This document shows positions 1-64,000 of a DNA stretch of 64,000 nucleotides, piece after piece. Each line of letters starts with the position of its first letter. Within the stretch, counting starts at the first letter, position 1. Source of the DNA: Minisyncoccales bacterium (GTDB lineage: Bacteria; Patescibacteriota; Minisyncoccia; Minisyncoccales; JAGMDC01); contig JBARPC010000027.1 in NCBI GenBank assembly GCA_049642725.1, positions 1,010 to 65,009 of the forward strand. The letters run 5' to 3'. Below the pieces are notes generated by a model. The model did no database searches and was not told where the DNA came from. It worked only from the letters and a program-made list of their open reading frames with translations. Both the position numbers and the translations under genes were made by a program.

Positions 1-8400: not shown

Positions 8401-8931
8401 TTAAATTTTTATTGCTACTTTTCTTTTCTTTTTTCTTTGGATTTTTGGTATTCTGATAGTTAAAATTCCTTGTTTCATTACTGCTTCAACGCGGGAATTA
8501 TCTACCTCTTCCTGTAGTATCATCCTTTTATAAAAAGGTCCCCAATAGCATTCCTGGTAAAAGTATTTTTTTTCTTCCTTTTCGTCTTCCTGCGGTTTTT
8601 CCCTTGTTCCTTCTATAATTAAAATATCGTTTTCAATAATAATATCTAAATCCTCTGGTTTTATTCCAGCAATAGTTGATTGAATTACTAATTCATCTTT
8701 TGTTTGATAAACATCTACTGTCAGTTCTCCTTTTTGCTCAAACCATTTTTCCTTGCCCGCCGTAGTCCCGCGTGGCGGGACGGAGGCGGGTTTTTCTTCT
8801 TTATTTATTCCGGTCTTGATTTCCTCTTTGATTTTCACCTTTTTCTTTTCGGATTTTGGTTTTTCCTTACTCTTCATCTCTGGTTCTTCTTTAACACCAA
8901 TATTTTGTTTAAGTTTTTCTAAAAAAGACAT
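8401..8931 (-). CDS. Hsp20/alpha-crystallin family small heat-shock protein
   Basis: C-terminal alpha-crystallin domain (LTVDVYQTKDELVIQSTIAGIKPEDLDI...GILTIRIPK) with a Lys/Glu-rich N-terminal extension. Confidence 0.85.
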   Translation of the reverse strand: MSFLEKLKQNIGVKEEPEMKSKEKPKSEKKKVKIKEEIKTGINKEEKPASVPPRGTTAGKEKWFEQKGELTVDVYQTKDELVIQSTIAGIKPEDLDIIIENDILIIEGTREKPQEDEKEEKKYFYQECYWGPFYKRMILQEEVDNSRVEAVMKQGILTIRIPKIQRKKKRKVAIKI

Positions 8932-8941
8932 AATCTAAAAA

Positions 8942-9736
8942 TTAGTTAACCTTGCATATGCTTTTCATTTTCTTGAGTTTCTTGAAACCCAAAGAAACAA
9001 AAAGGGCAAGCGAAATTAGAATAACAGCCGGTATTAAAACCTTTAAGCTTCCTTCAAATATTATTATAGAATAATTAAATAATCCATGCAATAGGCCGGC
9101 TATAAATAATCCGATAAAAAGGAATTTAAATCTATTTTTTGCTTCATAAATAGATAAAGCCAAGAAATAACCCATTGTTGCAGAACATAAGGTATGAAGA
9201 AATACTGCTCCTAAAAATCTAATAGTAGTTATTTGAAATGTTTCTGAAAATTTAATCACTGGAAATAAATGGGGAAGTAAATACAAAATATTTTCCAAAG
9301 CAGCAAAACCTAAACCAGCAATAATCATATAAATCATAGCATCTACTGGCTCGTCAAATTCCGGATTATTGAGAACTTTATATCTTACCACTAAATATTT
9401 AAAAAATTCTTCTACAAAACCAATAACGATAATATTATATAAAAAGAATATCAAAAGAGAAAGATAACTTAAGCTTGATATTTGAAGAAGTCCATTCCTG
9501 AAAAGGTTGGAAATTTCGCTGGGAGACGGAGATACAGACATTAATAAAGATATTACATCAAAACCTTTTTGAAAACAGATTTCCAAAAGAACAGCAGGAA
9601 TAGTAATTATTGCTCCATAGATAAATATTTTTAAAACCATTGTTTTTGGTTCAGGGTGGACATCTTTCCGCAAATAATAAGAAAGCCAGATGATGCTGGG
9701 AGCAAGACCGAACACTATAAGTAGAATATAGTTCAT
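8942..9736 (-). CDS. PrsW-family intramembrane protease
   Basis: Multi-pass membrane protein with EExxK (FVEEFFKY), FAALEN and HGLFN motifs typical of PrsW. Confidence 0.7.
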   Translation of the reverse strand: MNYILLIVFGLAPSIIWLSYYLRKDVHPEPKTMVLKIFIYGAIITIPAVLLEICFQKGFDVISLLMSVSPSPSEISNLFRNGLLQISSLSYLSLLIFFLYNIIVIGFVEEFFKYLVVRYKVLNNPEFDEPVDAMIYMIIAGLGFAALENILYLLPHLFPVIKFSETFQITTIRFLGAVFLHTLCSATMGYFLALSIYEAKNRFKFLFIGLFIAGLLHGLFNYSIIIFEGSLKVLIPAVILISLALFVSLGFKKLKKMKSICKVN

Positions 9737-9737
9737 A

Positions 9738-10820
9738 TTAATTTATTCTTAAATTAGCATTAACTTTAATGTTTTTCCAGTTTTTAGCTTTGTTTTTATG
9801 AAAATAAGCAGTTATACCTATCATTGCAGCATTATCAGTACAGAATTTAGAATCAGGAATTAAAAATAAGGAATTAGGAATTTCTTTTTTAATTTTTTCT
9901 TTAAACTGTTTTTTCAGCTTTTCATTAGCTGTAACACCGCCGCCAAGAATAATTGTTTTTACTTTATAATCTTTTGCTGCTTTAATAGTTTTTTTAATTA
10001 AAACATCAATTACTGCTTGCTGAATTTCTTTGCACATTGCTTGGATGTATTGTTTTGTTTTTTGCTGCCCGATTTTATTGGGCGAGCATCGTTCCTTCAG
10101 AGCGGGTTTTTCTTTTTTTACTGCATAAAGGACAGCGGTTTTCAGTCCTGAAAAACTAAAATCATAATCGTTTGAGTAAATCATCGGACGGGGAAGTGTA
10201 ATTTTGGATTTTGGATTTCGGATTTCCATTGCTGCTAGAGCAGCGATGGCTGGTCCTCCGGGATACCCAAGTCCTAAAATTCTGGCTGTTTTGTCAAAGC
10301 ATTCTCCAGCAGCATCATCTCTTGTTTCACCTAAAATTTTGTATTTTCCGATATTTTTCATCAAAATCAATTGAGTATGCCCGCCGCTTACAACCAAGCA
10401 AATCGCCGGCAGATATTTTTGAGAATTGAGAATTGAGAATTGAAAATTAATTAATATATGACTCTCAATATGATTTACTGGTATAATTTTTAGATTCCAC
10501 AAACGAGCTAAGGCCTTGGCAAAATTCACACCTGTCCACAAACAAGGTTCTAAACCAGGACCAGTGGTTACGGCGATCAAATCAATTTTCGGTTTGATAA
10601 AGTTTTTTATTTCTGCTTTTTTTAAAGCTTTTTTTAAAACAGGCAAAAGATTTTTCTGATGCTCTCTTTTTGCCATTGCCGGGTATACTCCTCCATATTT
10701 TTTATGAATTTCTATCTGCGACGAAACAATATTACTTAATATTTTTGCTTTTTGCTTTTTTATATTTAATATACTGATACAGGTATCATCACAAGATGTT
10801 TCAATGGCTAAGATAATCAT
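9738..10820 (-). CDS. tsaD: tRNA N6-adenosine threonylcarbamoyltransferase TsaD
   Basis: IETSCDDT, HIESH, GGHTQL, DDAAGECFDK, FSFSGLKT and CTDNAAMIG motifs. Contains two in-frame heptamer-repeat segments. Confidence 0.93.
   Translation of the reverse strand: MIILAIETSCDDTCISILNIKKQKAKILSNIVSSQIEIHKKYGGVYPAMAKREHQKNLLPVLKKALKKAEIKNFIKPKIDLIAVTTGPGLEPCLWTGVNFAKALARLWNLKIIPVNHIESHILINFQFSILNSQKYLPAICLVVSGGHTQLILMKNIGKYKILGETRDDAAGECFDKTARILGLGYPGGPAIAALAAMEIRNPKSKITLPRPMIYSNDYDFSFSGLKTAVLYAVKKEKPALKERCSPNKIGQQKTKQYIQAMCKEIQQAVIDVLIKKTIKAAKDYKVKTIILGGGVTANEKLKKQFKEKIKKEIPNSLFLIPDSKFCTDNAAMIGITAYFHKNKAKNWKNIKVNANLRIN
10201..10228 (-). repeat. Tandem heptamer array (ATTTTGG ATTTTGG ATTTCGG ATTTCCA) inside tsaD
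   Basis: Read directly. Encodes EIRNPKSKI on the coding strand. Confidence 0.9.
10421..10448 (-). repeat. Tandem heptamer array (GAGAATT x3 + GAAAATT) inside tsaD
   Basis: Read directly. On the coding strand it reads AATTTTC AATTCTC AATTCTC AATTCTC (NFQFSILNSQ). Confidence 0.9.
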
Positions 10821-10878
10821 TCCATTATTTTATCACTCGGCTTGATTTTTTTCAAATTTTAAGTTAGAATTTTAAGAG

Positions 10879-10950
10879 GACCCTATCGTCTAGTGGTTAG
10901 GACACTACCCTTTCACGGTAAAAACCGGGGTTCGACTCCCCGTAGGGTCG
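10879..10950 (+). tRNA. tRNA-Glu (anticodon TTC)
   Basis: Manual cloverleaf: acceptor GACCCTA/TAGGGTC, anticodon loop CTTTCAC, T-arm CGGGG-TTCGACT-CCCCG. Closely resembles canonical bacterial tRNA-Glu. Confidence 0.85.
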
Positions 10951-10952
10951 CT

Positions 10953-13100
10953 TTATTCCAAGTGAATTCTTTCTCTAAATTTTTTTAATCGCTCTTCTAA
11001 AAAAGGGTGATTTTTTAATTCAGGGTCTTGCTCTAATAATTCCTTAGCAGTTTGTCTGGTTTTTTCAACTAAACCAATATCTTTAAAGGAATTCATTATT
11101 AAATCCGGGATGCCCCATTGTCTGGCGCCGGAAAAATCTCCCGGTCCTCTAATTTTTAAATCCTTTTCAGCTAATTCAAAACCATTTTCAGAAGCAATTA
11201 GGGCTTTTAACCGCTGATGTGTTTTCTTAGCTGAAGAGTCAGTAAACAAAAAGCAATATGATTGATATTTAGATCTGCCAACTCTGCCCCGAAATTGATG
11301 AAGCTGAGCCAAACCAAATCTTTCCGCTCCTTCTATAACTATTACTGTAGCGTTAGGAATATCAATACCTACTTCAATCACTGAGGTGGATACTAAAATA
11401 TCTATTTTTTTGTCTTTGAAACCTTGCATTATTTTTTCTTTTTCTTTCGGTGTCATTTTTCCGTGAAGCATTGCCAGTTTCAATTTAGGGAAAACCTCTT
11501 TTGATAATCTTTCATATTCTTCTTTTACTGATTTTACTTCAGCCCAGCTAGAAATTTCATCTTTTGCGAGCTCAGTTTTTCCGGATTCAATGCGGGGATA
11601 AATTATAAATACCTGCCTTCCCCTTTTAACTTCTTTTTTAATAAAATCGTATGTTTTTTTTCTTTGCGCTGGCGGAATAACTTTAGTAATTATTTCTTTT
11701 CTTCCTTTTGGCAGTTCATCAATTAAAGATAAATCTAAGTCGCCATAAATAGTCAAAGCCAAACTGCGTGGAATAGGAGTAGCAGTCATAGAAAGAAGAT
11801 GAGGAATAGTTGAATTTTTCATTAGCTTAGCGCGTTGTTCTACTCCAAAGCGATGTTGTTCATCTAAAATCACAAGTGCTAAGTTTCCAAACTTTACTTT
11901 ATCCTGAATTAAAGCATGAGTGCCAATAAGAATATTTATCTCATTTTTAATTGTTTTTTCTAATAACTTAGTTCTTGAAATCTCTATTGTTTCTCCTTTT
12001 AATTTTTTAGATATGAACTTATCTTCTTTTCCAGTTAAAAGTCCTATATTGATATTAAAATCTTTGAATCGGGAACTTACTTCCTTAAAATGCTGTTTGG
12101 TTAAAATTTCAGTTGGAGCCATAAAAGCAACTTGATAGCCGGCCTTTATGGTTTCCAGGGCAGCCATTAAAGCAACTATAGTTTTTCCAGAACCCACATC
12201 TCCCTCTAAGAGCCGGTTCATTGGCCGAGATTTTTCTAAATCTTTTAAAATCTGCCAGCTGGATTTTCTTTGAGCGTCAGTCAGTTTAAAAGATAATGTC
12301 TCTACAAATTTTTTCACTAATTCAATATCTATAGGAATAGATATTGCTTTTTCTTTATTCAGTGCCATTCTTGCTTGTAAGACGGCTAATTCAATCAAAA
12401 ACAGTTCTTCAAAAGAAAACCGTTTTTGCGCTCTTTCAGCTAAATTTATTGAATCAGGAAAATGAATTTGCCAAATAGCTTTTTCTATTGCTAAAAGTTT
12501 TTCTTTTTGGATAATTTCTTTTGGTATAATTTCTGGAATTTTGTTTTTAAAACTTATCAGAAGCGGTTTTATAATATAGCGAAGCCATCTTGAAGAAAGC
12601 CCTTCTGTTTCTGGATACACAGGCACAATTCTTCCAGTATGAGTTAGATCATTAGACACCGAGTTTCTATAGAAACTCGGTGTCATCTTTTCATATGCAG
12701 GATTAGAAAGATGCAGTCCGTCGTCTCCAATTGTTATTTTTCCAGCCAAACAAACATTGTCTTTTGGTTTTAAAGTTTTTATTAAATATGGCTGGTTGAA
12801 CCAAACAACTTTTATAGCCCCGGTTTTATCCTGAACAACAGCTTGGGTTAAGAACATTCTTCTTTTCCAAGTTCTGCTGTTTTTAATTTCTAAGATTTTT
12901 CCCAAGATACAGCAGTTTTCGTTTATTTTCACTTTTGAGATAGGAATGATATTAGAAAAATCCTCATAGCGATGAGGAAAATGATATAAAATGTCTCGGA
13001 CCGTCTTAATCCCCAATTTCTTCAGTTTTTTCTGAAAAACCGCGCCAATCCGCGCAATTTGTTCTATAGGCGTTGATAAGTTCATTGCCATCATCTTCAT
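10953..13100 (-). CDS. recG: ATP-dependent DNA helicase RecG
   Basis: Wedge/OB N-terminal region, helicase motifs (GDVGSGKT, DEQHRFG, SMTATPIPRS, QLHQFRGRVGR) and the C-terminal TRG motif region. Confidence 0.93.
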   Translation of the reverse strand: MKMMAMNLSTPIEQIARIGAVFQKKLKKLGIKTVRDILYHFPHRYEDFSNIIPISKVKINENCCILGKILEIKNSRTWKRRMFLTQAVVQDKTGAIKVVWFNQPYLIKTLKPKDNVCLAGKITIGDDGLHLSNPAYEKMTPSFYRNSVSNDLTHTGRIVPVYPETEGLSSRWLRYIIKPLLISFKNKIPEIIPKEIIQKEKLLAIEKAIWQIHFPDSINLAERAQKRFSFEELFLIELAVLQARMALNKEKAISIPIDIELVKKFVETLSFKLTDAQRKSSWQILKDLEKSRPMNRLLEGDVGSGKTIVALMAALETIKAGYQVAFMAPTEILTKQHFKEVSSRFKDFNINIGLLTGKEDKFISKKLKGETIEISRTKLLEKTIKNEINILIGTHALIQDKVKFGNLALVILDEQHRFGVEQRAKLMKNSTIPHLLSMTATPIPRSLALTIYGDLDLSLIDELPKGRKEIITKVIPPAQRKKTYDFIKKEVKRGRQVFIIYPRIESGKTELAKDEISSWAEVKSVKEEYERLSKEVFPKLKLAMLHGKMTPKEKEKIMQGFKDKKIDILVSTSVIEVGIDIPNATVIVIEGAERFGLAQLHQFRGRVGRSKYQSYCFLFTDSSAKKTHQRLKALIASENGFELAEKDLKIRGPGDFSGARQWGIPDLIMNSFKDIGLVEKTRQTAKELLEQDPELKNHPFLEERLKKFRERIHLE

Positions 13101-13276
13101 ATTATATTATTATAAGATAATTAACAATAATAGTTAGAAAGCCTTAAAGAGTCGGCTTTTAAGCAAGTTTTAAATAAGTTCGTTTAAAACTTATTATCTA
13201 AAATAATTAAAAGTTTTTTAATTCCACTACAAGCGGAATTATTGTTTGGGGCTATTTTTTATTTTTCAATTTTCTA

Positions 13277-13285
13277 TGGTATAAT
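13277..13285 (+). promoter_or_regulatory. Extended -10 promoter element (TGgTATAAT) upstream of the methyltransferase gene
   Basis: TGGTATAAT lies 32 nt upstream of the ATG at 13317. The -35 region is weak. Confidence 0.4.
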
Positions 13286-13316
13286 TTAATTAGAAATAAT
13301 TTAGAATTATACCAAA

Positions 13317-14453
13317 ATGAAGAAGCAATTTGGACAATTTTTTACTACAAATTCTGATTATATTTTGCAAGGATTTGAAAAATTTGTAAAAAACAAAAAA
13401 ATTATTGATCCCTTCGCAGGAAATCAGGATTTAATCAAATGGGCTAAGAAAAACACCTGTAAAAAAATTATAGGATTTGATTGTGATAAAAGATATGTTG
13501 ATAATAAAAAAGTTTTTTTAGATGATTCTATAAATTTTCCTAAAAAATATAAATTTGTCTGCACAAATCCACCGTATTTGCACAAAAATAAAGCAGATAA
13601 AAAGACTAAACAAAAATTTTTTTCAGGAACTAATTCTCATTTTGAAGATCTATATCAAATTTCTATTTTTTCGATTCTTAATTGCGAAGAAGGTATTTTA
13701 ATTATTCCACTTAATTTTTTATCAGCCGAAAATTCTAAAGAAATAAGAAATTTATTTTTTGAAAAATTTGAAATAATAAAATTAAATATTTTTTCTGAAC
13801 AAGTATTTGAAGATACAACTTATAATGTAATTTCTTTTTATTTTAGAAAGAAATTACATTATACAGAAAAAAATAAAATTATCGCTACGATTCTGCCAGA
13901 AAAAAAACAAATTTCTTTTATTATTGAAAAAAAGTTTGGCTGGCAATTTGGTGGTAATTTTTTAAATAAAATAAAAAACGCTAAAAATTATTTAGGTATT
14001 TTTCGTTTAACCGAGAATTTTTTACAATCTGGTGAATATGAAATAGAAATGGCGCTCCAGAATATAAAAGATAAAAGAAATTTTCGCGTAAGTCAAAATA
14101 TAAAAAGAATAATAGAGAAAAATATTTTGTTTTTAAGAGCAATTGACAGTAAAAACGGAAAGAAAATTCAACTTGAAGATATAAGAAAATATAATATCTC
14201 TGGACTCGTGGGCAAAAGCACTTCTAGAAATATGGCACATTTAATTTTTGAGCAAGAAGTTCCAATTAAAGAACAAGAAACATTGATGCAAAAATTTAAC
14301 CAAGAATTGAACAGAAACAGGCAAAAATATTTTTCTTTTTTTCTTACGAATTTTCGTGATAATAATCGCAAAAGAATTTCTTTTAATCTGGCCTATAAAT
14401 TTTTGAATTATCTTTATTTAGTAAAACATGCAAAGCAATCAACATTATTTTAA
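13317..14453 (+). CDS. Type II N6-adenine DNA methyltransferase (NPPY, gamma-like motif order)
   Basis: N-terminal GQFFT, SAM-binding-like DPFAGNQDL, then the catalytic TNPPYL. Overlaps the downstream nuclease gene by 26 nt. Confidence 0.75.
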   Translation: MKKQFGQFFTTNSDYILQGFEKFVKNKKIIDPFAGNQDLIKWAKKNTCKKIIGFDCDKRYVDNKKVFLDDSINFPKKYKFVCTNPPYLHKNKADKKTKQKFFSGTNSHFEDLYQISIFSILNCEEGILIIPLNFLSAENSKEIRNLFFEKFEIIKLNIFSEQVFEDTTYNVISFYFRKKLHYTEKNKIIATILPEKKQISFIIEKKFGWQFGGNFLNKIKNAKNYLGIFRLTENFLQSGEYEIEMALQNIKDKRNFRVSQNIKRIIEKNILFLRAIDSKNGKKIQLEDIRKYNISGLVGKSTSRNMAHLIFEQEVPIKEQETLMQKFNQELNRNRQKYFSFFLTNFRDNNRKRISFNLAYKFLNYLYLVKHAKQSTLF

Positions 14454-15342
14454 GATATCCCAACAAAATCCAGAAAAACTTTTGGACGAATTTTATATTT
14501 TTGACAACAAACATCCTGATTTGAAGAAATATATTGCGAATACAAAAGAAGTTAAAAATATTTTAATTACTTTAAAAACCTTACAGGAAAAGAATGAAAA
14601 ACCAAAAATAGTTGAAAAATACTATTTTGAATTACAGGATATTCTAAATGATTTTTCTAATTGCTCCGAATTTATTTGTTTTGTGAACGCTTGCGATAAT
14701 ATTTTAGATTCTGTAAAAAACGATATTGGTTTATTAAAAGAAATAACAAAAAAGTATTTTGACAAGAGAATACTAAACGAAGTAGTGCCGGAAGAATGGA
14801 TACAAGCGATTTTAGATTCAAAAGCTCCGGCAAGAAAAGGCAAATGCGGCGAGATAAAATTGCTTTCACTATTACAGAAAGCTGGTATTAATGAAGTTAA
14901 AATTTGGGATGATTTTTTCTCTCAAAAAGAATGCGTGGCACAGTTTTCTAAGAGTTTTAATCTTAAAAATGTTCGCAAAAATTTAGATGCAAAAATCAAA
15001 ACAAAAAAACAAAATAAAAAGTTAGATTTAATTATCAAAGTTAATAATAAAATATTTTTGGCTGAGGCAAAACATCTAAATACTTCCGGCGGTGGACAAG
15101 ACAAGCAAATTTCAGAACTTATTGAAATTCTAAGCTTAAAAGAAAAAAATAAAAATATTTTTTATATTGTATTTTTGGACGGAAATTATTCTAATATTCT
15201 CTTAGTAAATGAAAAATGCGGAGATAAATTAAAAACTCAACGCAAAGAGATTCAAAAATACCTAAAAAGCAACCCAAGAAATTATTGGCTAAATACGTCT
15301 GGATTTGTATCTTTATTTTTAGATTTAAAAAATAAAAAATAG
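14428..15342 (+). CDS. Putative type II restriction endonuclease (PD-(D/E)xK-like)
   Basis: Translationally overlapped partner of the methyltransferase. Candidate catalytic motif LDLIIKVNNKIFLAEAKH (D...ExK) followed by SGGGQDKQ. Confidence 0.55.
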   Translation: MQSNQHYFKISQQNPEKLLDEFYIFDNKHPDLKKYIANTKEVKNILITLKTLQEKNEKPKIVEKYYFELQDILNDFSNCSEFICFVNACDNILDSVKNDIGLLKEITKKYFDKRILNEVVPEEWIQAILDSKAPARKGKCGEIKLLSLLQKAGINEVKIWDDFFSQKECVAQFSKSFNLKNVRKNLDAKIKTKKQNKKLDLIIKVNNKIFLAEAKHLNTSGGGQDKQISELIEILSLKEKNKNIFYIVFLDGNYSNILLVNEKCGDKLKTQRKEIQKYLKSNPRNYWLNTSGFVSLFLDLKNKK

Positions 15343-15569
15343 CCCTAAATAATAGTTTTGCTTCGCAAAACAAAAATTTTTAATTACATCCTATAACAGA
15401 GCATATCTGGCTACGGCTTTTTACAAAAGCCTCCGCCCAAATGCTCGCTATCGCTCACACTTCAGATACACGCATATGTTATACGCAATTGCTATTTTGT
15501 TTAGCGATTTTTTATTTTTGATACATTGCTAAACCAATTACTTTTAATTTTCAAAGGAAAAATAAGTAG

Positions 15570-15599
15570 AACAAAACAGAACGGTCGTTCTGTTTTGTT
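15570..15599. other. 30-bp near-perfect palindrome abutting the first ATG of the HAD ORF
   Basis: AACAAAACAGAACG-gt-CGTTCTGTTTTGTT read directly from the sequence. Confidence 0.8.
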
Positions 15600-15686
15600 A
15601 TGGATTTTATATTGATAATATATTCCAGAAGGTATATTATGATAGTATATTATAAAAACGCAGGTAGATTAATAACTGAAAGGATT

Positions 15687-16421
15687 ATGACAAAATCTAA
15701 AAATAAAAACAATAAATTTTATGTGATTTTTACTGATTTGGACGGGACTTTGCTTGATGATAATTATTCGCATAAAGATGCCTTGCCGGTCTTGAAAGTT
15801 TTGAAGAAAAGAAAAATACCTCTGATTTTCTGTTCTGCTAAAACAAAATCAGAGCAGGAATTTTTTCAAAAAAAGATGGGAATAAACCATGCTTTTATTG
15901 TTGAAAATGGTTCAGCTATTTATATTCCTAAAGGATGTTTTAAAAAATTTAAGAAAACAAAGATTGTTTTAGGCATTGAATCTGATAAAATAAGGAAAGA
16001 GATTAAAAAGCTCCAAAAAAGATATACAATAAAAGGATATAACAATATGACAGTTAAAGAGATTATGAAAGCAACAGGATTAGATATAAAAAAAGCAGGA
16101 TTGGCAAAACAAAGAGAATTTGGAGAAACAATTGTTCAAGCAGATAAACAAGCATTAAAAGAATTAAAAAAGAAATTCAATGTTGTTAGCGGCGGCAGGT
16201 TTATTCAGGTTTTTGGCAAAAAAGCAGATAAAGGAAAAGCTGTAGGAGTACTCACTAGATTATATAAGGATGAGTTTGATAATGTAACAACCATAGGCAT
16301 TGGAAATTCAGAAAATGACAAACCGATGTTAAAAAATGTAGATGTGCCTGTTCTTGTTAAGCATGGTCCCGGGGACTGGGCGGAATTTATTAAAAAATTT
16401 GTCTTAAAATATGACAGATAA
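15687..16421 (+). CDS. HAD-IIB phosphatase, mannosyl-3-phosphoglycerate phosphatase (MpgP/YedP)-like
   Basis: FTDLDGTLLD, FCSAKTKSE and GNSENDKPML motifs. The ORF opens at 15600, but the N-terminal 29 aa are hydrophobic filler directly after a hairpin, so the ATG at 15687 (MTKSKNK) is preferred. Confidence 0.75.
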   Translation: MTKSKNKNNKFYVIFTDLDGTLLDDNYSHKDALPVLKVLKKRKIPLIFCSAKTKSEQEFFQKKMGINHAFIVENGSAIYIPKGCFKKFKKTKIVLGIESDKIRKEIKKLQKRYTIKGYNNMTVKEIMKATGLDIKKAGLAKQREFGETIVQADKQALKELKKKFNVVSGGRFIQVFGKKADKGKAVGVLTRLYKDEFDNVTTIGIGNSENDKPMLKNVDVPVLVKHGPGDWAEFIKKFVLKYDR

Positions 16422-18957
16422 AATTTATTTAGTTCCTCATACCCATTATGACGCGGTTTGGGTTTTTACCAGAGAGGATTACTTTCATATCAATATAGAT
16501 ATTATTTTAGAAAAAGTTGTTGATTTAATTGCCAGAAAAAAAGACTATAGGTTTTTGATAGAACAAACGTATCTTTTAGAAGAAGTGAAAAAACATTATC
16601 CAGAGCTTTTTAGGAAAATTAAAAAATATGTAAATCAGGGAAAAATCGAAATTGCAGACGGAGAATATTTAATGGCAGATACAATGCTTCCCCAAGGAGA
16701 AACATTAGTCAGAGAAATAATGGTTGGCAAACAGTTTGTTAAAAAGGAATTTGATAAAGATGTAGAAGTAATGTGGCAGGCAGACAGTTTTGGATTGAAT
16801 GCCCAGCTTCCACAGATATATAAAAAATCAGGTTATAAATATTTAGCTTTCAGGCGCGGCTCTTCTAAAAATAAGCCTTCAGAATTTATCTGGCAGGCAT
16901 TAGACGGAACTAAAATTATATCGCATTTTATGCCATTAGGTTACAGGGCTGGTTTAAATCTTGCTAAGCTCGATGAAAGTTATAAAAAACTTAAAAAATT
17001 GGCTGCTACAAACAATATATTAATGCCTTCTGGCAGTGGAGTAACAATGCCTCAAGAAGAAACAATAAAAGTAGTGCGTATTTGGAATAAAAATCATAGG
17101 TCAAGAATGGAAATTGCTACTCCGTTAGAATTTTTCAAAAGCTTAGACAAAGATATTAAAAAATTACCAATTAGAAAAGGAGAAATGTATTCAGGAAGAC
17201 ATTCTCGGGTTTTTCCTGGTGCTTTATCAAGCAGAATATGGCTTAAAATTGGTTTAAGGGATTGCGAAAACAAACTAATTGCCTTTGAGAAATTTAATTT
17301 AATTAATTCTCTTTTTAGAAATAATTACTTCAAAGAAATAAAGAGCTGCTGGAAAAGGGTTTTATTTTTGGCTTTTCACGATATTGTTCCTGGAACAGGA
17401 ATTGATGCTGGATACAAAGAGGTAAGGGATGATATAATATTTTTAAACAGGAAACTGCCTGATTTAACATCTTATGTTTTAGATTCAATTATTAAAAAAG
17501 ATTCTAATAATGAGTATTATGGTGATATCGCAGTATTTAATTCATTATCTTGGGATGTATCTAACTGGACAGAAGTTATTCTAAATTTTAAGCAAGGAGA
17601 AGTTTTAAAAATAAATGGAGTAAGAAGCGGCAAAGAGGAAAGAGAAGTTGAAATTATAGAATTATCAAGACATCAAGATAGATCTTTTAAAAAAGTGAAG
17701 ATTGGTTTTATTGCTGATGTTCCGGCAACAGGGTATAAAGTATATCAGATTATTACAAATAATCCAAAAACGGTTAAAGATTCTTTTTTAAAACAGCAGG
17801 GTGATTCAATTGAAAATAAGTTTTTTAAAGTTAAGTTTTCTAAAGAAAACGGACTTATAAAAGTTTTTAAAGAAGGCAGGCAAATATGCCAAGGAAATGA
17901 AATAGTTATTGATGATGAAGCAGGGGATTTATACGCTCATAAAGAGAGTTTTGATTTTTCTTTAAAAACAGAAAGCGGGCAAGGATTGAAATATGGTGCT
18001 TTTAAGGTTAAAAGGCTTTGGGTTGATAGTTCTTGTTTAAGAAAAATTATTAATATAGAAACCGATTATTATTCTTTAAAATGGCCATATAGATTAACAG
18101 ACAGCTTAAAACCAATAATTTGGAGATATCCTTTTATAAAATTCAAAAAACAGATAATTATTTATAAAGACATTCCAAGAATTGATTTTACTATTAAGAT
18201 TGAAAATAATCATCCGAAAATAAGATTAAGGGTAAGGATTGATACTGATATAAATGAATTAAATTATACGTGCGATACTCAATTCGGTGTTCTAAAAAGA
18301 AAGACAGACCAGTGTTTTTTAAAGAGAAACGGCTGGTCCGAGGAACCATCGGGTTTGTTTCCCTGTTTGAAATGGTTTGATTATAGCAATAAAGAGAAAG
18401 GCATAACTTTTATAAATAAAGGCAATTCTGAAAACGAAATAAGAGGCAAAAGCATGTATTTGACATTATTAAGGTCAATAGATATGCTTTCTTGTGATGG
18501 CATGGCAGGTCCTATAATACCGGTTTCTGATGCCAGAGAACTGAAAAATTATACTTTTCAGTATTCTATTTATCCTCATTCTCAAAACTGGAAAAAAGCA
18601 AAATGCTGGAAGCAAGGTTATGAGTTTAATAATGATTTAGTTTCGTTTCAGATAGAAGAAAAGAAAAGATGCAGGACTAAAAATTCATTTTTGAAAATTA
18701 AACCTGATAATATTATAGCCAGTACCCTTAAAAAGGCAGAAGAGAATAAAGATATAATTGTTCGATTTTATGAGATATCTGGTAAAAACACAAAAGCATT
18801 AATAACCATATTTAAGAAAATAAAAGATGTGAGGATAGTTAATTTGATGGAAAAGGAAGAGAAAGGCATTGATAAAAAAATTATTTTGGAAGAAAATAAT
18901 ATAAAACTTGAGATTAAGCCATTTGAAATTATCACTCTTAAAATAACTTTATTCTAA
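16411..18957 (+). CDS. Glycoside hydrolase family 38 (alpha-mannosidase / MngB-like)
   Basis: GH38 N-terminal signature (VPHTHYDAVW, WQADSFGLNAQLPQI) and size (848 aa). 11-nt overlap with the HAD gene. Confidence 0.8.
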   Translation: MTDKIYLVPHTHYDAVWVFTREDYFHINIDIILEKVVDLIARKKDYRFLIEQTYLLEEVKKHYPELFRKIKKYVNQGKIEIADGEYLMADTMLPQGETLVREIMVGKQFVKKEFDKDVEVMWQADSFGLNAQLPQIYKKSGYKYLAFRRGSSKNKPSEFIWQALDGTKIISHFMPLGYRAGLNLAKLDESYKKLKKLAATNNILMPSGSGVTMPQEETIKVVRIWNKNHRSRMEIATPLEFFKSLDKDIKKLPIRKGEMYSGRHSRVFPGALSSRIWLKIGLRDCENKLIAFEKFNLINSLFRNNYFKEIKSCWKRVLFLAFHDIVPGTGIDAGYKEVRDDIIFLNRKLPDLTSYVLDSIIKKDSNNEYYGDIAVFNSLSWDVSNWTEVILNFKQGEVLKINGVRSGKEEREVEIIELSRHQDRSFKKVKIGFIADVPATGYKVYQIITNNPKTVKDSFLKQQGDSIENKFFKVKFSKENGLIKVFKEGRQICQGNEIVIDDEAGDLYAHKESFDFSLKTESGQGLKYGAFKVKRLWVDSSCLRKIINIETDYYSLKWPYRLTDSLKPIIWRYPFIKFKKQIIIYKDIPRIDFTIKIENNHPKIRLRVRIDTDINELNYTCDTQFGVLKRKTDQCFLKRNGWSEEPSGLFPCLKWFDYSNKEKGITFINKGNSENEIRGKSMYLTLLRSIDMLSCDGMAGPIIPVSDARELKNYTFQYSIYPHSQNWKKAKCWKQGYEFNNDLVSFQIEEKKRCRTKNSFLKIKPDNIIASTLKKAEENKDIIVRFYEISGKNTKALITIFKKIKDVRIVNLMEKEEKGIDKKIILEENNIKLEIKPFEIITLKITLF

Positions 18958-18993
18958 GACATATATCACTGATCGTGCTCAGTGATATATGTC
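18958..18993. terminator. Perfect 15-bp-stem hairpin between the GH38 and cupin genes (attenuator/terminator-like)
   Basis: GACATATATCACTGA-tcgtgc-TCAGTGATATATGTC followed by CTTTTG. The GTG start of the track ORF (18975) lies in the loop. Confidence 0.55.
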
Positions 18994-19004
18994 CTTTTGA
19001 AAAT

Positions 19005-19352
19005 ATGAAAAATAATAAAGATAAAAAACCCTGGGGTTCTTTTGAAATAATAAAAGAAGGCAAGGGTTATAAAATTAAAAAATTAATGGTTTTACCTGGC
19101 AAAAGATTGAGTTTACAGAAACATCAACAAAGAAAAGAACATTGGGTAGTTGTTAGAGGAACAGCTAAGGTTGTAGTTGAGAAAAAAGAATTTATTTTAA
19201 AACAAGGAGAGCATTGTTTTATAGATATTGGAGAAAATCACCGTTTAGAAAATCCCGAAGAAACAATCTTAGAAGTGATTGAAGTTCAAATCGGAGATTA
19301 TTTAGAAGAAGATGATATAGAACGTCTTGAAGACGACTTTAATAGAATATAA
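19005..19352 (+). CDS. Cupin-domain mannose-6-phosphate isomerase (type II PMI C-terminal domain-like)
   Basis: KPWGSFE...LSLQKHQQRKEHWVVVRGTAKV...GENHRLENP matches the cupin core of type II PMI/ManC. The ATG at 19005 is preferred over the GTG at 18975. Confidence 0.75.
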   Translation: MKNNKDKKPWGSFEIIKEGKGYKIKKLMVLPGKRLSLQKHQQRKEHWVVVRGTAKVVVEKKEFILKQGEHCFIDIGENHRLENPEETILEVIEVQIGDYLEEDDIERLEDDFNRI

Positions 19353-19380
19353 TTGCTTAACTTAGTTAAGCGAAAAACAA

Positions 19381-19424
19381 AAAATCGCCTTTCTTTACCG
19401 TCAGTTGATAGAGGCGATTTTTTA
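19381..19424. terminator. Rho-independent terminator
   Basis: ATCGCCT ... AGGCGAT stem followed by a T-run, downstream of the cupin gene. Confidence 0.6.
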
Positions 19425-19443
19425 ATTAAGATGTTTGTAAATG

Positions 19444-19527
19444 TGGGCGAGGGGAGACTTGAACTCCCACGGGAATAATCCCCTTGGAACCTCAATCCAA
19501 GCTGGCTACCAATTACAGCACTCGCCC
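19444..19527 (-). tRNA. tRNA-Leu (anticodon GAG)
   Basis: Reverse complement folds as a cloverleaf: acceptor GGGCGAG/CTCGCCC, anticodon loop TTGAGGT, long variable arm, T-arm GGGAG-TTCAAGT-CTCCC. Confidence 0.85.
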
Positions 19528-19565
19528 AGAAACGATAATTCTGTTAGCTTCCTTGTTGTTTTTTA

Positions 19566-20036
19566 TTACTGGGCTTGTTTGTTTTCTACTTCTTCAATCT
19601 TTCGAGGTTCGGCCTCGAAAGATTTTTTAGGCGTGGTAGTGACATCAGACAGGACTCTTCTTTTTAGACGGGCTTTTCTTCCTTTTGCCTCTCTTAAATA
19701 AAAGAGTTTTGCTCTTCTTACTTTCCCTCTTTTTGTTATTTCTATTTTTTCAATAAGAGGGGAATGAATGGGCAGAATTTTTTCTACTCCAATACCAGCA
19801 ATGACCTTTCTTATGGTTATAGTGGCATTTATTCCTTTTCCATGTTTTCGAGCTAAGACCAAACCTTCAAATATTTGAATTTTCTCCTTCTCTTTTTCTT
19901 TCTCTTTTATTTTTTTACTTTTGAGACCAGGAATTGCTGGAATTATTTGATGAATGCGAACGGTATCGCCAGGTCTGATATCTGGCAGACCCTTTCTTAA
20001 TTGTGACTGATTAAATTGTTCTATTATAGTTGGCAT
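19566..20036 (-). CDS. rplS: 50S ribosomal protein L19
   Basis: L19 core (RPGDTVRIH...FEGLVLARKHGKGINATITIRK...GVEKILPIHSPLIEKIEI). Has an internal Lys/Glu-rich insertion (KSKKIKEKEKEKEK) and a C-terminal extension. Confidence 0.92.
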   Translation of the reverse strand: MPTIIEQFNQSQLRKGLPDIRPGDTVRIHQIIPAIPGLKSKKIKEKEKEKEKIQIFEGLVLARKHGKGINATITIRKVIAGIGVEKILPIHSPLIEKIEITKRGKVRRAKLFYLREAKGRKARLKRRVLSDVTTTPKKSFEAEPRKIEEVENKQAQ

Positions 20037-20060
20037 AATAATAAATTTTTTAATTAAAGG

Positions 20061-20672
20061 TTATTTTATATTTTCTAATATCTGTCTTAATTCGTCAGGC
20101 ATTTTTGACCTGAATTCTTTTGTTTCGCCGTCAGGCATTTTTATTTTTATAGATGAAGCGTGTAAAAATTGTCTTTTTAGGCCTTTTGGGCAGGCCTGGT
20201 TTTTAAAACCGTATAATTTATCTCCAGCAATAGGATATCCTAAGGCAGCAAGATGGCATCTGATTTGATGTTTTCTGCCAGTTTTTGGCTCTACTTCAAT
20301 TAAAGTATATCCTTTGATTTTTTTTATTACTTTATAATTTGTAATTGCTTTTCTCAATCCTTTTCGCTGGCTATCAGGTTCATTAAATAGATATGTTTTT
20401 TGTTTTTTTCTGTCTTTTAAAGACCGTCCCATTAATGTTTCGATTTTATCAGCTTCAGGGATTGTGTCTCCGCAAACTAAAGCAAGATATTTTTTGATTA
20501 CTGTTCTATTTTTAAACTGTTTTTGAAAAAAATCAAGAGCTTTACTGCTCTTAGCTACCAATAAAATTCCAGAAGTATCTTTGTCCAGGCGATGAATTCT
20601 CTTTTCAAAATCGTCAGAATTTATCCCAGCCGGTTTATCAAAAACTAATAAATCATCATCCTCGTAAATCAT
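20061..20672 (-). CDS. RluA-family pseudouridine synthase (no S4 domain)
   Basis: Catalytic motif HRLDKDTSGILLVAK and the HQIRCHLA motif. Confidence 0.85.
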   Translation of the reverse strand: MIYEDDDLLVFDKPAGINSDDFEKRIHRLDKDTSGILLVAKSSKALDFFQKQFKNRTVIKKYLALVCGDTIPEADKIETLMGRSLKDRKKQKTYLFNEPDSQRKGLRKAITNYKVIKKIKGYTLIEVEPKTGRKHQIRCHLAALGYPIAGDKLYGFKNQACPKGLKRQFLHASSIKIKMPDGETKEFRSKMPDELRQILENIK

Positions 20673-20804
20673 TTTTAACTTTTGTAATTTGTGTGAGTAA
20701 TTTGTAATTAGGAGAAAATTCTCATAATAAAAGATTTTCTATTCCGAAATACTAATTACAAAATACAAACTACTTGAAAATTCGAGCAAAGCGAGAATTT
20801 TCTG

Positions 20805-20877
20805 TGGGCACTATAGGATTTGAACCTATGACCTTCACGATGTCGACGTGACGCGCTAACCACTGCGCCAAGTGCCC
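20805..20877 (-). tRNA. tRNA-Val (anticodon GAC) with C at position 33
   Basis: Clean cloverleaf on the reverse complement: GGGCACT|TG|GCGC|AGTGGTTA|GCGC|G|TCACG|TCGACAT|CGTGA|AGGTC|ATAGG|TTCAAAT|CCTAT|AGTGCCC|A. Confidence 0.8.
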
Positions 20878-20895
20878 ATTAGTGTTAGTGTGTTG

Positions 20896-20967
20896 TGGGC
20901 GTACCAGGATTCGAACCTGGAACCACTAACTTATAAGATTAGCGCTCTGCCATTGAGCTATACGCCC
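20896..20967 (-). tRNA. tRNA-Ile (anticodon TAT)
   Basis: Reverse complement: GGGCGTA|TA|GCTC|AATGGCA|GAGC|G|CTAAT|CTTATAA|GTTAG|TGGTT|CCAGG|TTCGAAT|CCTGG|TACGCCC|A. Confidence 0.8.
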
Positions 20968-20969
20968 GG

Positions 20970-22877
20970 TTATTTTTTCTTTTTTCTTTTAGCTTTCCTG
21001 GCTTGCTTTACTGATTTAATTTTAGTTGGCTTAGTTGGTTTTGACGGCTTAACTAAGCTTTCAAATTCTTGTTTTTCAATTGTTTCTTTTTTAATTAATG
21101 CCTTAGCGATTTTTTCTAAAAGTTTTTTGTTTTTAGATAAAAGTTTTTGGGCAGTAGATTCTGCGTTTTTAATAAACTTTGCTACTTCTTTATCAATTTG
21201 AGCAGCTACCTTTTCAGAGTAATTTCTTTGTTCAGAGATTTCTTTTCCCAGAAAGATAAATTCCTCTTTTTCACCGAAAGAAATTGGTCCTAAGGGTGAC
21301 ATTCCGTACTCTTTGACTAACTTCCGAGCTAATTCTGATGCTCTTTCTAAATCGTTTGCCGCCCCAGTGGAGATTTCTTTGAATTTTAATTTTTCAGCAG
21401 TATAACCGCCTAATAAAACCGCCATTTCAGCCAAGAATTCTGATTTTGTCTTAAGATGTTTTTCTTCAGTAGACACTTTCAGAGTATAACCAGCTGCCAT
21501 TCCCCGGGCGACAATGGAAACTTTTCTTACTGGTTCAGTTCCTGGAATAAGCGCAGAAATTAAAGCATGCCCTGCTTCGTGAAAAGCAGCCATTTTCTTT
21601 TCTTTTTCTGACAAAATATGAGATTTTCTTTCCGGGCCTAATAGAACTTTTTCAATTGATTCTAGAAATTCTTCTTGGAAAACCTGATGCTTATTTTTCC
21701 GAGCCGCTAAAATAGCTGCTTCATTAACAACATTAGCCAAATCAGCTCCAGAAAAGCCAGGTGTTCTCTCTGCCACTTCTCGCATGTTTATATTCAAAGA
21801 TAAGGGTTTATCTCGACAATGTATTTTTAAAATTTGTTCTCGACCATTGATGTCAGGCAGATCTAAAATCACTCTTCGGTCAAATCGCCCCGGCCGAAGC
21901 AAAGCAGGATCAAGGACATCAGGCCGATTCGTTGCAGCGAATACTAAAGTTGTAGCTTCCCTTTCAAACCCATCCATTTCAACTAAGATTTGATTTAAGG
22001 TTTGTTCTCTTTCGTCATGGCCGCCGCCAATTCCAGCTCCTCTTACCCTGCCAATGGCATCTAATTCATCTATAAATATAATACTTGGCTGTTGTTTTTT
22101 AGCAGTAGAAAAAAGATCCCTCACTCGACTTGAACCAACACCTACAAACATCTCAATAAATTCTGAGCCAGAAATTGAGAAAAAAGGAACACCGCTCTCG
22201 GTTGCGACCGCTTTTGCTAATAGGGTTTTTCCGGTTCCCGGTGGTCCCATTAACAAAACCCCTCTGGGAATTTTTGCTCCCATCTTTAAATATTTTTTAG
22301 GATTTTTCAAGAAGTCAACAATCTCTTCTAATTCCTGCTTGGCCTCTTTTAATCCAGCCACGTCTTCAAAAGTTATTTTTTCTTTTGGCTGGCCTTCAGC
22401 GCCAAAAAGTCGGGCTTTGGCTTTGCCGAAATTAAAGGCCTGCATGGCTCCGGTTTTTGCTTGGCGAAAAATCAACCAGAAGAACAAAAGGAAAAAGAGT
22501 AAAGGCAGAATAAGAATGGACAATGGTCCAAGCCAAAACAATAATCCCCCTTCTTCTTTTATTGCAATATTAGCTTTGTTTATTTTTTCTTCACTCAGTC
22601 CGTAGTTTAATAAAGTATCAGAAAGAGCTATCTCAGTTTCTTTTCTTGTTTCTGCTTTTGTCTCGTCAAGATAAGTTATAGAAATTTCATTTCCAGCAAC
22701 AATGATTTCTGTGATTTTTCCATCGTCTATATCTTTTACTAATTGCGTTAAAGAAATTTCCCTTTTTTCTTCAAAGGGCTGGGAGAACAAAGCAAAAATT
22801 GCAGAAATAGTCAAAAAAATAAGGAAGATAAATAATATATTTTTGGATATATTTTTAATGTTTTTAGCTTTTCGCAT
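20970..22877 (-). CDS. ftsH: ATP-dependent zinc metalloprotease FtsH
   Basis: AAA Walker [12 protein letters not shown] region and zinc motif HEAGHAL, with N-terminal TM helices. Confidence 0.97.
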
Positions 22878-22878
22878 A

Positions 22879-23958
22879 TTATGTAATTAAACTCAATGTC
22901 ATTTTATGCTCTTTTGAGTCCAAAGATAGGATTTTAAATTTATACTCTTTTTCTATTTTTATTTTCTCTTCCATTTTTTCCTTGGTGCCGAATTCAGAAA
23001 TATGGCAGAGTCCTTGGATTTTCGCTTTTTCAATTTGGACAAAAGCACCGAAATTATTTAGCTTGACTATCTTACCTTTAATTGAATCGCCTTTTTTATA
23101 TTCTTTTTCAATATTCTGCCATGGATCTTTTTTCAGGGCTTTTAAAGAAAGAAAAATTTTATTATCAGCAATATTAACAATTTTTGTTTTTATTTTTTCT
23201 CCTATTTTTACTATTTCTGAAGGATGTTTTACTATTTGCCAGTCAAGTTCAGAAATATGGCAAAGTCCTTCTAAATATTTTTCTGTTTTATTCTCAACAG
23301 CTGGGAATTTAATAAATGCTCCAAAATCAGTAATTTTAGTAATTTCTCCTTCAATTATATCTCCAATTTTATAGTTTTTTAAGTATTCCTTAGTGCTTTC
23401 TATCTCGCCGGCTTTTTCAGAAAGAACTAATCTTTCTTCGTTTAAGTCCAAATTAATTATTTTTGCTTCTATTTCCTGGCTAATAAATTTTTGAAGCTCT
23501 CTTACTATTTGCGACCTGTCTTCTCCTTCTATGTGCGGATAGTGCTGGGAAGAAAGCTGGGAAACCGGTAAAAATGCGGGAATACCAAAGACATCTGTTA
23601 ATAGCCCTCCTTTATTCGCGCCAGTAATTTTTACTTTTATGACTTCTTCTTTTTCTTTTATATCTCTGAGTTTTTTCCAATTGATTTCCCTGTTGGCTTC
23701 AGAGGCAGAAAGTTCAATATAGCCGTCTTCATTTTCCAGGTCGATTATTTTAGCAGAAATACTATCTCCCATTTTTGCATCTTTAAGAATGTTTTTAGCT
23801 TCTTGGAATTCTTTGCCAAAGATTATTCCTGTGCCAGTAGGTCCTAAATCAATAAAAATACTGGAACGGTCAATACCGACTATTTTTCCATTAATAATTT
23901 CTCCAATTCTCGGAGGACTTATTTCATCATCTTTAGTTGTTAGAAAAGTATTTTTCAT
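22879..23958 (-). CDS. 30S ribosomal protein S1-like protein (four S1 domains)
   Basis: Four repeats of the S1 OB-fold pattern (G.I.G.V..I..FGAF...). Shorter than the classical six-domain RpsA. Confidence 0.8.
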   Translation of the reverse strand: MKNTFLTTKDDEISPPRIGEIINGKIVGIDRSSIFIDLGPTGTGIIFGKEFQEAKNILKDAKMGDSISAKIIDLENEDGYIELSASEANREINWKKLRDIKEKEEVIKVKITGANKGGLLTDVFGIPAFLPVSQLSSQHYPHIEGEDRSQIVRELQKFISQEIEAKIINLDLNEERLVLSEKAGEIESTKEYLKNYKIGDIIEGEITKITDFGAFIKFPAVENKTEKYLEGLCHISELDWQIVKHPSEIVKIGEKIKTKIVNIADNKIFLSLKALKKDPWQNIEKEYKKGDSIKGKIVKLNNFGAFVQIEKAKIQGLCHISEFGTKEKMEEKIKIEKEYKFKILSLDSKEHKMTLSLIT

Positions 23959-24048
23959 GTTTCAAAATTACTATACATTATTTTTTTCTTTTTTACAAGA
24001 GATGGGGTTGTTATTGAATTTGAAATTTGTTTATGTTAAATTGAATAT

Positions 24049-24651
24049 ATGAATATCACTTGGTTTGGACAATCTTGTTTCCAAATAACCACTCAAAAGA
24101 ATAAAGATAATTCTGTGAAAATAGTCATTGATCCTTTTGGGCAGGGCATTGGTTTAACAATGCCTAAAGTAGAAGCAGATATTTTATTACTTACAAGCAA
24201 GGATTATGACTTAGACAGAATTAAGAACAAGGACTATTTTTTAATTAATGAGCCGGGAGAATATGATGTCCAAGATGTTTTTGTCCAAGGAATAGAAATA
24301 GAATCAAGTATCTTTGTTATTGAAATAGAAGGGATGCGGCTTTGTCATTTAGGATGTATCCAGCGAAAAGAGCTGCAAAATGAACAGGTAGAAAAAATCG
24401 GTGATATTGATATTTTAATGGTTTCAGTTGGCGGAGATGTTCAAGCTGCTTCAAAAATTATCAGCCAGATAGAGCCGAAAATTATTATTCCTATGTGCTA
24501 TCATATTCCAAAACTTAAAATTAGACAAAATAAAGTAGATGATTTTTTGAAAATAATGGGAGGAAAATCGGTTGAACCGCAGAACAAGCTGTCTATCAAA
24601 AAAAAGGACTTGCCGAGAGAGAGAAAAGAAATAATAATTTTAAAAACTTAG
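24049..24651 (+). CDS. MBL-fold (UPF0173/Lactamase_B_3-like) protein with a degenerate metal motif
   Basis: The N-terminus ITWFGQSCFQI is typical of the family. The position of the HxHxDH motif reads LLLTSKDYDL. Confidence 0.6.
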   Translation: MNITWFGQSCFQITTQKNKDNSVKIVIDPFGQGIGLTMPKVEADILLLTSKDYDLDRIKNKDYFLINEPGEYDVQDVFVQGIEIESSIFVIEIEGMRLCHLGCIQRKELQNEQVEKIGDIDILMVSVGGDVQAASKIISQIEPKIIIPMCYHIPKLKIRQNKVDDFLKIMGGKSVEPQNKLSIKKKDLPRERKEIIILKT

Positions 24652-24670
24652 TTTTTAAAATAAATTTCAA

Positions 24671-24844
24671 ATGTTCAAAATTCAAAGTCAGCCAGAATAC
24701 ATACGAAAGATTATTTTTTGGGTTGTGATAATTATTTTAGCCGTAAGTTTGTTTTTTATATGGCTTAAAATTGTTGACCAAAGAATAGAAAGTTTCCAAA
24801 ATCAAGAATCCCTGCAAAATGTTGCTGACTCCGTTAGGGGATAG
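24671..24844 (+). CDS. Possible small single-pass membrane protein (57 aa)
   Basis: ATG-to-TAG ORF below the track threshold, with one hydrophobic helix (IIFWVVIIILAVSLFFIWL). No homology evidence. Confidence 0.3.
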   Translation: MFKIQSQPEYIRKIIFWVVIIILAVSLFFIWLKIVDQRIESFQNQESLQNVADSVRG

Positions 24845-24850
24845 GCAGAG

Positions 24851-24879
24851 TTGACAAATTTCCAAAGATGTAATATACT
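24851..24879 (+). promoter_or_regulatory. Sigma70-like promoter upstream of rpoB
   Basis: TTGACA, 17 nt, TATACT. Confidence 0.45.
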
Positions 24880-24990
24880 CCAATAGGAGTAACATTTTTT
24901 TTACTTTGATTGCTTCTTTTTTTTAAAATTTTAAAATTATTCTCAACCCTAAAAATTTAAGATTAGGGTAATTTTTGTTTGTAATTTACT

Positions 24991-27900
24991 ATGGAAGGGA
25001 TAAAAATTAAAAATTTTGGAAAATCAAAAGTTAATTTGCCTTTATTTTATCTCTTAGATGTCCAAAAAGAGAATTGGCAGCAATTTTGGGATAATGATTT
25101 GAAAGAGCTTTTTTCCGAAGTTTCTCCGATTAGAGACCATACTGGGAAGGAGCTGGAACTTTGGTTTTTAGATTATAAATTGTCAAAGTCCAAATACAAG
25201 AACGACTTAGAGGCAAAACAGAATAACGACTCTTATGAAGTTTCTCTTAGGGTAAAGGTAAGATTAGTTAATCTTAAAACAAAGGAAACTAAGGAGCAGG
25301 AGGTTTTTTTGGCTGATTTTCCGTTAATGACAGAAAGAGGAACTTTTATTGTTAATGGAGTTGAACGAGTAGTTATTTCACAGCTTATCCGTTCACCAGG
25401 AGCTTTTTTTACAAGCAAAACTGTGAACGGCAAAAGATATTTTGGAGCAAAAATTATTCCTAATAGAGGTGCCTGGCTTGAGTTTGAGACAGAGTCATCT
25501 GGCTTAATAGGAATTAAAATTGACAGGAGAAGAAAAGTGCCAGCCACTACTTTATTAAGAGTATTTGGTTTGAGTAAAGATGAAGATATAAAAAAGGTTT
25601 TTAAGGATATTGATAATGGCAAGATTAAGTATATTGAAAAAACCCTGTCTAAAGATAGCAGTAAAGACCAAACAGAGGCAATAATTGAAGTTTATCAGAG
25701 ATTAAGGCCCGGTGATTTAGCCAGTCCTGATTCGGCCAGGGAATTGATTGAAAATATGTTTTTCAATTTTAATAGATATGATTTATCAAAAGTAGGACGT
25801 TGGAAAACTCTGGAACGTCTGCCAGAATTAAAAAAAGAGAAAAACAAGAAAGATATTAAAGTAGAAGACAGGGTTCTTCATCTTGAGGATGTTATTGCAG
25901 TAATAAGAGAAATCATCCGTTTAAATAATGACCCGGAAGCGCAACCGGACCAAATTGACCATCTGGGGAATAGAAGAGTGCGAACCATAAATGAATTGCT
26001 TCAAAATCGTTTAAGGGTTGGTATGATGAGAATGGAAAGGATTATAAAGGACAAAATGTCCACGTTGGAAATTTCTGAGATAATGCCTAATCAGCTTATA
26101 AACTCAAAGCCCCTTATCGCAGTAATAAAAGAATTTTTCTCTTCCAGCCAGTTTTCCCAATTCATGGACAATGAAAATCCTTTGGCTGAACTTGAGCATA
26201 AGCGAACCTTGACTGCCACTGGCCCGGGAGGGCTTACTCGGGAAAGAGCTGGTTTTGATGTAAGAGATGTTCAGCCATCTCATTATGGAAGAATTTGTCC
26301 TATTCAGACTCCGGAGGGAGCCAATATCGGATTGGTAAGCCATTTAGCCGGTTATGCCAGAATTAATCCTTATGGCTTTATTGAGACACCTTATTTTAAA
26401 GTAAAGAAAGACAGAGTTACTTCAGAGCTTCATTATCTTACTGCTTATGAGGAAGAAAAATTTAATATTGCTCATGCTGGAGTGCCTATTGACGGAAATG
26501 GTATAATTACATCTCAAGTGGTTGAAGCAAGAATTCTTGGACTCCCGGGTGAGATTCAGAGAGAGAGAATTGACTTTATTGATGTTTCTCCGCAACAATC
26601 TATTTCTATCGCCACTTCTCTCATTCCTTTTTTACAAAATAATGATGCTAACAGAGCATTAATGGGTTCTAATATGCAGAGGCAGTCAGTTCCTTTAGTC
26701 AAGCCAGAGGTACCTTTGGTATCTACAGGCATTGAAAAGAAGATAGCTAAAGATTCTGGTCAGGAGATAGTTGCCAATGAAGAAGGAATAGTCACAGAGG
26801 TAGATGCTAACCATATAATCGTAAAAGAGAAAAGTAGAAAATCAAAAATATATAATCTGCGAACATTTATTAGAACCAATCAATATACTTGTTTACATCA
26901 GAAGCCAATCGTTCAAAAAGACCAGAAAGTGAAGGCAGGAGATGTTTTGGCTGACGGTGGTTCTATTAATAGAGGTCATTTAGCATTAGGCCAGAATGTT
27001 TTAGTTGCTTTTATGCCTTGGAGAGGAGGGAATTATGAAGACGCTATTATTATTTCAGAAAAGTTAGTAAAAGATGATTGTTATACTTCTATTCACATTG
27101 AGAGTTTCACTTGCGATGTAAGGGAAACTAAGCTGGGTCCTGAAATTACTACTTCTGATATTCCTAATGTTAGCTTGGAAAAATTAAAGGATTTAGATGA
27201 AGAGGGAATTGTTAGAACCGGGGCTGATGTAGCTCCTAATGATATTTTAGTTGGAAAAATTTCTCCAAAAGGAGAAGCAGATTTAACGCCGGAAGAAAGA
27301 TTACTAAGGGCAATTTTTGGAGAAAAGGCAAAAGAAGTGAAAGATAGTTCTTTGCGGATGGAGCATGGCAAGAAAGGAAGAGTAGTTGGAGTAAAAATCT
27401 TTGACAGGGAAAAAGGAGATAAACTGGAGCCGGGAGTTATAAGAAGAATACAGGTAGAAGTCGCTGAACTTAGAAAAATTGGAGCCGGGGACAAGCTTTC
27501 TGGCAGGCATGGGAACAAAGGAGTAATTTCCAAAGTTTTACCAGAAGAGGAAATGCCTTTTTTGAAAGACGGGACTCCGATTGATGTGATTTTAAATCCT
27601 TTGGGTGTTGCTTCGCGAATGAATATCGGACAGATATTAGAAACCCATTTGGGTTTTGCTGCCAAAAAGTTAGGTTATATTGCTGTTACTCCCCCTTTAA
27701 GCGGAGCTAATGAACAGGATATTAAAAGAGAGCTTAATAGCGCCGGTCTTCCTGAAGATGGAAAAGTTGAGCTGTTTGATGGAAGAACAGGGCTTGCTTT
27801 TCAAGAAAATATTACTGTTGGATATTCCTATTTAATGAAACTAATTCATATGGTTGAAGACAAAATTCATATGCGTTCTATCGGTCCTTATTCTTTGATT

Positions 27901-28173
27901 ACTCAACAGCCATTAGGGGGAAAGGCCCAGTTTGGCGGACAGAGACTTGGAGAAATGGAAGTTTGGGCTTTAGAGGGATATGGTGCGGCCCATATTTTAC
28001 AGGAGATGTTGACTATAAAATCAGATGACGTTACTGGTAGAGCGGCTACTTATGAAGCAATTCTAAAGGGAGAAAAAATTAGAAATCCTAATATTCCTGC
28101 TTCTTTTAATCTATTGGTTTTAGAATTAAAATCCTTGGGGCTTAATATAGAGGAAAAAGAAAAGCCACATTAA
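24991..28173 (+). CDS. rpoB: DNA-directed RNA polymerase subunit beta
   Basis: Conserved RpoB blocks throughout (e.g. GTFIVNGVERVVISQL, NPLAELEHKRTLTATGPGGL, GNRALMGSNMQRQ, GRHGNKGVISK, GGQRLGEMEVWALE). Confidence 0.98.
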   Translation: MEGIKIKNFGKSKVNLPLFYLLDVQKENWQQFWDNDLKELFSEVSPIRDHTGKELELWFLDYKLSKSKYKNDLEAKQNNDSYEVSLRVKVRLVNLKTKETKEQEVFLADFPLMTERGTFIVNGVERVVISQLIRSPGAFFTSKTVNGKRYFGAKIIPNRGAWLEFETESSGLIGIKIDRRRKVPATTLLRVFGLSKDEDIKKVFKDIDNGKIKYIEKTLSKDSSKDQTEAIIEVYQRLRPGDLASPDSARELIENMFFNFNRYDLSKVGRWKTLERLPELKKEKNKKDIKVEDRVLHLEDVIAVIREIIRLNNDPEAQPDQIDHLGNRRVRTINELLQNRLRVGMMRMERIIKDKMSTLEISEIMPNQLINSKPLIAVIKEFFSSSQFSQFMDNENPLAELEHKRTLTATGPGGLTRERAGFDVRDVQPSHYGRICPIQTPEGANIGLVSHLAGYARINPYGFIETPYFKVKKDRVTSELHYLTAYEEEKFNIAHAGVPIDGNGIITSQVVEARILGLPGEIQRERIDFIDVSPQQSISIATSLIPFLQNNDANRALMGSNMQRQSVPLVKPEVPLVSTGIEKKIAKDSGQEIVANEEGIVTEVDANHIIVKEKSRKSKIYNLRTFIRTNQYTCLHQKPIVQKDQKVKAGDVLADGGSINRGHLALGQNVLVAFMPWRGGNYEDAIIISEKLVKDDCYTSIHIESFTCDVRETKLGPEITTSDIPNVSLEKLKDLDEEGIVRTGADVAPNDILVGKISPKGEADLTPEERLLRAIFGEKAKEVKDSSLRMEHGKKGRVVGVKIFDREKGDKLEPGVIRRIQVEVAELRKIGAGDKLSGRHGNKGVISKVLPEEEMPFLKDGTPIDVILNPLGVASRMNIGQILETHLGFAAKKLGYIAVTPPLSGANEQDIKRELNSAGLPEDGKVELFDGRTGLAFQENITVGYSYLMKLIHMVEDKIHMRSIGPYSLITQQPLGGKAQFGGQRLGEMEVWALEGYGAAHILQEMLTIKSDDVTGRAATYEAILKGEKIRNPNIPASFNLLVLELKSLGLNIEEKEKPH

Positions 28174-28297
28174 TAAAAATACAAAACAAAAAACACAAAA
28201 CAAAAAATACAAGTTAAAATCAAAAAGTTTTATTAAATTATTTTTAGCTTTTTTGCTGTATTTTTAGCTTTTTTATTTTATATTTTAATTTATTTTT
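28174..28297 (+). repeat. Intercistronic A/T-rich repeat, copy 1 (rpoB-rpoC spacer)
   Basis: Shares ACAAAACAAAAAATACAAGTYAAAATCAAAAAGTT and TATTTTTAGCTTTTTT blocks with the reverse complement of 35690..35811. Confidence 0.75.
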
Positions 28298-31200
28298 ATG
28301 CGTGTCGCAGATCTTGAATCAATTACAATAAAACTTGCTTCACCAGAAGAGATTTTGAAATGGTCGCATGGTGAAGTAGTCAAACCGGAAACTATTAATT
28401 ATCGGACACAAAGAGCTGAAAAAGACGGTCTTTTTTGTGAGAAGATTTTTGGTCCGCAAAAAGATTACGAATGTTATTGCGGTAAGTATAAAAGAATCCG
28501 TTATAAAGGGGTAGTTTGTGATAAATGCGGGGTAGAAGTAACAAAATCGTCAGTTAGAAGAGAGAAAATGGGGCATATAAGCTTAGCTTGTCCGGTTTCC
28601 CATATTTGGTTTTTAAAAGGGATTCCTTCTAGGATAGGAGCGATTTTAGACGTTCCTGTCCAGCAACTGGAAAGAGTAATTTATTTCGCTTCTTATATTA
28701 TTACTGAGGTTGATGAGCAAGGTAAAAAGAAGATATTAGAGGAGATTGACAAGGAATACCAGCAAAAGTTAAAAGTTAAAAGTGAAAAGTTAAAAGTTGA
28801 TAAAGAAGGATTGAAAGAAGCAAGAAATAAAGCAAGAGAAGAAGTTTTAATATTAAAACCATTGAAAATTATTTCTGAACTTGATTATCATAATTTTTCT
28901 TTAAAATACGGCCAAATTTTTAAAGCAGGTACTGGCGCGGAAACATTGAGAAAGATTTTTGAAAAAGTTGATTTAAATAAAATGGTCAAAGAATTAGAAA
29001 AAGAATATAGAACAGGAGCAGGCATTTCTAACGAAGAAAAAAATAATCCAAAAGAAAAAACAGAAAGCTCTTTGATTATACAGAGAAAATTTCTAAGGCG
29101 GTTAAGAATAATCCAAAAAATGGCAGAAGCGGATATCCGTCCAGAATGGATGTTGTTGACCGCTATTCCTGTTTTGCCCCCTGATTTAAGGCCAATGGTT
29201 CAATTAGATGGAGGAAGATATGCTTCTTCTGATTTAAATGACCTTTACAGAAGGGTGATTAATAGAAATAATCGGTTGAAATATCTTTTAGAAATCAATG
29301 CTCCGGAAGTTATTGTTAGAAATGAAAAAAGAATGCTTCAGGAAGCAGTAGATGCTTTGATAGATAATACTATGAGAAAAGGGACAATGACTCAAGCTAC
29401 TACTGGCGGACAGCGACTTTTAAAATCATTAGCTGATATGCTTAAAGGAAAGCAGGGCAGATTCAGGCAGAATCTTTTAGGTAAGAGGGTGGATTATTCC
29501 GGCCGGTCAGTAATCGTAGTTGGAGCGGATTTAAAACTTAATCAATGCGGTCTTCCTAAAAAAATGGCATTAGAGCTTTTTAAACCATTTGTTATTAAAG
29601 GTATTTTAGATAAGGAATTAGCTTACAATGTAAGAGGCGCCACACGGCTTATTGAAGATGAAACAGACGATGTTTGGGCTATTTTAGAAAATGTCGTTAA
29701 GAGTAAGTTGGTTTTATTAAACAGAGCGCCTACTCTGCATCGTTTAGGTATTCAAGCGTTTCAGCCAATTCTTATTGAGGGAGACGCAATTAGAATTCAT
29801 CCTTTGGTTTGTTCTGCTTTTAACGCTGATTTTGATGGTGATCAAATGGCTGTTCATTTGCCGCTTTCAGATGAGGCCCAAGAAGAGGCAAAACAGCTAA
29901 TGCTTTCCACTGTTAATTTATTGAAACCAGCTACCGGAACTGCGGTTGTTAGTCCAAGCAAAGATATTGTTTTAGGATGTTACTGGATTACTAAAATAAA
30001 GGAAGGCGCCTTAGGTGAAGGTAAAATATTTGGTTCAAAAAATGAAGCGATTCTAGCTAAAGATACTGGATTAGTGGACTTAAGGGCAAAGATTAAAGTA
30101 AGATTCAAAGAAGGAGAAATAATTGAAACAACAGTAGGAAGAATTCTTTTTAATATAACACTTCCTGATAGTTACTCTTTTGTTAATGAGCAAATAAAGT
30201 CAAAAAAATTGGAAAAAATAGTAAATGAAATTATTGAAGATTATGATAATGAAATTGCTTGGCATTGTCTTGATGAAATCAAGGATTTAGGTTTTGAGTA
30301 TTCAACATTATCCGGCATTACTTGGGGAATGGATGATTTGGTTGTTCCAAAAGAAAAGAAAAAATTAATAGAAGAGGCAGAAAGAGATGTTGAAACAATA
30401 TACAAACATTACAAAAAGGGATTATTATCTAAAGAAGAAAGAATATCTAAGAGTATTGAGGTTTGGCAGAAAACTAAATCTCAAATAGAAAAGCTAGTTC
30501 CTAAAGCTTTGCCTCCTTTGGGTTCGGTTTTCTCTATTGTTGATTCTGGAGCAAGAGGTTCTTGGGCTCAGCCAGTGCAGATGTCTGGAATGAAAGGATT
30601 AGTTATTAATCCAGCTGGACAGATTATTGAACTGCCAGTAAAGAGTTCTTTTAAAGAAGGATTTAATGCTTTGGAATATTTCATTTCTACCCATGGAGCA
30701 AGAAAGGGAACTACGGATACTGCTTTAAGGACTTCTACCGCCGGCTATCTTACAAGAAGATTAATTGATGTAGCGCATGAAATGATTATTACAGAAGAAG
30801 ATTGTAAAAATAAGACAGGGATTATTGTTTTTAAGAAAGACGCTGACGATGCTAATCAGGATTTCTATTTCAAACTTGTAAGCAGGGTAGCTATAAAAGA
30901 TGTTAAAAGCAGAAACAAAGTTCTTGTGAAAGCAGGAGAAATTATTAATCAAGAACAAGCAAGGGCGATTATTGATGCTGACATTCAAGAGTTGAGAGTT
31001 CGTTCTCCAGTGAGTTGTAATACTAAAAGAGGAATATGTAGAAAATGTTATGGTTGGGAGCTTGGTTCAAATAAGTTGGTTCCATTAGGCCAGGCAGTTG
31101 GCATTGTGGCTGCGCAAGCCATTGGGGAACCGGGAACTCAGCTTACAATGAGAACCTTCCATACAGGCGGAGTGGCAAGCGCTGGTGATATAACTCAAGG

Positions 31201-31906
31201 TTTGCCTCGGGTAGAAGAAATTTTTGAATGCAGGATTCCGTCAGGAAAAGCAATAGTTTCTTCAGTAGATGGGATGATAGAAACTATTAAAGATGGAGCG
31301 ATAAAAGTAAAAAGTAATCCGCCAGCTGGCGGAGAAAAAGAAAAAACAAAAAAAAAGGAGATTATTGAATACCAAATTCCTGAAAAAAGAGCATGCTGGG
31401 TAAATGTTGGGGAAGAAATTAAAAAAGGACAGCAGCTTTGCGAAGGGAACTTAGATTTAAAAGAATTATTTAAATTGGTTGGAGCAGAAGAAACCAAACG
31501 TTATATTGTAAAAGAAATTCAAAATATTTATGCTTCTCAAGGAGGAGTTATCCATGATAAACATATTGAAGTAATTGTCCGCCAGATGTTTTCCAGGGTA
31601 AAAATTAAGGATCCAGGAGACAGTTTTTTGTTTAAGGGAGAAATTTTAGAGCAGACAAAGATAAATGAAGAAAATGCCCGTCTTAAAAAAGAAGGCAAGA
31701 AACTAATTAAAACAGAACAAACCCTGTTAGGAATTTCAAAGGTGTCTTTAACAACAGATAGTTTTTTATCTGCCGCTTCTTTCCAGGAAACATCGCGGAT
31801 TTTGATTAAGGCGTCTTTAGAAGGGAAAGAAGATAAATTAAAGGGTTTGAAAGAAAATGTCATTATCGGCAAACTCATTCCCGCCGGAACCGGCTTTAAA
31901 AAATAA
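28298..31906 (+). CDS. rpoC: DNA-directed RNA polymerase subunit beta'
   Basis: Zn-finger CYCGKYKRIRYKGVVCDKCG, catalytic NADFDGDQMAVH, and trigger-loop and clamp blocks. Confidence 0.98.
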   Translation: MRVADLESITIKLASPEEILKWSHGEVVKPETINYRTQRAEKDGLFCEKIFGPQKDYECYCGKYKRIRYKGVVCDKCGVEVTKSSVRREKMGHISLACPVSHIWFLKGIPSRIGAILDVPVQQLERVIYFASYIITEVDEQGKKKILEEIDKEYQQKLKVKSEKLKVDKEGLKEARNKAREEVLILKPLKIISELDYHNFSLKYGQIFKAGTGAETLRKIFEKVDLNKMVKELEKEYRTGAGISNEEKNNPKEKTESSLIIQRKFLRRLRIIQKMAEADIRPEWMLLTAIPVLPPDLRPMVQLDGGRYASSDLNDLYRRVINRNNRLKYLLEINAPEVIVRNEKRMLQEAVDALIDNTMRKGTMTQATTGGQRLLKSLADMLKGKQGRFRQNLLGKRVDYSGRSVIVVGADLKLNQCGLPKKMALELFKPFVIKGILDKELAYNVRGATRLIEDETDDVWAILENVVKSKLVLLNRAPTLHRLGIQAFQPILIEGDAIRIHPLVCSAFNADFDGDQMAVHLPLSDEAQEEAKQLMLSTVNLLKPATGTAVVSPSKDIVLGCYWITKIKEGALGEGKIFGSKNEAILAKDTGLVDLRAKIKVRFKEGEIIETTVGRILFNITLPDSYSFVNEQIKSKKLEKIVNEIIEDYDNEIAWHCLDEIKDLGFEYSTLSGITWGMDDLVVPKEKKKLIEEAERDVETIYKHYKKGLLSKEERISKSIEVWQKTKSQIEKLVPKALPPLGSVFSIVDSGARGSWAQPVQMSGMKGLVINPAGQIIELPVKSSFKEGFNALEYFISTHGARKGTTDTALRTSTAGYLTRRLIDVAHEMIITEEDCKNKTGIIVFKKDADDANQDFYFKLVSRVAIKDVKSRNKVLVKAGEIINQEQARAIIDADIQELRVRSPVSCNTKRGICRKCYGWELGSNKLVPLGQAVGIVAAQAIGEPGTQLTMRTFHTGGVASAGDITQGLPRVEEIFECRIPSGKAIVSSVDGMIETIKDGAIKVKSNPPAGGEKEKTKKKEIIEYQIPEKRACWVNVGEEIKKGQQLCEGNLDLKELFKLVGAEETKRYIVKEIQNIYASQGGVIHDKHIEVIVRQMFSRVKIKDPGDSFLFKGEILEQTKINEENARLKKEGKKLIKTEQTLLGISKVSLTTDSFLSAASFQETSRILIKASLEGKEDKLKGLKENVIIGKLIPAGTGFKK
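28764..28798 (+). repeat. Tandem heptamer array (AAAAGTT x5, one AAAAGTG variant) inside rpoC
   Basis: Read directly. Encodes QKLKVKSEKLKV. Confidence 0.9.
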
Positions 31907-31941
31907 ATAGAGATTGTTAGACACTTGGTGTTTAACACAGG

Positions 31942-31969
31942 CCCCTCGTTTTGCGAGGGGTTGTTTTTT
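31942..31969 (+). terminator. Rho-independent terminator after rpoC
   Basis: CCCCTCG-ttttg-CGAGGGG followed by TTGTTTTTT. Confidence 0.8.
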
Positions 31970-32018
31970 GTAAAAAACACTATTTTGTGGTAGAGTAGAT
32001 TATAGAATAGATACTATT

Positions 32019-34208
32019 ATGGCAAGGAAAAAGAAAAACAAGAAAAAAAATAAAAAAACCGTAATAAAAAAGAGAAAAAGGTCTCTTTTTCAGCTTGATT
32101 TACTTGAAGACACAAAGAGAAAAATTTATGGCGTCTTAATGTTTTTAGGCGCAATTCTTGTTTCTCTTTCTTTTTTCAATTTATTCGGCAGAGCAGGAGA
32201 AGTTTTTATGGAGCTTTCTGACTTATTGATTGGCAGGGCGCTTTTTATTTTGCCTTTACTTTTTATTTTAGCAGGAGTAGTTTTTTTTAGCCAGAAATAT
32301 GAGTCAGAAATAAGAAAGAATAAATTAGCTATATTTTTTGGAATTATTGTTTTAGTCTTAGGTGTATCTGGAATTTTAGGAATCACAAACTTAAATGGAG
32401 AGATAAAGTTGGGCGGATGGCTTGGATATTTAATATCTTTTCCTTTAATTAAGGCCTTTGGAATTTTAGGCGCTAGTATCGTATTTATAACAGTAATTAT
32501 TATTGGTGGTTTAATTCTCTGGCAGATTAGTCCTCGTCTTCCTCGGAAAGAAGAACCTTCCTTCGCCGAAGATTCAAAGGGCAAGGAAGAACCTTCATTT
32601 GTTCAAGCTCCTGAGAGCAGGAAAGAAAAACCAATAATTAGCGATATTTTAAAGAAAAAGGAAGTTAGATATGAGCCAGTATCAGAGAAAGAAACATCTT
32701 CCATTTTTAAATTAAAAACAAAACCGCTTACAGTTTTTTCAGGAGAGACATATCAGCCGCCGCCATTGGATTTACTGGTAAAAGACCAGGGCTCTCCTAC
32801 TTCAGGAGATATTAAAGTAAATGCCGCTATAATTCAAAGAACTCTTCAAAATTTTGATATTCCAGTAGAGATGGCAGAAGTGAATATTGGGCCTACGGTT
32901 ACACAGTTTACTCTTAAGCCGGCAGAAGGAGTAAAACTATCAAAAATTACTTCTTTAAATAATGATTTATCATTAGCTTTAGCTGCTCATCCTATTAGAA
33001 TTGAAGCTCCTGTTCCCGGCAAGTCATTAGTAGGAATTGAAATACCTAATAAAGGCAGGGCCAGAGTTGGTTTAAGGAATTTATTAGAGCAGCCCGAATT
33101 TCAGAATTCTTCTTCTAAACTTACTTTTCCTTTAGGAAGAGATGTAGCTGGCAATCCTGTTTTTGGCGATTTGAGTAGAATGCCGCATCTTTTAGTAGCT
33201 GGAAGCACCGGCAGTGGAAAAACAATTTGTCTTAATAATATTATTGCAAGCCTGCTTTACAGCAATTCTTCAGAGAGTTTAAGATTTGTTTTAGTTGATC
33301 CTAAGAGAGTAGAGTTTTCTATTTACAATGGTTTGCCGCATTTATTGTCTTCAGTGATTCTGACTCCGCAGAAAACGATTAATGTTTTAAAATGGCTGAT
33401 TACAGAAATGGAAAGAAGATTTGACGTGCTATCTGAAGTCAAGGCAAGAAATATAGCCGGTTATAATGAAATTGCAGCTGGAACTCAAAAAATAAATGGA
33501 GAAGCATTAGAACCATTGCCTTATATTGTTTTGATTATTGATGAATTAGCTGATGTTATGGCTGCTCGCGGCAGAGAAGTTGAGGCAGGTATTGTTCGTT
33601 TGGCGCAGATGTCTCGCGCAGTAGGAATTCATTTAATTCTAGCCACTCAAAGGCCTTCTGTAGAAGTAATTACTGGTCTTATCAAAGCGAACATTACAAG
33701 CAGAATTGCTTTTCAGGTTGCTTCTCAAGTGGATTCCAGGACTATTTTAGATATGGCTGGCGCAGAAAAACTTTTAGGTTCTGGAGATATGCTGTTTATC
33801 TCTGCAGAAGTTGCCAAACCGAAAAGAATCCAATGCGCTTATGTTACAGAAAAAGAAATAAAGAAAGTAACTGATTGGCTGAAAAAAGCAGAAGTTCCGT
33901 CAAAAGAAATTTCAGAAGAAAAAGAAAAGATAGACAAAGAAATTTCAAATTCAGTTAGTCCTATAGAAGAAGCTTTGGAAAAAGAAGAGAGTTTTTATGA
34001 TGAAGATTCGCTTTATGAGGAGGCAAGAAAGATTGTTATTGAATCAAAAAAGGCATCTGCTTCTTTACTGCAAAGAAGATTGCGGCTTGGTTATGCTAGG
34101 GCTGCCCGTTTAATAGATACATTAGAAGAAAGAGGAATAGTTGGCCCATCAGACGGAGCAAAACCAAGAGAAGTTTATATCATTGAAGAAAACGAAGAAA
34201 AGATATAA
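32019..34208 (+). CDS. ftsK: DNA translocase FtsK/SpoIIIE
   Basis: N-terminal TM helices, Walker A GSTGSGKT, Walker B VLIIDELAD and a C-terminal gamma (winged-helix) domain. The linker contains a tandem KEEPSF duplication. Confidence 0.93.
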   Translation: MARKKKNKKKNKKTVIKKRKRSLFQLDLLEDTKRKIYGVLMFLGAILVSLSFFNLFGRAGEVFMELSDLLIGRALFILPLLFILAGVVFFSQKYESEIRKNKLAIFFGIIVLVLGVSGILGITNLNGEIKLGGWLGYLISFPLIKAFGILGASIVFITVIIIGGLILWQISPRLPRKEEPSFAEDSKGKEEPSFVQAPESRKEKPIISDILKKKEVRYEPVSEKETSSIFKLKTKPLTVFSGETYQPPPLDLLVKDQGSPTSGDIKVNAAIIQRTLQNFDIPVEMAEVNIGPTVTQFTLKPAEGVKLSKITSLNNDLSLALAAHPIRIEAPVPGKSLVGIEIPNKGRARVGLRNLLEQPEFQNSSSKLTFPLGRDVAGNPVFGDLSRMPHLLVAGSTGSGKTICLNNIIASLLYSNSSESLRFVLVDPKRVEFSIYNGLPHLLSSVILTPQKTINVLKWLITEMERRFDVLSEVKARNIAGYNEIAAGTQKINGEALEPLPYIVLIIDELADVMAARGREVEAGIVRLAQMSRAVGIHLILATQRPSVEVITGLIKANITSRIAFQVASQVDSRTILDMAGAEKLLGSGDMLFISAEVAKPKRIQCAYVTEKEIKKVTDWLKKAEVPSKEISEEKEKIDKEISNSVSPIEEALEKEESFYDEDSLYEEARKIVIESKKASASLLQRRLRLGYARAARLIDTLEERGIVGPSDGAKPREVYIIEENEEKI

Positions 34209-34216
34209 AATAAAGT

Positions 34217-35224
34217 ATGATGAAGAAAAAAGAAACAAATCCGCCAGCTGGCGGAGAAAAAGGCGATTTAATTGAAGCAGTTGATGAGATTAAACAGCGC
34301 TTTGGCGATGGCGCTATTATGAAATTAAAAGATGTGCAGGCAGTAGATATAGATGTTATCCCTACTGGTTCAATTTCTTTAGATATAGCTTTAGGGGTAA
34401 ACGGTGTTCCGCGAGGAAGAGTAATTGAGATTTTCGGGGGCGAGTCGTCTGGCAAAACAACATTAGCTTTACATATTTTAGCTGAGGCGCAGAAGCGCGG
34501 AGGAATAGGCGCATTTATTGACGCTGAGCATGCGCTGGATCCTGATTATGCTAAAAGAATCGGCGTAAATGTTGATGAACTTCTAATATCACAGCCAGAT
34601 TCTGGAGAGCAGGCGCTTCAAATTGTAGAAACATTAGTGAGGTCAGGAGCTGTTGATGTAATTGTTATTGATTCAGTCGCTGCTTTGACTCCTAAAACAG
34701 AGATTGCTGGTGAAATGGGTGAATTTCAAATTGGCCTTCAGGCGCGTTTGATGTCTTCTGCTCTAAGAAAACTTTCAGGGATTGTGGCTAAAACTAAAAC
34801 ATCAGTTGTATTTTTAAATCAAATTAGAATGAAAATTGGCATAATGTTTGGCAACCCGCAAACAACCCCAGGCGGATTAGCTCTTAAATTTTACTCTTCT
34901 GTCCGTGTTGAATTAAGAAGAATCGCTCAGATAAAGCAAAAAGACGAGATTATCGGTTCTCGGATTAAGGCGAAAATTGTTAAAAATAAAGTAGCAGCGC
35001 CTTTTAAAACAGTTGAATTTGACATTTATTACGGGGAAGGAATTTCCAGGGCAGCAGATTTAATAAATGCTGGCTTAAAAAAAGAAATCATTAAGAAAAG
35101 CGGAAATACTTATAGTTTTGAGGATACTAAACTTGGTGTAGGTACAGAAGCGGTTAGAAGCTTTTTAAAGGAAAATCAAGATATAGCTGCAAAAATAGAA
35201 AAAGAAATAATTAAAAATCAATAA
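34217..35224 (+). CDS. recA: Recombinase RecA
   Basis: GxxxxGKT (GGESSGKTT), IVIDSVAAL and the L2 loop region. The N-terminus carries the NPPAGGEK palindromic cassette. Confidence 0.97.
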
Positions 35225-35228
35225 ATAT

Positions 35229-35295
35229 CCCCCACCACTTTTGAATCCGTTGTGCAGATAGTATGCTAAGAGCATATGTTCAAAAGTGGTGGGGG
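35229..35295. other. Strong nested hairpin immediately after recA (17-bp perfect arms)
   Basis: CCCCCACCACTTTTGAA ... TTCAAAAGTGGTGGGGG with an inner TATGCT-aag-AGCATA hairpin. No flanking T-run on either strand. Confidence 0.8.
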
Positions 35296-35331
35296 AAAAG
35301 GTCGGAGCAACATTATCTATATTTTATTTTT

Positions 35332-35427
35332 ATGAATTTAAAAAAAACAATATCTACAAAAACAGGATCTGTAATTATTATTTTAGCTTTTCTTGCTGCT
35401 GTTAGCGTGATTTTATCTTACCAATAA
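35332..35427 (+). CDS. Possible 31-aa membrane peptide
   Basis: ATG ORF MNLKKTISTKTGSVIIILAFLAAVSVILSYQ followed directly by a strong terminator. No homology evidence. Confidence 0.3.
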   Translation: MNLKKTISTKTGSVIIILAFLAAVSVILSYQ

Positions 35428-35430
35428 ACT

Positions 35431-35459
35431 AAAAAACTGCGGCTTAGCCGCAGTTTTTT
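35431..35459. terminator. Bidirectional rho-independent terminator
   Basis: A-run, CTGCGGC-tta-GCCGCAG, T-run. Lies between the small + strand ORF and the 3' end of rpsR (- strand). Confidence 0.75.
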
Positions 35460-35476
35460 GTATGAAAAAATAACAA

Positions 35477-35674
35477 TTATTTTTCTGTAGGGGATAATAA
35501 TCCCAAATGGCGGGCTCTTTTAACTGCTTGCGATAATCTTCTTTGATGCATGGCGCAGAGCCCTGTTTTTTTACGAGGTCTTATTTTTCCTAAACCAGAA
35601 ATAAACCTACGGAGAATTTCGGTCTCCCTAAAATTTATTTCTTTTGTATTTTTTTTACAAAAATAGCAATCCAC
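35477..35674 (-). CDS. rpsR: 30S ribosomal protein S18
   Basis: CYFC...ILRRFISGLGKIRPRKKTGLCAMHQRRLSQAVKRARHLGLL. Confidence 0.93.
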   Translation of the reverse strand: MDCYFCKKNTKEINFRETEILRRFISGLGKIRPRKKTGLCAMHQRRLSQAVKRARHLGLLSPTEK

Positions 35675-35689
35675 GTTCGCTTACGCTCA

Positions 35690-35811
35690 AAACCAAAACT
35701 TAAAACAAAAAAGCTAAAAATATAACCAAAAAATAAAAATTAAATTAATAATTAAGAACTTTTTGATTTTGACTTGTATTTTTTTGTTTTGTATTTTGTA
35801 TTTTGGGTTTT
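35690..35811 (-). repeat. Intercistronic A/T-rich repeat, copy 2 (ssb-rpsR spacer)
   Basis: Reverse complement matches the rpoB-rpoC spacer repeat. Same orientation relative to transcription. Confidence 0.75.
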
Positions 35812-36770
<959 letters not shown>

Positions 36771-36805
36771 AGCATTTTACAATAAATTGGTCAATCCTAT
36801 AGTGG

Positions 36806-38494
36806 TTAAACTTCTATAATCACTGGTAAAACCATCGGTCTTCGCCGGGTTTTTTGAAATAAAAATTTACCGATTTTTTCCCTTACTTCTTCCTTAATAT
36901 TAGTCCAATTGATTGTTTTTTCTGAAACAATAGCTTGATTTATAATGTCTATGACCTGCTTTCTGGTTGCAGCAAGCAATGGTTTTGATTCTCTTAAATA
37001 AACAAAACCTCTTGATATGATGTCTGGAGAACCTTTAACTTTCCCGGTCTTTTTATCAATTATTGCCACAATAACAAACATTCCGTCTTCAGCTAAAACG
37101 TGCCTGTCTCTTAAAACAATCTCGCCAACATCACCAACGCCTAAACCGTCAACCATTATATAGTTTGAGGGGACAGTTTTTTTCTCAATATAAATTTTTT
37201 CTCTGCTTAGATTAATTATTTGGCCATTTTCAGCTATTACTATGTTTTTTTCTGGAATATCACCTGAAGAATAAGCAATTTCAGCGTGATTAACCAACAT
37301 TGAATATTGGCCGTGAATGGGCATAAAGAATTTTGGTCTCATAATTTGGAGCATTTCTTTTAATTCTTCCCGCTGGGCATGGCCGCCTGCATGAATATCC
37401 ATCATTTTATAATGGAACACTTTTGCTCCCTGTCTTAGAATATTATCTTTAACAAACTGGACCGTTCTTTCATTTCCTGGTATAACCGAAGAGGAGAGAA
37501 TTACTGAATCTCCTTTTTTAAATCTTAAAAATGGATAGTCGCCATTGCTTATTTTCATTAACATTGACGAATCTTCTCCTTGGGCGCCAGTGCAGAGAAA
37601 AGTTATTTGAAAATCCTGCAGATTTTTCATTTCTTTGGCAGATATAAGAGTTCCTTTTTTTGTTTTAATATATCCCAACATTTTACAAATTTCTACATTA
37701 GTTTTCATTGAATATCCTTCTATAACCACTTTTCTGTTGTATTTTTCTGACAAAGTAATTATTTGCTGGATTCTGTTAATTAAAGAAGCAAAAGTAGCAA
37801 CAATAATTCTCCCTTTTACTTTAATAAAGATTTTTTCTAAGTTTCTTTGGATGTCTTGTTCTGAAAGAGAATGGTTTTCTTCTTCAGCTCCAGTGGAATC
37901 AGACATTAATAACAAAATTTTTCTTTGAGAAAGCTCTTTCAGTTTCCTAAAATCAGTAGGCAGTTCATTTACTGGCGCATTATCAAATTTAAAATCAGAG
38001 GTGTGTAAAATATTCCCTGCTGGTGTTTGAATAAATAATCCTAAATTATCTGGAATATTATGGTTCATTCTAAAAAATTCAATTTTAAAAACACCAAGTG
38101 TTATTTTGCTTCCATTCTTTACTTCTTCTATGTTTAACTTTGGCTGGCTTGGAAAATCATCTTGTCTTTTCAGAATAATCCCTTTAGTTAATGGAGAGGC
38201 AAACATTGGCGGATTGCCGATTTTTTCAATAAAATATGGAACTGCGCCAATATGGTCATAATGTCCATGAGTAAAAACAATTCCTAAGATATTTTTCTTT
38301 TTATTATTAAGATAAGAGATATTAGGAATAATATAATCAATGCCGTGCATATCTTCTTCTGGCATTCTAAAACCCATATCAATAATCAAAATCTGGCCTT
38401 TGTATTCTAAGGCCATCATATTTCTGCCAACTTCGCCAAGCCCTCCTAAAGGGATGATTCGTAAGTTGTCGGTTATTTGTTGTTGAGGATTCAT
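36806..38494 (-). CDS. rnj: Ribonuclease J (beta-CASP metallo-beta-lactamase)
   Basis: HGHYDHIG motif, beta-CASP region and C-terminal domain. 562 aa. Confidence 0.92.
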   Translation of the reverse strand: MNPQQQITDNLRIIPLGGLGEVGRNMMALEYKGQILIIDMGFRMPEEDMHGIDYIIPNISYLNNKKKNILGIVFTHGHYDHIGAVPYFIEKIGNPPMFASPLTKGIILKRQDDFPSQPKLNIEEVKNGSKITLGVFKIEFFRMNHNIPDNLGLFIQTPAGNILHTSDFKFDNAPVNELPTDFRKLKELSQRKILLLMSDSTGAEEENHSLSEQDIQRNLEKIFIKVKGRIIVATFASLINRIQQIITLSEKYNRKVVIEGYSMKTNVEICKMLGYIKTKKGTLISAKEMKNLQDFQITFLCTGAQGEDSSMLMKISNGDYPFLRFKKGDSVILSSSVIPGNERTVQFVKDNILRQGAKVFHYKMMDIHAGGHAQREELKEMLQIMRPKFFMPIHGQYSMLVNHAEIAYSSGDIPEKNIVIAENGQIINLSREKIYIEKKTVPSNYIMVDGLGVGDVGEIVLRDRHVLAEDGMFVIVAIIDKKTGKVKGSPDIISRGFVYLRESKPLLAATRKQVIDIINQAIVSEKTINWTNIKEEVREKIGKFLFQKTRRRPMVLPVIIEV

Positions 38495-38504
38495 ATTATA
38501 TTAG

Positions 38505-38589
38505 TGCCGAGGGCGGGATTCGAACCCGCATGGAGTTTTCTCCACAACGTTCTGAACGTTGCGTGTCTAACCAGTTTCACCACCTCGGC
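38505..38589 (-). tRNA. tRNA-Leu (anticodon CAG)
   Basis: Reverse complement: acceptor GCCGAGG/CCTCGGC, anticodon arm CAACG-TTCAGAA-CGTTG, long variable arm, T-arm GCGGG-TTCGAAT-CCCGC. Confidence 0.85.
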
Positions 38590-38595
38590 AAAAGA

Positions 38596-39171
38596 TTATT
38601 TCAAAAAATCTAAATCTTTTGGCATTTTCTTTAGAGATTTTTCAAATCGCAGTTGAGGGATTTTTTTATAGTTTTTGTTTTTGAGCCAACCGGTTTTGGT
38701 ATAAAAATATCCCGCTCCCTTCATTTTTTCTAATTCGTCATAGATATTTTTATTTTTTATAGAAACCCAATTCGCGATTTTTAACTCTTTTTTTAAAGGA
38801 TTGATAGTTATGGCAGCATATTTTGGAGGAAAAATTACATATTCTCCCTTTTTTGCTTTAACAGCAATAATGTCTTCAATGGCCTTCCCTTTTGCTTTTT
38901 GCATCAAAAAAATCGCTTCTCCTTCAAGCACAATATAAAGTTCCTGTAAATCTTTTGAGTTCCTATTGCCTTTAGTTCTCACGAATTCCTTGCCTAACAT
39001 TCTTGGCGGAATAATTGTAATATCATATCTTAATTCGCCTTTTTTCTTCAAGCCACGGTGCATATAATACAACTCAAAATTCGGCGCATTTTTTGCCCAT
39101 TTTTTGTCATAGAGAACTGCCTTCATATCATTGAGATATCTTATATCTGGTTTTTTATTTTTTATTGCCAT
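38596..39171 (-). CDS. Cupin-type (archaeal-type) glucose-6-phosphate isomerase homologue lacking the metal-binding histidines
   Basis: Matches the cPGI signature T-x3-P-x3-G-x-E-x3-T-x-G...E-x-Y and PP-x3-(H)-x3-N, but reads TKGNRN and PPKYAAITIN where H-x-H and H are expected. Confidence 0.7.
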   Translation of the reverse strand: MAIKNKKPDIRYLNDMKAVLYDKKWAKNAPNFELYYMHRGLKKKGELRYDITIIPPRMLGKEFVRTKGNRNSKDLQELYIVLEGEAIFLMQKAKGKAIEDIIAVKAKKGEYVIFPPKYAAITINPLKKELKIANWVSIKNKNIYDELEKMKGAGYFYTKTGWLKNKNYKKIPQLRFEKSLKKMPKDLDFLK

Positions 39172-41186
39172 TTTCTCTTTGTTTTGATATACCAGTTTTC
39201 AATTTCATTAAATCTTTTTGAGGGATCAGCAATTATGCCTTGTTCCACTCCTTTTGTTTCTTTAGAAATAAAATAAAGATAATTCGGGCTGTATAAGAAA
39301 ATACATGGAGCATCGCTGATTAAAATTTCCTGGAATTTTTCTAACTTTTCTTTTCTTAATTCAATATCTTGAGTTTGTCTTGCATCTTCTAATAATTTAT
39401 CTGTTTCTTTGTTTTCATACATAGCTAAATTTAATCCCGGATGTATTTTTTGCAAAGAATGCCAGAAAGGATAAGGGTCGGGAATAACCGCTAATACTTC
39501 TCCGAAGAGCAGGGAGTCATATTTTCTTGGTTTTATAAAATTATTTTGAATGTTAGAAATAGAATAGCTTTGAATTTCAAGCTCTACTCCAATTTCTTTC
39601 CATTGTTCTTTTAATAATTCAGCTACTTTTTTAAGAACAGGGTCTTCAACTGTTACTAAGGAAAATTTTAGTTGTATGTTTTTGTAAGGGTCTCCAAAAC
39701 AAAGCTCATTAAGTTTTTCTCTAGTTGTTTTTCCCACTATTCCTGTTCCTTTTTTATATCCCCAGGGTTCAAGAATTTCTTCTTTATATTTTTCCTGAAA
39801 TCTAATTACTGCTGTTTTTGTTTTTGAGCCAAAATAACCAGTTATTTCTCCTTCTGGATATATTTCCGGCCCCACAATATCTGGATCAGCCAGGCATTTT
39901 TGGAGTTCTTCTACTTCTTTGCCTTTTGAACCGGTTGTTAATCTACTTTTGAATGTAAAAGCCAATTCTTTTTTAACAGTTTTTTCCCTGAAACCGCTTT
40001 CTGTTTCTTCAAATCCCTGCTCTGCTAAAATTTCTTTTGCCTTCTCTAAATTATACTCATAAATTTCAGCAGGCAGTTCAAAATCAAAAATTTCAGAAAG
40101 GATAGGTGATGCTATTGCCCTTCCCTGTCCTAATAAAGCTTTTTCAATAATTTCTTTTTTGTTAGTTCCAAAATTCAATGCCTGCCTTATATTTTTATCG
40201 TCTAAGATATTTGATTCATTAGGGTTAAAGAACACAGCAAAATATCTTGGCAGAACAAAGTTATATTCAGAAAAAGAAGTTCTAAAAAGATTCTTATTCT
40301 CAAAAGAGTTCAAAGAAAACCCTTTAATTTTATTTTGTTCGGCATCCTTAATAAGCGCTTCTTCGTTTTCAAAGAAATAAAAAATAATTTTAGAAATATA
40401 GGGCTTGTTATCAAAATAATTAGGATCTCTTTCTAATGTTAATGATTTTACAATACTTAGCTTTTTATCCGGGTCTATTTCTTTTTGGTCAACCTTTTTT
40501 ATTTTATAAGGACCGCAGCTTATTGGGTGAAGATTGTAAAAAGTTTGTGAAAAATTTTCAGGAGAAATATCCTGCCAGATATGGGCAGGCAGAATTTTTA
40601 AAGTTAATCGTTCTAAAAAGCCGCTGTATGGCTTGTTAAGTTTAAATTTAAGGGCATTATCTGATATTTTTTCTACTTCTACGCCTAACCAGTTTGTTCT
40701 AAGGTCGCTTTTATAATCAGAGTTTTGGATTGTTTTTATAGTAAAGATAATATCATCAGTAGAAAATTTTTCTCCATCTGACCAGACAATGTTTTCTTTT
40801 AAGTAAAAAATATATGTTCTGCCTTCGTCTTCTGATTTGTAATCTTTGGCAAGATCTGGAATAATTTCACCCTTATTATTGTATTTCATTAATCCAGAAA
40901 ACAATAATTCTGTTAAATCCCTGTCTACATCATTTGAAGTAGCATAAATAGGATTAATATATCTTGGCTGCCCGACAATTCCTTCAATATAAGTCCCTCC
41001 ATTTTTAGGAACGATTTCAGTGTTCTTGTAATATGAATTTGTTGCAAGGAATAAAGAAGAGAAAAGGAATAAACAAAAAAAGACAAGAAAACATTTTTTC
41101 TCTTTTTTATCTAAAGTTTTAAGCAATTGTTTCCATTGACCCAATGAAGGCCATTTTAGATTAGAGAACTTTTTGGAATGCATCAT
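39162..41186 (-). CDS. Family-5 ABC substrate-binding protein (Opp/Dpp-like) with an inserted peptidoglycan-binding (PG_binding_1-like) domain
   Basis: SBP_bac_5-type sequence (NGGTYIEGIVGQPRYINP...). The internal segment GSKGKEVEELQKCL...ITGYFGSKTKTAVIRFQEKY...GIVGKTTREKLNEL resembles a PG-binding repeat. The start is probably the MMHSKK methionines (about 41186), not 41249. Confidence 0.7.
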   Translation of the reverse strand: MMHSKKFSNLKWPSLGQWKQLLKTLDKKEKKCFLVFFCLFLFSSLFLATNSYYKNTEIVPKNGGTYIEGIVGQPRYINPIYATSNDVDRDLTELLFSGLMKYNNKGEIIPDLAKDYKSEDEGRTYIFYLKENIVWSDGEKFSTDDIIFTIKTIQNSDYKSDLRTNWLGVEVEKISDNALKFKLNKPYSGFLERLTLKILPAHIWQDISPENFSQTFYNLHPISCGPYKIKKVDQKEIDPDKKLSIVKSLTLERDPNYFDNKPYISKIIFYFFENEEALIKDAEQNKIKGFSLNSFENKNLFRTSFSEYNFVLPRYFAVFFNPNESNILDDKNIRQALNFGTNKKEIIEKALLGQGRAIASPILSEIFDFELPAEIYEYNLEKAKEILAEQGFEETESGFREKTVKKELAFTFKSRLTTGSKGKEVEELQKCLADPDIVGPEIYPEGEITGYFGSKTKTAVIRFQEKYKEEILEPWGYKKGTGIVGKTTREKLNELCFGDPYKNIQLKFSLVTVEDPVLKKVAELLKEQWKEIGVELEIQSYSISNIQNNFIKPRKYDSLLFGEVLAVIPDPYPFWHSLQKIHPGLNLAMYENKETDKLLEDARQTQDIELRKEKLEKFQEILISDAPCIFLYSPNYLYFISKETKGVEQGIIADPSKRFNEIENWYIKTKRKWQ

Positions 41187-41434
41187 TAGAGACCAAGAGT
41201 TAAAAGAGATAACCCTATAAAAAGTATTCCTAAGGCAATAGTAGCCCAAAATATTTTTTGCTGGATTCCTCGTCTAGTAGCGTAAAATCCACTGCCTTCA
41301 CCTCCGCCTCCGCCTCCAAAAGCAGAGCCAAGAGCAGTGCCTCTTTGTTGAAAAAGTATAAGGATAATTAAGAGAACGGCAATAGCGATTTGTATATAAG
41401 GAATATATGTAACCATAAAATTTCTAATTTTCAA
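41186..41434 (-). CDS. secG: Preprotein translocase subunit SecG
   Basis: Two TM helices separated by a Gly-rich loop (LFQQRGTALGSAFGGGGGGEGSG). The start may be the internal MVTY at 41416. Confidence 0.8.
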   Translation of the reverse strand: MKIRNFMVTYIPYIQIAIAVLLIILILFQQRGTALGSAFGGGGGGEGSGFYATRRGIQQKIFWATIALGILFIGLSLLTLGL

Positions 41435-41801
41435 TTATTGTTTTCTTTTTGGGAAAGAATTTAGGAATTATAAGATTGATTGTCCAGACAATAAGCGTTG
41501 TCCAGAAAAGTGGCACAATGCCTTTAATATCAATTTCTGGGAACAAAACATCTATTGTCCAGATAATGCCCATATTAATTACCAAACTAAATAATCCAAG
41601 AGTAATTATCCGCAAGGGCAGGGCAATAAGATTTAAAATTGGTTTAATAAAATAATTTATCAGACCTAAAATTAAACCAGCCCAAATAAAAATTTGCCAG
41701 GAATCTGTAATTTCTACCCCAGAAACAAATTGCGCAGCCAGCCAAATTCCTATTATCCCGGCAATAATCTTAAGAATTAGTTCCCTAAACACCGTAATCA
41801 T
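41424..41801 (-). CDS. Four-TM membrane protein of the phage-holin-4_2 / YvlD-like family
   Basis: 125 aa, four hydrophobic helices, pattern ...NYFIKPILNLIALPLRIITLGLFSLVIN... typical of the family (from memory). Confidence 0.5.
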   Translation of the reverse strand: MITVFRELILKIIAGIIGIWLAAQFVSGVEITDSWQIFIWAGLILGLINYFIKPILNLIALPLRIITLGLFSLVINMGIIWTIDVLFPEIDIKGIVPLFWTTLIVWTINLIIPKFFPKKKTIIEN

Positions 41802-41911
41802 AGTATCAGAAAATAATATAAAAGTAAAGTCCAGTCAAAAAAAAGTCTGGCATAGCAATATTAGCATAGCCAGAAAAGAAAGGAAAATTTTTTGGTTTTT
41901 TGTTTGTGCTA

Positions 41912-42544
41912 TTATCCCATTCCTCCGTCCCAATATGGTGTTTCGTCTCTACCGCGGTAAGTATGCAGGTAATAGTTGAAATACCAGGATTCATAGTTTT
42001 CTTCTGTTGGTGCGTCATTTCTTATTTTGATCGTGGCTTCCAACCTACACGTTGCTCCAGCCGGAATACTGTAAGGTACTACGCAATAATTATTATAGGT
42101 TTCTATTCCAGCTCCATCTGCGGTTATCGCCATTAGTTGTTCGTTAGAAGTTATTTCTTCTGTTATGGTGTCATTAGTTGTGAAGGTTTTTTGAAACAAT
42201 ACCTTCTTAACTGCAGGTTCTTCCGTACTTACTACACTGATTGAACACTGCTTTACTACTTCCCAATTTCCGGAGAAAGTGTTAGTCATTTCGTAGGAAC
42301 TGTTTTCGTTGTTGTTTTTTACTTCGTAACTCAAGGTAAAAACGTCTCCCGGATATACCTGTTCTGGTATACTTCCTTCAATAGTTGTTACTTCAATAGG
42401 TTCTTCGACTGGCACATGGGTATATTGTCCGTTTATCCATCTGCCGAGGTAGGATAATCCACCTCCAGCTCCAGCAGCTATTCCTATGGCTACTAACAAT
42501 ACTAAACCGATTGCTATTATTTTCTTCATTTCTTTCTTTTTCAC
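41912..42544 (-). CDS. Membrane-anchored/secreted hypothetical protein
   Basis: N-terminal TM/signal helix. Strong SD (GGAGGTGA) upstream, and composition visibly less AT-rich than its neighbours. No recognisable motif. Confidence 0.6.
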   Translation of the reverse strand: MKKKEMKKIIAIGLVLLVAIGIAAGAGGGLSYLGRWINGQYTHVPVEEPIEVTTIEGSIPEQVYPGDVFTLSYEVKNNNENSSYEMTNTFSGNWEVVKQCSISVVSTEEPAVKKVLFQKTFTTNDTITEEITSNEQLMAITADGAGIETYNNYCVVPYSIPAGATCRLEATIKIRNDAPTEENYESWYFNYYLHTYRGRDETPYWDGGMG

Positions 42545-42867
42545 CTCCTAAATCCTTTCTTCTTTTTCATTGCTTGTAAAATAAAACAAGCTCTTAAGAA
42601 CTGCTCGTATCATAACACCCCATAAGAATTTTGTCAAGAGTTGACATAGATTTTAAAATTGAAGATGAATTTTTAGATATTGTAAAAGATATTTTAAAGC
42701 CCTTAAAAAAGAGGGTTGTTTTTTTGAAAAATTTGTGCTAAAAATAAATAATGAGAGCTATTTGAGAACTGTTCTCGGATAGTTAATAAATAAAACAGCT
42801 GGCAGTTAAAAATAATAGCTAATGTAATTTTCCATTCGCTATTATTATAACTGAAAACAAAATATTT

Positions 42868-43854
42868 ATGAACAAACAAAATACTTCATTTTTAAACAAA
42901 GGGATTTCTACACCGATAGGAATTCTGATTATTGTTTTAACTGCCATCATCGCTGGCGGAGGGATTTTAGCCTATCAGTATTACTGGATGCCAGAAGAAG
43001 AGGCTAAAGAACATGAAGATCAAATGAAAGACGAAACCGCTGATTGGGAAACTTACAGGAATGAGTGGTATGGATTCGAACTAACTTTTCCTGAGAGATG
43101 GAAAGGATATGAGGTTAAGGAAGAAAGGGAGGGAATAGAATTTAGCCTTCAACATTCAAAAGACAAAGAGTATCGTCCAGTTTTTGGTATTATGATTTTT
43201 CCTAAAGAAATATGGGAACAATCTCAATCTAAAGAAAGCTCGAATGTCGGTACTTATATAGCCGAAAAAGGAAACAATGTTTTTAGTTATTATTTATGGA
43301 AAACCTATGGCGACGAAGGCTATGTTGGATTTCCAGAGGTTATCGCTGGTGAAATTTATCAAGGTCCATTTTTTGATGTACAAACAAAAATTATTCCTAC
43401 TTTTAAATTGATTAATCTTGGTGTTTGCGAATACCGTAAAGGAGAGTACGAAATGCGGGTTTATGATTCTCAAGGTAGGATTACAGGTTTAGTCAACGGT
43501 GAGATCAAAGAAGAAGTTCCCAATGCATTCTATGATCCCGAAAGCGGGGGTGTGGCTATTTTTGATCCTAAAAATTCTTATGTATATGAACTCTTTGGTA
43601 TCAAAGAAGGCAATTATCAATTTGGAAAATCCTCTATTCAGGGAGCAGAAACGGTCACTTTTAACGCCATTAATATTCCTATTTCCCCGGGAGAAACCCA
43701 TCGATATAAATTTGATTGGGATGCTTTACTTCGAGAAGAAGATGGCGCAACCCTTCTGATCGACGCTGATGGCGATGGCGTATTTGAAAAAACAATTAAT
43801 TCTGATATTACACTTACATGCCAGGAATTTATTACCATTACAGAGGCCGAGTAA
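42868..43854 (+). CDS. Membrane-anchored hypothetical protein
   Basis: N-terminal TM helix followed by a soluble domain. No recognisable catalytic motif. Confidence 0.6.
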   Translation: MNKQNTSFLNKGISTPIGILIIVLTAIIAGGGILAYQYYWMPEEEAKEHEDQMKDETADWETYRNEWYGFELTFPERWKGYEVKEEREGIEFSLQHSKDKEYRPVFGIMIFPKEIWEQSQSKESSNVGTYIAEKGNNVFSYYLWKTYGDEGYVGFPEVIAGEIYQGPFFDVQTKIIPTFKLINLGVCEYRKGEYEMRVYDSQGRITGLVNGEIKEEVPNAFYDPESGGVAIFDPKNSYVYELFGIKEGNYQFGKSSIQGAETVTFNAINIPISPGETHRYKFDWDALLREEDGATLLIDADGDGVFEKTINSDITLTCQEFITITEAE

Positions 43855-43947
43855 TAATGTTGAATCAAATTAAATTAAGAAAACTCTTCAACCAAACGCT
43901 TTCTACTTTTAGATTTTTGGAGTAGAATTTTCTAAAATACATTATTT

Positions 43948-43988
43948 ATAAAAAACGGCGTCATCGCCGTTTTTGTATTATTATTGTT
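43948..43988. repeat. Direct repeat 1 (terminator-like hairpin) flanking the AbrB/PIN cassette
   Basis: ATAAAAAACGGCGTCATCGCCGTTTTTGTATTATTATTGTT, compared with 44740..44779. Confidence 0.7.
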
Positions 43989-44014
43989 GACAGATTGTTT
44001 TAAAGATATATACT
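43987..44014 (+). promoter_or_regulatory. Sigma70-like promoter of the TA cassette
   Basis: TTGACA, 16 nt, TATACT, located 11 nt upstream of the ATG at 44025. Confidence 0.45.
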
Positions 44015-44024
44015 AAAATTAAAT

Positions 44025-44258
44025 ATGGTTACTCAAACAGTAAAAATTAAAAATGGAACCATTACTCTACCGGAAAAAATTAGAAAGTCCTGGAAAGGGG
44101 CAGAGATTTCTATATTTCCCTCTAAAGATACCTTGATTGTAAAGAAAATACAAAAACCCCTTTCTAAATTATCTGATTTAGCTCAAAGGATTTCTTCTCC
44201 AAAAATGAGTCAAAAAGAAGTTGAAAAAGAGGTTCAATACTACAGAAAAAATAAATAA
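44025..44258 (+). CDS. AbrB/SpoVT-domain antitoxin (VapB/MazE-like)
   Basis: N-terminal swapped-hairpin pattern VKIKNGTITLPEKIRKSW...GAEISIFPSKDTLIVKK. Lies upstream of the PIN gene with a 7-nt gap. Confidence 0.7.
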   Translation: MVTQTVKIKNGTITLPEKIRKSWKGAEISIFPSKDTLIVKKIQKPLSKLSDLAQRISSPKMSQKEVEKEVQYYRKNK

Positions 44259-44265
44259 AAAATAA

Positions 44266-44688
44266 ATGAGAATAGTTTTAGACAATAATGTTTTTATTTC
44301 TGGAATTTTTTGGCAAGGTGTTCCAAATGACATTATTAAACTATCAGAAAAAGGGGAATTAGAGATTTTTGCTACCAATGAAATTTTAGAAGAATTATTT
44401 GGTGTTCTCAAAAGAGAAAAATTTAGATTTTTATTTGAAGAAGCAAAAACAAATACCGATATAGTATTTGAGAAAGTTTTAGAGATAGTAAAAATTTGTG
44501 AACCGGTAAAAGAAGTTAGAATTATTGAAAAAGACCCATCAGATAATAAGTTTCTCGCCTGTGCAATTTCATGCCAAGCAACTTTTATTATTTCGGGTGA
44601 TATCCATTTACTTGAATTTAAAGAATTTCAAGAAATTTGTATTATTTCTCCAAGAGAATTTTTGAAAAAATTTAATAAGCTGATTTAA
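44266..44688 (+). CDS. PIN-domain toxin (PIN_3 / VapC-like)
   Basis: MRIVLDNNVFISG... (first acidic residue), TNEILEEL, and the distal ISGDIHLL acidic residue. Confidence 0.7.
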   Translation: MRIVLDNNVFISGIFWQGVPNDIIKLSEKGELEIFATNEILEELFGVLKREKFRFLFEEAKTNTDIVFEKVLEIVKICEPVKEVRIIEKDPSDNKFLACAISCQATFIISGDIHLLEFKEFQEICIISPREFLKKFNKLI

Positions 44689-44739
44689 AAATTTATTAAA
44701 GTTTAATTCAAAAAGAAATTAAAATAGCAAACAAAATTT

Positions 44740-44779
44740 ACAAAAAACGGCGTTATTGCCGTTTTTTTTGTTTATTGTT
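44740..44779. repeat. Direct repeat 2 (terminator-like hairpin) flanking the AbrB/PIN cassette
   Basis: ACAAAAAACGGCGTTATTGCCGTTTTTTTTGTTTATTGTT. Also serves as a bidirectional terminator between convergent genes. Confidence 0.7.
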
Positions 44780-44787
44780 TTCGGGAA

Positions 44788-45510
44788 TTAAAGCGTTACT
44801 ACTATCATTGCTGATTTTGTTTTTTCAATGTTTTTTTCATTTTCGTCCCAGTCATGGATAGCTTTTTCTAAAATTGCGTTAGAGTATGTTTTGTTCTTTC
44901 CGCTTCTATAAGTTCCGGGATCTTGAGTGATAAATCCATTTTGGTTATACCCTTTTATAACCAACATATGATAAACAGGTCCTGGCGGAGTATAATTAGG
45001 ATTTTCTAAAAGTCGTCCAGCAGTAGGAATAATTACAGGGTTGCCTTTAGATATTTCTTTTTTAATGTCTTCTAAAGAAATATCATAATACACTTGAGTT
45101 TTATATCCGTAATAATCTTTGATTAATTTGGCAGTTTGAGCAGTGGAGGTGTCTTCATGAAAACCATAATTCTTGATTTGAAAGTCCACTAAATCTAAAA
45201 GCTCCTTTTTTGTTTGATTTTCATCTACTTCTTTTATTTCTTCAAGATAGTAATGAACCATTAGAACAGCAGCTTCTTCGCAAGTATGGTTAAAAGGTTC
45301 TTCCTTCCAGTTTCTGAAAGGAGCTTGAGTAATAAAAGGAATATCTAATTCAAAAGATTCAGGGATAGGTTCTTTTATTTCGGCAGAGTTTTCTGGTTCG
45401 TGTGTTATTTTTCTTGGTAAATCATAGTAAATATAAACTGCTTCAAAAATTAGCCCTATTAAGCATAGGGCTAATGTTATTTCTAAAATTTTATTAATTT
45501 TTGATTTCAT
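44788..45510 (-). CDS. Peptidase_C39_2-like cysteine peptidase domain protein (membrane-anchored)
   Basis: FITQAPFRNWKEEPFNHTCEEAAVLM (Cys), PVYHMLVIKGY (His) and ITQDP (Asp). Confidence 0.65.
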   Translation of the reverse strand: MKSKINKILEITLALCLIGLIFEAVYIYYDLPRKITHEPENSAEIKEPIPESFELDIPFITQAPFRNWKEEPFNHTCEEAAVLMVHYYLEEIKEVDENQTKKELLDLVDFQIKNYGFHEDTSTAQTAKLIKDYYGYKTQVYYDISLEDIKKEISKGNPVIIPTAGRLLENPNYTPPGPVYHMLVIKGYNQNGFITQDPGTYRSGKNKTYSNAILEKAIHDWDENEKNIEKTKSAMIVVTL

Positions 45511-46592
45511 TTTACTGCCACTCCACTATAACCAAAAGCTTTCCAGTTTGTCAAGAAGTAATCAGTTGACCAGTACAATCTTCCAGATAAAGGATCGTTT
45601 ATTATAATTTTTGAGGGATTTTCTGAATCACCGATAAAACCAACCACTAATCTGACATGCGTTTGTTTAAAGGCCTTAATATATTTTCCTTCCGGAGTAT
45701 ACCAGGAACAATCTGTTAAAGGATAAACAGGCAGAGTTCCCTAAACCACTACTGGATTTCCAGTTTCAATTTCTTTTATTAAATTTTCCAGTGTCCAATT
45801 ACTAAAATCTTGGGCAGGACGCCAATAATTTGCTGCTTTAGCTACTGGTTCCCAAAAAACTCCGAAACCAGTGGAACAGATCTTTCCGTCAATTTTACCG
45901 ACATAGGTTTTATAAGGGTCTCCCCAGATATTACCTTTGCGAGGAGTTAAATCATATCCAATTTTTTCCATAATTTCGTCTTCTGAAACAAAAACTTTTT
46001 TATAACCCAAAGCCATTTTCAAAGAAGCAGCTTCGCAGGATAATGGATAATCCTGCCAGTCAATTGGAATATCAAGTAAAGCTATTTTAGGTTCTGGTTT
46101 GTCTTCCGAAGAATTCATTTCGGAATTGTTTGATTCATCAGGATTGCTTTTGTTTTCTTTTTCCAAATCTTCTTCTTTTGAGATTTTTTCAGTTGTAAAA
46201 GTAAAAAAGAAACTGTTAGAAAATCCTAAACCTAAAGGACTAATTATATTTTTTAATTCCACCCAATATTGAGCATCTGGTTGAAAATCAATAGCTGGAA
46301 CAAAAACTAAAGTTCTGTAAAAATGATTTTTAATCAGAGAATTTTCGTATTTCCATTCTCCAAAAGCTTCAGGCGTGATAATATGTTCAAGCTCTTGTCT
46401 CTTTACTGGTTTATCAAAATTTATAATAATTTCAGAATTAAGCGAGACATTTTCTGAATTTTCAGCAGGGATTATTTTTATTACTTTCGGAGGCAATATA
46501 AAGAAATAGCCAGCACTTAAACAAATACTGACGGTTAGAAGAACAATAAACAGCTTGATAATTTTGGAGTTCATGGTTTTTATCCAGCCCAA
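45507..46592 (-). pseudogene. Ig-like domain + Peptidase_C39_2-like protein interrupted by one in-frame TAG (45741..45743)
   Basis: The track ORF ends at TAG after ...ETGNPVVV. The same frame continues for 77 sense codons with no stop (GTLPVYPLTDCSWYTPEGKYIKAFKQTHVRLVVGF...NDPLSG...GVAVK) to a TGA at 45507..45509, which overlaps the next ATG (ATGA). Confidence 0.7.
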
Positions 46593-47695
46593 TAATTATT
46601 TACAAATAAAGTAGTGTATAGGGCAAGAAGCAGGATAGAGATTAATGTGTAAGCTTTTTCAAATTGGGGATGTTTTTCTGACCAGACAGCCATTAAGACA
46701 TAGAAAGGAAAAAGAACTAAAACATAACGGTTGATACTCATCAGGGTTCCGGTAGATAAAGGCACAGCTAAAGTTAATGCCATATAAAGCGCATAAGATT
46801 TATTTATTTTCTTCCAGACAAAAATAATACTTGCTAAGAATATTATTAAGATGAACAAATCTAAAACTGCATTGATTATAGCAGGATTAGTTATAAGCTC
46901 ATAATGATCTATGTTAAAAATAAAAATTTCCCTGCCCCAAAGTTTTTCAACCTTAAAAAATAAAAAGAAATCACCGAATTTTTTCCAGTGATAAGTAAAG
47001 AATACTATTGGACCTAAAAGAGCTAAGCTAAGCCATGTAATTTGAAAAGAAATTTTTCTCTCTTTTTTCAAAAATTCCCAAAGCATTGGAAAAAACAATA
47101 GAAATCCAGTTATTCGAGTAAAAGAAGCTAATAGTCCTATTAATCCAGCCATTTTCCATTTTTGTTTGAAAGTAAAATAAAAGCATAAAAGAGAAAGAAA
47201 TAAAAATAATGCCTCTGTATAAATAGCAGTAAAGAAAAAACTAGTAGGAAAAATTAGTAAGAACCAAATAGTTCTTTGAGCTATTTGAGGAGAATATTTT
47301 AATAAAAGTAATTTATAAAAAACTATTAAGGCTCCGAATAAAGCTAAATTACTAATTAAAAAAGCTGATAGATAGTAATTCATCATAGGCAGAGAGCCAA
47401 TAATTTTTATTAAAAAAGGATAAAAAGGAAAGAAGACACTGTTACAAAGAGTCCCTGAAGGACAACTGTAGCCATTTTCAGCAATATCAATATAGAACCA
47501 AGAATCCCATCGAGCATGTAAATCTAAAAAGGGATTTGAAGATTGAGGCCACCATTGGACACTTATCCAAGTATAAGCAGTATCTTTTTCAAGATTAAAA
47601 CGGTTTGCAGCTAAAACAGCAAAAACATTTATTACTATAAACCAAATTAAGAATAGTATTATAATTTTTTTATACTTCTGCCAAAAATTTTTCAT
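46580..47695 (-). CDS. Multi-pass membrane glycosyltransferase, PIG-V/GT76-like mannosyltransferase family
   Basis: HARWDSWFYIDIAENGY motif near the N-terminus plus about 9 TM helices. 13-nt overlap with the downstream gene. Confidence 0.6.
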   Translation of the reverse strand: MKNFWQKYKKIIILFLIWFIVINVFAVLAANRFNLEKDTAYTWISVQWWPQSSNPFLDLHARWDSWFYIDIAENGYSCPSGTLCNSVFFPFYPFLIKIIGSLPMMNYYLSAFLISNLALFGALIVFYKLLLLKYSPQIAQRTIWFLLIFPTSFFFTAIYTEALFLFLSLLCFYFTFKQKWKMAGLIGLLASFTRITGFLLFFPMLWEFLKKERKISFQITWLSLALLGPIVFFTYHWKKFGDFFLFFKVEKLWGREIFIFNIDHYELITNPAIINAVLDLFILIIFLASIIFVWKKINKSYALYMALTLAVPLSTGTLMSINRYVLVLFPFYVLMAVWSEKHPQFEKAYTLISILLLALYTTLFVNNYWAG

Positions 47696-47788
47696 TTGTT
47701 TATTATAACAGTTTTTAAAAGCAACAGAAAATTTATCCTTTTATCGAATAGTTGACATTATAAATTAAAAATTTTAAAATTAAAAAAT

Positions 47789-49921
47789 ATGAAATTTAAA
47801 ATATTATTATTTTTAATTTTATTGATAGGGATAGCTGTTTTTGGTTTTATTCTTTTTCAAGAAACAAAAGAAATCAGTCAAAGTAATGAGCATGAATTCA
47901 AAGAGGAGATATTTGATTCAACAAAAGAGGAAAAAGAAGAAATAGCTTCTCCTTTTGAACCAGCTAACTTAGATTGGGAAGAGATTATTCCTAATGCTCC
48001 TTGGTCAAAAAGAGATGCCCAGACAGGAGTTGTTTTCAAAGACAAAATATGGGTGATGGGCGGAATTTTGAGCGGGCCAGGAGATTATAGCCAAAGGGTT
48101 CATAAAAACGATGTTTGGGCTTCGGAAGACGGTGAGAATTGGGAACTAATTACAGATAAAGCTTCTTGGGGACCAAGGAGAGGCCATACCTCAGTGGTTT
48201 TTGATAATAAAATCTGGGTGATGGGAGGATGGGAAAAGAGCAGTGAATCTTATAAAAATGATGTTTGGTATTCAGAAGACGGAAAAAATTGGGTTGAAGC
48301 CACTTCTTCAGCAGAATGGGATTCAAGAATAGGTCATGCTGCAGTGGTTTTTAATAATAAGATCTGGGTGATGGGAGGAAGGGATTCGCGTTGGCAATTT
48401 AAAAATGATGTATGGTATTCAGAAGACGGAAAAAATTGGATTGAAGTTAATCGTCAATCTGCTTGGCCAGGAATATATGACCATACTCTGATTGTTTTTA
48501 AGGATAGAATATGGCTGATAGGAGGAGTGCTTTGCGGGGTCAATGGTTGGGAACCAGGAAAAAATGATGTCTGGTCTTCAACAAATGGCAAAGATTGGGA
48601 ATTAATTACCGATAAAGCTCCATGGAAAGGAAGGCATGGGCATGCAGTTGTTGTTTATAAAGACAAAATGTGGATTGTTGGCGGTTGGGATGGTATTTGC
48701 TGCGGTATAAACGATGTTTGGTATTCAGAGGATGGTTTAAATTGGGAAAAAACTCTTAACGATAGTCCTTGGGAAGGAAGAGAGGATCACAATGTTCTTG
48801 TTTTTAAGGACAAGATGTGGGTTATGGCAGGAATGATAACTGGCAGAACTCGAAAAAACGATGTTTGGTGTTCAGTTCAATCCACAACAACAGAAAAAAG
48901 GAACGAGAAAGAAAAAGAGATTGATAAAGAAAAAGAAATAATTTCAAATCCACAAGAAATAGTTTTGGAAACTCCTTTAAATAATTCATTTCTTTCTCCT
49001 AAATTGGTCAGCAGTTATCAAGTTTCCGGCCAGCCTGAGTTTGTCTTTGTTCTTAAAAATTATGCTTATTTGGCTGACGGCTTTTCTGGTCTTCATATTT
49101 TTGATGTTTTTCAGCCCGAGAACCCAGAATTAATAGGCGATTACAATACCCCTGGCTATAGCGAAGGGGTTTTTGTTTCAGGCAATTTTGCTTATGTGTC
49201 TGACAAAGACGGAGGTTTTTTAATCTTAGATATTTCTGAGCCGACGGAACCTAAATTAGTTAGTAGATATCAGCCCATTTCAGCCGAAGGTGTTTTTGTT
49301 AAAGACGATTATGCTTATTTGGCTTATGCCTGGTGGGGTTTGAAGATTTTTGATGTTTCAGATTGTTATTCTCCGGAGTTGGTTTGGAGTCAAAAATTAT
49401 CAGAAGAAACCGAAGCTGTTTTTGTTTCTGGTAATTATCTTTTTTTAGCCAAAGGCCAAAACGGAGGCCTTCAAATTTTCAATATTTCAAATCCCAAATC
49501 TCCCCAATTAGTTAGTACTTATAAAACGCCAGGTTATGCTGAAAGTATTTTTGTTAAAGATAATTATCTCTTTTTAGCTGGAGATACTGCTGGTTTTTAT
49601 ATTTTTAATATTTCCAATCCTATTCAGCCAATTCTGATTAGCAAGGTTAAAACGCCAGGTTCAGTTGAGAGCGTTTTTGTTTCCGGAGATTATGCTTTTT
49701 TAGCTTTAGGTAAATCTGGTTTAGGTATAGTTGATATTTCTGATCCCCAAAATCCAATACTTACTGATACCTTAAAGCTCTCTGGTTTTGCTGAGAGAAT
49801 TTTTGTTTCTGGAAATTATATCTATCTTGCTGTTAAAGATTTGAGCAAAGGGAATTTAGCTTTCCAAAACATTTCAGTGGAGAATGCTGGCTTTCTTGAG
49901 ATTGTTAAAATCAACAAATAA
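47789..49921 (+). CDS. Surface protein with an N-terminal Kelch-type beta-propeller and C-terminal LVIVD repeats
   Basis: Six repeats of ...KNDVWYSEDGKNW...W..R.GH..VVF.NKIWVMGG, then about 7 repeats of GxAxxVFVSGNYAYLA...GLxIFDIS-P..P.L. Confidence 0.7.
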   Translation: MKFKILLFLILLIGIAVFGFILFQETKEISQSNEHEFKEEIFDSTKEEKEEIASPFEPANLDWEEIIPNAPWSKRDAQTGVVFKDKIWVMGGILSGPGDYSQRVHKNDVWASEDGENWELITDKASWGPRRGHTSVVFDNKIWVMGGWEKSSESYKNDVWYSEDGKNWVEATSSAEWDSRIGHAAVVFNNKIWVMGGRDSRWQFKNDVWYSEDGKNWIEVNRQSAWPGIYDHTLIVFKDRIWLIGGVLCGVNGWEPGKNDVWSSTNGKDWELITDKAPWKGRHGHAVVVYKDKMWIVGGWDGICCGINDVWYSEDGLNWEKTLNDSPWEGREDHNVLVFKDKMWVMAGMITGRTRKNDVWCSVQSTTTEKRNEKEKEIDKEKEIISNPQEIVLETPLNNSFLSPKLVSSYQVSGQPEFVFVLKNYAYLADGFSGLHIFDVFQPENPELIGDYNTPGYSEGVFVSGNFAYVSDKDGGFLILDISEPTEPKLVSRYQPISAEGVFVKDDYAYLAYAWWGLKIFDVSDCYSPELVWSQKLSEETEAVFVSGNYLFLAKGQNGGLQIFNISNPKSPQLVSTYKTPGYAESIFVKDNYLFLAGDTAGFYIFNISNPIQPILISKVKTPGSVESVFVSGDYAFLALGKSGLGIVDISDPQNPILTDTLKLSGFAERIFVSGNYIYLAVKDLSKGNLAFQNISVENAGFLEIVKINK

Positions 49922-49950
49922 ATGAAGCGAGAACTGTTCTCGCTTCATTT
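49921..49950. terminator. Hairpin between convergent genes (14-bp arms)
   Basis: AATGAAGCGAGAAC-tg-GTTCTCGCTTCATT. Confidence 0.6.
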
Positions 49951-49953
49951 ATT

Positions 49954-51327
49954 CTATTCAAGATAATTTTCTTCAAACCACCAGGTAAGGATTTTTTGGA
50001 CATCATCCTTAAGATTCTCGGATTTCAAAAGAATGATTATAATATTATGGGAAGTGTTGTCTGGCAAGGGTAATTCAAATATAAACATACCAGTATATCT
50101 AGATTCTAAAATAAAGCCAGTTTTGCCGCCTAAAAAATCCTGGCTTTCTGGAAAAATATTTTTATTATGCAGATCCTGGAAACGAACCGAAGCAAAGGTC
50201 TCAATGATTTCCCCTTTGCTTATTTTAAAAAGAGGAGGCCTGGTATTAAAAATATAATTGCCCAAATAAAAAAGGTCTTTAGCAGTGGAAACATTTTTTT
50301 CGCTTAAGCCGCTCGGGTCGTCGTAAAAAGTATTTTCCATGCCAATTATTTTTGTCTTTTCATTCATTAATCTTAATGTTTTTTCTCTTCCTCGAAAATA
50401 AGTTAAGATTTCAGCCGCGTCATTAGACGACTGAATTAAAAGAGGATGGAGCAACTCAACCAAATTATATTTTTGACCAGCTTCTAATCCTGGCGTAGAA
50501 CCATATGCCTTTAACATTCCTTCATTAACCCAGATTGATTTTCTTAAATCATTATTTTCAATAACAACTAGAGCAGTCATTAGTTTGGTCAAGGAGGCGA
50601 TGGGCATTATTTTTTCAGGATTTTTCTCAGCCAAAATATAATAATTATCAAGGTCAGCGATTAAATAAGATTCAGCTGATATTTCAGGCATTGTTTTATT
50701 ATTCCAAGAATTATATTTATAGCCATCATTTTCTTTATCAATTATCAAAACAGGCATTTCTATCTCTGTAGTGTTGTAAATGTATTCGGCATCTTCATCA
50801 GAAAATCTTATACAACCGCCAGTATAATCAAAATTACTTTTCTTACCATTAGGATAATATGGCTCTCCATGAATATAATACTTACCGTAAAAATTGATGC
50901 TCCAGGGCATATAAACCTGAGCAATATTGGAAAAGGCATTTTTATAACCAGAAATTACTTTGTAGAGACCAGAGGGGACGCCTCCCCAGAATAGAGGATC
51001 TCCTTTAGCTAAAATAGAAATTTCTTTTTCTAAAATGCCTTGTTTATAAATTCTGGCTTTCATTTCTTGGAGATGGACTTCTAAAAAATCTATCTTTTGA
51101 GAAATGAATCCTTGCTTTGTTTCAAGACCAAAATTCTTTAACTGTCTTAATTTTAGTTTTTTTTCTTGCCCTTCAATAGTATCAATAATAGAAGCAGTTT
51201 GAGCATTTTTATTTTCTATAAAACTTTTATTGCCAGGAATTGTTAAAATTAAAAAAATAAAAAGCCCGATTAACAGGGTTAAAAAAATCATAAACAGGCA
51301 ATTTTTCTTTGCTTTAGAACTAATCAT
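49954..51327 (-). CDS. Fusion of an L,D-transpeptidase (YkuD) domain and a D-alanyl-D-alanine carboxypeptidase (S11) domain
   Basis: YkuD motif HGEPYY...YTGGCIRFSDEDAEYIY. S11 motifs ASLTKLMT (SxxK), SSNDAAE (SxN) and KTG (GGKTGF). Confidence 0.75.
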   Translation of the reverse strand: MISSKAKKNCLFMIFLTLLIGLFIFLILTIPGNKSFIENKNAQTASIIDTIEGQEKKLKLRQLKNFGLETKQGFISQKIDFLEVHLQEMKARIYKQGILEKEISILAKGDPLFWGGVPSGLYKVISGYKNAFSNIAQVYMPWSINFYGKYYIHGEPYYPNGKKSNFDYTGGCIRFSDEDAEYIYNTTEIEMPVLIIDKENDGYKYNSWNNKTMPEISAESYLIADLDNYYILAEKNPEKIMPIASLTKLMTALVVIENNDLRKSIWVNEGMLKAYGSTPGLEAGQKYNLVELLHPLLIQSSNDAAEILTYFRGREKTLRLMNEKTKIIGMENTFYDDPSGLSEKNVSTAKDLFYLGNYIFNTRPPLFKISKGEIIETFASVRFQDLHNKNIFPESQDFLGGKTGFILESRYTGMFIFELPLPDNTSHNIIIILLKSENLKDDVQKILTWWFEENYLE

Positions 51328-51331
51328 TAGT

Positions 51332-51790
51332 TTATCCAGCTATTTCTATTGAATCTATGTAATATTTATCTAATGTTAAAATTTTAGTTATAATTATTAT
51401 TTCAATTATTTCATAGTTCTCGTTTTCTTCTTGGATTTTTACAGAAGACCTGTAGCTTTTGTCGCTTATTTTTTCAGTTTTTAATATTTCAAAACTTTTG
51501 AAATTATTTATAAGCAGGAATTTTCCCTGATTTTTCTGTTCAATTGCATTTTCTGTAAGATAAACCTTTGCTTGATTTTCATTTTTTTCAATTCTATACT
51601 GCATAAATTTTTCCACTATATCTTCTGCTGCGCCTTGCTCCATTGTTTCTTTAAGAGAAGGAATTTCTTTTTCTGATATCTTATGATACTGCCAGCTTAG
51701 AATTGCAATGCCTAAAAAAGCTACTAAAAAAGCGAAAATTAAAACAAACAAATAGGAATTTTTTATTCTTTCTAATTTATTGCCTTCCAT
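51332..51790 (-). CDS. Membrane-anchored hypothetical protein
   Basis: One N-terminal TM helix and no recognisable motif. 4-nt gap to the downstream transpeptidase gene. Confidence 0.55.
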   Translation of the reverse strand: MEGNKLERIKNSYLFVLIFAFLVAFLGIAILSWQYHKISEKEIPSLKETMEQGAAEDIVEKFMQYRIEKNENQAKVYLTENAIEQKNQGKFLLINNFKSFEILKTEKISDKSYRSSVKIQEENENYEIIEIIIITKILTLDKYYIDSIEIAG

Positions 51791-51829
51791 ATTATATTAG
51801 AATATCACAATAATTATTTTCTGACAATG

Positions 51830-51857
51830 TTGACAAAAATTTTGTTTTGTTTAAGAT
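51830..51857 (+). promoter_or_regulatory. Sigma70-like promoter upstream of groES
   Basis: TTGACA, 16 nt, TAAGAT. No CIRCE inverted repeat was seen. Confidence 0.4.
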
Positions 51858-51872
51858 AGAGAAGTAATCAAA

Positions 51873-51900
51873 AATTTTCAATTTTCAATTTTCAATTTTC
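51873..51900 (+). repeat. Tandem heptamer array (AATTTTC)x4 in the groES 5' region
   Basis: Read directly. Same heptamer family as the tsaD array at 10421..10448. Confidence 0.9.
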
Positions 51901-51953
51901 AATGAAATCCCAACTTTCAATGGAAATTAGAAATTGGTTGAAATTACATTACT

Positions 51954-52247
51954 ATGGAAATCAAACCATTAACAGATCATATTCTTATTGAGCCAATGAA
52001 AAAGGAAGAAAAGACCAAGGCAGGTATTTTGCTTCCAGAAACAGCAGATAAAGAGAGTCCTGAGCAAGGCAAGGTTATTGCCGTTGGTCCTGGCAAGAAA
52101 AATAGTTCTGGCAATATAGTTGCCATAACAGCTATTAAGCCGGGAGATAGGGTTTTGTTTACAAAATACGGTCCAAATGAGATAAAAATAGATGACAAAG
52201 AATATTTAATCGCCAAAGAAGAAGATATATTAGCTATTCTAGAATAA
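51954..52247 (+). CDS. groES: Co-chaperonin GroES
   Basis: IKPLTDHILIEP...AGILLPE...GKVIAVGPG.... Confidence 0.95.
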   Translation: MEIKPLTDHILIEPMKKEEKTKAGILLPETADKESPEQGKVIAVGPGKKNSSGNIVAITAIKPGDRVLFTKYGPNEIKIDDKEYLIAKEEDILAILE

Positions 52248-52259
52248 ATTTATAGCTTA

Positions 52260-52412
52260 GAAAACCAAATTTTTCAAATTCTTACGGTTTGCTCGGATTT
52301 CCTTCTTTCCTCGCGCTTTACCCTAAAGGGCTCCGACGCGTCTCGGAAAGCAGAAAATCCTCGCCACCTTATTTTTAATTCCTGCGCGTCAGAATTTAAA
52401 AAATTGGTTTTT
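52260..52412. repeat. GC-rich core closed by ~22-bp AT-rich inverted arms, filling the groES-groEL spacer
   Basis: GAAAACCAAATTTTTCAAATTCT ... AGAATTTAAAAAATTGGTTTTT with an imperfect internal palindrome. The arms are similar to those of the element at 6210..6285. Confidence 0.7.
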
Positions 52413-52415
52413 TAG

Positions 52416-54068
<1,653 letters not shown>

Positions 54069-54091
54069 GAAAATTTCTAATTTCTAAACAG

Positions 54092-54121
54092 CCCCGTGCC
54101 GAGAAATCGGCAGGGGGTTTT
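54092..54121 (+). terminator. Rho-independent terminator after groEL
   Basis: CCCCGTGCCGA-gaaa-TCGGCAGGGGG followed by TTTT. Confidence 0.7.
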
Positions 54122-54226
54122 GCTATTGACTAATTTTTAAAATTATACTAATCTCAAAATACATCAAATGACGCTCTTTAGTAATTTTTTTTTGGAAAAG
54201 AAGAAAAAATTAGGAGGTGAATGAAC

Positions 54227-54532
54227 GTGCCAAATGTAGAAATTCACGGGATGTCTGATCGGATAGCAGCTCGGCTAGAATCAAAGATTTTTAAATTATT
54301 TGGAGACAAGCCTTATATTGAAGAAATGGTCGTAACTATTTACCGAACCATTGTAAGAGATTTTAAAGGAAACAGTCAGCCATTTATTAGGCTTGTCAAT
54401 TCTTGCCAAGAGCACTCGGAAGAGATTGTTGAGAATCTAAAGACTTTAGGGATAGATGTTGAACATCTTAAACTTGAGTCTTTTATTCCGAAAGAGAAAA
54501 AAAATAGTAGATCGTGCGAATTTTTTCAATAA
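54227..54532 (+). CDS. Small hypothetical protein, possibly tautomerase-superfamily-like (Met-Pro N-terminus if the GTG start is used)
   Basis: The SD AGGAGG lies about 9 nt upstream of the GTG at 54227 but only 4 nt from the ATG at 54221. From the GTG the protein starts MPNVEIHG..., a beta-alpha-beta-like pattern. Weak inference. Confidence 0.35.
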   Translation: MPNVEIHGMSDRIAARLESKIFKLFGDKPYIEEMVVTIYRTIVRDFKGNSQPFIRLVNSCQEHSEEIVENLKTLGIDVEHLKLESFIPKEKKNSRSCEFFQ

Positions 54533-54662
54533 AGCTCTGTGAATTTATCTTAAAAAGATAACCTCGCAGGGCGATTTTTTTTGACAAAAGGGTTAAATTT
54601 TAATATAATCAAGATAATAAAGGTCGGATTTACTAAAGCAAAATGATATTCGCATTATATTT

Positions 54663-55220
54663 ATGACAAGTTTTCAAATAATTATTTTATTAGTTGCGGT
54701 TGCAATTATTCTTTGGCTGATTATCACTTATAATGGTTTGATTAAACTGAGAACCCGGTCAAAAGAGGCCTGGTCAGACATTGATGTTCAGTTGAAAAGA
54801 AGATATAATTTAATTCCTAATTTAGTGGAAACAGTTAAAGGATATGCAACGCATGAAAGGGAACTTTTTCAAAAGGTTACAGAAGCCAGGACTCAAGCAA
54901 TGGGAGCTACTGGCATAAAAGAAAAAGGCCAGGCGGAAAATATGCTGAGCGATACCCTAAAATCTCTTTTTGCCGTTGCTGAAAACTATCCGCAGTTGCG
55001 CGCTTCAGAGAATTTTGTTGAATTACAAAGAGAATTGCGCGATACTGAAGATAAAATTCAGGCGTCCAGAAGATTTTACAACACTAATGTCCGCGACTTG
55101 AATATTAAAATTCAAAGTTTTCCTGTTAATCTGATTGCTGGAGTGCTTGGTTTTATCAAAATGGATTTTTTTGAAATAGAGGAAGCTGCAGCCCGCGAAC
55201 CAGTAAAAGTGAATTTTTAA
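54663..55220 (+). CDS. lemA: LemA family protein
   Basis: N-terminal TM helix plus the YNGLIKLRTRSKEAWSDIDVQLKRRYNLIPNLVETVKGYATHE signature. Confidence 0.9.
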   Translation: MTSFQIIILLVAVAIILWLIITYNGLIKLRTRSKEAWSDIDVQLKRRYNLIPNLVETVKGYATHERELFQKVTEARTQAMGATGIKEKGQAENMLSDTLKSLFAVAENYPQLRASENFVELQRELRDTEDKIQASRRFYNTNVRDLNIKIQSFPVNLIAGVLGFIKMDFFEIEEAAAREPVKVNF

Positions 55221-55231
55221 TTTCTCTGGTT

Positions 55232-56131
55232 ATGGCAACTTTATATACTCAAGCCGAATCAAATACTCGGAAAACTTGGCTGTTAATGACAGGATTTTTC
55301 ATTTTTATCATAGCTGTTGGCTGGCTTTTCAGTTTTTTGCTTGATACCAGTATTATTTTAATAATTGCTGTTGCTTTAAGTATTTTAATGAGTTTTGGGT
55401 CATATTGGTATTCTGATAAGCTTGTTTTAAGAATGTGTCGCGCTAAGCCGATTGAAAAAAGAGATAATCCTGAACTTTTTCGCCTTGTAGAAAATCTTTG
55501 CATTACTGCCGGTCTTCCATTGCCTAAAATTTTTATAATTCAGGAATCCCAGTCAAATGCTTTTGCCACTGGCAGGAATGCTGAACATGCTGTTGTAGCA
55601 GTAACAACAGGACTTTTAGAAAAACTGGAAAGAACAGAATTAGAAGGCGTAATTGCTCACGAACTTTCCCATATTGGAAACAAGGACATGCTTTTGCAAA
55701 CAGTGATTGTTGTTTTGGTCGGTGTTGTGGCAATGCTTTCAAATATGTTTTTAAGAATTAGTTTTTTTGGCGGTAGTAGGCGCAACTCCCAAGGATCTAG
55801 CGGCGCTATCCTGTTAGTCATAGGAATTTTAGCAGCGATTTTAGCGCCTTTAGCAGCTTCTTTAATCCGGATGTCAATTTCCAGAAAAAGGGAATTTTTG
55901 GCTGATGCCAGCGGATCTTTGCTTACCCGTTATCCAGAAGGTTTGGCTCGAGCATTAGAAAAAATTTCTGCTGACTCAAGCCCAATGCGAACAGCTAATA
56001 ATTCTACAGCTCATCTTTTTATTTCAAATCCTTTTAAGGGAGAGCAAAGAAAAAGCTGGTTTACTAAATTATTTATGACCCATCCGCCAGTAGAGGAACG
56101 TATAGCTGCTCTCCGCGGAATGAAAATATAA
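55232..56131 (+). CDS. htpX: M48-family zinc metalloprotease HtpX
   Basis: HELSHI zinc motif, TM topology and the C-terminal THPPVEERIAAL. Confidence 0.9.
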   Translation: MATLYTQAESNTRKTWLLMTGFFIFIIAVGWLFSFLLDTSIILIIAVALSILMSFGSYWYSDKLVLRMCRAKPIEKRDNPELFRLVENLCITAGLPLPKIFIIQESQSNAFATGRNAEHAVVAVTTGLLEKLERTELEGVIAHELSHIGNKDMLLQTVIVVLVGVVAMLSNMFLRISFFGGSRRNSQGSSGAILLVIGILAAILAPLAASLIRMSISRKREFLADASGSLLTRYPEGLARALEKISADSSPMRTANNSTAHLFISNPFKGEQRKSWFTKLFMTHPPVEERIAALRGMKI

Positions 56132-56149
56132 ATTAAAGGTCGCATAATT

Positions 56150-56189
56150 GGAGGTTCAACCTCCAATGGAGGTTGAACCTCCTAAAATT
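56150..56189 (+). promoter_or_regulatory. Hairpin/mini-ORF module, copy 2 (duplicated hairpin, upstream of the bPH_2 gene)
   Basis: GGAGGTTCAACCTCC followed by ATGGAGGTTGAACCTCCTAAAATT. Confidence 0.7.
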
Positions 56190-56200
56190 AATAATTCTTT

Positions 56201-56701
56201 ATGGAAAAATTAAACCCTAATGTAGTTTGGATATTCTTTGTTCGCTTTTTGTTTGCAGGATTGTTTATTGCCATTATTTTCTTCTGGATGTGGGTTCCAA
56301 TAATATTAGCTGGAGGAATATTATCTGGTAAAGTTTTTCTTTTCCCAGCTGCTGTTTTTATATTCTATGTTCTTTTCTGCTATGGCTGGGCAAAACTGAC
56401 TTATCGCTTCTGGCTTTATGACATTACTGAAGACACCTTTAAAATGGAGCATGGGGTAATCTGGAAAAGATACGTTTCTATTCCTTATGAAAGAATCCAA
56501 AACATTGATATTCATAGAGGAGTAATGGCTCGAATTTTTGGCTTAAGCGATTTACGAGTTCAAACAGCTGGTTTTGGAGGCGCCCAGGGCAGATACGGCG
56601 CCTGGGCAGAAGGGAATCTGCCTGGCATTGAAAGAGAAAAAGCAGAACAGCTAAGGGAAGAATTGATTGCCAAGGTAAAAGGCAAAAAGCAAGGATTGTA
56701 A
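56201..56701 (+). CDS. Membrane protein with a bacterial PH (bPH_2/YdbS-like) domain
   Basis: Two N-terminal TM helices, then ...YERIQNIDIHRGVMARIFGLSDLRVQTAG. Confidence 0.75.
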   Translation: MEKLNPNVVWIFFVRFLFAGLFIAIIFFWMWVPIILAGGILSGKVFLFPAAVFIFYVLFCYGWAKLTYRFWLYDITEDTFKMEHGVIWKRYVSIPYERIQNIDIHRGVMARIFGLSDLRVQTAGFGGAQGRYGAWAEGNLPGIEREKAEQLREELIAKVKGKKQGL

Positions 56702-56726
56702 ATAAAAAGGAGCTAAGCTCCTTTAA

Positions 56727-56813
56727 GGAGGGGTGTCCGAGTGGTTTAAGGAGCGTGTTTGGAGAACACGTGGGCTTTTGCCCTCCAGGGTTCGAATCCC
56801 TGCCCCTCCGCCA
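56727..56813 (+). tRNA. tRNA-Ser (anticodon GGA), CCA encoded
   Basis: Acceptor GGAGGGG/CCCCTCC, anticodon arm CGTGT-TTGGAGA-ACACG, long variable arm, T-arm CAGGG-TTCGAAT-CCCTG, 3' GCCA. Confidence 0.85.
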
Positions 56814-56984
56814 ATTAGAACACTTTGATAATTGCGGCGCCTTCAGCGCCGTTTTGTTATGTCTCGGCGATTTTTAGAAAAGAATATAAAAGAGTTGCGC
56901 TTGACCCGTTCGACCCATTCGCGCGCAACAGATAGGAAATCTCTCTATTGTAAATAAAAAAACACCAAAATACATTTCAAAATT

Positions 56985-58208
56985 TTACCCAAACATCAAC
57001 CATTCTGGTCTAAATATTATCAGAAGGCCGATAATTAACATAATAATTCCGCCAACCAAATGAGAAATATGACTGTATTTAGTAGTTATTCCAGTCATTT
57101 GCAAAGTTGTCATTGCCACAAAAAAGACAAACAAGTCATCAAGCATAAAAATAAAAATGTAGAGCAATAGATAAGCGTAATATTGCCACTTTGCCAGCGG
57201 AGTTAGGGTAAGAATTTGAGTATAGATCGCCGGCAAACCAGCGGAACAAATTAACTCCACTAAATTAACCGCGAAAGCCAAAATAACGATTCCTCCCAAA
57301 GCTATCCAGAATTGTTTTTTCTGAGTTATGGCTTTTAATTTTTCAAAAATTCTTTGTTTTTTCCCATTGCCAGTTATTTTGCATGTTCCTGCCTTATTGG
57401 TGAAATATTCTTTTAGATTATATCCTCCGGCCACCAAGGCAACTAAACCAATGATAATTCTAACCCACAAAACAAATCCCAAAAATAAAAATAAATTGAG
57501 CCAAGCCGACATAAAGAGAAAATAAACAAAAGCCGAAGAGACAATAAAAGCAGTTCCCAAAACCCACATCCTTTTTTTGTCTTTCATCCCCAAAAGCAGT
57601 GTGATTAAAAACAATAGCACCCACATTGCGCAGGGGTTAAAGCCGTCTAACCCTGCAATCAGTATGGTTAAGAGTGGCAAGGAAAACTTTTTGGTTTCTA
57701 TTTCCCCCAAAATCGGCAGTTTTATTTTTTCGGGCATAACTCTTTTTTCTTGCGGTTTTGGGTTGGGAGTTATGGGCGTAATTAAACTGCCGACTACATC
57801 GGGGCAACTATTTTGCAAAACACACTGCACTGCTTGCTCTATGGCAGCTCCAGTGGTTTGTTCGTCATACCAGCCCACAAAATATTGCCTGCCCACCACT
57901 GTAAAAGGCACGCCAGAGACATCAGCGCTTAATTCTTTCCCGATTTTTTTCAACAAATCAACATTCTCTTTATCGCCAGTAACTTCAAAGCTATGCACTT
58001 TTAAATTGCTGTATTTTTGCTCCAATTTTTCCAAGAACGGTTTTTCATGATTGCAATGCGGACAACCGTGAGCCCAGAAAAAATAAATATTAACCTCTTC
58101 ATCAGTCAAAGATGGGCTATTTTGGGCTAAAGCGGGAATCGCCGAGAATACCAATATAACGGCCATTGAAAATAAAAATAATTTGGATGTGGATGTTTTG
58201 TTAAACAT
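56985..58208 (-). CDS. Thioredoxin-fold (CPHC) periplasmic domain fused to a multi-pass membrane domain (DsbD/CcdA-like)
   Basis: Signal sequence, FFWAHGCPHCNHEKPFL thioredoxin-like motif, and a membrane part with GFNPCAMW. Confidence 0.65.
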   Translation of the reverse strand: MFNKTSTSKLFLFSMAVILVFSAIPALAQNSPSLTDEEVNIYFFWAHGCPHCNHEKPFLEKLEQKYSNLKVHSFEVTGDKENVDLLKKIGKELSADVSGVPFTVVGRQYFVGWYDEQTTGAAIEQAVQCVLQNSCPDVVGSLITPITPNPKPQEKRVMPEKIKLPILGEIETKKFSLPLLTILIAGLDGFNPCAMWVLLFLITLLLGMKDKKRMWVLGTAFIVSSAFVYFLFMSAWLNLFLFLGFVLWVRIIIGLVALVAGGYNLKEYFTNKAGTCKITGNGKKQRIFEKLKAITQKKQFWIALGGIVILAFAVNLVELICSAGLPAIYTQILTLTPLAKWQYYAYLLLYIFIFMLDDLFVFFVAMTTLQMTGITTKYSHISHLVGGIIMLIIGLLIIFRPEWLMFG

Positions 58209-58254
58209 AAAATTTGTTTGTTAATTTATAAGTTTATTTTTCTAAACGGCATAA

Positions 58255-58974
58255 TTACAAATTGATCAAATATTTCACGAGGTGTTGCAGATAATAAAGT
58301 CCGGCGATTAAGAATACTGAAGCGACCGTATATCTCATCACCTTTTCAACTTTTTGCGCAATCTGAAAAGCTCGGCTAACTTTTTGCATTGAAAAAGCGA
58401 TTAAAAATGAAAAAATAATTACAGGCAGTCCTGTTCCAAGAGCGAATAGAGGCGGAAGCAGCAGGCTTTCGGGCGACTTTAAAACAAGCGGAATTAAAAC
58501 GCCAAAAAATAATACCCCGCTGTAAGGGCAAAAAGCTAAAGCGAACAGAACGCCTAAAAGCAAAGAGCCGATATATCCCTTATTGGAAAGCCATTCTTTC
58601 AGCTTTTCAATTTTTTCATTTTTGGTTCCAAAATTGATTTTTATAACCCCGAACATTATCAAGCCGATCACAATCAAAACAGGACCCAAAATTTTTTCTC
58701 CCCAGCCCTGAAAAATACTGGAAATCTGAAATGAAGACAATCCAAAATAGATTAGGGTTGCCAAAAGCGTATAGCTGATACCGCGGCCTAAAGTATAAAA
58801 CAAGCCATTAAGTAAAGTGTTTTTAACGGTTTTAATCTCTCTGGAAATATAAGCGATTGCTGTAATATTTGTAGCCAAAGGACAGGGGCTGATTGATGTT
58901 AAAACCCCAAGCAAAAAAGCGGTTAAAAGTGGAATATTGTAATTATCTATCAATGCGCTAATAAAATCCATCAT
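58255..58974 (-). CDS. CcdA/DsbD_2-like thiol:disulfide electron-transfer membrane protein
   Basis: Six TM helices with SISPCPL and AFCPYSG cysteine motifs. Confidence 0.65.
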   Translation of the reverse strand: MMDFISALIDNYNIPLLTAFLLGVLTSISPCPLATNITAIAYISREIKTVKNTLLNGLFYTLGRGISYTLLATLIYFGLSSFQISSIFQGWGEKILGPVLIVIGLIMFGVIKINFGTKNEKIEKLKEWLSNKGYIGSLLLGVLFALAFCPYSGVLFFGVLIPLVLKSPESLLLPPLFALGTGLPVIIFSFLIAFSMQKVSRAFQIAQKVEKVMRYTVASVFLIAGLYYLQHLVKYLINL

Positions 58975-58976
58975 AA

Positions 58977-59456
58977 TTATTTGCCTAAAAGATTTTTAAG
59001 TTTGTTTTCAAAATAATCAATAAATTGCGTTTCATTGGTAATCAGCCGCCAGACCTTTATGTCCTCCTCAATACTATCTTGGCCATCTGTAATAGTATTG
59101 ATAAAAAGTGACGAACCGCGGGCTTGATATTTCATTACAATGTCTTTGTTTTCTGGCAGTTCGCCATTAATGTCTCTGAAAACAATTGTGCCGTTTTTGT
59201 ATTCTTCAGGAAATTTCTCTTTGATTGTTTTTAAGGCGTATTCACCGACCGTAATGCACGACCAGCACTGATGCGTAGCGTGAAAATGCATTATCTCTAT
59301 CTTGTCAGCGGAGTTTTTAATATTTGTCGTTTGAGTTTCGTTCGCGGTTTCGCCAGCGCTATTTGTATTGATTTGTTGGTCATTATTTTCCTCCATTACC
59401 ACAATAACCCCAAAAAGGGCTAAAGCGATAATCCCGATAATAATTTTTTTGTTCAT
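58977..59456 (-). CDS. Membrane-anchored CxxC protein (thioredoxin-like?)
   Basis: N-terminal TM helix and the HFHATHQCWSCITVGEY motif. 2-nt gap to the CcdA-like gene. Confidence 0.5.
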   Translation of the reverse strand: MNKKIIIGIIALALFGVIVVMEENNDQQINTNSAGETANETQTTNIKNSADKIEIMHFHATHQCWSCITVGEYALKTIKEKFPEEYKNGTIVFRDINGELPENKDIVMKYQARGSSLFINTITDGQDSIEEDIKVWRLITNETQFIDYFENKLKNLLGK

Positions 59457-59487
59457 GAATTTTTAAAAGTTATTTAATAAATATTGA

Positions 59488-60600
59488 TTAGACTAAACTG
59501 CCGAAAATCAGACCGGCAATGGTTGAATAAAAAATAACTAATAAAACATAGACGGCTGTTTTTTTATTGCCTAAAATTTTTCTAATAACTAGCATATTCG
59601 GCAAACTTAAAGATGGACCGGCCAATAGAAGAGCCAACGCCGGGCCTTGCGACATGCCCTTTGCGATAAGCGTTTGCAGAATCGGAATCTCTGTCAATGT
59701 AGAAAAATACATAAAAGCGCCGAAAATAGAAGCAACTAAGTTGCCGGTAATTGAGTTTGATCCAACCATTCTCTCAATTAGTTCTTGCGGTAAATATGGC
59801 ATAACAAAGCCAGCCGCAAATACGCCGATAAATAAAATCGGCAAAAGCATTTTAGTAAAATCCCAAGTTTCTTTCAGCCATTCTTTTCTGGCTTCTTTTT
59901 GAAATTTAAAGATAGCTATGCCGGCAACAATTAAAACCAATAAAGCCATTAAAGAATATTTTATTATTTTATCAATTTGCAAGCCATTAACCACTAAAAC
60001 ACCAATCATCGCGATAAAGAAAATAATTAACACCTTTTTACTAACATCAATATCTTTGCTTTTTTCAATAAACAAATCGCCTTTTTCTATTTTTTCTTTA
60101 AAGATAGCCTGCATTGATAAACCAACAAGAATAGCAAGCAGGATTGCAAAAATTATTCTTGCCAGTCCGATTTCATATCCAAGAACAGATATTGTTAAAA
60201 ATATGGCGGCAATGTTTATTGCCGGGCCCGCAAAAAGAAAAGTGGTTGCCGGACCAAGACCAGCGCCCCTTTTCCTAATGCCAGCGAATAGCGGTAAAAT
60301 AGTGCAGGAGCAAACAGCCAAAATCCCGCCGGATACAGAAGCCAAAGAATAAGCAATGTATTTTTTAGCTTGTCCGCCAAGATAGCGCAAAATAAAATCT
60401 TTCTTAATAAAGACAGAAATTGCGCCAGCGATAAAAAAAGCTGGAATTAAGCAAGTCAAAACATGCTCCCGCGCGTATTCATTAAGCAATTTAAAACCCG
60501 AAAGAATCGCGCCTGTAAACAGAGACGATTCCATCGGCATAAAGTAGAAAAAGAGCAACAAGCCAGTAAGCAAAATAAAGATGTTAAGTTCTTTTTTCAT
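59488..60600 (-). CDS. ArsP_1/YraQ-family permease (Cys-x-Cys motif)
   Basis: About 9 TM helices, GGILAVCSCTILPLFAGI motif and an internal repeat architecture typical of the DUF318/ArsP_1 family. Confidence 0.65.
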   Translation of the reverse strand: MKKELNIFILLTGLLLFFYFMPMESSLFTGAILSGFKLLNEYAREHVLTCLIPAFFIAGAISVFIKKDFILRYLGGQAKKYIAYSLASVSGGILAVCSCTILPLFAGIRKRGAGLGPATTFLFAGPAINIAAIFLTISVLGYEIGLARIIFAILLAILVGLSMQAIFKEKIEKGDLFIEKSKDIDVSKKVLIIFFIAMIGVLVVNGLQIDKIIKYSLMALLVLIVAGIAIFKFQKEARKEWLKETWDFTKMLLPILFIGVFAAGFVMPYLPQELIERMVGSNSITGNLVASIFGAFMYFSTLTEIPILQTLIAKGMSQGPALALLLAGPSLSLPNMLVIRKILGNKKTAVYVLLVIFYSTIAGLIFGSLV

Positions 60601-60613
60601 AGAATGTCAATTT

Positions 60614-60847
60614 TTATTTAAGCCAAGATTTTATTTCTTCAACATCAGGAATTCTGCCCGCGGCTTTTACTTTATTATCAAGCACAATAGCCGGCGCGGA
60701 CATAACTCCATATTCAATAATTTTATCAATATCAAAAATATGCTCAATTTTAATATCTTTCAAGCCAAGATCTTCCACAGCTTGCTTGGCGTTAGCTTCT
60801 AATTTTTGGCAATTAGGGCAGCCAGAACCCAAAATTTTAATTTTCAT
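60614..60847 (-). CDS. Small thioredoxin-like protein (redox-active disulfide protein 2 / Thioredoxin_3)
   Basis: MKIKILGSGCPNCQKL... 77 aa. 4-nt overlap with arsR. Confidence 0.8.
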   Translation of the reverse strand: MKIKILGSGCPNCQKLEANAKQAVEDLGLKDIKIEHIFDIDKIIEYGVMSAPAIVLDNKVKAAGRIPDVEEIKSWLK

Positions 60848-61149
60848 AAATTTAAAAATTTATTTAATAATTTTGTATAATTTTTTATAGATTGCCGATT
60901 TAATTTATAAAAAACATTTAATCCGTCCTTTCTTGACGAAATCAAATTAAAATCTTTTAAAACTTTTAAATGATGAGAAACAAGATTTTGCGGAAGCTCT
61001 AAATATTGCCATATTTCGCAAACGCATTTTTCATTTTCTCGCAGAATGCAAAGAATTTTCAAGCGATTTTCTTCAGATATTGTTTTTAGAAATTCCGTTG
61101 ATTGTTTTATATTTTTTTCTGATTTGTTTTTACAGCAATTTGGTTTCAT
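60844..61149 (-). CDS. arsR: ArsR/SmtB-family metal(loid)-responsive transcriptional repressor
   Basis: HTH region RLKILCILRENEKCVCEIWQYLELPQNLVSHHLKVLKDFNLI with a CVC metal-binding motif. Confidence 0.85.
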   Translation of the reverse strand: MKPNCCKNKSEKNIKQSTEFLKTISEENRLKILCILRENEKCVCEIWQYLELPQNLVSHHLKVLKDFNLISSRKDGLNVFYKLNRQSIKNYTKLLNKFLNL

Positions 61150-61311
61150 AAATTTTAAACTTCATCAATCTATATTGATATTATAGGCGAAATAAAAATT
61201 AGTGTCAAATTTAATTTTGAGCAAATACATTCGTGTTCCTTAACAAAATAATTTTAATATGATAAACTATACATACTAAACCTGCCTGTTGTTTTATTCA
61301 GTATAAAATTT

Positions 61312-61399
61312 GGAGGGTTTGCTGAGTGGTTTAAAGCGCTAGTTTTGAAAACTAGTGGGATTATATCCCTCGTAGGTTCGAATCCTACACCCTCCGCCA
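61312..61399 (+). tRNA. tRNA-Ser (anticodon TGA), CCA encoded
   Basis: Acceptor GGAGGGT/ACCCTCC, anticodon arm CTAGT-TTTGAAA-ACTAG, long variable arm, T-arm GTAGG-TTCGAAT-CCTAC, 3' GCCA. Confidence 0.85.
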
Positions 61400-61412
61400 T
61401 CGCCTCGCCGAA

Positions 61413-61440
61413 GTTCCGCCATTTCGCGAAATGGCGGAAC
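61413..61440. repeat. 28-bp perfect GC-rich palindrome in the tRNA-Ser 3' flank
   Basis: GTTCCGCCATTTCGCGAAATGGCGGAAC, flanked by GCCGAA / GAAGGC. Confidence 0.85.
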
Positions 61441-61510
61441 GAAGGCGGGTTTTGCCAGAATTCGGCTCGGCTACGGCGAGATAAATCCGCTCATAAAAAA
61501 TAATTTAGTT

Positions 61511-61747
61511 ATGTATTACGTTTATATCCTTCAATGTAAAGATCAAAGAACATATTTAGGTTGTACAAATGGTCTAAAAGAAAGATTAGAAAGACATCAA
61601 AAAGGATTTATTCCAGCAACAAAACAAAGATTACCAGTATCTTTAATTTGTTATTTTGCTTTTCATAATAAAAATACAGCATTTCAATTTGAAAAATATT
61701 TAAAAACTGGTTCAGGTAGAGCTTTTATTAATAAACATTTTTTGTAA
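61511..61747 (+). CDS. GIY-YIG nuclease-family protein (UPF0213-like, 78 aa)
   Basis: YYVYILQC...YLGCTNGLKERLERH matches the GIY-YIG core. Confidence 0.75.
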   Translation: MYYVYILQCKDQRTYLGCTNGLKERLERHQKGFIPATKQRLPVSLICYFAFHNKNTAFQFEKYLKTGSGRAFINKHFL

Positions 61748-61752
61748 AATTT

Positions 61753-61839
61753 GGTAGGTTGCGCCGAATTGGCTAAGGCACCAGTTTTGAAAACTGGCGG
61801 GTATTTATACCCTTGCAGGTTCGAGTTCTGCACCTACCG
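61753..61839 (+). tRNA. Second tRNA-Ser (anticodon TGA)-like gene, atypical (G53:U61 pair, no CCA)
   Basis: Acceptor GGTAGGT/ACCTACC, anticodon arm CCAGT-TTTGAAA-ACTGG, long variable arm, T-arm GCAGG-TTCGAGT-TCTGC. Confidence 0.65.
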
Positions 61840-61935
61840 CCTTCGCCTCGCCGAAGTCTGGTGACAACATGAATAACTTGTAAATTAAAAAAGCCCATAG
61901 AGGGGCAATTTTTATTTGAGACTTTAGAAGTAATA

Positions 61936-62334
61936 TTATTTAATTCTATCAAAATTCAAACTTTCTGTGTATTGTATATAGCTCTCGGCTATATATCGTT
62001 CTTCAATTAGTTTTACTTGTAAAAAACTATTATCATAATGTTTATCTTTATGACCCCCAGCATAGATTATTTTAATTAGGTCAAAATTTTCTTTTACATA
62101 TATAATTCTTGCACCTTTCCTTTTGCTTACATTTTCTTTTGGTAAATTTATTCCTGCGTGGAAAGTTTTGTTTTGCAAAGAAGATGATTTGATATGATGA
62201 ACCAATCTTTCTCCTGGCATTTTTCCATCTTGTATCAATAAACGACAAACTCTTGGCATTTCTTCGCCAAGAGTTTTGTACCAGTTTTTTTGAATATCAT
62301 CTAAAACTTTTGAATGTACTAAAATTTTAGTCAT
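61936..62334 (-). CDS. Candidate toxin partnered with the Panacea-domain antitoxin (RelE/ParE-like C-terminal pattern)
   Basis: 8-nt overlap with the upstream DUF4065 gene. The RKGARIIYVKENFDLIKIIYAG segment resembles RelE/HigB-type toxins. Weak. Confidence 0.45.
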   Translation of the reverse strand: MTKILVHSKVLDDIQKNWYKTLGEEMPRVCRLLIQDGKMPGERLVHHIKSSSLQNKTFHAGINLPKENVSKRKGARIIYVKENFDLIKIIYAGGHKDKHYDNSFLQVKLIEERYIAESYIQYTESLNFDRIK

Positions 62335-62818
62335 TTAAATCCATTTCTCCAAAGCTATTTCGGTAAAAAGCAAGATGATAAGGTATTTTTTCACCATACT
62401 TAACCATTTTATAAGGGGCTTCAGATTGGGCCAATCTTTCTAATGTGCCGGCATTTTCGAGGCGGTATTTTTCGACTATTTGTTGTATAATTTCTGTCTC
62501 TTTTTCGTCAAATACTTTCATATTGGGTTCATCTTTGGGTAGAATTTTTTCGAGTTTATATGAGTTTGGTTTTTTTATTTCAATAATTTTATTCTTTTTT
62601 AACTGATCCATAGCAGGGTAAAAGACTTTTGGGTTGGGCATTGGACCGAAGTCCATTTTAACGTAATCAATTCCAGTTACGGATTTTTTTCTAAGTTCGT
62701 AAAGCGTAAAATCAATAAAATACAAAAGCTTGGCAAGCTTCTTTTTACCAACGTCTGATCCTCCGTATTTTGCGATATATAAAACAGTATTCTTAAGTTT
62801 TTCTTTGTTATATCTCAT
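62327..62818 (-). CDS. Panacea (DUF4065/SocA-like) domain antitoxin
   Basis: KLAKLLYFIDFTLYE...GIDYVKMDFGPMP pattern typical of DUF4065. Confidence 0.7.
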   Translation of the reverse strand: MRYNKEKLKNTVLYIAKYGGSDVGKKKLAKLLYFIDFTLYELRKKSVTGIDYVKMDFGPMPNPKVFYPAMDQLKKNKIIEIKKPNSYKLEKILPKDEPNMKVFDEKETEIIQQIVEKYRLENAGTLERLAQSEAPYKMVKYGEKIPYHLAFYRNSFGEMDLND

Positions 62819-62998
62819 ACTTATTTTATTGTACTATATGTTTAGTATAACATCAAATTTTGTTGTCAAGTAGTGGATAATTTTTAGATAGTAGAATATC
62901 GGTAAATTTAATTATTTTTCTATGTTTTTTCTATTGATAAAAAGCAAAAATAGTGCTAAAATTGTACGAAAGAAATAGTAAAGAAAGTTCGAATTTCA

Positions 62999-63520
62999 TT
63001 GAAAAAGTATCATATGGAAATCAAAAATAGAGAGCTTCATAGAATAACTTCTACTGCGATTATTCACAAAGATGGCAAATATTTAATTGTTCGTAGATCC
63101 TTAAATAAAAAAGCATTTTCAGGAAAATGGACTGTGCCAGGCGGCGGTTTAGAGGTAGATGATTATATTAATTTGCCGAAAACAACCAATGACCATTGGT
63201 ATTTTGCCATTGAAAAATCATTAAAACGGGAAATAAAAGAAGAAGTCAATTTAGAGGTAGCCAGATTAAAATATTTGCTGGATATTGCTTTCATAATTCC
63301 AGACGGTACGCCAGCCATTATTTTAAGTTTTTATTGCGATTATAAATCAGGCGAAGTGAAATTAAACGAAGAAAATATTGATTATAAATGGCTGACCTAT
63401 GAAGAAGCGAAAAACTATGATTTAATAGAAGGGATTTTAGAAGAAATGGAAATGGTAGATAAAATTTTAAAAGGCGCAAATCCTGATGAATTACAATATC
63501 ATTATAGAAACAACAATTAA
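62999..63520 (+). CDS. NUDIX hydrolase
   Basis: Nudix box elements GGGLE ... KREIKEEVNL. The track start is TTG, so the ATG at 63014 is an alternative. Confidence 0.8.
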   Translation: MKKYHMEIKNRELHRITSTAIIHKDGKYLIVRRSLNKKAFSGKWTVPGGGLEVDDYINLPKTTNDHWYFAIEKSLKREIKEEVNLEVARLKYLLDIAFIIPDGTPAIILSFYCDYKSGEVKLNEENIDYKWLTYEEAKNYDLIEGILEEMEMVDKILKGANPDELQYHYRNNN

Positions 63521-63565
63521 CTGCGGTGTTATCTTCTTTAATAGAAGATATAACTGCTAAGATTT

Positions 63566-64000: not shown

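What the first reader, a model, noticed from the sequence alone, without database searches (positions are those of the whole stretch)
10201..10448. Two tandem heptanucleotide arrays embedded in frame in the essential gene tsaD
10201..10228 holds four ATTTYSR-type heptamers. 10421..10448 reads (AATTYTC)x4 on the coding strand, the same heptamer found four times in the groES 5' region at 51873..51900.

A 7-nt unit is not a multiple of three. Any slippage by one unit would therefore frameshift an essential gene, yet the arrays are maintained. The same phenomenon appears in ligA (1364..1391), rpoC (28764..28798) and the rpoB-rpoC spacer (28176..28210).
Basis: seen in the sequence. Interest (0 to 1): 0.6.

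Follow-up and report, generated by a model that had tools for sequence, protein, structure and literature searches.

The report
Frameshift-prone 7-base repeats inside housekeeping genes
This small-genome (Patescibacteria/CPR) bacterium carries short runs of a 7-base unit repeated about four times inside essential genes such as tsaD; they are real, common across the whole lineage, and in relatives they visibly slip and break the gene, so they look like unstable mutational by-products tolerated in protein surface loops, not purpose-built signals.

Summary
The window holds six period-7 arrays of about 4-5 units. Two lie in frame in tsaD (10201-10228, 10419-10448), one each in ligA and rpoC, one in the rpoB-rpoC spacer and one in the groES leader. 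With at most 2 mismatches, 4 arrays are found against 0.0 expected, and none for periods 6 or 8-12.

The excess is lineage-wide. There are 45 such arrays in 1.18 Mb around tsaD of relatives (mostly Patescibacteria) and 7 in 0.27 Mb around rpoC of Patescibacteria-like relatives. There are none in 0.89 Mb of apparently non-Patescibacteria controls.

Coding arrays sit in variable loops or lineage-specific insertions. They are stop-free in all three frames on the sense strand. At tsaD loop 1, array-bearing orthologues differ from array-free ones by 21 nt (3 units, 7 aa).

At the site orthologous to window array 1, two Nealsonbacteria populations hold alleles lacking one unit, two units or one base. 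Each of these splits tsaD.

Best reading: these are hypermutable heptanucleotide microsatellites, a known prokaryotic class. They arise from a 7-nt slippage bias and are filtered by reading frame and loop tolerance. Their setting, in frame in housekeeping genes of tiny genomes, is unusual. Function is not shown.

The parts
9738..10820 (-). tsaD ORF (360 aa), intact, host of two arrays
   Evidence: ORF list and translation. Homologues are annotated TsaD and carry PF00814. Match to T. maritima TsaD 6nak, E 1.6e-67.
10201..10228 (-). Array 1 in tsaD loop 2 (between YPGGP and LPRPM). The coding strand reads GAAATCC GAAATCC AAAATCC AAAAT, about 3.7 units, and encodes EIRNPKSKI.
   Evidence: It is homologous to the (AAATCCG)x4.6 array of Ca. 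Nealsonbacteria TsaD P0117, where -7 nt and -1 nt alleles occur. The loop is 16 aa in outgroups and 18-22 aa in this clade.
10419..10448 (-). Array 2 in tsaD loop 1 (between HxExH and SGGHT). The coding strand reads AATTTTC (AATTCTC)x3 AA, about 4.3 units, and encodes NFQFSILNSQ.
   Evidence: Orthologues carry NFQFSIFNFQ = (AATTTTC)n (L003, P0002, P0006, P0008, P0041) or the single-unit state NFQK (L016, P0009, P0013, P0016). The two states differ by exactly 21 nt.
1364..1393 (+). Perfect (AAGTTCA)x4.3 array in ligA. It encodes part of QQVQSSKFKVQN.
   Evidence: It falls in a roughly 10-aa insertion in the HhH region relative to E. coli LigA 2owo.
28175..28212 (+). Degenerate period-7/14 array (AAAAATACAAAACA)x2.7 in the rpoB-rpoC spacer
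   Evidence: The spacers of relatives L092, L097 and L099 carry period-7 arrays with other units. No significant RNA fold in the window.
28764..28798 (+). (AAAAGTT)x5 array in rpoC, one mismatch. It encodes QKLKVKSEKLKV.
   Evidence: It lies in a K/E-rich lineage-specific insertion. That segment is 37 aa in the non-Patescibacteria loci, 78-121 aa in the close relatives and 80 aa in the window.
51873..51903 (+). Perfect (AATTTTC)x4.4 array in the predicted groES 5' leader
   Evidence: It lies 16 nt downstream of a promoter-like TTGACA-16-TAAGAT site at 51830-51857 and 50 nt upstream of the groES ATG at 51954.
51921..51946 (+). Degenerate inverted partner (GGAAATT AGAAATT GG TTGAAATT) of the groES-leader array. 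Together they can form a long A/U-rich hairpin that ends at the start codon.
   Evidence: RNA fold of 51860-51960: -20.5 kcal/mol against -13.6 +/- 2.9 for shuffles, z = -2.35, with 6 of 200 shuffles as good. The support is modest.

Best explanation
The arrays are heptanucleotide microsatellites, long simple-sequence repeats with a 7-nt unit.

**Proposed mechanism**
- A replication or repair misalignment process with a strong preference for a 7-nt step creates tandem copies of whatever local heptamer is present, and keeps them alike. This step is inferred.
- The bias is strong across Patescibacteria. This is shown.
- In intergenic DNA the arrays are free. There they are about 3 times denser, reach 9 units, and may contain stop triplets.

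**Filters inside genes**
- The unit must be free of stop triplets in all three frames on the sense strand. This explains the A/T-rich units bridged by a C, such as CAATTTT, CAAAGTT and CAAAATC.
- The net length must keep the reading frame. An example is one unit versus four units, a difference of 21 nt or 7 aa.
- The site must be a surface loop or a lineage-specific insertion that tolerates an arbitrary peptide.

**Behaviour over time**
- Once the array has become the loop, losing three units would over-shorten the loop, and losing one or two units frameshifts the gene. Purifying selection then holds the array near 4-5 units. This is inferred.
- Ongoing gain and loss of units keeps the copies alike (concerted evolution).
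- The arrays remain hypermutable. Slipped, gene-breaking alleles arise continually and are seen at low frequency in natural populations of relatives. This is shown.
- The coding arrays therefore most likely have no dedicated function. They are a tolerated mutational load and a source of new loop sequence.
For: **Period specificity**
- In the window, 4 arrays against 0.0 expected, and none at periods 6 or 8-12.
- 45 period-7 arrays against 2-3 each for periods 5, 6 and 8, and 0 for periods 9-12, in 1.18 Mb around tsaD of relatives.
- Counts of perfect period-7 arrays by copy number are 297, 10, 18 and 2 for 2, 3, 4 and 5 copies. The Markov expectation is 130 for 2 copies and 0 for 3 or more.

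**Lineage specificity**
- 7 arrays in 269 kb of Patescibacteria-like rpoC loci against 0 in 892 kb of other bacteria.

**Units independent of locus**
- Every array in the window has its own unit.
- At the same tsaD loops, different lineages carry internally uniform arrays with different units: AAATCCG, AAATTCA, AATATTC, AAATACx, AATTTTC, CGAAATT, CAAAGTT. Decay alone cannot produce this.

**Filter signatures**
- Coding arrays are stop-free on the sense strand.
- The intergenic arrays L012:13512, L015:4607 and L030:4643 carry stop triplets on both strands (my reading of the sequences listed).
- Density is 3.6 per 100 kb in coding sequence and about 12 per 100 kb in intergenic sequence. The longest arrays are 42 nt and 61 nt respectively.
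- Loop 1 is 19-21 aa in most of the outgroup and array-free loci, and 26-28 aa in L003, L011, L017 and L021.
- NFQK (L016) and NFQFSIFNFQK (L003) differ by exactly 21 nt.
- All coding arrays fall at indel sites relative to solved structures.

**Live slippage**
- Nealsonbacteria species A: the intact allele is (AAATCCG)x4.6, listed in 142 index blocks. L081 and L082 lack one unit with 0 other differences over 3 kb. L083 lacks one base inside the array.
- Species B: L088 lacks two of five units.
- All of these split tsaD into two ORFs.

**Generality**
- Arrays also lie in class I aminoacyl-tRNA synthetases (up to 4 in one gene), GyrA and RecG of relatives.

**Literature**
- Heptanucleotide units are the most abundant class of 5-11-nt long SSRs in most prokaryotic genomes. 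A polymerase contact of about 7 nt was proposed as the cause (Mrazek et al. 2007, as summarised in PMC4679880 and PMC4692102).
Against: - The generator itself is not observed. Nothing here shows why the step is 7 nt.
- Stepwise slippage cannot easily build an array inside an essential gene, because the +1 and +2 unit intermediates are frameshifts. A multi-unit jump, a length-neutral out-of-register copying event, or transiently tolerated broken alleles must be assumed.
- The mode at about 4-5 units is the same in intergenic DNA. Frame selection therefore does not explain it, and an intrinsic length equilibrium has to be postulated.
- The same loop has kept an array with a related unit in lineages whose TsaD is only about 63% identical (window against P0117). 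This could also reflect selection for the array.
- Intergenic arrays recur upstream of rpoC and groES and sometimes form inverted pairs that fold, which hints at function for that subset.
- No length polymorphism could be tested in the window's own species. Its TsaD is absent from the protein collection, and the ligA flank pattern was not found in the metagenome collection.
Confidence: 0.66

Rival explanations
1. The arrays are adaptive contingency loci. On this reading they are kept because reversible unit slippage switches housekeeping genes off and on, or splits them into two-piece proteins. That would generate slow-growing or dormant subpopulations in an episymbiotic lifestyle.
For: - One- and two-unit variants that break tsaD exist as the assembled consensus allele in several samples.
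- In the relatives' one-unit (L081, L082) and one-base (L083) alleles, and in the simulated one-unit loss in the window gene, the downstream fragment restarts at the conserved Met of LPRPM, overlapping the upstream stop. In L088 the two ORFs overlap by about 20 nt. A two-piece TsaD split at a surface loop is conceivable.
- The arrays persist at the same loops across deep divergence.
Against: - The genes affected are core housekeeping genes (tsaD, ligA, rpoC, aaRS, gyrA, recG). They are not the surface, restriction-modification or host-interaction genes typical of contingency loci.
- The arrays are mid-gene, not enriched near N-termini.
- Broken alleles are rare, about 4 contigs. The intact proteins are recorded on 79 and 66 contigs and listed in 142 and 114 index blocks.
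- Intergenic density is higher than coding density, the opposite of what selection for coding switches predicts.
Confidence: 0.1
2. The arrays are cis-acting nucleic-acid elements. They would be binding platforms for a protein (for example ribosomal protein S1, a cold-shock protein or a nucleoid protein), or arms of regulatory hairpins in mRNA leaders and spacers. Coding copies would be by-products of the same sequence family.
For: - Two of the six window arrays lie in transcribed non-coding DNA, directly upstream of highly expressed genes (groES, rpoC).
- Relatives also have period-7 arrays in the rpoB-rpoC spacer.
- The groES leader array pairs with a degenerate inverted copy, z = -2.35. The L097 spacer folds with z = -4.6.
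- The genome is poor in Shine-Dalgarno motifs, 5 of 46 genes. No CIRCE operator is present. An A/U-rich leader element is therefore plausible.
- A similar proposal exists for TAACTGA repeats in Beggiatoaceae (PMC4679880).
Against: - The unit sequence differs at every locus, so no single binding specificity fits.
- The window's rpoB-rpoC spacer does not fold.
- No Rfam family matches.
- Most arrays are inside ORFs, far from starts.
- The fold statistic for the groES leader is weak.
Confidence: 0.12
3. The arrays are footprints or preferred targets of very small mobile palindromic elements that duplicate 7 bp on insertion. Repeated insertion and excision at one site would stack copies of the local target heptamer.
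For: - In relatives, GC-rich palindromes sit inside heptamer arrays, with units of the array on both sides (L018 and L036, tsaD loop 1).
- In-frame palindromic inserts (HPVK...LFNRVK) occur at up to three sites in a single TsaD (P0003).
- The model would explain a fixed 7-nt step with locus-specific unit sequence.
Against: - None of the six window arrays has a palindrome in or next to it.
- Most arrays in the loci have none.
- The unit-number variants seen in nature are clean losses of whole units in otherwise identical DNA, as expected for slippage.
- Each insertion and excision cycle would also frameshift.
- No transposase is linked to the arrays here.
Confidence: 0.08
4. The arrays are sequencing or assembly artefacts, or a chance outcome of A/T-rich, lysine-rich coding sequence.
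For: The genome is about 33% G+C and rich in AAA/AAT codons, which raises the background of short repeats.
Against: - Composition-matched simulations give 0.0 arrays, and neighbouring periods give none.
- The ORFs stay intact.
- Homologous arrays are found in many independent assemblies from JGI, ENA and NCBI.
- The arrays are much shorter than the assembly k-mers.
Confidence: 0.02

Closest known systems
Long simple-sequence repeats with 5-11-nt units (LSSR5-11) and the heptanucleotide excess in prokaryotes (Mrazek, Guo and Shah 2007, as summarised in PMC4679880 and PMC4692102)
   Same: - Tandem head-to-tail copies of a 7-nt unit occur far above chance.
- The unit sequence varies between loci.
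- The excess is specific to period 7.
- Polymerase slippage is the proposed origin.
- Length changes by whole units.
   Different: - That class was reported mainly from large genomes of free-living or opportunistic bacteria (from memory of the original abstract).
- Non-triplet units were reported as disfavoured in coding regions (PMC4679880).
- Here the arrays are in a very small, A/T-rich Patescibacteria genome.
- About 70% of them (37 of about 50) lie in frame inside housekeeping genes, with a narrow size of about 4-5 units.
Single-unit heptamer families: cyanobacterial STRR repeats, TAACTGA repeats of Beggiatoaceae and cyanobacteria (PMC4679880), GGGAATC and GGGGAYT repeats of Xanthomonas and Nostoc (PMC4692102)
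   Same: - Period 7 and small copy numbers (2-6 per set in the BOGUAY genome).
- Frequent location in leaders just upstream of start codons in genomes with few Shine-Dalgarno sites.
- Occasional inverted pairs.
- Rare in-frame copies at protein peripheries.
   Different: - Those families each have one conserved unit genome-wide and are overwhelmingly intergenic.
- Here each locus has its own unit and most arrays are coding.
- No G-quadruplex potential is expected from these A/T-rich units (my reading of the unit sequences; not tested).
Phase-variable contingency loci (SSR-driven on/off switching in Haemophilus, Neisseria, Campylobacter; PMC2651432, PMC3315296)
   Same: A non-triplet SSR lies inside an ORF, and its unit slippage frameshifts the gene. 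Slipped alleles are detectable in natural populations.
   Different: - Contingency loci mostly use 1-5-nt units and many more copies.
- They lie in surface, restriction-modification or host-interaction genes and are often near the 5' end.
- Here the units are 7 nt and there are only about 4 copies.
- The arrays are mid-gene in core housekeeping genes, with no sign of balanced on and off states.
In-frame selfish insertions in conserved genes (Rickettsia palindromic elements; very small dispersed repeats of Nostoc, Elhai et al. 2008; both recalled from memory, not read here)
   Same: Short extra peptide segments are written into surface loops of conserved proteins without destroying them. In relatives, small palindromes co-occur with heptamer arrays.
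   Different: The window arrays are tandem direct repeats with no palindromic structure and no shared sequence between loci. They do not behave as copies of one mobile element.

Membership tests
Heptanucleotide microsatellite / LSSR5-11 | Uninterrupted tandem iterations of one 5-11-nt unit, longer than expected from composition | tested here: met
   TRF and an exact scan. 4 arrays against 0.0 expected in 200 Markov-3 simulations.
Heptanucleotide microsatellite / LSSR5-11 | Length polymorphism by whole units between otherwise near-identical genomes (slipped-strand behaviour) | tested here: met
   Met at the orthologous tsaD site in two relatives: -7 nt (L081, L082) and -14 nt (L088), with 0-1 other differences over 2.3-3 kb. 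It could not be tested in the window's own species.
Heptanucleotide microsatellite / LSSR5-11 | Excess specific to the period, not to one sequence motif | tested here: met
   Six different units in the window and dozens in relatives. Other periods are not enriched.
Phase-variable contingency locus | A change in repeat-unit number switches the reading frame or expression of the gene | tested here: met
   Simulated +/-1 and +/-2 unit changes truncate TsaD, while +/-3 units keep the frame. Natural split alleles exist.
Phase-variable contingency locus | The gene belongs to a class under fluctuating selection (surface structures, restriction-modification, host interaction) | tested here: not met
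   The hosts are tsaD, ligA and rpoC in the window, and class I aaRS, gyrA and recG in relatives.
Phase-variable contingency locus | Both states are common and interconvert in populations | tested here: inconclusive
   Broken alleles appear in 4 contigs. The intact proteins are recorded on 79 and 66 contigs. There are no read-level data and reversion has not been observed.
Single-unit heptamer families (STRR, TAACTGA, GGGAATC) | One conserved unit sequence repeated at many loci of the genome | tested here: not met
   Units differ at each window locus. Only AATTTTC is shared between the groES leader and, in degenerate form, tsaD. (AATTTTC)x3 occurs in 2 of 170 fetched loci.
Single-unit heptamer families (STRR, TAACTGA, GGGAATC) | Predominantly intergenic, close to start codons | tested here: not met
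   4 of 6 window arrays and 37 of about 50 arrays in Patescibacteria-like DNA are inside ORFs.
In-frame palindromic mobile elements (RPE-like / SDR-like) | Palindromic or hairpin-forming element with copies of shared sequence at many sites | tested here: not met
   The window arrays are direct repeats with no inverted-repeat arms beyond chance. Such palindromes exist only in relatives.
CIRCE/HrcA operator of groES-groEL | Inverted repeat TTAGCACTC-N9-GAGTGCTAA upstream of groES | tested here: not met
   No match in the window with up to 3 mismatches.
Any curated RNA family (Rfam 15) | Covariance-model match at or above the gathering score over an array | tested here: not met
   Only seven tRNAs were found in the window.

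The most novel reading that the evidence does not exclude
Patescibacteria may possess a lineage-specific mutational process with a fixed 7-nt register. It could act through multi-unit stuttering or through length-neutral out-of-register copying. On this reading it continually writes and rewrites short peptide loops into essential proteins. It would then be a main source of the many lineage-specific insertions in CPR proteins. It would also leave dozens of core genes per genome one slip away from inactivation or from splitting into two-piece proteins. A subset in leaders and spacers (groES, rpoC) may have been co-opted as hairpin or leader elements in these Shine-Dalgarno-poor genomes.
Probability: 0.25. 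Interest if true: 0.75.

Novelty: new variant of a known kind. Interest (0 to 1): 0.55.

Why it matters
- **Mutational load.** If this is general, a whole phylum of ultra-small bacteria tolerates frameshift-prone microsatellites inside its core replication, transcription and translation genes. That is contrary to the usual rule that mutable non-triplet repeats are purged from the middle of essential genes.
- **Origin of insertions.** It offers a concrete, testable source for the lineage-specific loop insertions of CPR proteins.
- **Annotation.** It explains some 'split' or 'pseudogenised' housekeeping genes in metagenome-assembled genomes.
- **Strain tracking.** It provides natural markers for strain-level population dynamics.
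- **The 7-nt question.** It gives a strong natural system for asking why 7 nt is the favoured slippage step in prokaryotes, which has been open since 2007.

Tried and rejected
- **Window species in public data.** I looked for the same species to measure unit-number polymorphism directly. The exact TsaD is not on record, the best protein hit is 74% identical, and a flank-gap-flank pattern across the ligA array found nothing in metagenome contigs.
- **In-frame length variants.** I looked for +/-7 aa variants within 90%-identity TsaD clusters. The length differences found were alternative starts, C-terminal changes or unrelated insertions, not array changes.
- **Protein-level selection.** Rejected as an explanation for a repeated peptide. 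The three frames of a heptamer encode different residues, the units are identical at synonymous positions, and arrays also occur in non-coding DNA.
- **Pairing of the two tsaD arrays.** By eye the two unit sequences are not complementary. This was not tested by folding.
- **Fold of the rpoB-rpoC spacer.** Not better than shuffles.
- **Rfam and CIRCE scans.** Nothing at the arrays.
- **Literature.** Searches for heptamer or tandem repeats in Patescibacteria/CPR found no paper in the held library. The original papers of Mrazek 2007 and Elhai 2008 are not held, so they are cited second-hand or from memory.
- **Frame selection as the cause of the 4-unit mode.** Rejected, because intergenic arrays show the same length mode.
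Full report
**1. The observation**

- On the tsaD coding (-) strand, 10421-10448 reads AATTTTC AATTCTC AATTCTC AATTCTC.
- On the same strand, 10201-10228 reads GGAAATC CGAAATC CAAAATC CAAAATT, that is units GAAATCC, GAAATCC, AAAATCC.
- The ORF 9738-10820 (-) is an intact 360-aa TsaD. It translates the arrays as NFQFSILNSQ and EIRNPKSKI.
- Perfect arrays lie in ligA (1364-1393, AAGTTCA x4.3) and in the groES leader (51873-51903, AATTTTC x4.4).
- A five-unit array with one mismatch lies in rpoC (28764-28798).
- A degenerate 7/14-nt array lies in the rpoB-rpoC spacer (28175-28212).

Chance does not explain them.
- Perfect arrays of three or more copies exist only for period 7 among periods 6-15.
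- In 200 third-order Markov simulations, no four-copy period-7 window with at most 2 mismatches appeared, against 4 observed. With at most 4 mismatches the counts are 6 observed and 0.09 expected.

**2. It is a property of the lineage, not of this gene**

TsaD homologues place the window in Patescibacteria, near Ca. Nealsonbacteria, Gribaldobacteria and Paceibacterota. The best hit is 74% identical, so the species itself is not in the collections.

| DNA sampled | Size | Period-7 four-copy arrays | Other periods |
|---|---|---|---|
| Around tsaD, 80 genomes (mostly Patescibacteria) | 1.18 Mb | 45 | 2-3 each for periods 5, 6, 8; none for 9-12 |
| Around rpoC, 19 Patescibacteria-like loci | 269 kb | 7 | 0-1 |
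| Around rpoC, 61 apparently non-Patescibacteria loci (judged from rpoC match and sources) | 892 kb | 0 | 0-2 |

Counts of perfect period-7 arrays by copy number are 297, 10, 18 and 2 for 2, 3, 4 and 5 copies. The distribution therefore has a mode at four units.

Array-bearing ORFs in relatives include class I aminoacyl-tRNA synthetases (up to four arrays in one gene), GyrA and RecG.

**3. Where the coding arrays sit**

- Both tsaD arrays coincide with indel positions relative to T. maritima TsaD. Each window loop is 3 aa longer.
- The ligA array is in a roughly 10-aa insertion in the HhH region relative to E. coli LigA.
- The rpoC array is in a K/E-rich segment. That segment is 37 aa in the non-Patescibacteria loci, 78-121 aa in the close relatives and 80 aa in the window.
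- On the sense strand the coding arrays contain no stop triplet in any frame. This is necessary because a 7-nt repeat is read in all three frames within three units. It explains the recurrent A/T-rich units bridged by C.
- Intergenic arrays in relatives do contain stop triplets on both strands, for example L012:13512, L015:4607 and L030:4643 (my reading of the sequences listed). The stop-free composition is therefore a filter, not a property of the generator.
- With ATG-based gene calls, density is 3.6 per 100 kb in coding DNA and about 12 per 100 kb in intergenic DNA. The length mode is the same (25-36 nt). The longest arrays are 42 nt in coding and 61 nt in intergenic DNA.

**4. Frame-keeping and turnover**

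- TsaD loop 1 (HxExH to SGGH) is 19-21 aa in most of the outgroup and array-free loci. It is 26-28 aa in array-bearing L003, L011, L017 and L021, and longer in others.
- At the DNA level, L016 (…AAT TTT CAA AAA…, NFQK) and L003 (NFQFSIFNFQK) differ by exactly three units, 21 nt. The window gene has the four-unit state.
- Loop 2 is 16 aa in outgroups and 18-22 aa in this clade. There nearly every orthologue carries a heptamer-derived peptide: KIQNSKFKI, KIQDSRFKL, KFKIRNLKFEI, EIRNPKSEI.
- Different lineages have internally uniform arrays with different units at the same site and nearly the same loop length. Decay of one ancestral array cannot produce this. Units must have been gained and lost repeatedly (concerted evolution), or the arrays were re-created.
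- The window arrays show the same signature. The T-to-C variant occupies three adjacent units of array 2, and the G/A variants of array 1 form two adjacent blocks.

**5. Slippage caught in nature**

The 90%-identity clusters of two Nealsonbacteria TsaD proteins contain pairs of half-length ORFs. DNA alignments give the following.

| Population | Intact allele | Variant allele | Other differences |
|---|---|---|---|
| Species A (P0117) | GG(AAATCCG)x4 AAATT | L081 and L082, two separate ENA assembly records: exactly one unit fewer | none over 3 kb |
| Species A (P0117) | same | L083: one base fewer inside the array | 3 mismatches over 3 kb |
| Species B (P0078) | five AAATTCR-type units | L088: two units fewer | 1 mismatch over 2.3 kb |

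- This is the site orthologous to window array 1, and the unit is related (AAATCCG against AAATCCA/G).
- The intact alleles dominate. They are recorded on 79 and 66 contigs and listed in 142 and 114 index blocks.
- Simulated loss or gain of one or two units in either window array truncates TsaD, while +/-3 units keeps the frame.
- After a one-unit loss in array 1, the downstream fragment would restart at the Met of LPRPM, overlapping the upstream stop. The natural split alleles L081-L083 show the same arrangement. In L088 the two ORFs overlap by about 20 nt.

**6. What it most likely is**

These are heptanucleotide microsatellites.
- Shown: the period specificity, the lineage specificity, the independence of unit sequence from locus, the coding filters, and live unit loss.
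- Inferred: the generator, a replication or repair misalignment with a preferred 7-nt register. This was proposed for prokaryotes in general by Mrazek et al. 2007 (summarised in PMC4679880 and PMC4692102).
- Inferred: a ratchet that holds arrays near four units once they have become the loop.

Unresolved:
- How an array expands inside an essential gene without passing through frameshifted intermediates. A multi-unit jump, length-neutral out-of-register copying, or transient tolerance of broken or split alleles is needed.
- Why about 4-5 units is also the mode in non-coding DNA.

**7. Rivals**

- An adaptive on/off switch is not excluded. However, it fits poorly with the gene classes, the rarity of off alleles and the higher intergenic density.
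- A cis-regulatory role is plausible only for the non-coding subset.
  - The groES-leader array pairs with a degenerate inverted copy at about 51921-51946, in a hairpin that ends at the start codon. The fold is -20.5 kcal/mol with z = -2.35.
  - The rpoB-rpoC spacer of L097 folds strongly, z = -4.6. The window's spacer does not.
  - The genome has few Shine-Dalgarno motifs and no CIRCE operator.
- A link to small palindromic elements is suggested by palindromes embedded in arrays in L018 and L036 and by in-frame HPVK...LFNRVK inserts in relatives. No window array has such an element.
- Artefact is excluded by independent assemblies and intact ORFs.

**8. Comparison with the known, and novelty**

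- The class (long SSRs with 5-11-nt units and an excess of heptamers) is known.
- So are single-unit heptamer families: STRR, TAACTGA, and GGGAATC/GGGGAYT (PMC4679880, PMC4692102).
- Different here:
  - the setting in a very small A/T-rich genome;
  - the locus-specific units;
  - the narrow size;
  - above all, the in-frame location in the middle of core housekeeping genes. [quoted passage not shown]
- I found no paper describing this for Patescibacteria in the held library. That is not proof of absence.
- I rate it a new variant of a known kind, with moderate interest.

Noticed in passing
window 51860-51960: The groES leader can form a long A/U-rich hairpin. Its arms are the (AATTTTC)x4 array and a degenerate inverted array at about 51921-51946, and it closes just before the ATG at 51954. 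The fold is -20.5 kcal/mol with z = -2.35. There is no CIRCE operator in the window. A thermosensor or leader role is conceivable but unsupported.
   Followed up: partly
window, 46 ORF starts: Only 5 of 46 genes have even a 4-nt Shine-Dalgarno-like motif upstream. The sequences upstream of the starts are visibly A/U-rich. Translation initiation is probably largely Shine-Dalgarno-independent.
   Followed up: partly
P0003, P0004, P0005, P0001, P0063 (TsaD of relatives); L018 and L036 tsaD loop 1: Relatives carry in-frame palindromic inserts of about 66 nt. They encode HPVKS...LFNRVK, and CACCCTGTTAAA...TTTAACAGGGTG is my back-translation of the ends. P0003 has them at up to three different sites of one TsaD. 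In L018 and L036, GC-rich palindromes sit inside heptamer arrays. These look like very small mobile elements inserting into coding loops.
   Followed up: partly
window 10040-10110 (- strand): A 17-aa insertion in TsaD (LKERCSPNKIGQQKTKQ) relative to T. maritima is locally GC-rich. It contains a small hairpin, GCTCGCCC...GGGCAGC, z = -2.1. It lies at the site where relatives carry the palindromic insert and may be a decayed copy.
   Followed up: partly
window 9843-9882: A degenerate period-7 stretch, GAATnnn x6 with 73% matches, lies in the 3' part of tsaD. It encodes the clade-conserved EIPNSLFLIPDSKF and shows no length difference from T. maritima. It may be an old fixed array or chance.
   Followed up: no
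L097:18574-18639 and 18931-19034: A relative has a 9-unit (ATAATCA) array just after recA. It also has a pair of inverted arrays, (CAATTTT)n and (GGAAATT)n, between ssb and rpsR. Non-coding arrays can be longer and often come as inverted pairs.
   Followed up: partly
L081:1497, L082:1490, L083:1458: In the naturally frameshifted tsaD alleles L081-L083, the second ORF starts exactly where the first ends, at the conserved Met after LPRP. The gene is therefore annotated as two adjacent TsaD fragments. In L088 the two ORFs overlap by about 20 nt (1304-1326). Whether a two-piece TsaD works is unknown.
   Followed up: partly
window 49917-49953, 56150-56182, 12655-12684, 18958-18993: Several perfect palindromes with 14-18-nt arms. 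Examples are AATAAATGAAGCGAGAAC/GTTCTCGCTTCATTTATT between convergent ORFs, and GGAGGTTCAACCTCCA/TGGAGGTTGAACCTCC. They may be terminators or binding sites and are unrelated to the heptamer arrays.
   Followed up: no
window 10879-10950: A tRNA gene lies 59 nt upstream of the tsaD start, on the opposite strand. recG follows at 10953-13100 (-). Adjacency of recG and tsaD is shared with Ca. Nealsonbacteria loci L089 and L090.
   Followed up: no

What the first reader, a model, noticed from the sequence alone, without database searches (positions are those of the whole stretch)
38596..39171. Cupin-type phosphoglucose isomerase homologue with all three metal-binding histidines substituted
The protein aligns residue for residue with the archaeal cupin PGI signature as I recall it from the literature: T-x3-P-x3-G-x-E-x3-T-x-G-H-x-H-x6-11-E-x-Y and P-P-x3-H-x3-N. 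The metal ligands in the Pyrococcus enzyme are two His of the first motif, a Glu, and the His of the second motif.

Here the sequence is TIIPPRMLGKEFVRTKG-N-R-N-SKDLQ-E-L-Y and PPKYA-A-ITIN. Every scaffold position is kept and the Glu is kept, but His-x-His has become Asn-x-Asn and the third His has become Ala.

This indicates a metal-independent, inactive or re-purposed cupin, for example a sugar-phosphate binding protein, in a genome where glycolytic completeness is a key metabolic question.
Basis: partly seen in the sequence, partly recalled or inferred. Interest (0 to 1): 0.55.

Follow-up and report, generated by a model that had tools for sequence, protein, structure and literature searches.

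The report
Cupin sugar-phosphate isomerase without metal histidines
A small Patescibacteria genome encodes a well-conserved relative of the 'metal-dependent' cupin glucose-6-phosphate isomerase in which all three metal-binding histidines are replaced, and this variant takes the place of the normal enzyme at the same locus in about a fifth of related genomes that carry the gene, so it is probably a working enzyme with altered chemistry, not a dead gene.

Summary
The ORF at 38596-39171 (minus strand, 191 aa) matches PF06560 (E 2e-27). Its AlphaFold model (pLDDT 96.5) matches archaeal cupin PGIs (TM about 0.75). Alignment to the P. furiosus and T. litoralis enzymes puts N69, N71 and A120 at ligands His88, His90 and His136. 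Glu97 is kept as E77.

It is not a one-off. 113 of 259 sampled family members carry N-x-N plus V/A/I, with both Asn invariant. dN/dS is 0.09-0.19, as in canonical forms. In 201 genomes of the same order, 100 carry the cupin: 78 canonical, 22 N-type. Both always lie in the same secG-SBP-cupin-RNase J locus. Only one mixed bin holds both. None of the 100 has a conventional PGI.

N-type genes form one clade on the full gene tree but are scattered on trees of the flanking genes. The N/H difference lies in residues 65-150. Synonymous sites hint that this core is exchanged by recombination.

Best reading (about 0.45): still a hexose-6-phosphate isomerase that no longer uses a His3Glu transition-metal site. 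A non-catalytic binder or a changed substrate is not excluded. A decaying relic is rejected. First readers noted the same variant on two other genomes in this scan. I found no paper that mentions it. It is a new variant of a known kind.

The parts
38596..39171 (-). N-type cupin PGI homologue, 191 aa (P0001)
   Evidence: ORF. PF06560 match at E 2.2e-27, 95.9 bits. AF2 model pLDDT 96.5. Foldseek top hits are T. litoralis and P. furiosus cPGI, TM 0.72-0.77.
38935..39018 (-). Cupin motif 1 (residues 52-79): T52, P56, G60, E62, T66 and G68 kept; N69-R70-N71 in place of H-x-H; E77 (= Glu97) and Y79 kept
   Evidence: Translation. Alignment to PDB chains. Column statistics.
38959..38967 (-). N69-R70-N71, replacing ligands His88 and His90
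   Evidence: N69 and N71 are invariant in 113/113 N-type sequences. R70 is present in 97/113.
38800..38829 (-). Cupin motif 2 (residues 115-124), PPKYAAITIN; A120 replaces ligand His136
   Evidence: Position 120 is V/A/I in the N-type and H in 133/133 canonical forms.
38740..38754 (-). Active-site loop N140-K-N142-I-Y144. N142 aligns with PfPGI His158 and Y144 with Tyr160. N140 is the fourth perfectly type-specific column.
   Evidence: Profile alignment. Column 140 is N/T in the N-type and C/F/S in the H-type; column 142 is N in 22/22 N-type and S/N/G in the H-type. Translation.
39162..41249 (-). Upstream gene: family-5 solute-binding protein with a PG_binding_1 insert. Its stop overlaps the cupin start by 10 nt.
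   Evidence: Pfam. A homologue lies next to the cupin in 100 of 101 loci of the order.
38504..38589 (-). tRNA-Leu(CAG) directly downstream of the cupin gene
   Evidence: ARAGORN.
36806..38494 (-). RNase J, the conserved downstream neighbour
   Evidence: Pfam. Present in 77 of 101 loci.

Best explanation
The gene encodes a selected, derived form ('N-type') of the Patescibacterial cupin-type phosphoglucose isomerase. The His3 part of the His3Glu metal site has become Asn, Asn and a small hydrophobic residue. The rest of the sugar-phosphate pocket and the catalytic Glu are kept.

It occupies the same chromosomal slot as the canonical enzyme and replaces it. The most likely function is therefore still interconversion of fructose-6-phosphate and glucose-6-phosphate, done without a tightly bound transition metal.

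Inferred mechanism. Glu77 (= Glu97) shuttles the C1/C2 proton through a cis-enediol(ate). The amides of Asn69 and Asn71, helped by the type-specific Asn140 and Asn142 in the lid loop, bind and polarise O1/O2 in place of the metal. This resembles metal-free aldose-ketose isomerases such as TIM. Alternatively the O-only site (2 Asn plus Glu) holds a hard cation such as Mg2+.

In this genome the enzyme would link F6P to G6P. F6P is made by the class I aldolase and FBPase and consumed by GlmS. G6P is made by a ROK kinase and is convertible by a PGM/PMM-type mutase.

Shown: fold, family, substitutions, conservation, selection, synteny, mutual exclusion. Inferred: activity, lack of metal, roles of the Asn residues.
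For: - Family and fold: PF06560 at E 2e-27. AF2 model pLDDT 96.5 with cPGI structures as the only close matches.
- Non-ligand active-site residues kept and invariant in the N-type: T52 (= Thr71), T66 (= Thr85), E77 (= Glu97), Y79 (= Tyr99), Y144 (= Tyr160), N124.
- N69 and N71 invariant in 113/113. A mere loss of function would give varied residues.
- dN/dS of N-N pairs is 0.09-0.19, like close canonical pairs at 0.11-0.19.
- Positional orthology: SBP-cupin-RNase J holds for both types.
- Mutual exclusion: of 100 cupin-bearing genomes in the order, 78 are H-type and 22 N-type. Both occur only in G096, a 5%-contaminated bin that also has two FBPase hits.
- No other PGI. PF00342 is absent from all 100 cupin genomes (7 of the other 101 have it). 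In G000, the one genome checked for it, the SIS-type PGI/PMI is also absent; its only hit is GlmS.
- Metabolic fit in G000: GlmS, ROK kinase, PGM/PMM-type mutase, class I aldolase plus FBPase, TIM and GAPDH are present. PFK, transketolase, transaldolase and class II FBA were not found.
- FBPase co-occurs with the cupin for both types: N 6/22, H 10/78, no cupin 3/101.
Against: [quoted passage not shown] One proposed mechanism, a hydride shift, needs the metal (PMC8378251).
- No metal-free cPGI has been reported.
- No cupin PGI of Patescibacteria, canonical or N-type, has been assayed, so even the canonical role here rests on homology at 22-27% identity.
- About half of the genomes of the order have neither a cupin nor a conventional PGI. 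A PGI is therefore not essential there, and mutual exclusion is weaker evidence than it looks.
- I had no model coordinates, so the geometry of the Asn cluster was not checked.
- Genome counts are not phylogenetically independent.
Confidence: 0.45

Rival explanations
1. Non-catalytic sugar-phosphate binder (pseudoenzyme). The pocket still binds G6P, F6P or a similar ligand, but without the metal no isomerisation occurs. The protein would act as a sensor, buffer or partner of another protein.
For: - All three His ligands of a family described as strictly metal-dependent are gone.
- Binding residues are kept.
- Many genomes of the order live without any detectable PGI, so loss of activity would be tolerated.
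- Metal-free ligand-binding cupins exist, for example the AraC sugar-binding domain (general knowledge).
Against: - The catalytic Glu stays invariant, and four Asn are fixed exactly around the former metal site.
- The variant replaces the canonical enzyme in the same slot and never stands beside it, apart from one mixed bin.
- No partner or DNA-binding domain is fused or specifically linked.
- Selection is as strong as on canonical forms.
Confidence: 0.25
2. Re-purposed enzyme. The remodelled site catalyses a different reaction on a sugar phosphate, or acts on a different substrate. Examples are phosphomannose or another hexose/pentose-phosphate isomerase, an epimerase, or a ring-opening/anomerase step.
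For: - About 20-30 columns differ systematically between the types, and they cluster in residues 65-150 around the pocket and lid loop (positions 65, 70, 72, 80, 102, 111, 119, 120, 140, 142, 143, 146, 147).
- Metal-free cupin epimerases and isomerases exist, such as RmlC and FdtA (general knowledge).
Against: - The phosphate- and sugar-binding residues shared with the archaeal enzymes are unchanged.
- No new gene neighbour distinguishes N loci from H loci.
- N-type genomes would then lack any PGI while keeping the same surrounding genes (FBPase, ROK) as H-type genomes.
Confidence: 0.2
3. Decaying relic: an inactivated PGI gene on its way to loss.
For: Only the loss of the three ligands itself.
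Against: - Intact ORFs in all 22 genomes and in more than 100 metagenomic clusters.
- Both Asn are invariant.
- dN/dS is about 0.15.
- The AF2 model has very high confidence.
Confidence: 0.03

Closest known systems
Archaeal cupin-type phosphoglucose isomerases (P. furiosus PfPGI: PDB 1qxj, 1x7n, 1x82, 2gc0; T. litoralis: 1j3p)
   Same: - Same Pfam family (PF06560) and same fold (TM 0.72-0.77).
- Same motif scaffold: T-x3-P-x3-G-x-E-x3-T-x-G ... E-x-Y and P-P-x3-[ ]-x3-N.
- Glu97, Thr71, Thr85, Tyr99 and Tyr160 equivalents are kept.
   Different: - His88, His90 and His136 are N, N and A.
- His158 is N142 and Tyr152 is V136/W135.
- The spacer to the Glu is 5 residues, not 6.
- Only 22-27% identity. 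The host is bacterial, mesophilic and has an ultra-small genome.
Canonical HxH cupin PGI of Patescibacteria (for example P0074 of the same genus, G171; P0105/P0273 annotated Candidatus Nealsonbacteria), counted as PGI by Jaffe et al. 2020 (PMC7304191)
   Same: - Same locus (SBP-cupin-RNase J) and same length.
- 64-73% identity overall, and 84% in the terminal thirds for the same-genus pair.
   Different: - The central segment (residues 65-150) is only about 56% identical.
- Four perfectly type-specific columns (69, 71, 120, 140) and about 25 biased ones.
- The canonical forms keep the full His3Glu ligand set.
Metal-free aldose-ketose isomerases using a Glu base (triose-phosphate isomerase, conventional PGI superfamily)
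   Same: Proposed working principle only: a carboxylate base plus neutral or cationic H-bond donors (Asn/His/Lys) stabilise a cis-enediolate without a metal. This is general knowledge and was not tested here.
   Different: Unrelated folds and no homology. The resemblance is a mechanistic analogy, not membership.

Membership tests
Cupin-type PGI (PF06560 / cPGI) | Significant match to the family profile over its full length | tested here: met
   PF06560 at E 2.2e-27, 95.9 bits against a cut-off of 20.7, profile positions 5-181 of 182.
Cupin-type PGI (PF06560 / cPGI) | cPGI fold (cupin barrel with N- and C-terminal extensions) | tested here: met
   AF2 pLDDT 96.5, pTM 0.92. The twelve best Foldseek PDB hits are all cPGI-derived chains (eleven cPGI structures plus 3sxw, an engineered protein whose sequence search names it glucose-6-phosphate isomerase), E 2e-13 to 9e-12. 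The next hits drop to E 1e-6.
Cupin-type PGI (PF06560 / cPGI) | Metal-ligand set His88, His90, Glu97, His136 (PfPGI numbering) | tested here: not met
   The residues are N69, N71, E77 and A120. Only the Glu is kept. Ligand identities come from PMC6627849.
Cupin-type PGI (PF06560 / cPGI) | Non-ligand substrate and catalytic residues (Thr71, Thr85, Tyr99, Tyr160; His158, Tyr152) | tested here: inconclusive
   T52, T66, Y79 and Y144 are kept and invariant. The His158 position is Asn and the Tyr152 position is Val/Trp. The canonical Patescibacterial forms also lack these two, with Ser/Asn at the His158 position.
Cupin-type PGI (PF06560 / cPGI) | Dependence on a divalent transition metal (Fe2+, Ni2+ and others) | not testable with these tools
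   This needs metal analysis and activity assays. The sequence predicts that it is not met.
Cupin-type PGI (PF06560 / cPGI) | G6P <-> F6P isomerase activity | not testable with these tools
   Only indirect evidence: same locus as the canonical form, mutual exclusion with it, and no other PGI found.
Conventional PGI superfamily (PF00342; SIS-type PGI/PMI TIGR02128) | Profile match | tested here: not met
   No PF00342 match in the 95%-complete genome. The only TIGR02128 hit (35 bits, cut-off 214) is the SIS domain of GlmS.

The most novel reading that the evidence does not exclude
The N-type is the first lineage of cupin aldose-ketose isomerases that has dispensed with the transition metal. Four Asn and the conserved Glu do the chemistry, or a Mg-type site replaces the Fe/Ni site. 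Its active-site core (about residues 65-150) behaves as a cassette that is swapped into the resident gene by intragenic recombination between Patescibacteria lineages. Related species therefore alternate between a metal-dependent and a metal-free version of the same enzyme.
Probability: 0.3. Interest if true: 0.75.

Novelty: new variant of a known kind. Interest (0 to 1): 0.55.

Why it matters
- Cupin PGIs are textbook 'strictly metal-dependent' enzymes whose mechanism (hydride shift or cis-enediol) is still debated. A natural, conserved, selected variant without the three His ligands is a ready-made experiment. If it is active, the metal is not needed for the chemistry.
- Metabolic reconstructions of Patescibacteria/CPR and NCBI annotation count every PF06560 hit as PGI (PMC7304191). 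About one in five such genes in this order lacks the ligand set, so those calls rest on an untested assumption.
- The same-locus alternation of two active-site types, discordant with the flanking genes, is an unusually clean case for studying how an enzyme's cofactor dependence turns over in streamlined genomes.

Tried and rejected
- **Metal-supply idea.** I asked whether N-type genomes lack a Fe2+ importer. True FeoB occurs in only 3-4 of 201 genomes and in none with a cupin, so nothing can be learnt from it.
- **Link to glucokinase.** ROK kinase is found in N 7/22, H 13/78 and no cupin 25/101. There is no association.
- **Ancient paralogues with differential loss.** This is disfavoured. H-N identity rises with flank identity (r 0.62), the same-genus H/N pair is 72% identical, and the terminal thirds co-diverge with the flanks whatever the type.
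- **Whole-gene recent transfer from one donor.** This is disfavoured. N-N identity spans 42-87% and tracks flank identity (r 0.76).
- **AU test.** The test of the family-f1 clade on the cupin alignment did not finish in the time limit.
- **Column dropping.** Dropping the 30 most type-associated columns dissolves the N clade (10 changes, none strongly supported). The procedure removes true synapomorphies by design, so it decides nothing.
- **Primary papers.** The primary cPGI papers I tried (Hansen 2005 J Bacteriol and FEBS J, Berrisford 2003) are not held. Statements on metal dependence come from secondary citations.
- **NCBIfam.** No model covers this protein.
- **Model geometry.** Model coordinates cannot be read, so distances around N69, N71, N140 and N142 were not measured.

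Full report
**1. What is there**

Window 38596-39171 holds a 191-aa ORF on the minus strand (P0001). It lies in a minus-strand row of genes:
- secG (41186-41434)
- a family-5 solute-binding protein with a PG_binding_1 insert (39162-41249), whose stop overlaps the cupin start by 10 nt
- the cupin
- tRNA-Leu(CAG) (38504-38589)
- RNase J (36806-38494)

The protein matches Pfam PF06560, the cupin glucose-6-phosphate isomerase family, over the whole profile (E 2.2e-27, 95.9 bits). No NCBIfam model covers it. An AlphaFold2 model built on 109 relatives has pLDDT 96.5. Its twelve best PDB matches are all cPGI-derived chains: T. litoralis and P. furiosus cupin PGI structures plus one engineered protein (3sxw) that the PDB sequence search labels glucose-6-phosphate isomerase. 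TM is 0.72-0.77 at 22-27% identity, followed by a large gap to other cupins.

**2. The observation**

Sequence and profile alignments to the solved enzymes pair TKG-N-R-N with TKG-H-F/Y-H and PPKYA-A-ITIN with PPYWA-H-RTVN. The Mn/Fe ligands of the Pyrococcus enzyme are His88, His90, Glu97 and His136 (PMC6627849). The window protein therefore has N69, N71, E77 and A120. Three His are lost and the Glu is kept.

The only slip is the spacer before the Glu. It is 5 residues, not 6-11, and this is a feature of the whole Patescibacterial group. In the lid loop, PfPGI His158 aligns with N142 and Tyr160 with Y144.

**3. It is a family, not an accident**

A word-seeded search found 950 relatives. Nearly all of the closest 120 carry TKGN[R/C/H]N. 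I combined these with 150 representatives from an exhaustive HMMER search, giving 259 sequences.
- 113 are 'N-type': N-x-N with V/A/I at the His136 position.
- 133 are canonical: H-x-H...H.
- The Glu is present in 258 of 259.

Within the N-type, N69, N71, K67, E77, Y79, N124, N134, W135, N142, Y144, W162, N165 and Y168 are invariant. No new conserved His, Cys or Asp appears. Intermediates such as NRN...H or HYN...H are single cases.

Pairwise dN/dS among N-type genes is 0.09-0.19 (median 0.16). Close canonical pairs give 0.11-0.19. The protein is under ordinary purifying selection, so a decaying relic is excluded.

NCBI names these proteins 'glucose-6-phosphate isomerase'. Jaffe et al. 2020 counted PF06560 hits as the PGI of some CPR lineages, with no mention of the ligands in the passages I read (PMC7304191). 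Three literature searches found no mention of the variant.

**4. Distribution and genomic position**

The window's genome (G000) is 800 kb and 95% complete. It has one PF06560 gene, no PF00342 PGI and no SIS-type PGI/PMI. The only TIGR02128 hit is GlmS.

In an even sample of 201 species genomes of the same order:
- 100 carry the cupin.
- 7 carry a conventional PGI, and none of those 7 has the cupin.
- Typing all 101 cupin loci gave 78 canonical and 22 N-type genomes.
- Only G096 has both. It is a 5%-contaminated bin that also holds two FBPase hits, so it is probably a mixed bin.

Both types sit in the same slot. The SBP gene is adjacent in 100 of 101 loci and RNase J in 77. Within the window's own genus, G000, G105 and G142 are N-type, while G171 is canonical (HYH) at the same position.

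Outside the order, a DNA pattern for E-x3-TKGNxN found one genuine N-type among 287 genomes of the class. It is G360, with TKGNRN / PPNYEIITIN, again right after the SBP gene. There was also one chance hit.

**5. How the two types are related**

- **Trees.** On a tree of 259 proteins without the ligand columns, 111 of 113 N-type sequences form one clade nested among Patescibacterial HxH forms. On an IQ-TREE of the 99 genome-derived genes, all 22 N-type genes form one clade (SH-aLRT 99). On trees of the flanking genes the N/H label is nearly random. The SBP tree needs 16 changes (at least 12 forced by well-supported branches; shuffled mean 19.8). The RNase J tree needs 10.
- **Identity against flanks.** Cupin identity tracks flank identity within N-N (r 0.76), H-H (0.54) and even H-N pairs (0.62). 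This argues against both whole-gene transfer from one recent donor and ancient paralogy.
- **Where the difference lies.** G000 against same-genus G171 is 84% identical in residues 1-64 plus 151-191 but 56% in 65-150. Across all pairs, the termini co-diverge with the flanks whatever the type. Central H-N identity stays at 0.43-0.48 however close the genomes are.
- **Synonymous sites.** I measured synonymous-codon identity at conserved residues for close pairs (SBP identity of at least 0.6). In N-N pairs the core is more alike than its surroundings (0.637 against 0.58). In H-H pairs it is equal (0.573 against 0.56-0.58). In H-N pairs it is less alike (0.522 against 0.55). The saturation baseline is 0.45-0.48. 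For G000-G171 alone the figures are 24/45 against 517/754 (Fisher p 0.048).
- **Reading.** These effects are modest and the pairs are not independent. Their direction fits exchange of the central, active-site-bearing segment by recombination within a conserved locus (my estimate about 0.6) better than a dozen parallel re-inventions of some 25 substitutions (about 0.3). Dropping the 30 most type-associated columns dissolves the N clade without creating supported conflicts, which decides nothing.

**6. Function**

[quoted passage not shown] The mechanism is still debated between a metal-assisted hydride shift and a Glu97-based cis-enediol route (PMC8378251).

Several things are kept or newly fixed in the N-type:
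- the catalytic Glu
- the Thr/Tyr residues shared with the archaeal pocket
- an invariant pair of Asn at the former His positions
- two further type-specific Asn in the lid loop (140, and 142 at the His158 position)

The canonical forms of the order mostly have Cys at 140 (57 of 77) and Ser at 142. This looks like a rebuilt polar site, not an abandoned one.

The N-type also replaces the canonical gene in situ. N-type genomes have no other recognisable PGI. They share the co-occurrence with class-1 FBPase: N 6/22, H 10/78, no cupin 3/101 (kin are not independent).

In G000 the surrounding metabolism makes F6P/G6P interconversion useful. Present are a class I aldolase (NF005321) next to a class-1 FBPase, plus TIM, GAPDH, GlmS (TIGR01135, 728 bits), a PGM/PMM- or GlmM-type mutase and a ROK kinase. 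PFK, transketolase, transaldolase and class II aldolase were not found.

I therefore rank the readings as follows:
- a still-active hexose-6-phosphate isomerase without a His-bound transition metal, either an Asn-stabilised enediolate or a hard cation in an O-only site: 0.45
- a non-catalytic sugar-phosphate binder: 0.25
- a changed substrate or reaction: 0.20
- a relic: 0.03

Weak points:
- No Patescibacterial cupin PGI has ever been assayed.
- Half the order lacks any detectable PGI, so the function is dispensable there.
- I could not inspect model coordinates.

**7. Comparison and novelty**

By profile and fold the protein belongs to the cPGI family. It fails the family's defining ligand set. 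It should be filed as a divergent subgroup of PF06560, not as a 'metal-dependent cPGI'. In the Hansen nomenclature it is not a member by motif.

Metal-free cupins are common in the superfamily (RmlC, AraC domain, seed globulins; general knowledge). The loss itself is therefore not categorically new. A conserved ligand-less clade inside the cPGI family, alternating with the canonical form at one locus, appears undescribed.

First readers of this scan noted the same variant on two other genomes (e1-2037528, e1-4407902). Those notes are unchecked and add no independent evidence. Other notes place canonical forms next to galU and PMM (e1-3391812, e1-1069995), which fits a role in feeding hexose phosphates to nucleotide sugars.

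**8. Verdict**

'Inactive' is unlikely. 'Metal-independent' or 're-purposed' remains open.
- This is a new variant of a known kind, of moderate interest (0.55).
- The decisive test is cheap: assay and metal analysis of the N-type and its same-genus canonical twin.

Noticed in passing
window 39162-41249 (-); 100 of 101 related loci: A family-5 solute-binding protein with an inserted PG_binding_1 domain lies directly upstream of the cupin gene in virtually every genome of the order that has the cupin, and overlaps it by 10 nt here. Within the ±1.5-kb flanks examined no permease or ATPase gene follows it. The reason for this tight and ancient pairing is unexplained.
   Followed up: partly
L001, L034, L084, L085 and the other cupin loci (L004-L103): The N/H state is one clade on the cupin tree but nearly random on the trees of the two flanking genes. 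The type difference is confined to codons 65-150. Synonymous sites there are more alike among N carriers, and less alike between N and H, than in the flanks. This suggests an exchanged active-site cassette.
   Followed up: partly
G096: L080 (N-type, complete) and L081 (HYH, cut by contig end): This is the only genome with both cupin types. It also has two FBPase hits and 5% contamination, so it is probably two populations binned together and not true paralogues.
   Followed up: partly
G000:C4 (L106 1387-2340 and 2348-3247, minus strand): A class I (DhnA-type, NF005321) aldolase and a class-1 FBPase sit side by side next to ribosomal protein L25. With TIM and GAPDH present and no PFK, transketolase or transaldolase found, the upper pathway looks gluconeogenic only.
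   Followed up: partly
order sample of 201 genomes: True FeoB was found in only 3-4 genomes. About half of the genomes have neither a cupin nor a conventional PGI.
   Followed up: no
cupin alignment column 140 (window residue N140): Canonical forms of this order mostly carry a Cys here (57 of 77), in the lid loop two residues before the His158-equivalent. N-type forms have Asn or Thr. A second-shell or redox role of that Cys in the metal enzymes is conceivable.
   Followed up: no
G040:C5:24573-25415 and G160:C28:1900-2955: The ROK kinase match of G040 contains 2 TAA stops. The conventional PGI match of G160 contains a TGA and a TAA. These may be pseudogenes or assembly errors.
   Followed up: no
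L109 1123-1722 (-), genome G360 of another order: A genuine N-type protein outside the order has Glu-Ile (PPNYEIITIN) at positions 119-120, which places a carboxylate next to the former His136 site.
   Followed up: no

Follow-up and report, generated by a model that had tools for sequence, protein, structure and literature searches.

A nested palindromic repeat of Parcubacteria occupies the groES-groEL spacer in a Minisyncoccales genome

The groESL locus

The window (the whole stretch of DNA that was analysed, 64,000 nt long) originates from a MAG of the Minisyncoccales (Parcubacteria/CPR) and has an overall GC content of 33.7%. A GroES with 100% identity to the encoded protein (P0001) has been recorded from such a MAG. 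Its groESL operon is listed with the associated features in Table 1. Apart from the spacer between the two genes, the operon is an ordinary one of the sigma-70 type. Judging from its sequence, the promoter-like site upstream of groES is likely the single promoter of a groES-element-groEL transcript. L004, the closest relative, has almost the same sequence in this promoter region, and a promoter and terminator scan of the spacer revealed no promoter-like and no terminator-like site inside it.

The first-pass annotation had noted that no CIRCE operator is visible upstream of groES, and this agrees with our search for the CIRCE consensus (TTAGCACTC-N9-GAGTGCTAA), which gave 0 matches in the window with up to three mismatches allowed. 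The heptamer array that it had described as (AATTTTC)x4 was also found, with 4.4 units at 51873-51903 in the groES 5' UTR. In L004 (9870-9930) a TTAACATYT-like short repeat stands in place of this array next to the nearly identical promoter. AATTTCT-type heptamer repeats also fill the short groES-groEL spacers of L017, L030, L043 and L050. Such repeats may be A/U-rich translation-initiation or operator repeats.

Table 1. Features of the groESL locus and of a related hairpin elsewhere in the window
Feature	Position	Strand	Evidence or remark
Second hairpin, same outer-arm type, different GC-rich centre	6200-6290	+	Pattern matches; 17.9 bits with covariance model R1
Promoter-like site TTGACA-16-TAAGAT	51830-51857	+	Upstream of groES; scan, 10/12 consensus positions
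groES	51954-52247	+	ORF, 97 aa; homologues carry Cpn10 / PF00166
groES-groEL spacer	52248-52424	+	177 nt; essentially all inserted DNA relative to the 1-2 nt of sister taxa
Left outer flank and AT-rich outer arm (TTATAGCTTAGAAAACCAAATTTTTCAAATTCTTACG)	52250-52286	+	Inverted-repeat pairs I1, I3
Inner palindromic element, the family member proper	52291-52364	+	Covariance model R1, 84.7 bits, E = 2e-18
Conserved 34-nt core TCGCGCTTTACCC-TAAA-GGGCTCCGACGCGTCTC	52311-52344	+	Metagenome pattern scan
Asymmetric segment, 22 nt, without left-side partner	52365-52386	+	Unpaired in predicted fold
Right AT-rich outer arm (CGTCAGAATTTAAAAAATTGGTTTTTTA)	52387-52414	+	Inverted repeat, alignment
A-rich, mostly unpaired leader (GAAAAAGAAC)	52415-52424	+	Directly before groEL AUG; without Shine-Dalgarno-like sequence
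groEL	52425-54068	+	Intact, 547 aa; Cpn60_TCP1

Structure of the spacer element

Nearly the whole 177-nt spacer is one imperfect hairpin. It had been annotated earlier as almost wholly one long imperfect palindrome, and the coordinates, the arms and the fold z-score are all in accordance with that description. Of the 153-bp extent assigned to it, the palindromic element itself is real; but the palindrome covers about 157 nt (52258-52414), and the insert comprises essentially the whole spacer. The outer inverted arms (52261-52286 and 52387-52412) are 26 nt long and 85% complementary, and can be extended to 52258-52414; the inner arms (52295-52310 and 52345-52360) are 16 nt long and 88% complementary. 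These internal inverted segments, together with a hairpin centre of more than 60% GC in 40-nt windows, correspond to the GC-rich core that had been recognized before. The predicted RNA fold energy is -44.9 kcal/mol for the plus strand and -54.6 kcal/mol for the minus strand. The fold z-score is -3.5 for both strands, and 0 of 200 dinucleotide shuffles folded as well.

The element is a two-layer palindrome, in which AT-rich outer arms surround a 74-nt inner element. The inner element is ordered as GCTCG, a 16-nt arm, the 34-nt core, a second 16-nt arm and CTCGC; it is the sole significant match of R1 in the 64-kb window, where only this one copy was found even with the filters switched off. The core (TCGCGCTTTACCC-loop-GGGCTCCGACGCGNCTC) has two stems, a CGCG stem of 5 bp and a CCC/GGG stem, together with a conserved internal loop; its cap is variable, and CTC forms a bulge on the 3' side. 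Alignment showed that the asymmetric segment between the inner element and the right outer arm is missing from the related composite in L165. The exact match of 18 nt between this segment and window positions 9854-9871, where the sequence is AT-rich and coding, was regarded as fortuitous.

The outer layer has the consensus TTATAGCTyvGAAAACnArATTTTT…AAAAAATTgGTTTTy. The left end of the left flank recurs at window positions 6200-6226 and in L004, and is near-identical in L165. Pattern TTATAGCTNNGAAAAC (14 specified bases) matches the window exactly only at 6200 and 52250, and pattern GAAAACMARATTTTTCA only at 6210 and 52260. As these two places are the only exact matches of two long patterns, the kinship between the arms of the 52260 element and those at 6210-6285, which the first-pass annotation had proposed, is considered real. 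Outside the window, the combination of these outer arms with the inner element is found again in L165, where it lies downstream of a hydrolase gene; in L211, the inner element is enclosed by arms related to them.

The first groEL codons (52430-52444, AAAGCAAATTTTT) resemble the left outer arm at 52262-52274 (pair D5), and could pair with the right outer arm at 52397-52411 (pair I7). In AT-rich sequence such a similarity may arise by chance; alternatively, it may hint at a resemblance to the target. A switch in which the right outer arm pairs with groEL codons 3-7 instead (I7) was rejected, because the long hairpin dominates at all temperatures.

Several other hairpins were observed in the window. 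The 40-nt GC-rich hairpin GCTTGCCCCGTAGGAAGCCGAAGGCTTTCCTTCGGGGATT (1196-1235) is 100% identical to L045:6070-6109 in a different species, and from its sequence looks like another conserved hairpin repeat family. The palindrome GGAGGTTCAACCTCC-AAT-GGAGGTTGAACCTCC (56150-56182) has a second copy of 31 nt with 97% identity at 7755-7785. More long perfect or near-perfect intergenic palindromes lie at 35228-35296, 49917-49953, 13821-13863 and 61406-61447; those at 35228 and 49917 have perfect 18-nt arms, and the one at 49917 is conserved in L006.

Insertion history

The closest relative (GroES 95% identical), represented by GCA_030630045.1 and three other assemblies (L004-L007), contains the same element with 92-93% identity; the spacer is 177-179 nt long in these assemblies and in the window. 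The next relatives (L008-L014, GroES 84-86% identical) have spacers of 1-2 nt. The junction reads TAA-AT-ATG in L008 and L013, and TAA-T-ATG in L058. In the neighbour-joining tree of GroEL, short-spacer taxa surround the window and L004, and of the junction types in 80 related species the short, overlapping one is the most frequent. The insertion of the composite between the groES stop and the groEL start dates to the ancestor shared by this genome and GCA_030630045.1, and came after the relatives that keep TAA-AT-ATG had split off. Comparison of filled and empty sites revealed no clear target-site duplication. The direct GCTCG…CTCGC ends belong to the element, because they recur in most copies.

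The inner element is identical at 72 of 74 positions (97%) between the window and L004, whereas the 4-fold sites of groEL are identical at 187 of 241 (77.6%; Fisher p = 2e-5). The outer parts are 88% (left) and 92% (right) identical. These comparisons are the chief indication that the window/L004 copy is not evolving as a neutral passenger; some constraint or exaptation is possible. The conservation might be due to selection, either on the mRNA hairpin or connected with the biology of the element itself, or to recombination that made the copy younger.

A repeat family across Parcubacteria

The 74-nt inner element belongs to a family that is spread across Parcubacteria (class Paceibacteria/Minisyncoccia of the CPR). 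A degenerate form of the core matched at least 120 metagenome stretches. Since the core was itself the search pattern, its invariance among these matches is partly ascertainment; the arms and the caps are outside that bias. In an alignment of 87 distinct copies, the arms differ between copies and yet pair within each of them. All 20 arm pairs have changes on both sides; 81% of the arm cells are paired, against about 41% for the whole structure with the partners slid, and double-change cells number 584, against 195 in shuffles. The caps also vary (TAAA, GCAAGTGGC, AGAGTACT, GTCAAAATCCGAC and others), with their self-complementarity kept.

The hosts are Parcubacteria, including Nealsonbacteria and Vogelbacteria; the closest named relatives of the host with a copy in PolA are Zambryskibacteria and Yanofskybacteria. 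The GC content of the loci ranges from 28 to 58%, and the copies are spread over dozens of different gene neighbourhoods. Individual genomes appear to have few copies for a classical repeat. Arm mismatches on the sense strand are mostly C.T (149) and A.C (96), with few G.T (32), and therefore better folding is expected of the opposite strand, as is the case in the window.

The element does not correspond to a known RNA family in Rfam. The Rfam 15 gathering scan of the whole window found only tRNAs, and the E-value scan around the element gave best scores of 12-19 bits, far below the cut-offs; in 10 other copies that were scanned, the element likewise had no match. Searches of the literature on CPR/Patescibacteria palindromic elements, and with the core sequence, did not retrieve a description of the family. 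A phage-borne origin was rejected, because 2.9 million viral contigs contain no copies of the family. The genes between paired copies (L211 and L153) are housekeeping genes only, with neither a transposase nor an autonomous IS partner among them, and clustering of 456 neighbouring ORFs revealed no transposase-like cluster beside the copies.

Genomic contexts of the copies

Among the matches listed, 35 of 130 copies are located inside long ORFs that read through them. The host proteins include PolA, RNase HII, LeuRS, MnmA, MetAP, UvrC, RpoC, Mfd, DnaG, DprA and IleRS; MiaA and a glycosyltransferase contain copies in the opposite orientation. According to Pfam, most of these copies lie between domains, including those in PolA, UvrC, LeuRS, DnaG, Mfd and DprA. 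The element is read in all three frames (SRFTLKGSDA…, RALP…GLRRDS and LALNPLYGGSDAS), and the copies in the frame where the TAAA cap would be a TAA stop have other caps instead. PolA orthologues were found both with and without the encoded peptide; at about 83% identity, they have either no insert or other recurrent inserts.

In the PolA sequences P0124-P0236, the linker after the LEFRTMGER motif also contains the recurrent peptide inserts NSAVLTRPGRAPTTD, EVFSAENLPDSRADALRD and GRSPDVPVGVPTDSVG, which are probably encoded by other in-frame repeat families. The LeuRS gene of L202 (5603-8779) and L106 contain an in-frame DUF559 (endonuclease-like) domain besides the palindromic element.

The intergenic copies mostly lie between co-directional genes and fill short gaps, the median distance being 10.5 nt on the side of the upstream stop and 12.5 nt on that of the following start. 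The orientation in which the sense strand is transcribed predominates both between genes (51:12) and inside ORFs (33:7). The copies typically fill tight stop/start junctions in co-orientation with transcription, and survive in-frame in housekeeping genes. The genes of L10 and L7/L12 are among the commonest neighbours. In L115, a weak L10_leader match (677-831; 27 bits, below the gathering score) lies directly upstream of the copy in the rplJ leader.

The groES-groEL junction as a recurrent site

R1 was used to scan the groESL neighbourhoods of about 80 species (1.22 Mb) together with the window, and the matches were confined to groES-groEL spacers. Of the metagenome matches listed, 13 of 122 are located in this spacer. 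Nine distinct variants occur at the junction (window/L004, L166, L021, L051, L040, L094, L097, L124 and L213), distributed over at least six GroEL clades (five on the tree, plus L124, which is too short for the tree), and each is nested among lineages with spacers of 1-8 nt. In L021, the copy is of the L166 type, and its cap harbours another copy in inverted orientation. The family has repeatedly landed, or been retained, at the groES-groEL junction.

Turnover at the junction can be followed in Vogelbacteria. L213, which groups with the Vogelbacteria L094 and L097 and shares 91% GroEL identity with L134, has a copy of a different subfamily with a partly degraded core stem. Vogelbacteria species with 85% and 70% GroEL identity have no copy and spacers of 6-7 nt; L216 (72% GroEL identity) has a 132-nt spacer hairpin that scores only 11.8 bits with R1. 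It follows from this pattern that gain, replacement, decay and loss all occur at the junction. The arm differences between L094 and L097 were considered as compensatory evolution of an orthologous copy; this explanation was down-weighted, since L213 carries a different subfamily at the same site and independent insertions are at least as likely.

Many other relatives have unrelated long hairpins in the groES-groEL spacer, some of which have further copies in the same locus (L026, L035 and L029). Long hairpins are about 3-fold enriched there (18 of 79 groES-groEL spacers against 71 of 800 other co-directional gaps, p = 5e-4). Nearly all of the long spacers of relatives are hairpins, mostly of unrelated sequence. 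The spacer of L049 (453-602) contains three perfect GC-rich hairpins built on AGCACTC…GAGTGCT, a CIRCE-like half-site that is not at a promoter. The spacers of L071 (763-973) and L026 (10292-10501) have in common a multi-hairpin GC-rich element of about 210 nt, of which an inverted copy with 78% identity lies at L026 399-536; this element is a candidate for a different, larger repeat or structured RNA.

Interpretation of the spacer element

The most probable explanation, to which we assign a probability of roughly 0.8, is that the spacer contains a palindromic repeat of the REP/RPE/MITE kind, nested and non-coding, in an otherwise ordinary groESL operon. Because the core recurs both between genes and in-frame inside them, the element is better described as an RPE/REP-like repeat that favours this junction than as a dedicated heat-shock switch. 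The idea of a selfish insertion tolerated in the operon, one of those put forward in the first-pass annotation, is supported by the empty junctions of 1-2 nt in the sister taxa and by the wide occurrence of the repeat.

The element would be mobilised in trans by an enzyme, of the host or unlinked, that recognises the conserved core hairpin and whose substrate is probably single-stranded nucleic acid. In the operon, it would be co-transcribed with groES and groEL, and the transcript is expected to form an imperfect stem of about 60 bp. The insertion destroyed the ancestral stop/start juxtaposition (TAA-AT-ATG), so that groEL must initiate independently. The ancestral termination-reinitiation coupling would then be abolished, with groEL starting from the short unpaired A-rich leader; uncoupling of groEL translation is plausible. 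Between the two cistrons, the hairpin may also influence the stability or the processing of the transcript.

In a more far-reaching reading, the core would be more than a selfish passenger: a sequence-specific module, namely a hairpin whose conserved internal loop lets a conserved factor of Parcubacteria read it as ssDNA or RNA. This factor would guide low-copy insertion or retention, and at groESL the module would have been recruited repeatedly. The sites of the module would be the stop/start junctions of highly expressed operons (groES-groEL and the rplJ/rplL region) and the linkers of nucleic-acid enzymes. Several observations leave room for it: the same core at loci of 28-58% GC, the repeated gain at one junction, the conservation of 97% against 78%, the orientation bias of 4-5:1, and the excess of A.C (96) over G.T (32) mismatches. 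This reading is tentative and rather unlikely, although it retains an appreciable chance. If true, it would define a new class of site-preferring palindromic elements with a host-level role, separating groEL from groES expression.

A somewhat smaller chance is given to an exapted cis-acting RNA of groESL, in which a hairpin of whatever origin has been kept and sets the GroES:GroEL ratio, through an exonuclease block, a processing site of RNase III or RNase J, or the uncoupling of translation. The conservation of the inner element relative to the 4-fold sites of groEL (p = 2e-5) agrees with such a role, as do the roughly 3-fold enrichment of long hairpins in this spacer among about 80 relatives and the many unrelated hairpins found there besides the recurrent family copies. 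Moreover, an effect on mRNA processing is known for the Correia and ERIC repeats (PMC10969869). However, the nearest sisters and most relatives are without the element, and spacers of 1-8 nt suffice for them. The junction copies also turn over and decay (such as the degraded core stem of L213 and the 11.8 bits of L216), and the same element is found in many unrelated contexts, coding sequence included.

A thermosensor-like control of groEL had also been suggested in the first-pass annotation. An RNA thermometer or heat-shock switch replacing CIRCE/HrcA, in which melting by heat frees groEL translation, would fit with the lack of CIRCE in the window and with the position of the element immediately upstream of groEL. 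A weak local stem at the AUG does loosen slightly between 10 and 55 °C (unpaired probability 0.54 to 0.79). Nevertheless, the AUG and its 10-nt leader are outside the element hairpin, which is predicted to stay paired from 10 to 55 °C (unpaired probability of the arms 0.12-0.19), and thus the design of an RNA thermometer is absent. There is also no Shine-Dalgarno sequence to sequester, the sister taxa manage without the element, and the same core occurs inside ORFs. The suggestion is not supported and is very improbable. Least probable of all is a partial intrinsic terminator or attenuator, by which groEL would be transcribed less than groES. The large size and the stability of the hairpin and the TTTTTT at the end of its 3' arm would agree with it, but the T-run is base-paired in the stem and followed by A-rich sequence, the spacer scan finds no terminator, and attenuation before groEL would be counter-productive because GroEL is needed in excess of GroES (established stoichiometry 14:7).

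Comparison with known palindromic repeats

The element is a palindromic repeat of Parcubacteria with a conserved hairpin core, found in the window in a composite form and at a favoured junction; the class as such is already known. It was grouped with the known palindromic repeats (REP, RPE and MITE), because its behaviour matches theirs. The closest parallels are RPE-1 and the shorter RPE-4 and RPE-6, which are also short palindromic repeats of small, host-dependent genomes. They occur both between genes and in-frame in housekeeping ORFs (replication/repair proteins and tRNA synthetases), with no associated transposase. The RPEs of Rickettsia insert in-frame in genes and add about 25-30 residues at tolerated positions (PMC10969869, PMC3733652). 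The Parcubacteria element likewise occupies many unrelated loci and tolerated in-frame positions, where it adds a similar number of residues; the likeness is one of behaviour. It differs in that its hosts are Parcubacteria/CPR and not Rickettsiales, the hairpin centre is conserved while the arms vary, it is read in three frames instead of giving one conserved peptide, and the copies per genome appear low.

REPs (GTAG/CGTC) are 20-40 bp long, with an unpaired head next to a stem of 8-9 bp and a loop of 4-5 nt (Di Nocera et al. 2013, PMC3733652); some of them are intragenic, notably in uvr genes, polA and tRNA synthetase genes (PMC3733652). Like the present element, they are G+C-rich hairpins that lie mostly between unidirectional genes and are probably transcribed, some copies being intragenic, and the CGTC REPs also have no dedicated transposase. 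REPs are high-copy, and those of the GTAG type have an associated RAYT transposase. This element is about 74 nt long and has a two-stem core with a conserved internal loop. It also falls outside the sequence definition of REPs, as CGTC is present only in the minus-strand internal loop (…CGCGTCGGAGCCC…), with no adjoining stem of 8-9 bp.

The MITEs embedded in operons (Correia/NEMIS, ERIC and Chunjie) are imperfect palindromes of 100-170 bp that fold in the mRNA, and sit in transcribed spacers without disrupting the operon, as this element does. The mRNA hairpins of Correia are associated with effects of RNase III, and those of ERIC with effects of RNase E (PMC10969869). The terminal inverted repeats of MITEs have their counterpart in the inverted arms of both layers, of which the inner arms co-vary among the 87 copies. 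Features of Correia, ERIC and Chunjie themselves are conserved terminal inverted repeats, target-site duplications (TA in Correia) and tens to hundreds of copies per genome. CIRCE/HrcA and the ROSE and fourU elements also place inverted repeats or hairpins beside chaperone genes; however, the present element lies between cistrons and not at the promoter, has no CIRCE consensus, and leaves the start codon free.

An odd-looking groESL operon can thus be explained without a new heat-shock switch. The repeated independent occupation of one junction, and a core that is conserved in genomes of very different composition, provide a handle on the spread of palindromic repeats that have no transposase and on their possible co-option by hosts for adjusting operon expression. 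A repeat family in ultra-small CPR bacteria that, like RPEs, enters the tightest intergenic junctions and, in-frame, essential genes also bears on gene calling, on the evolution of protein insertions in reduced genomes, and on metagenome assembly, where three independent Logan contigs are broken within the element. These contigs (L001-L003, from independent assemblies that encode exactly this GroEL) all start at window position 52341, inside the core, which is consistent with a break of the de Bruijn graph at a sequence repeated in the community.
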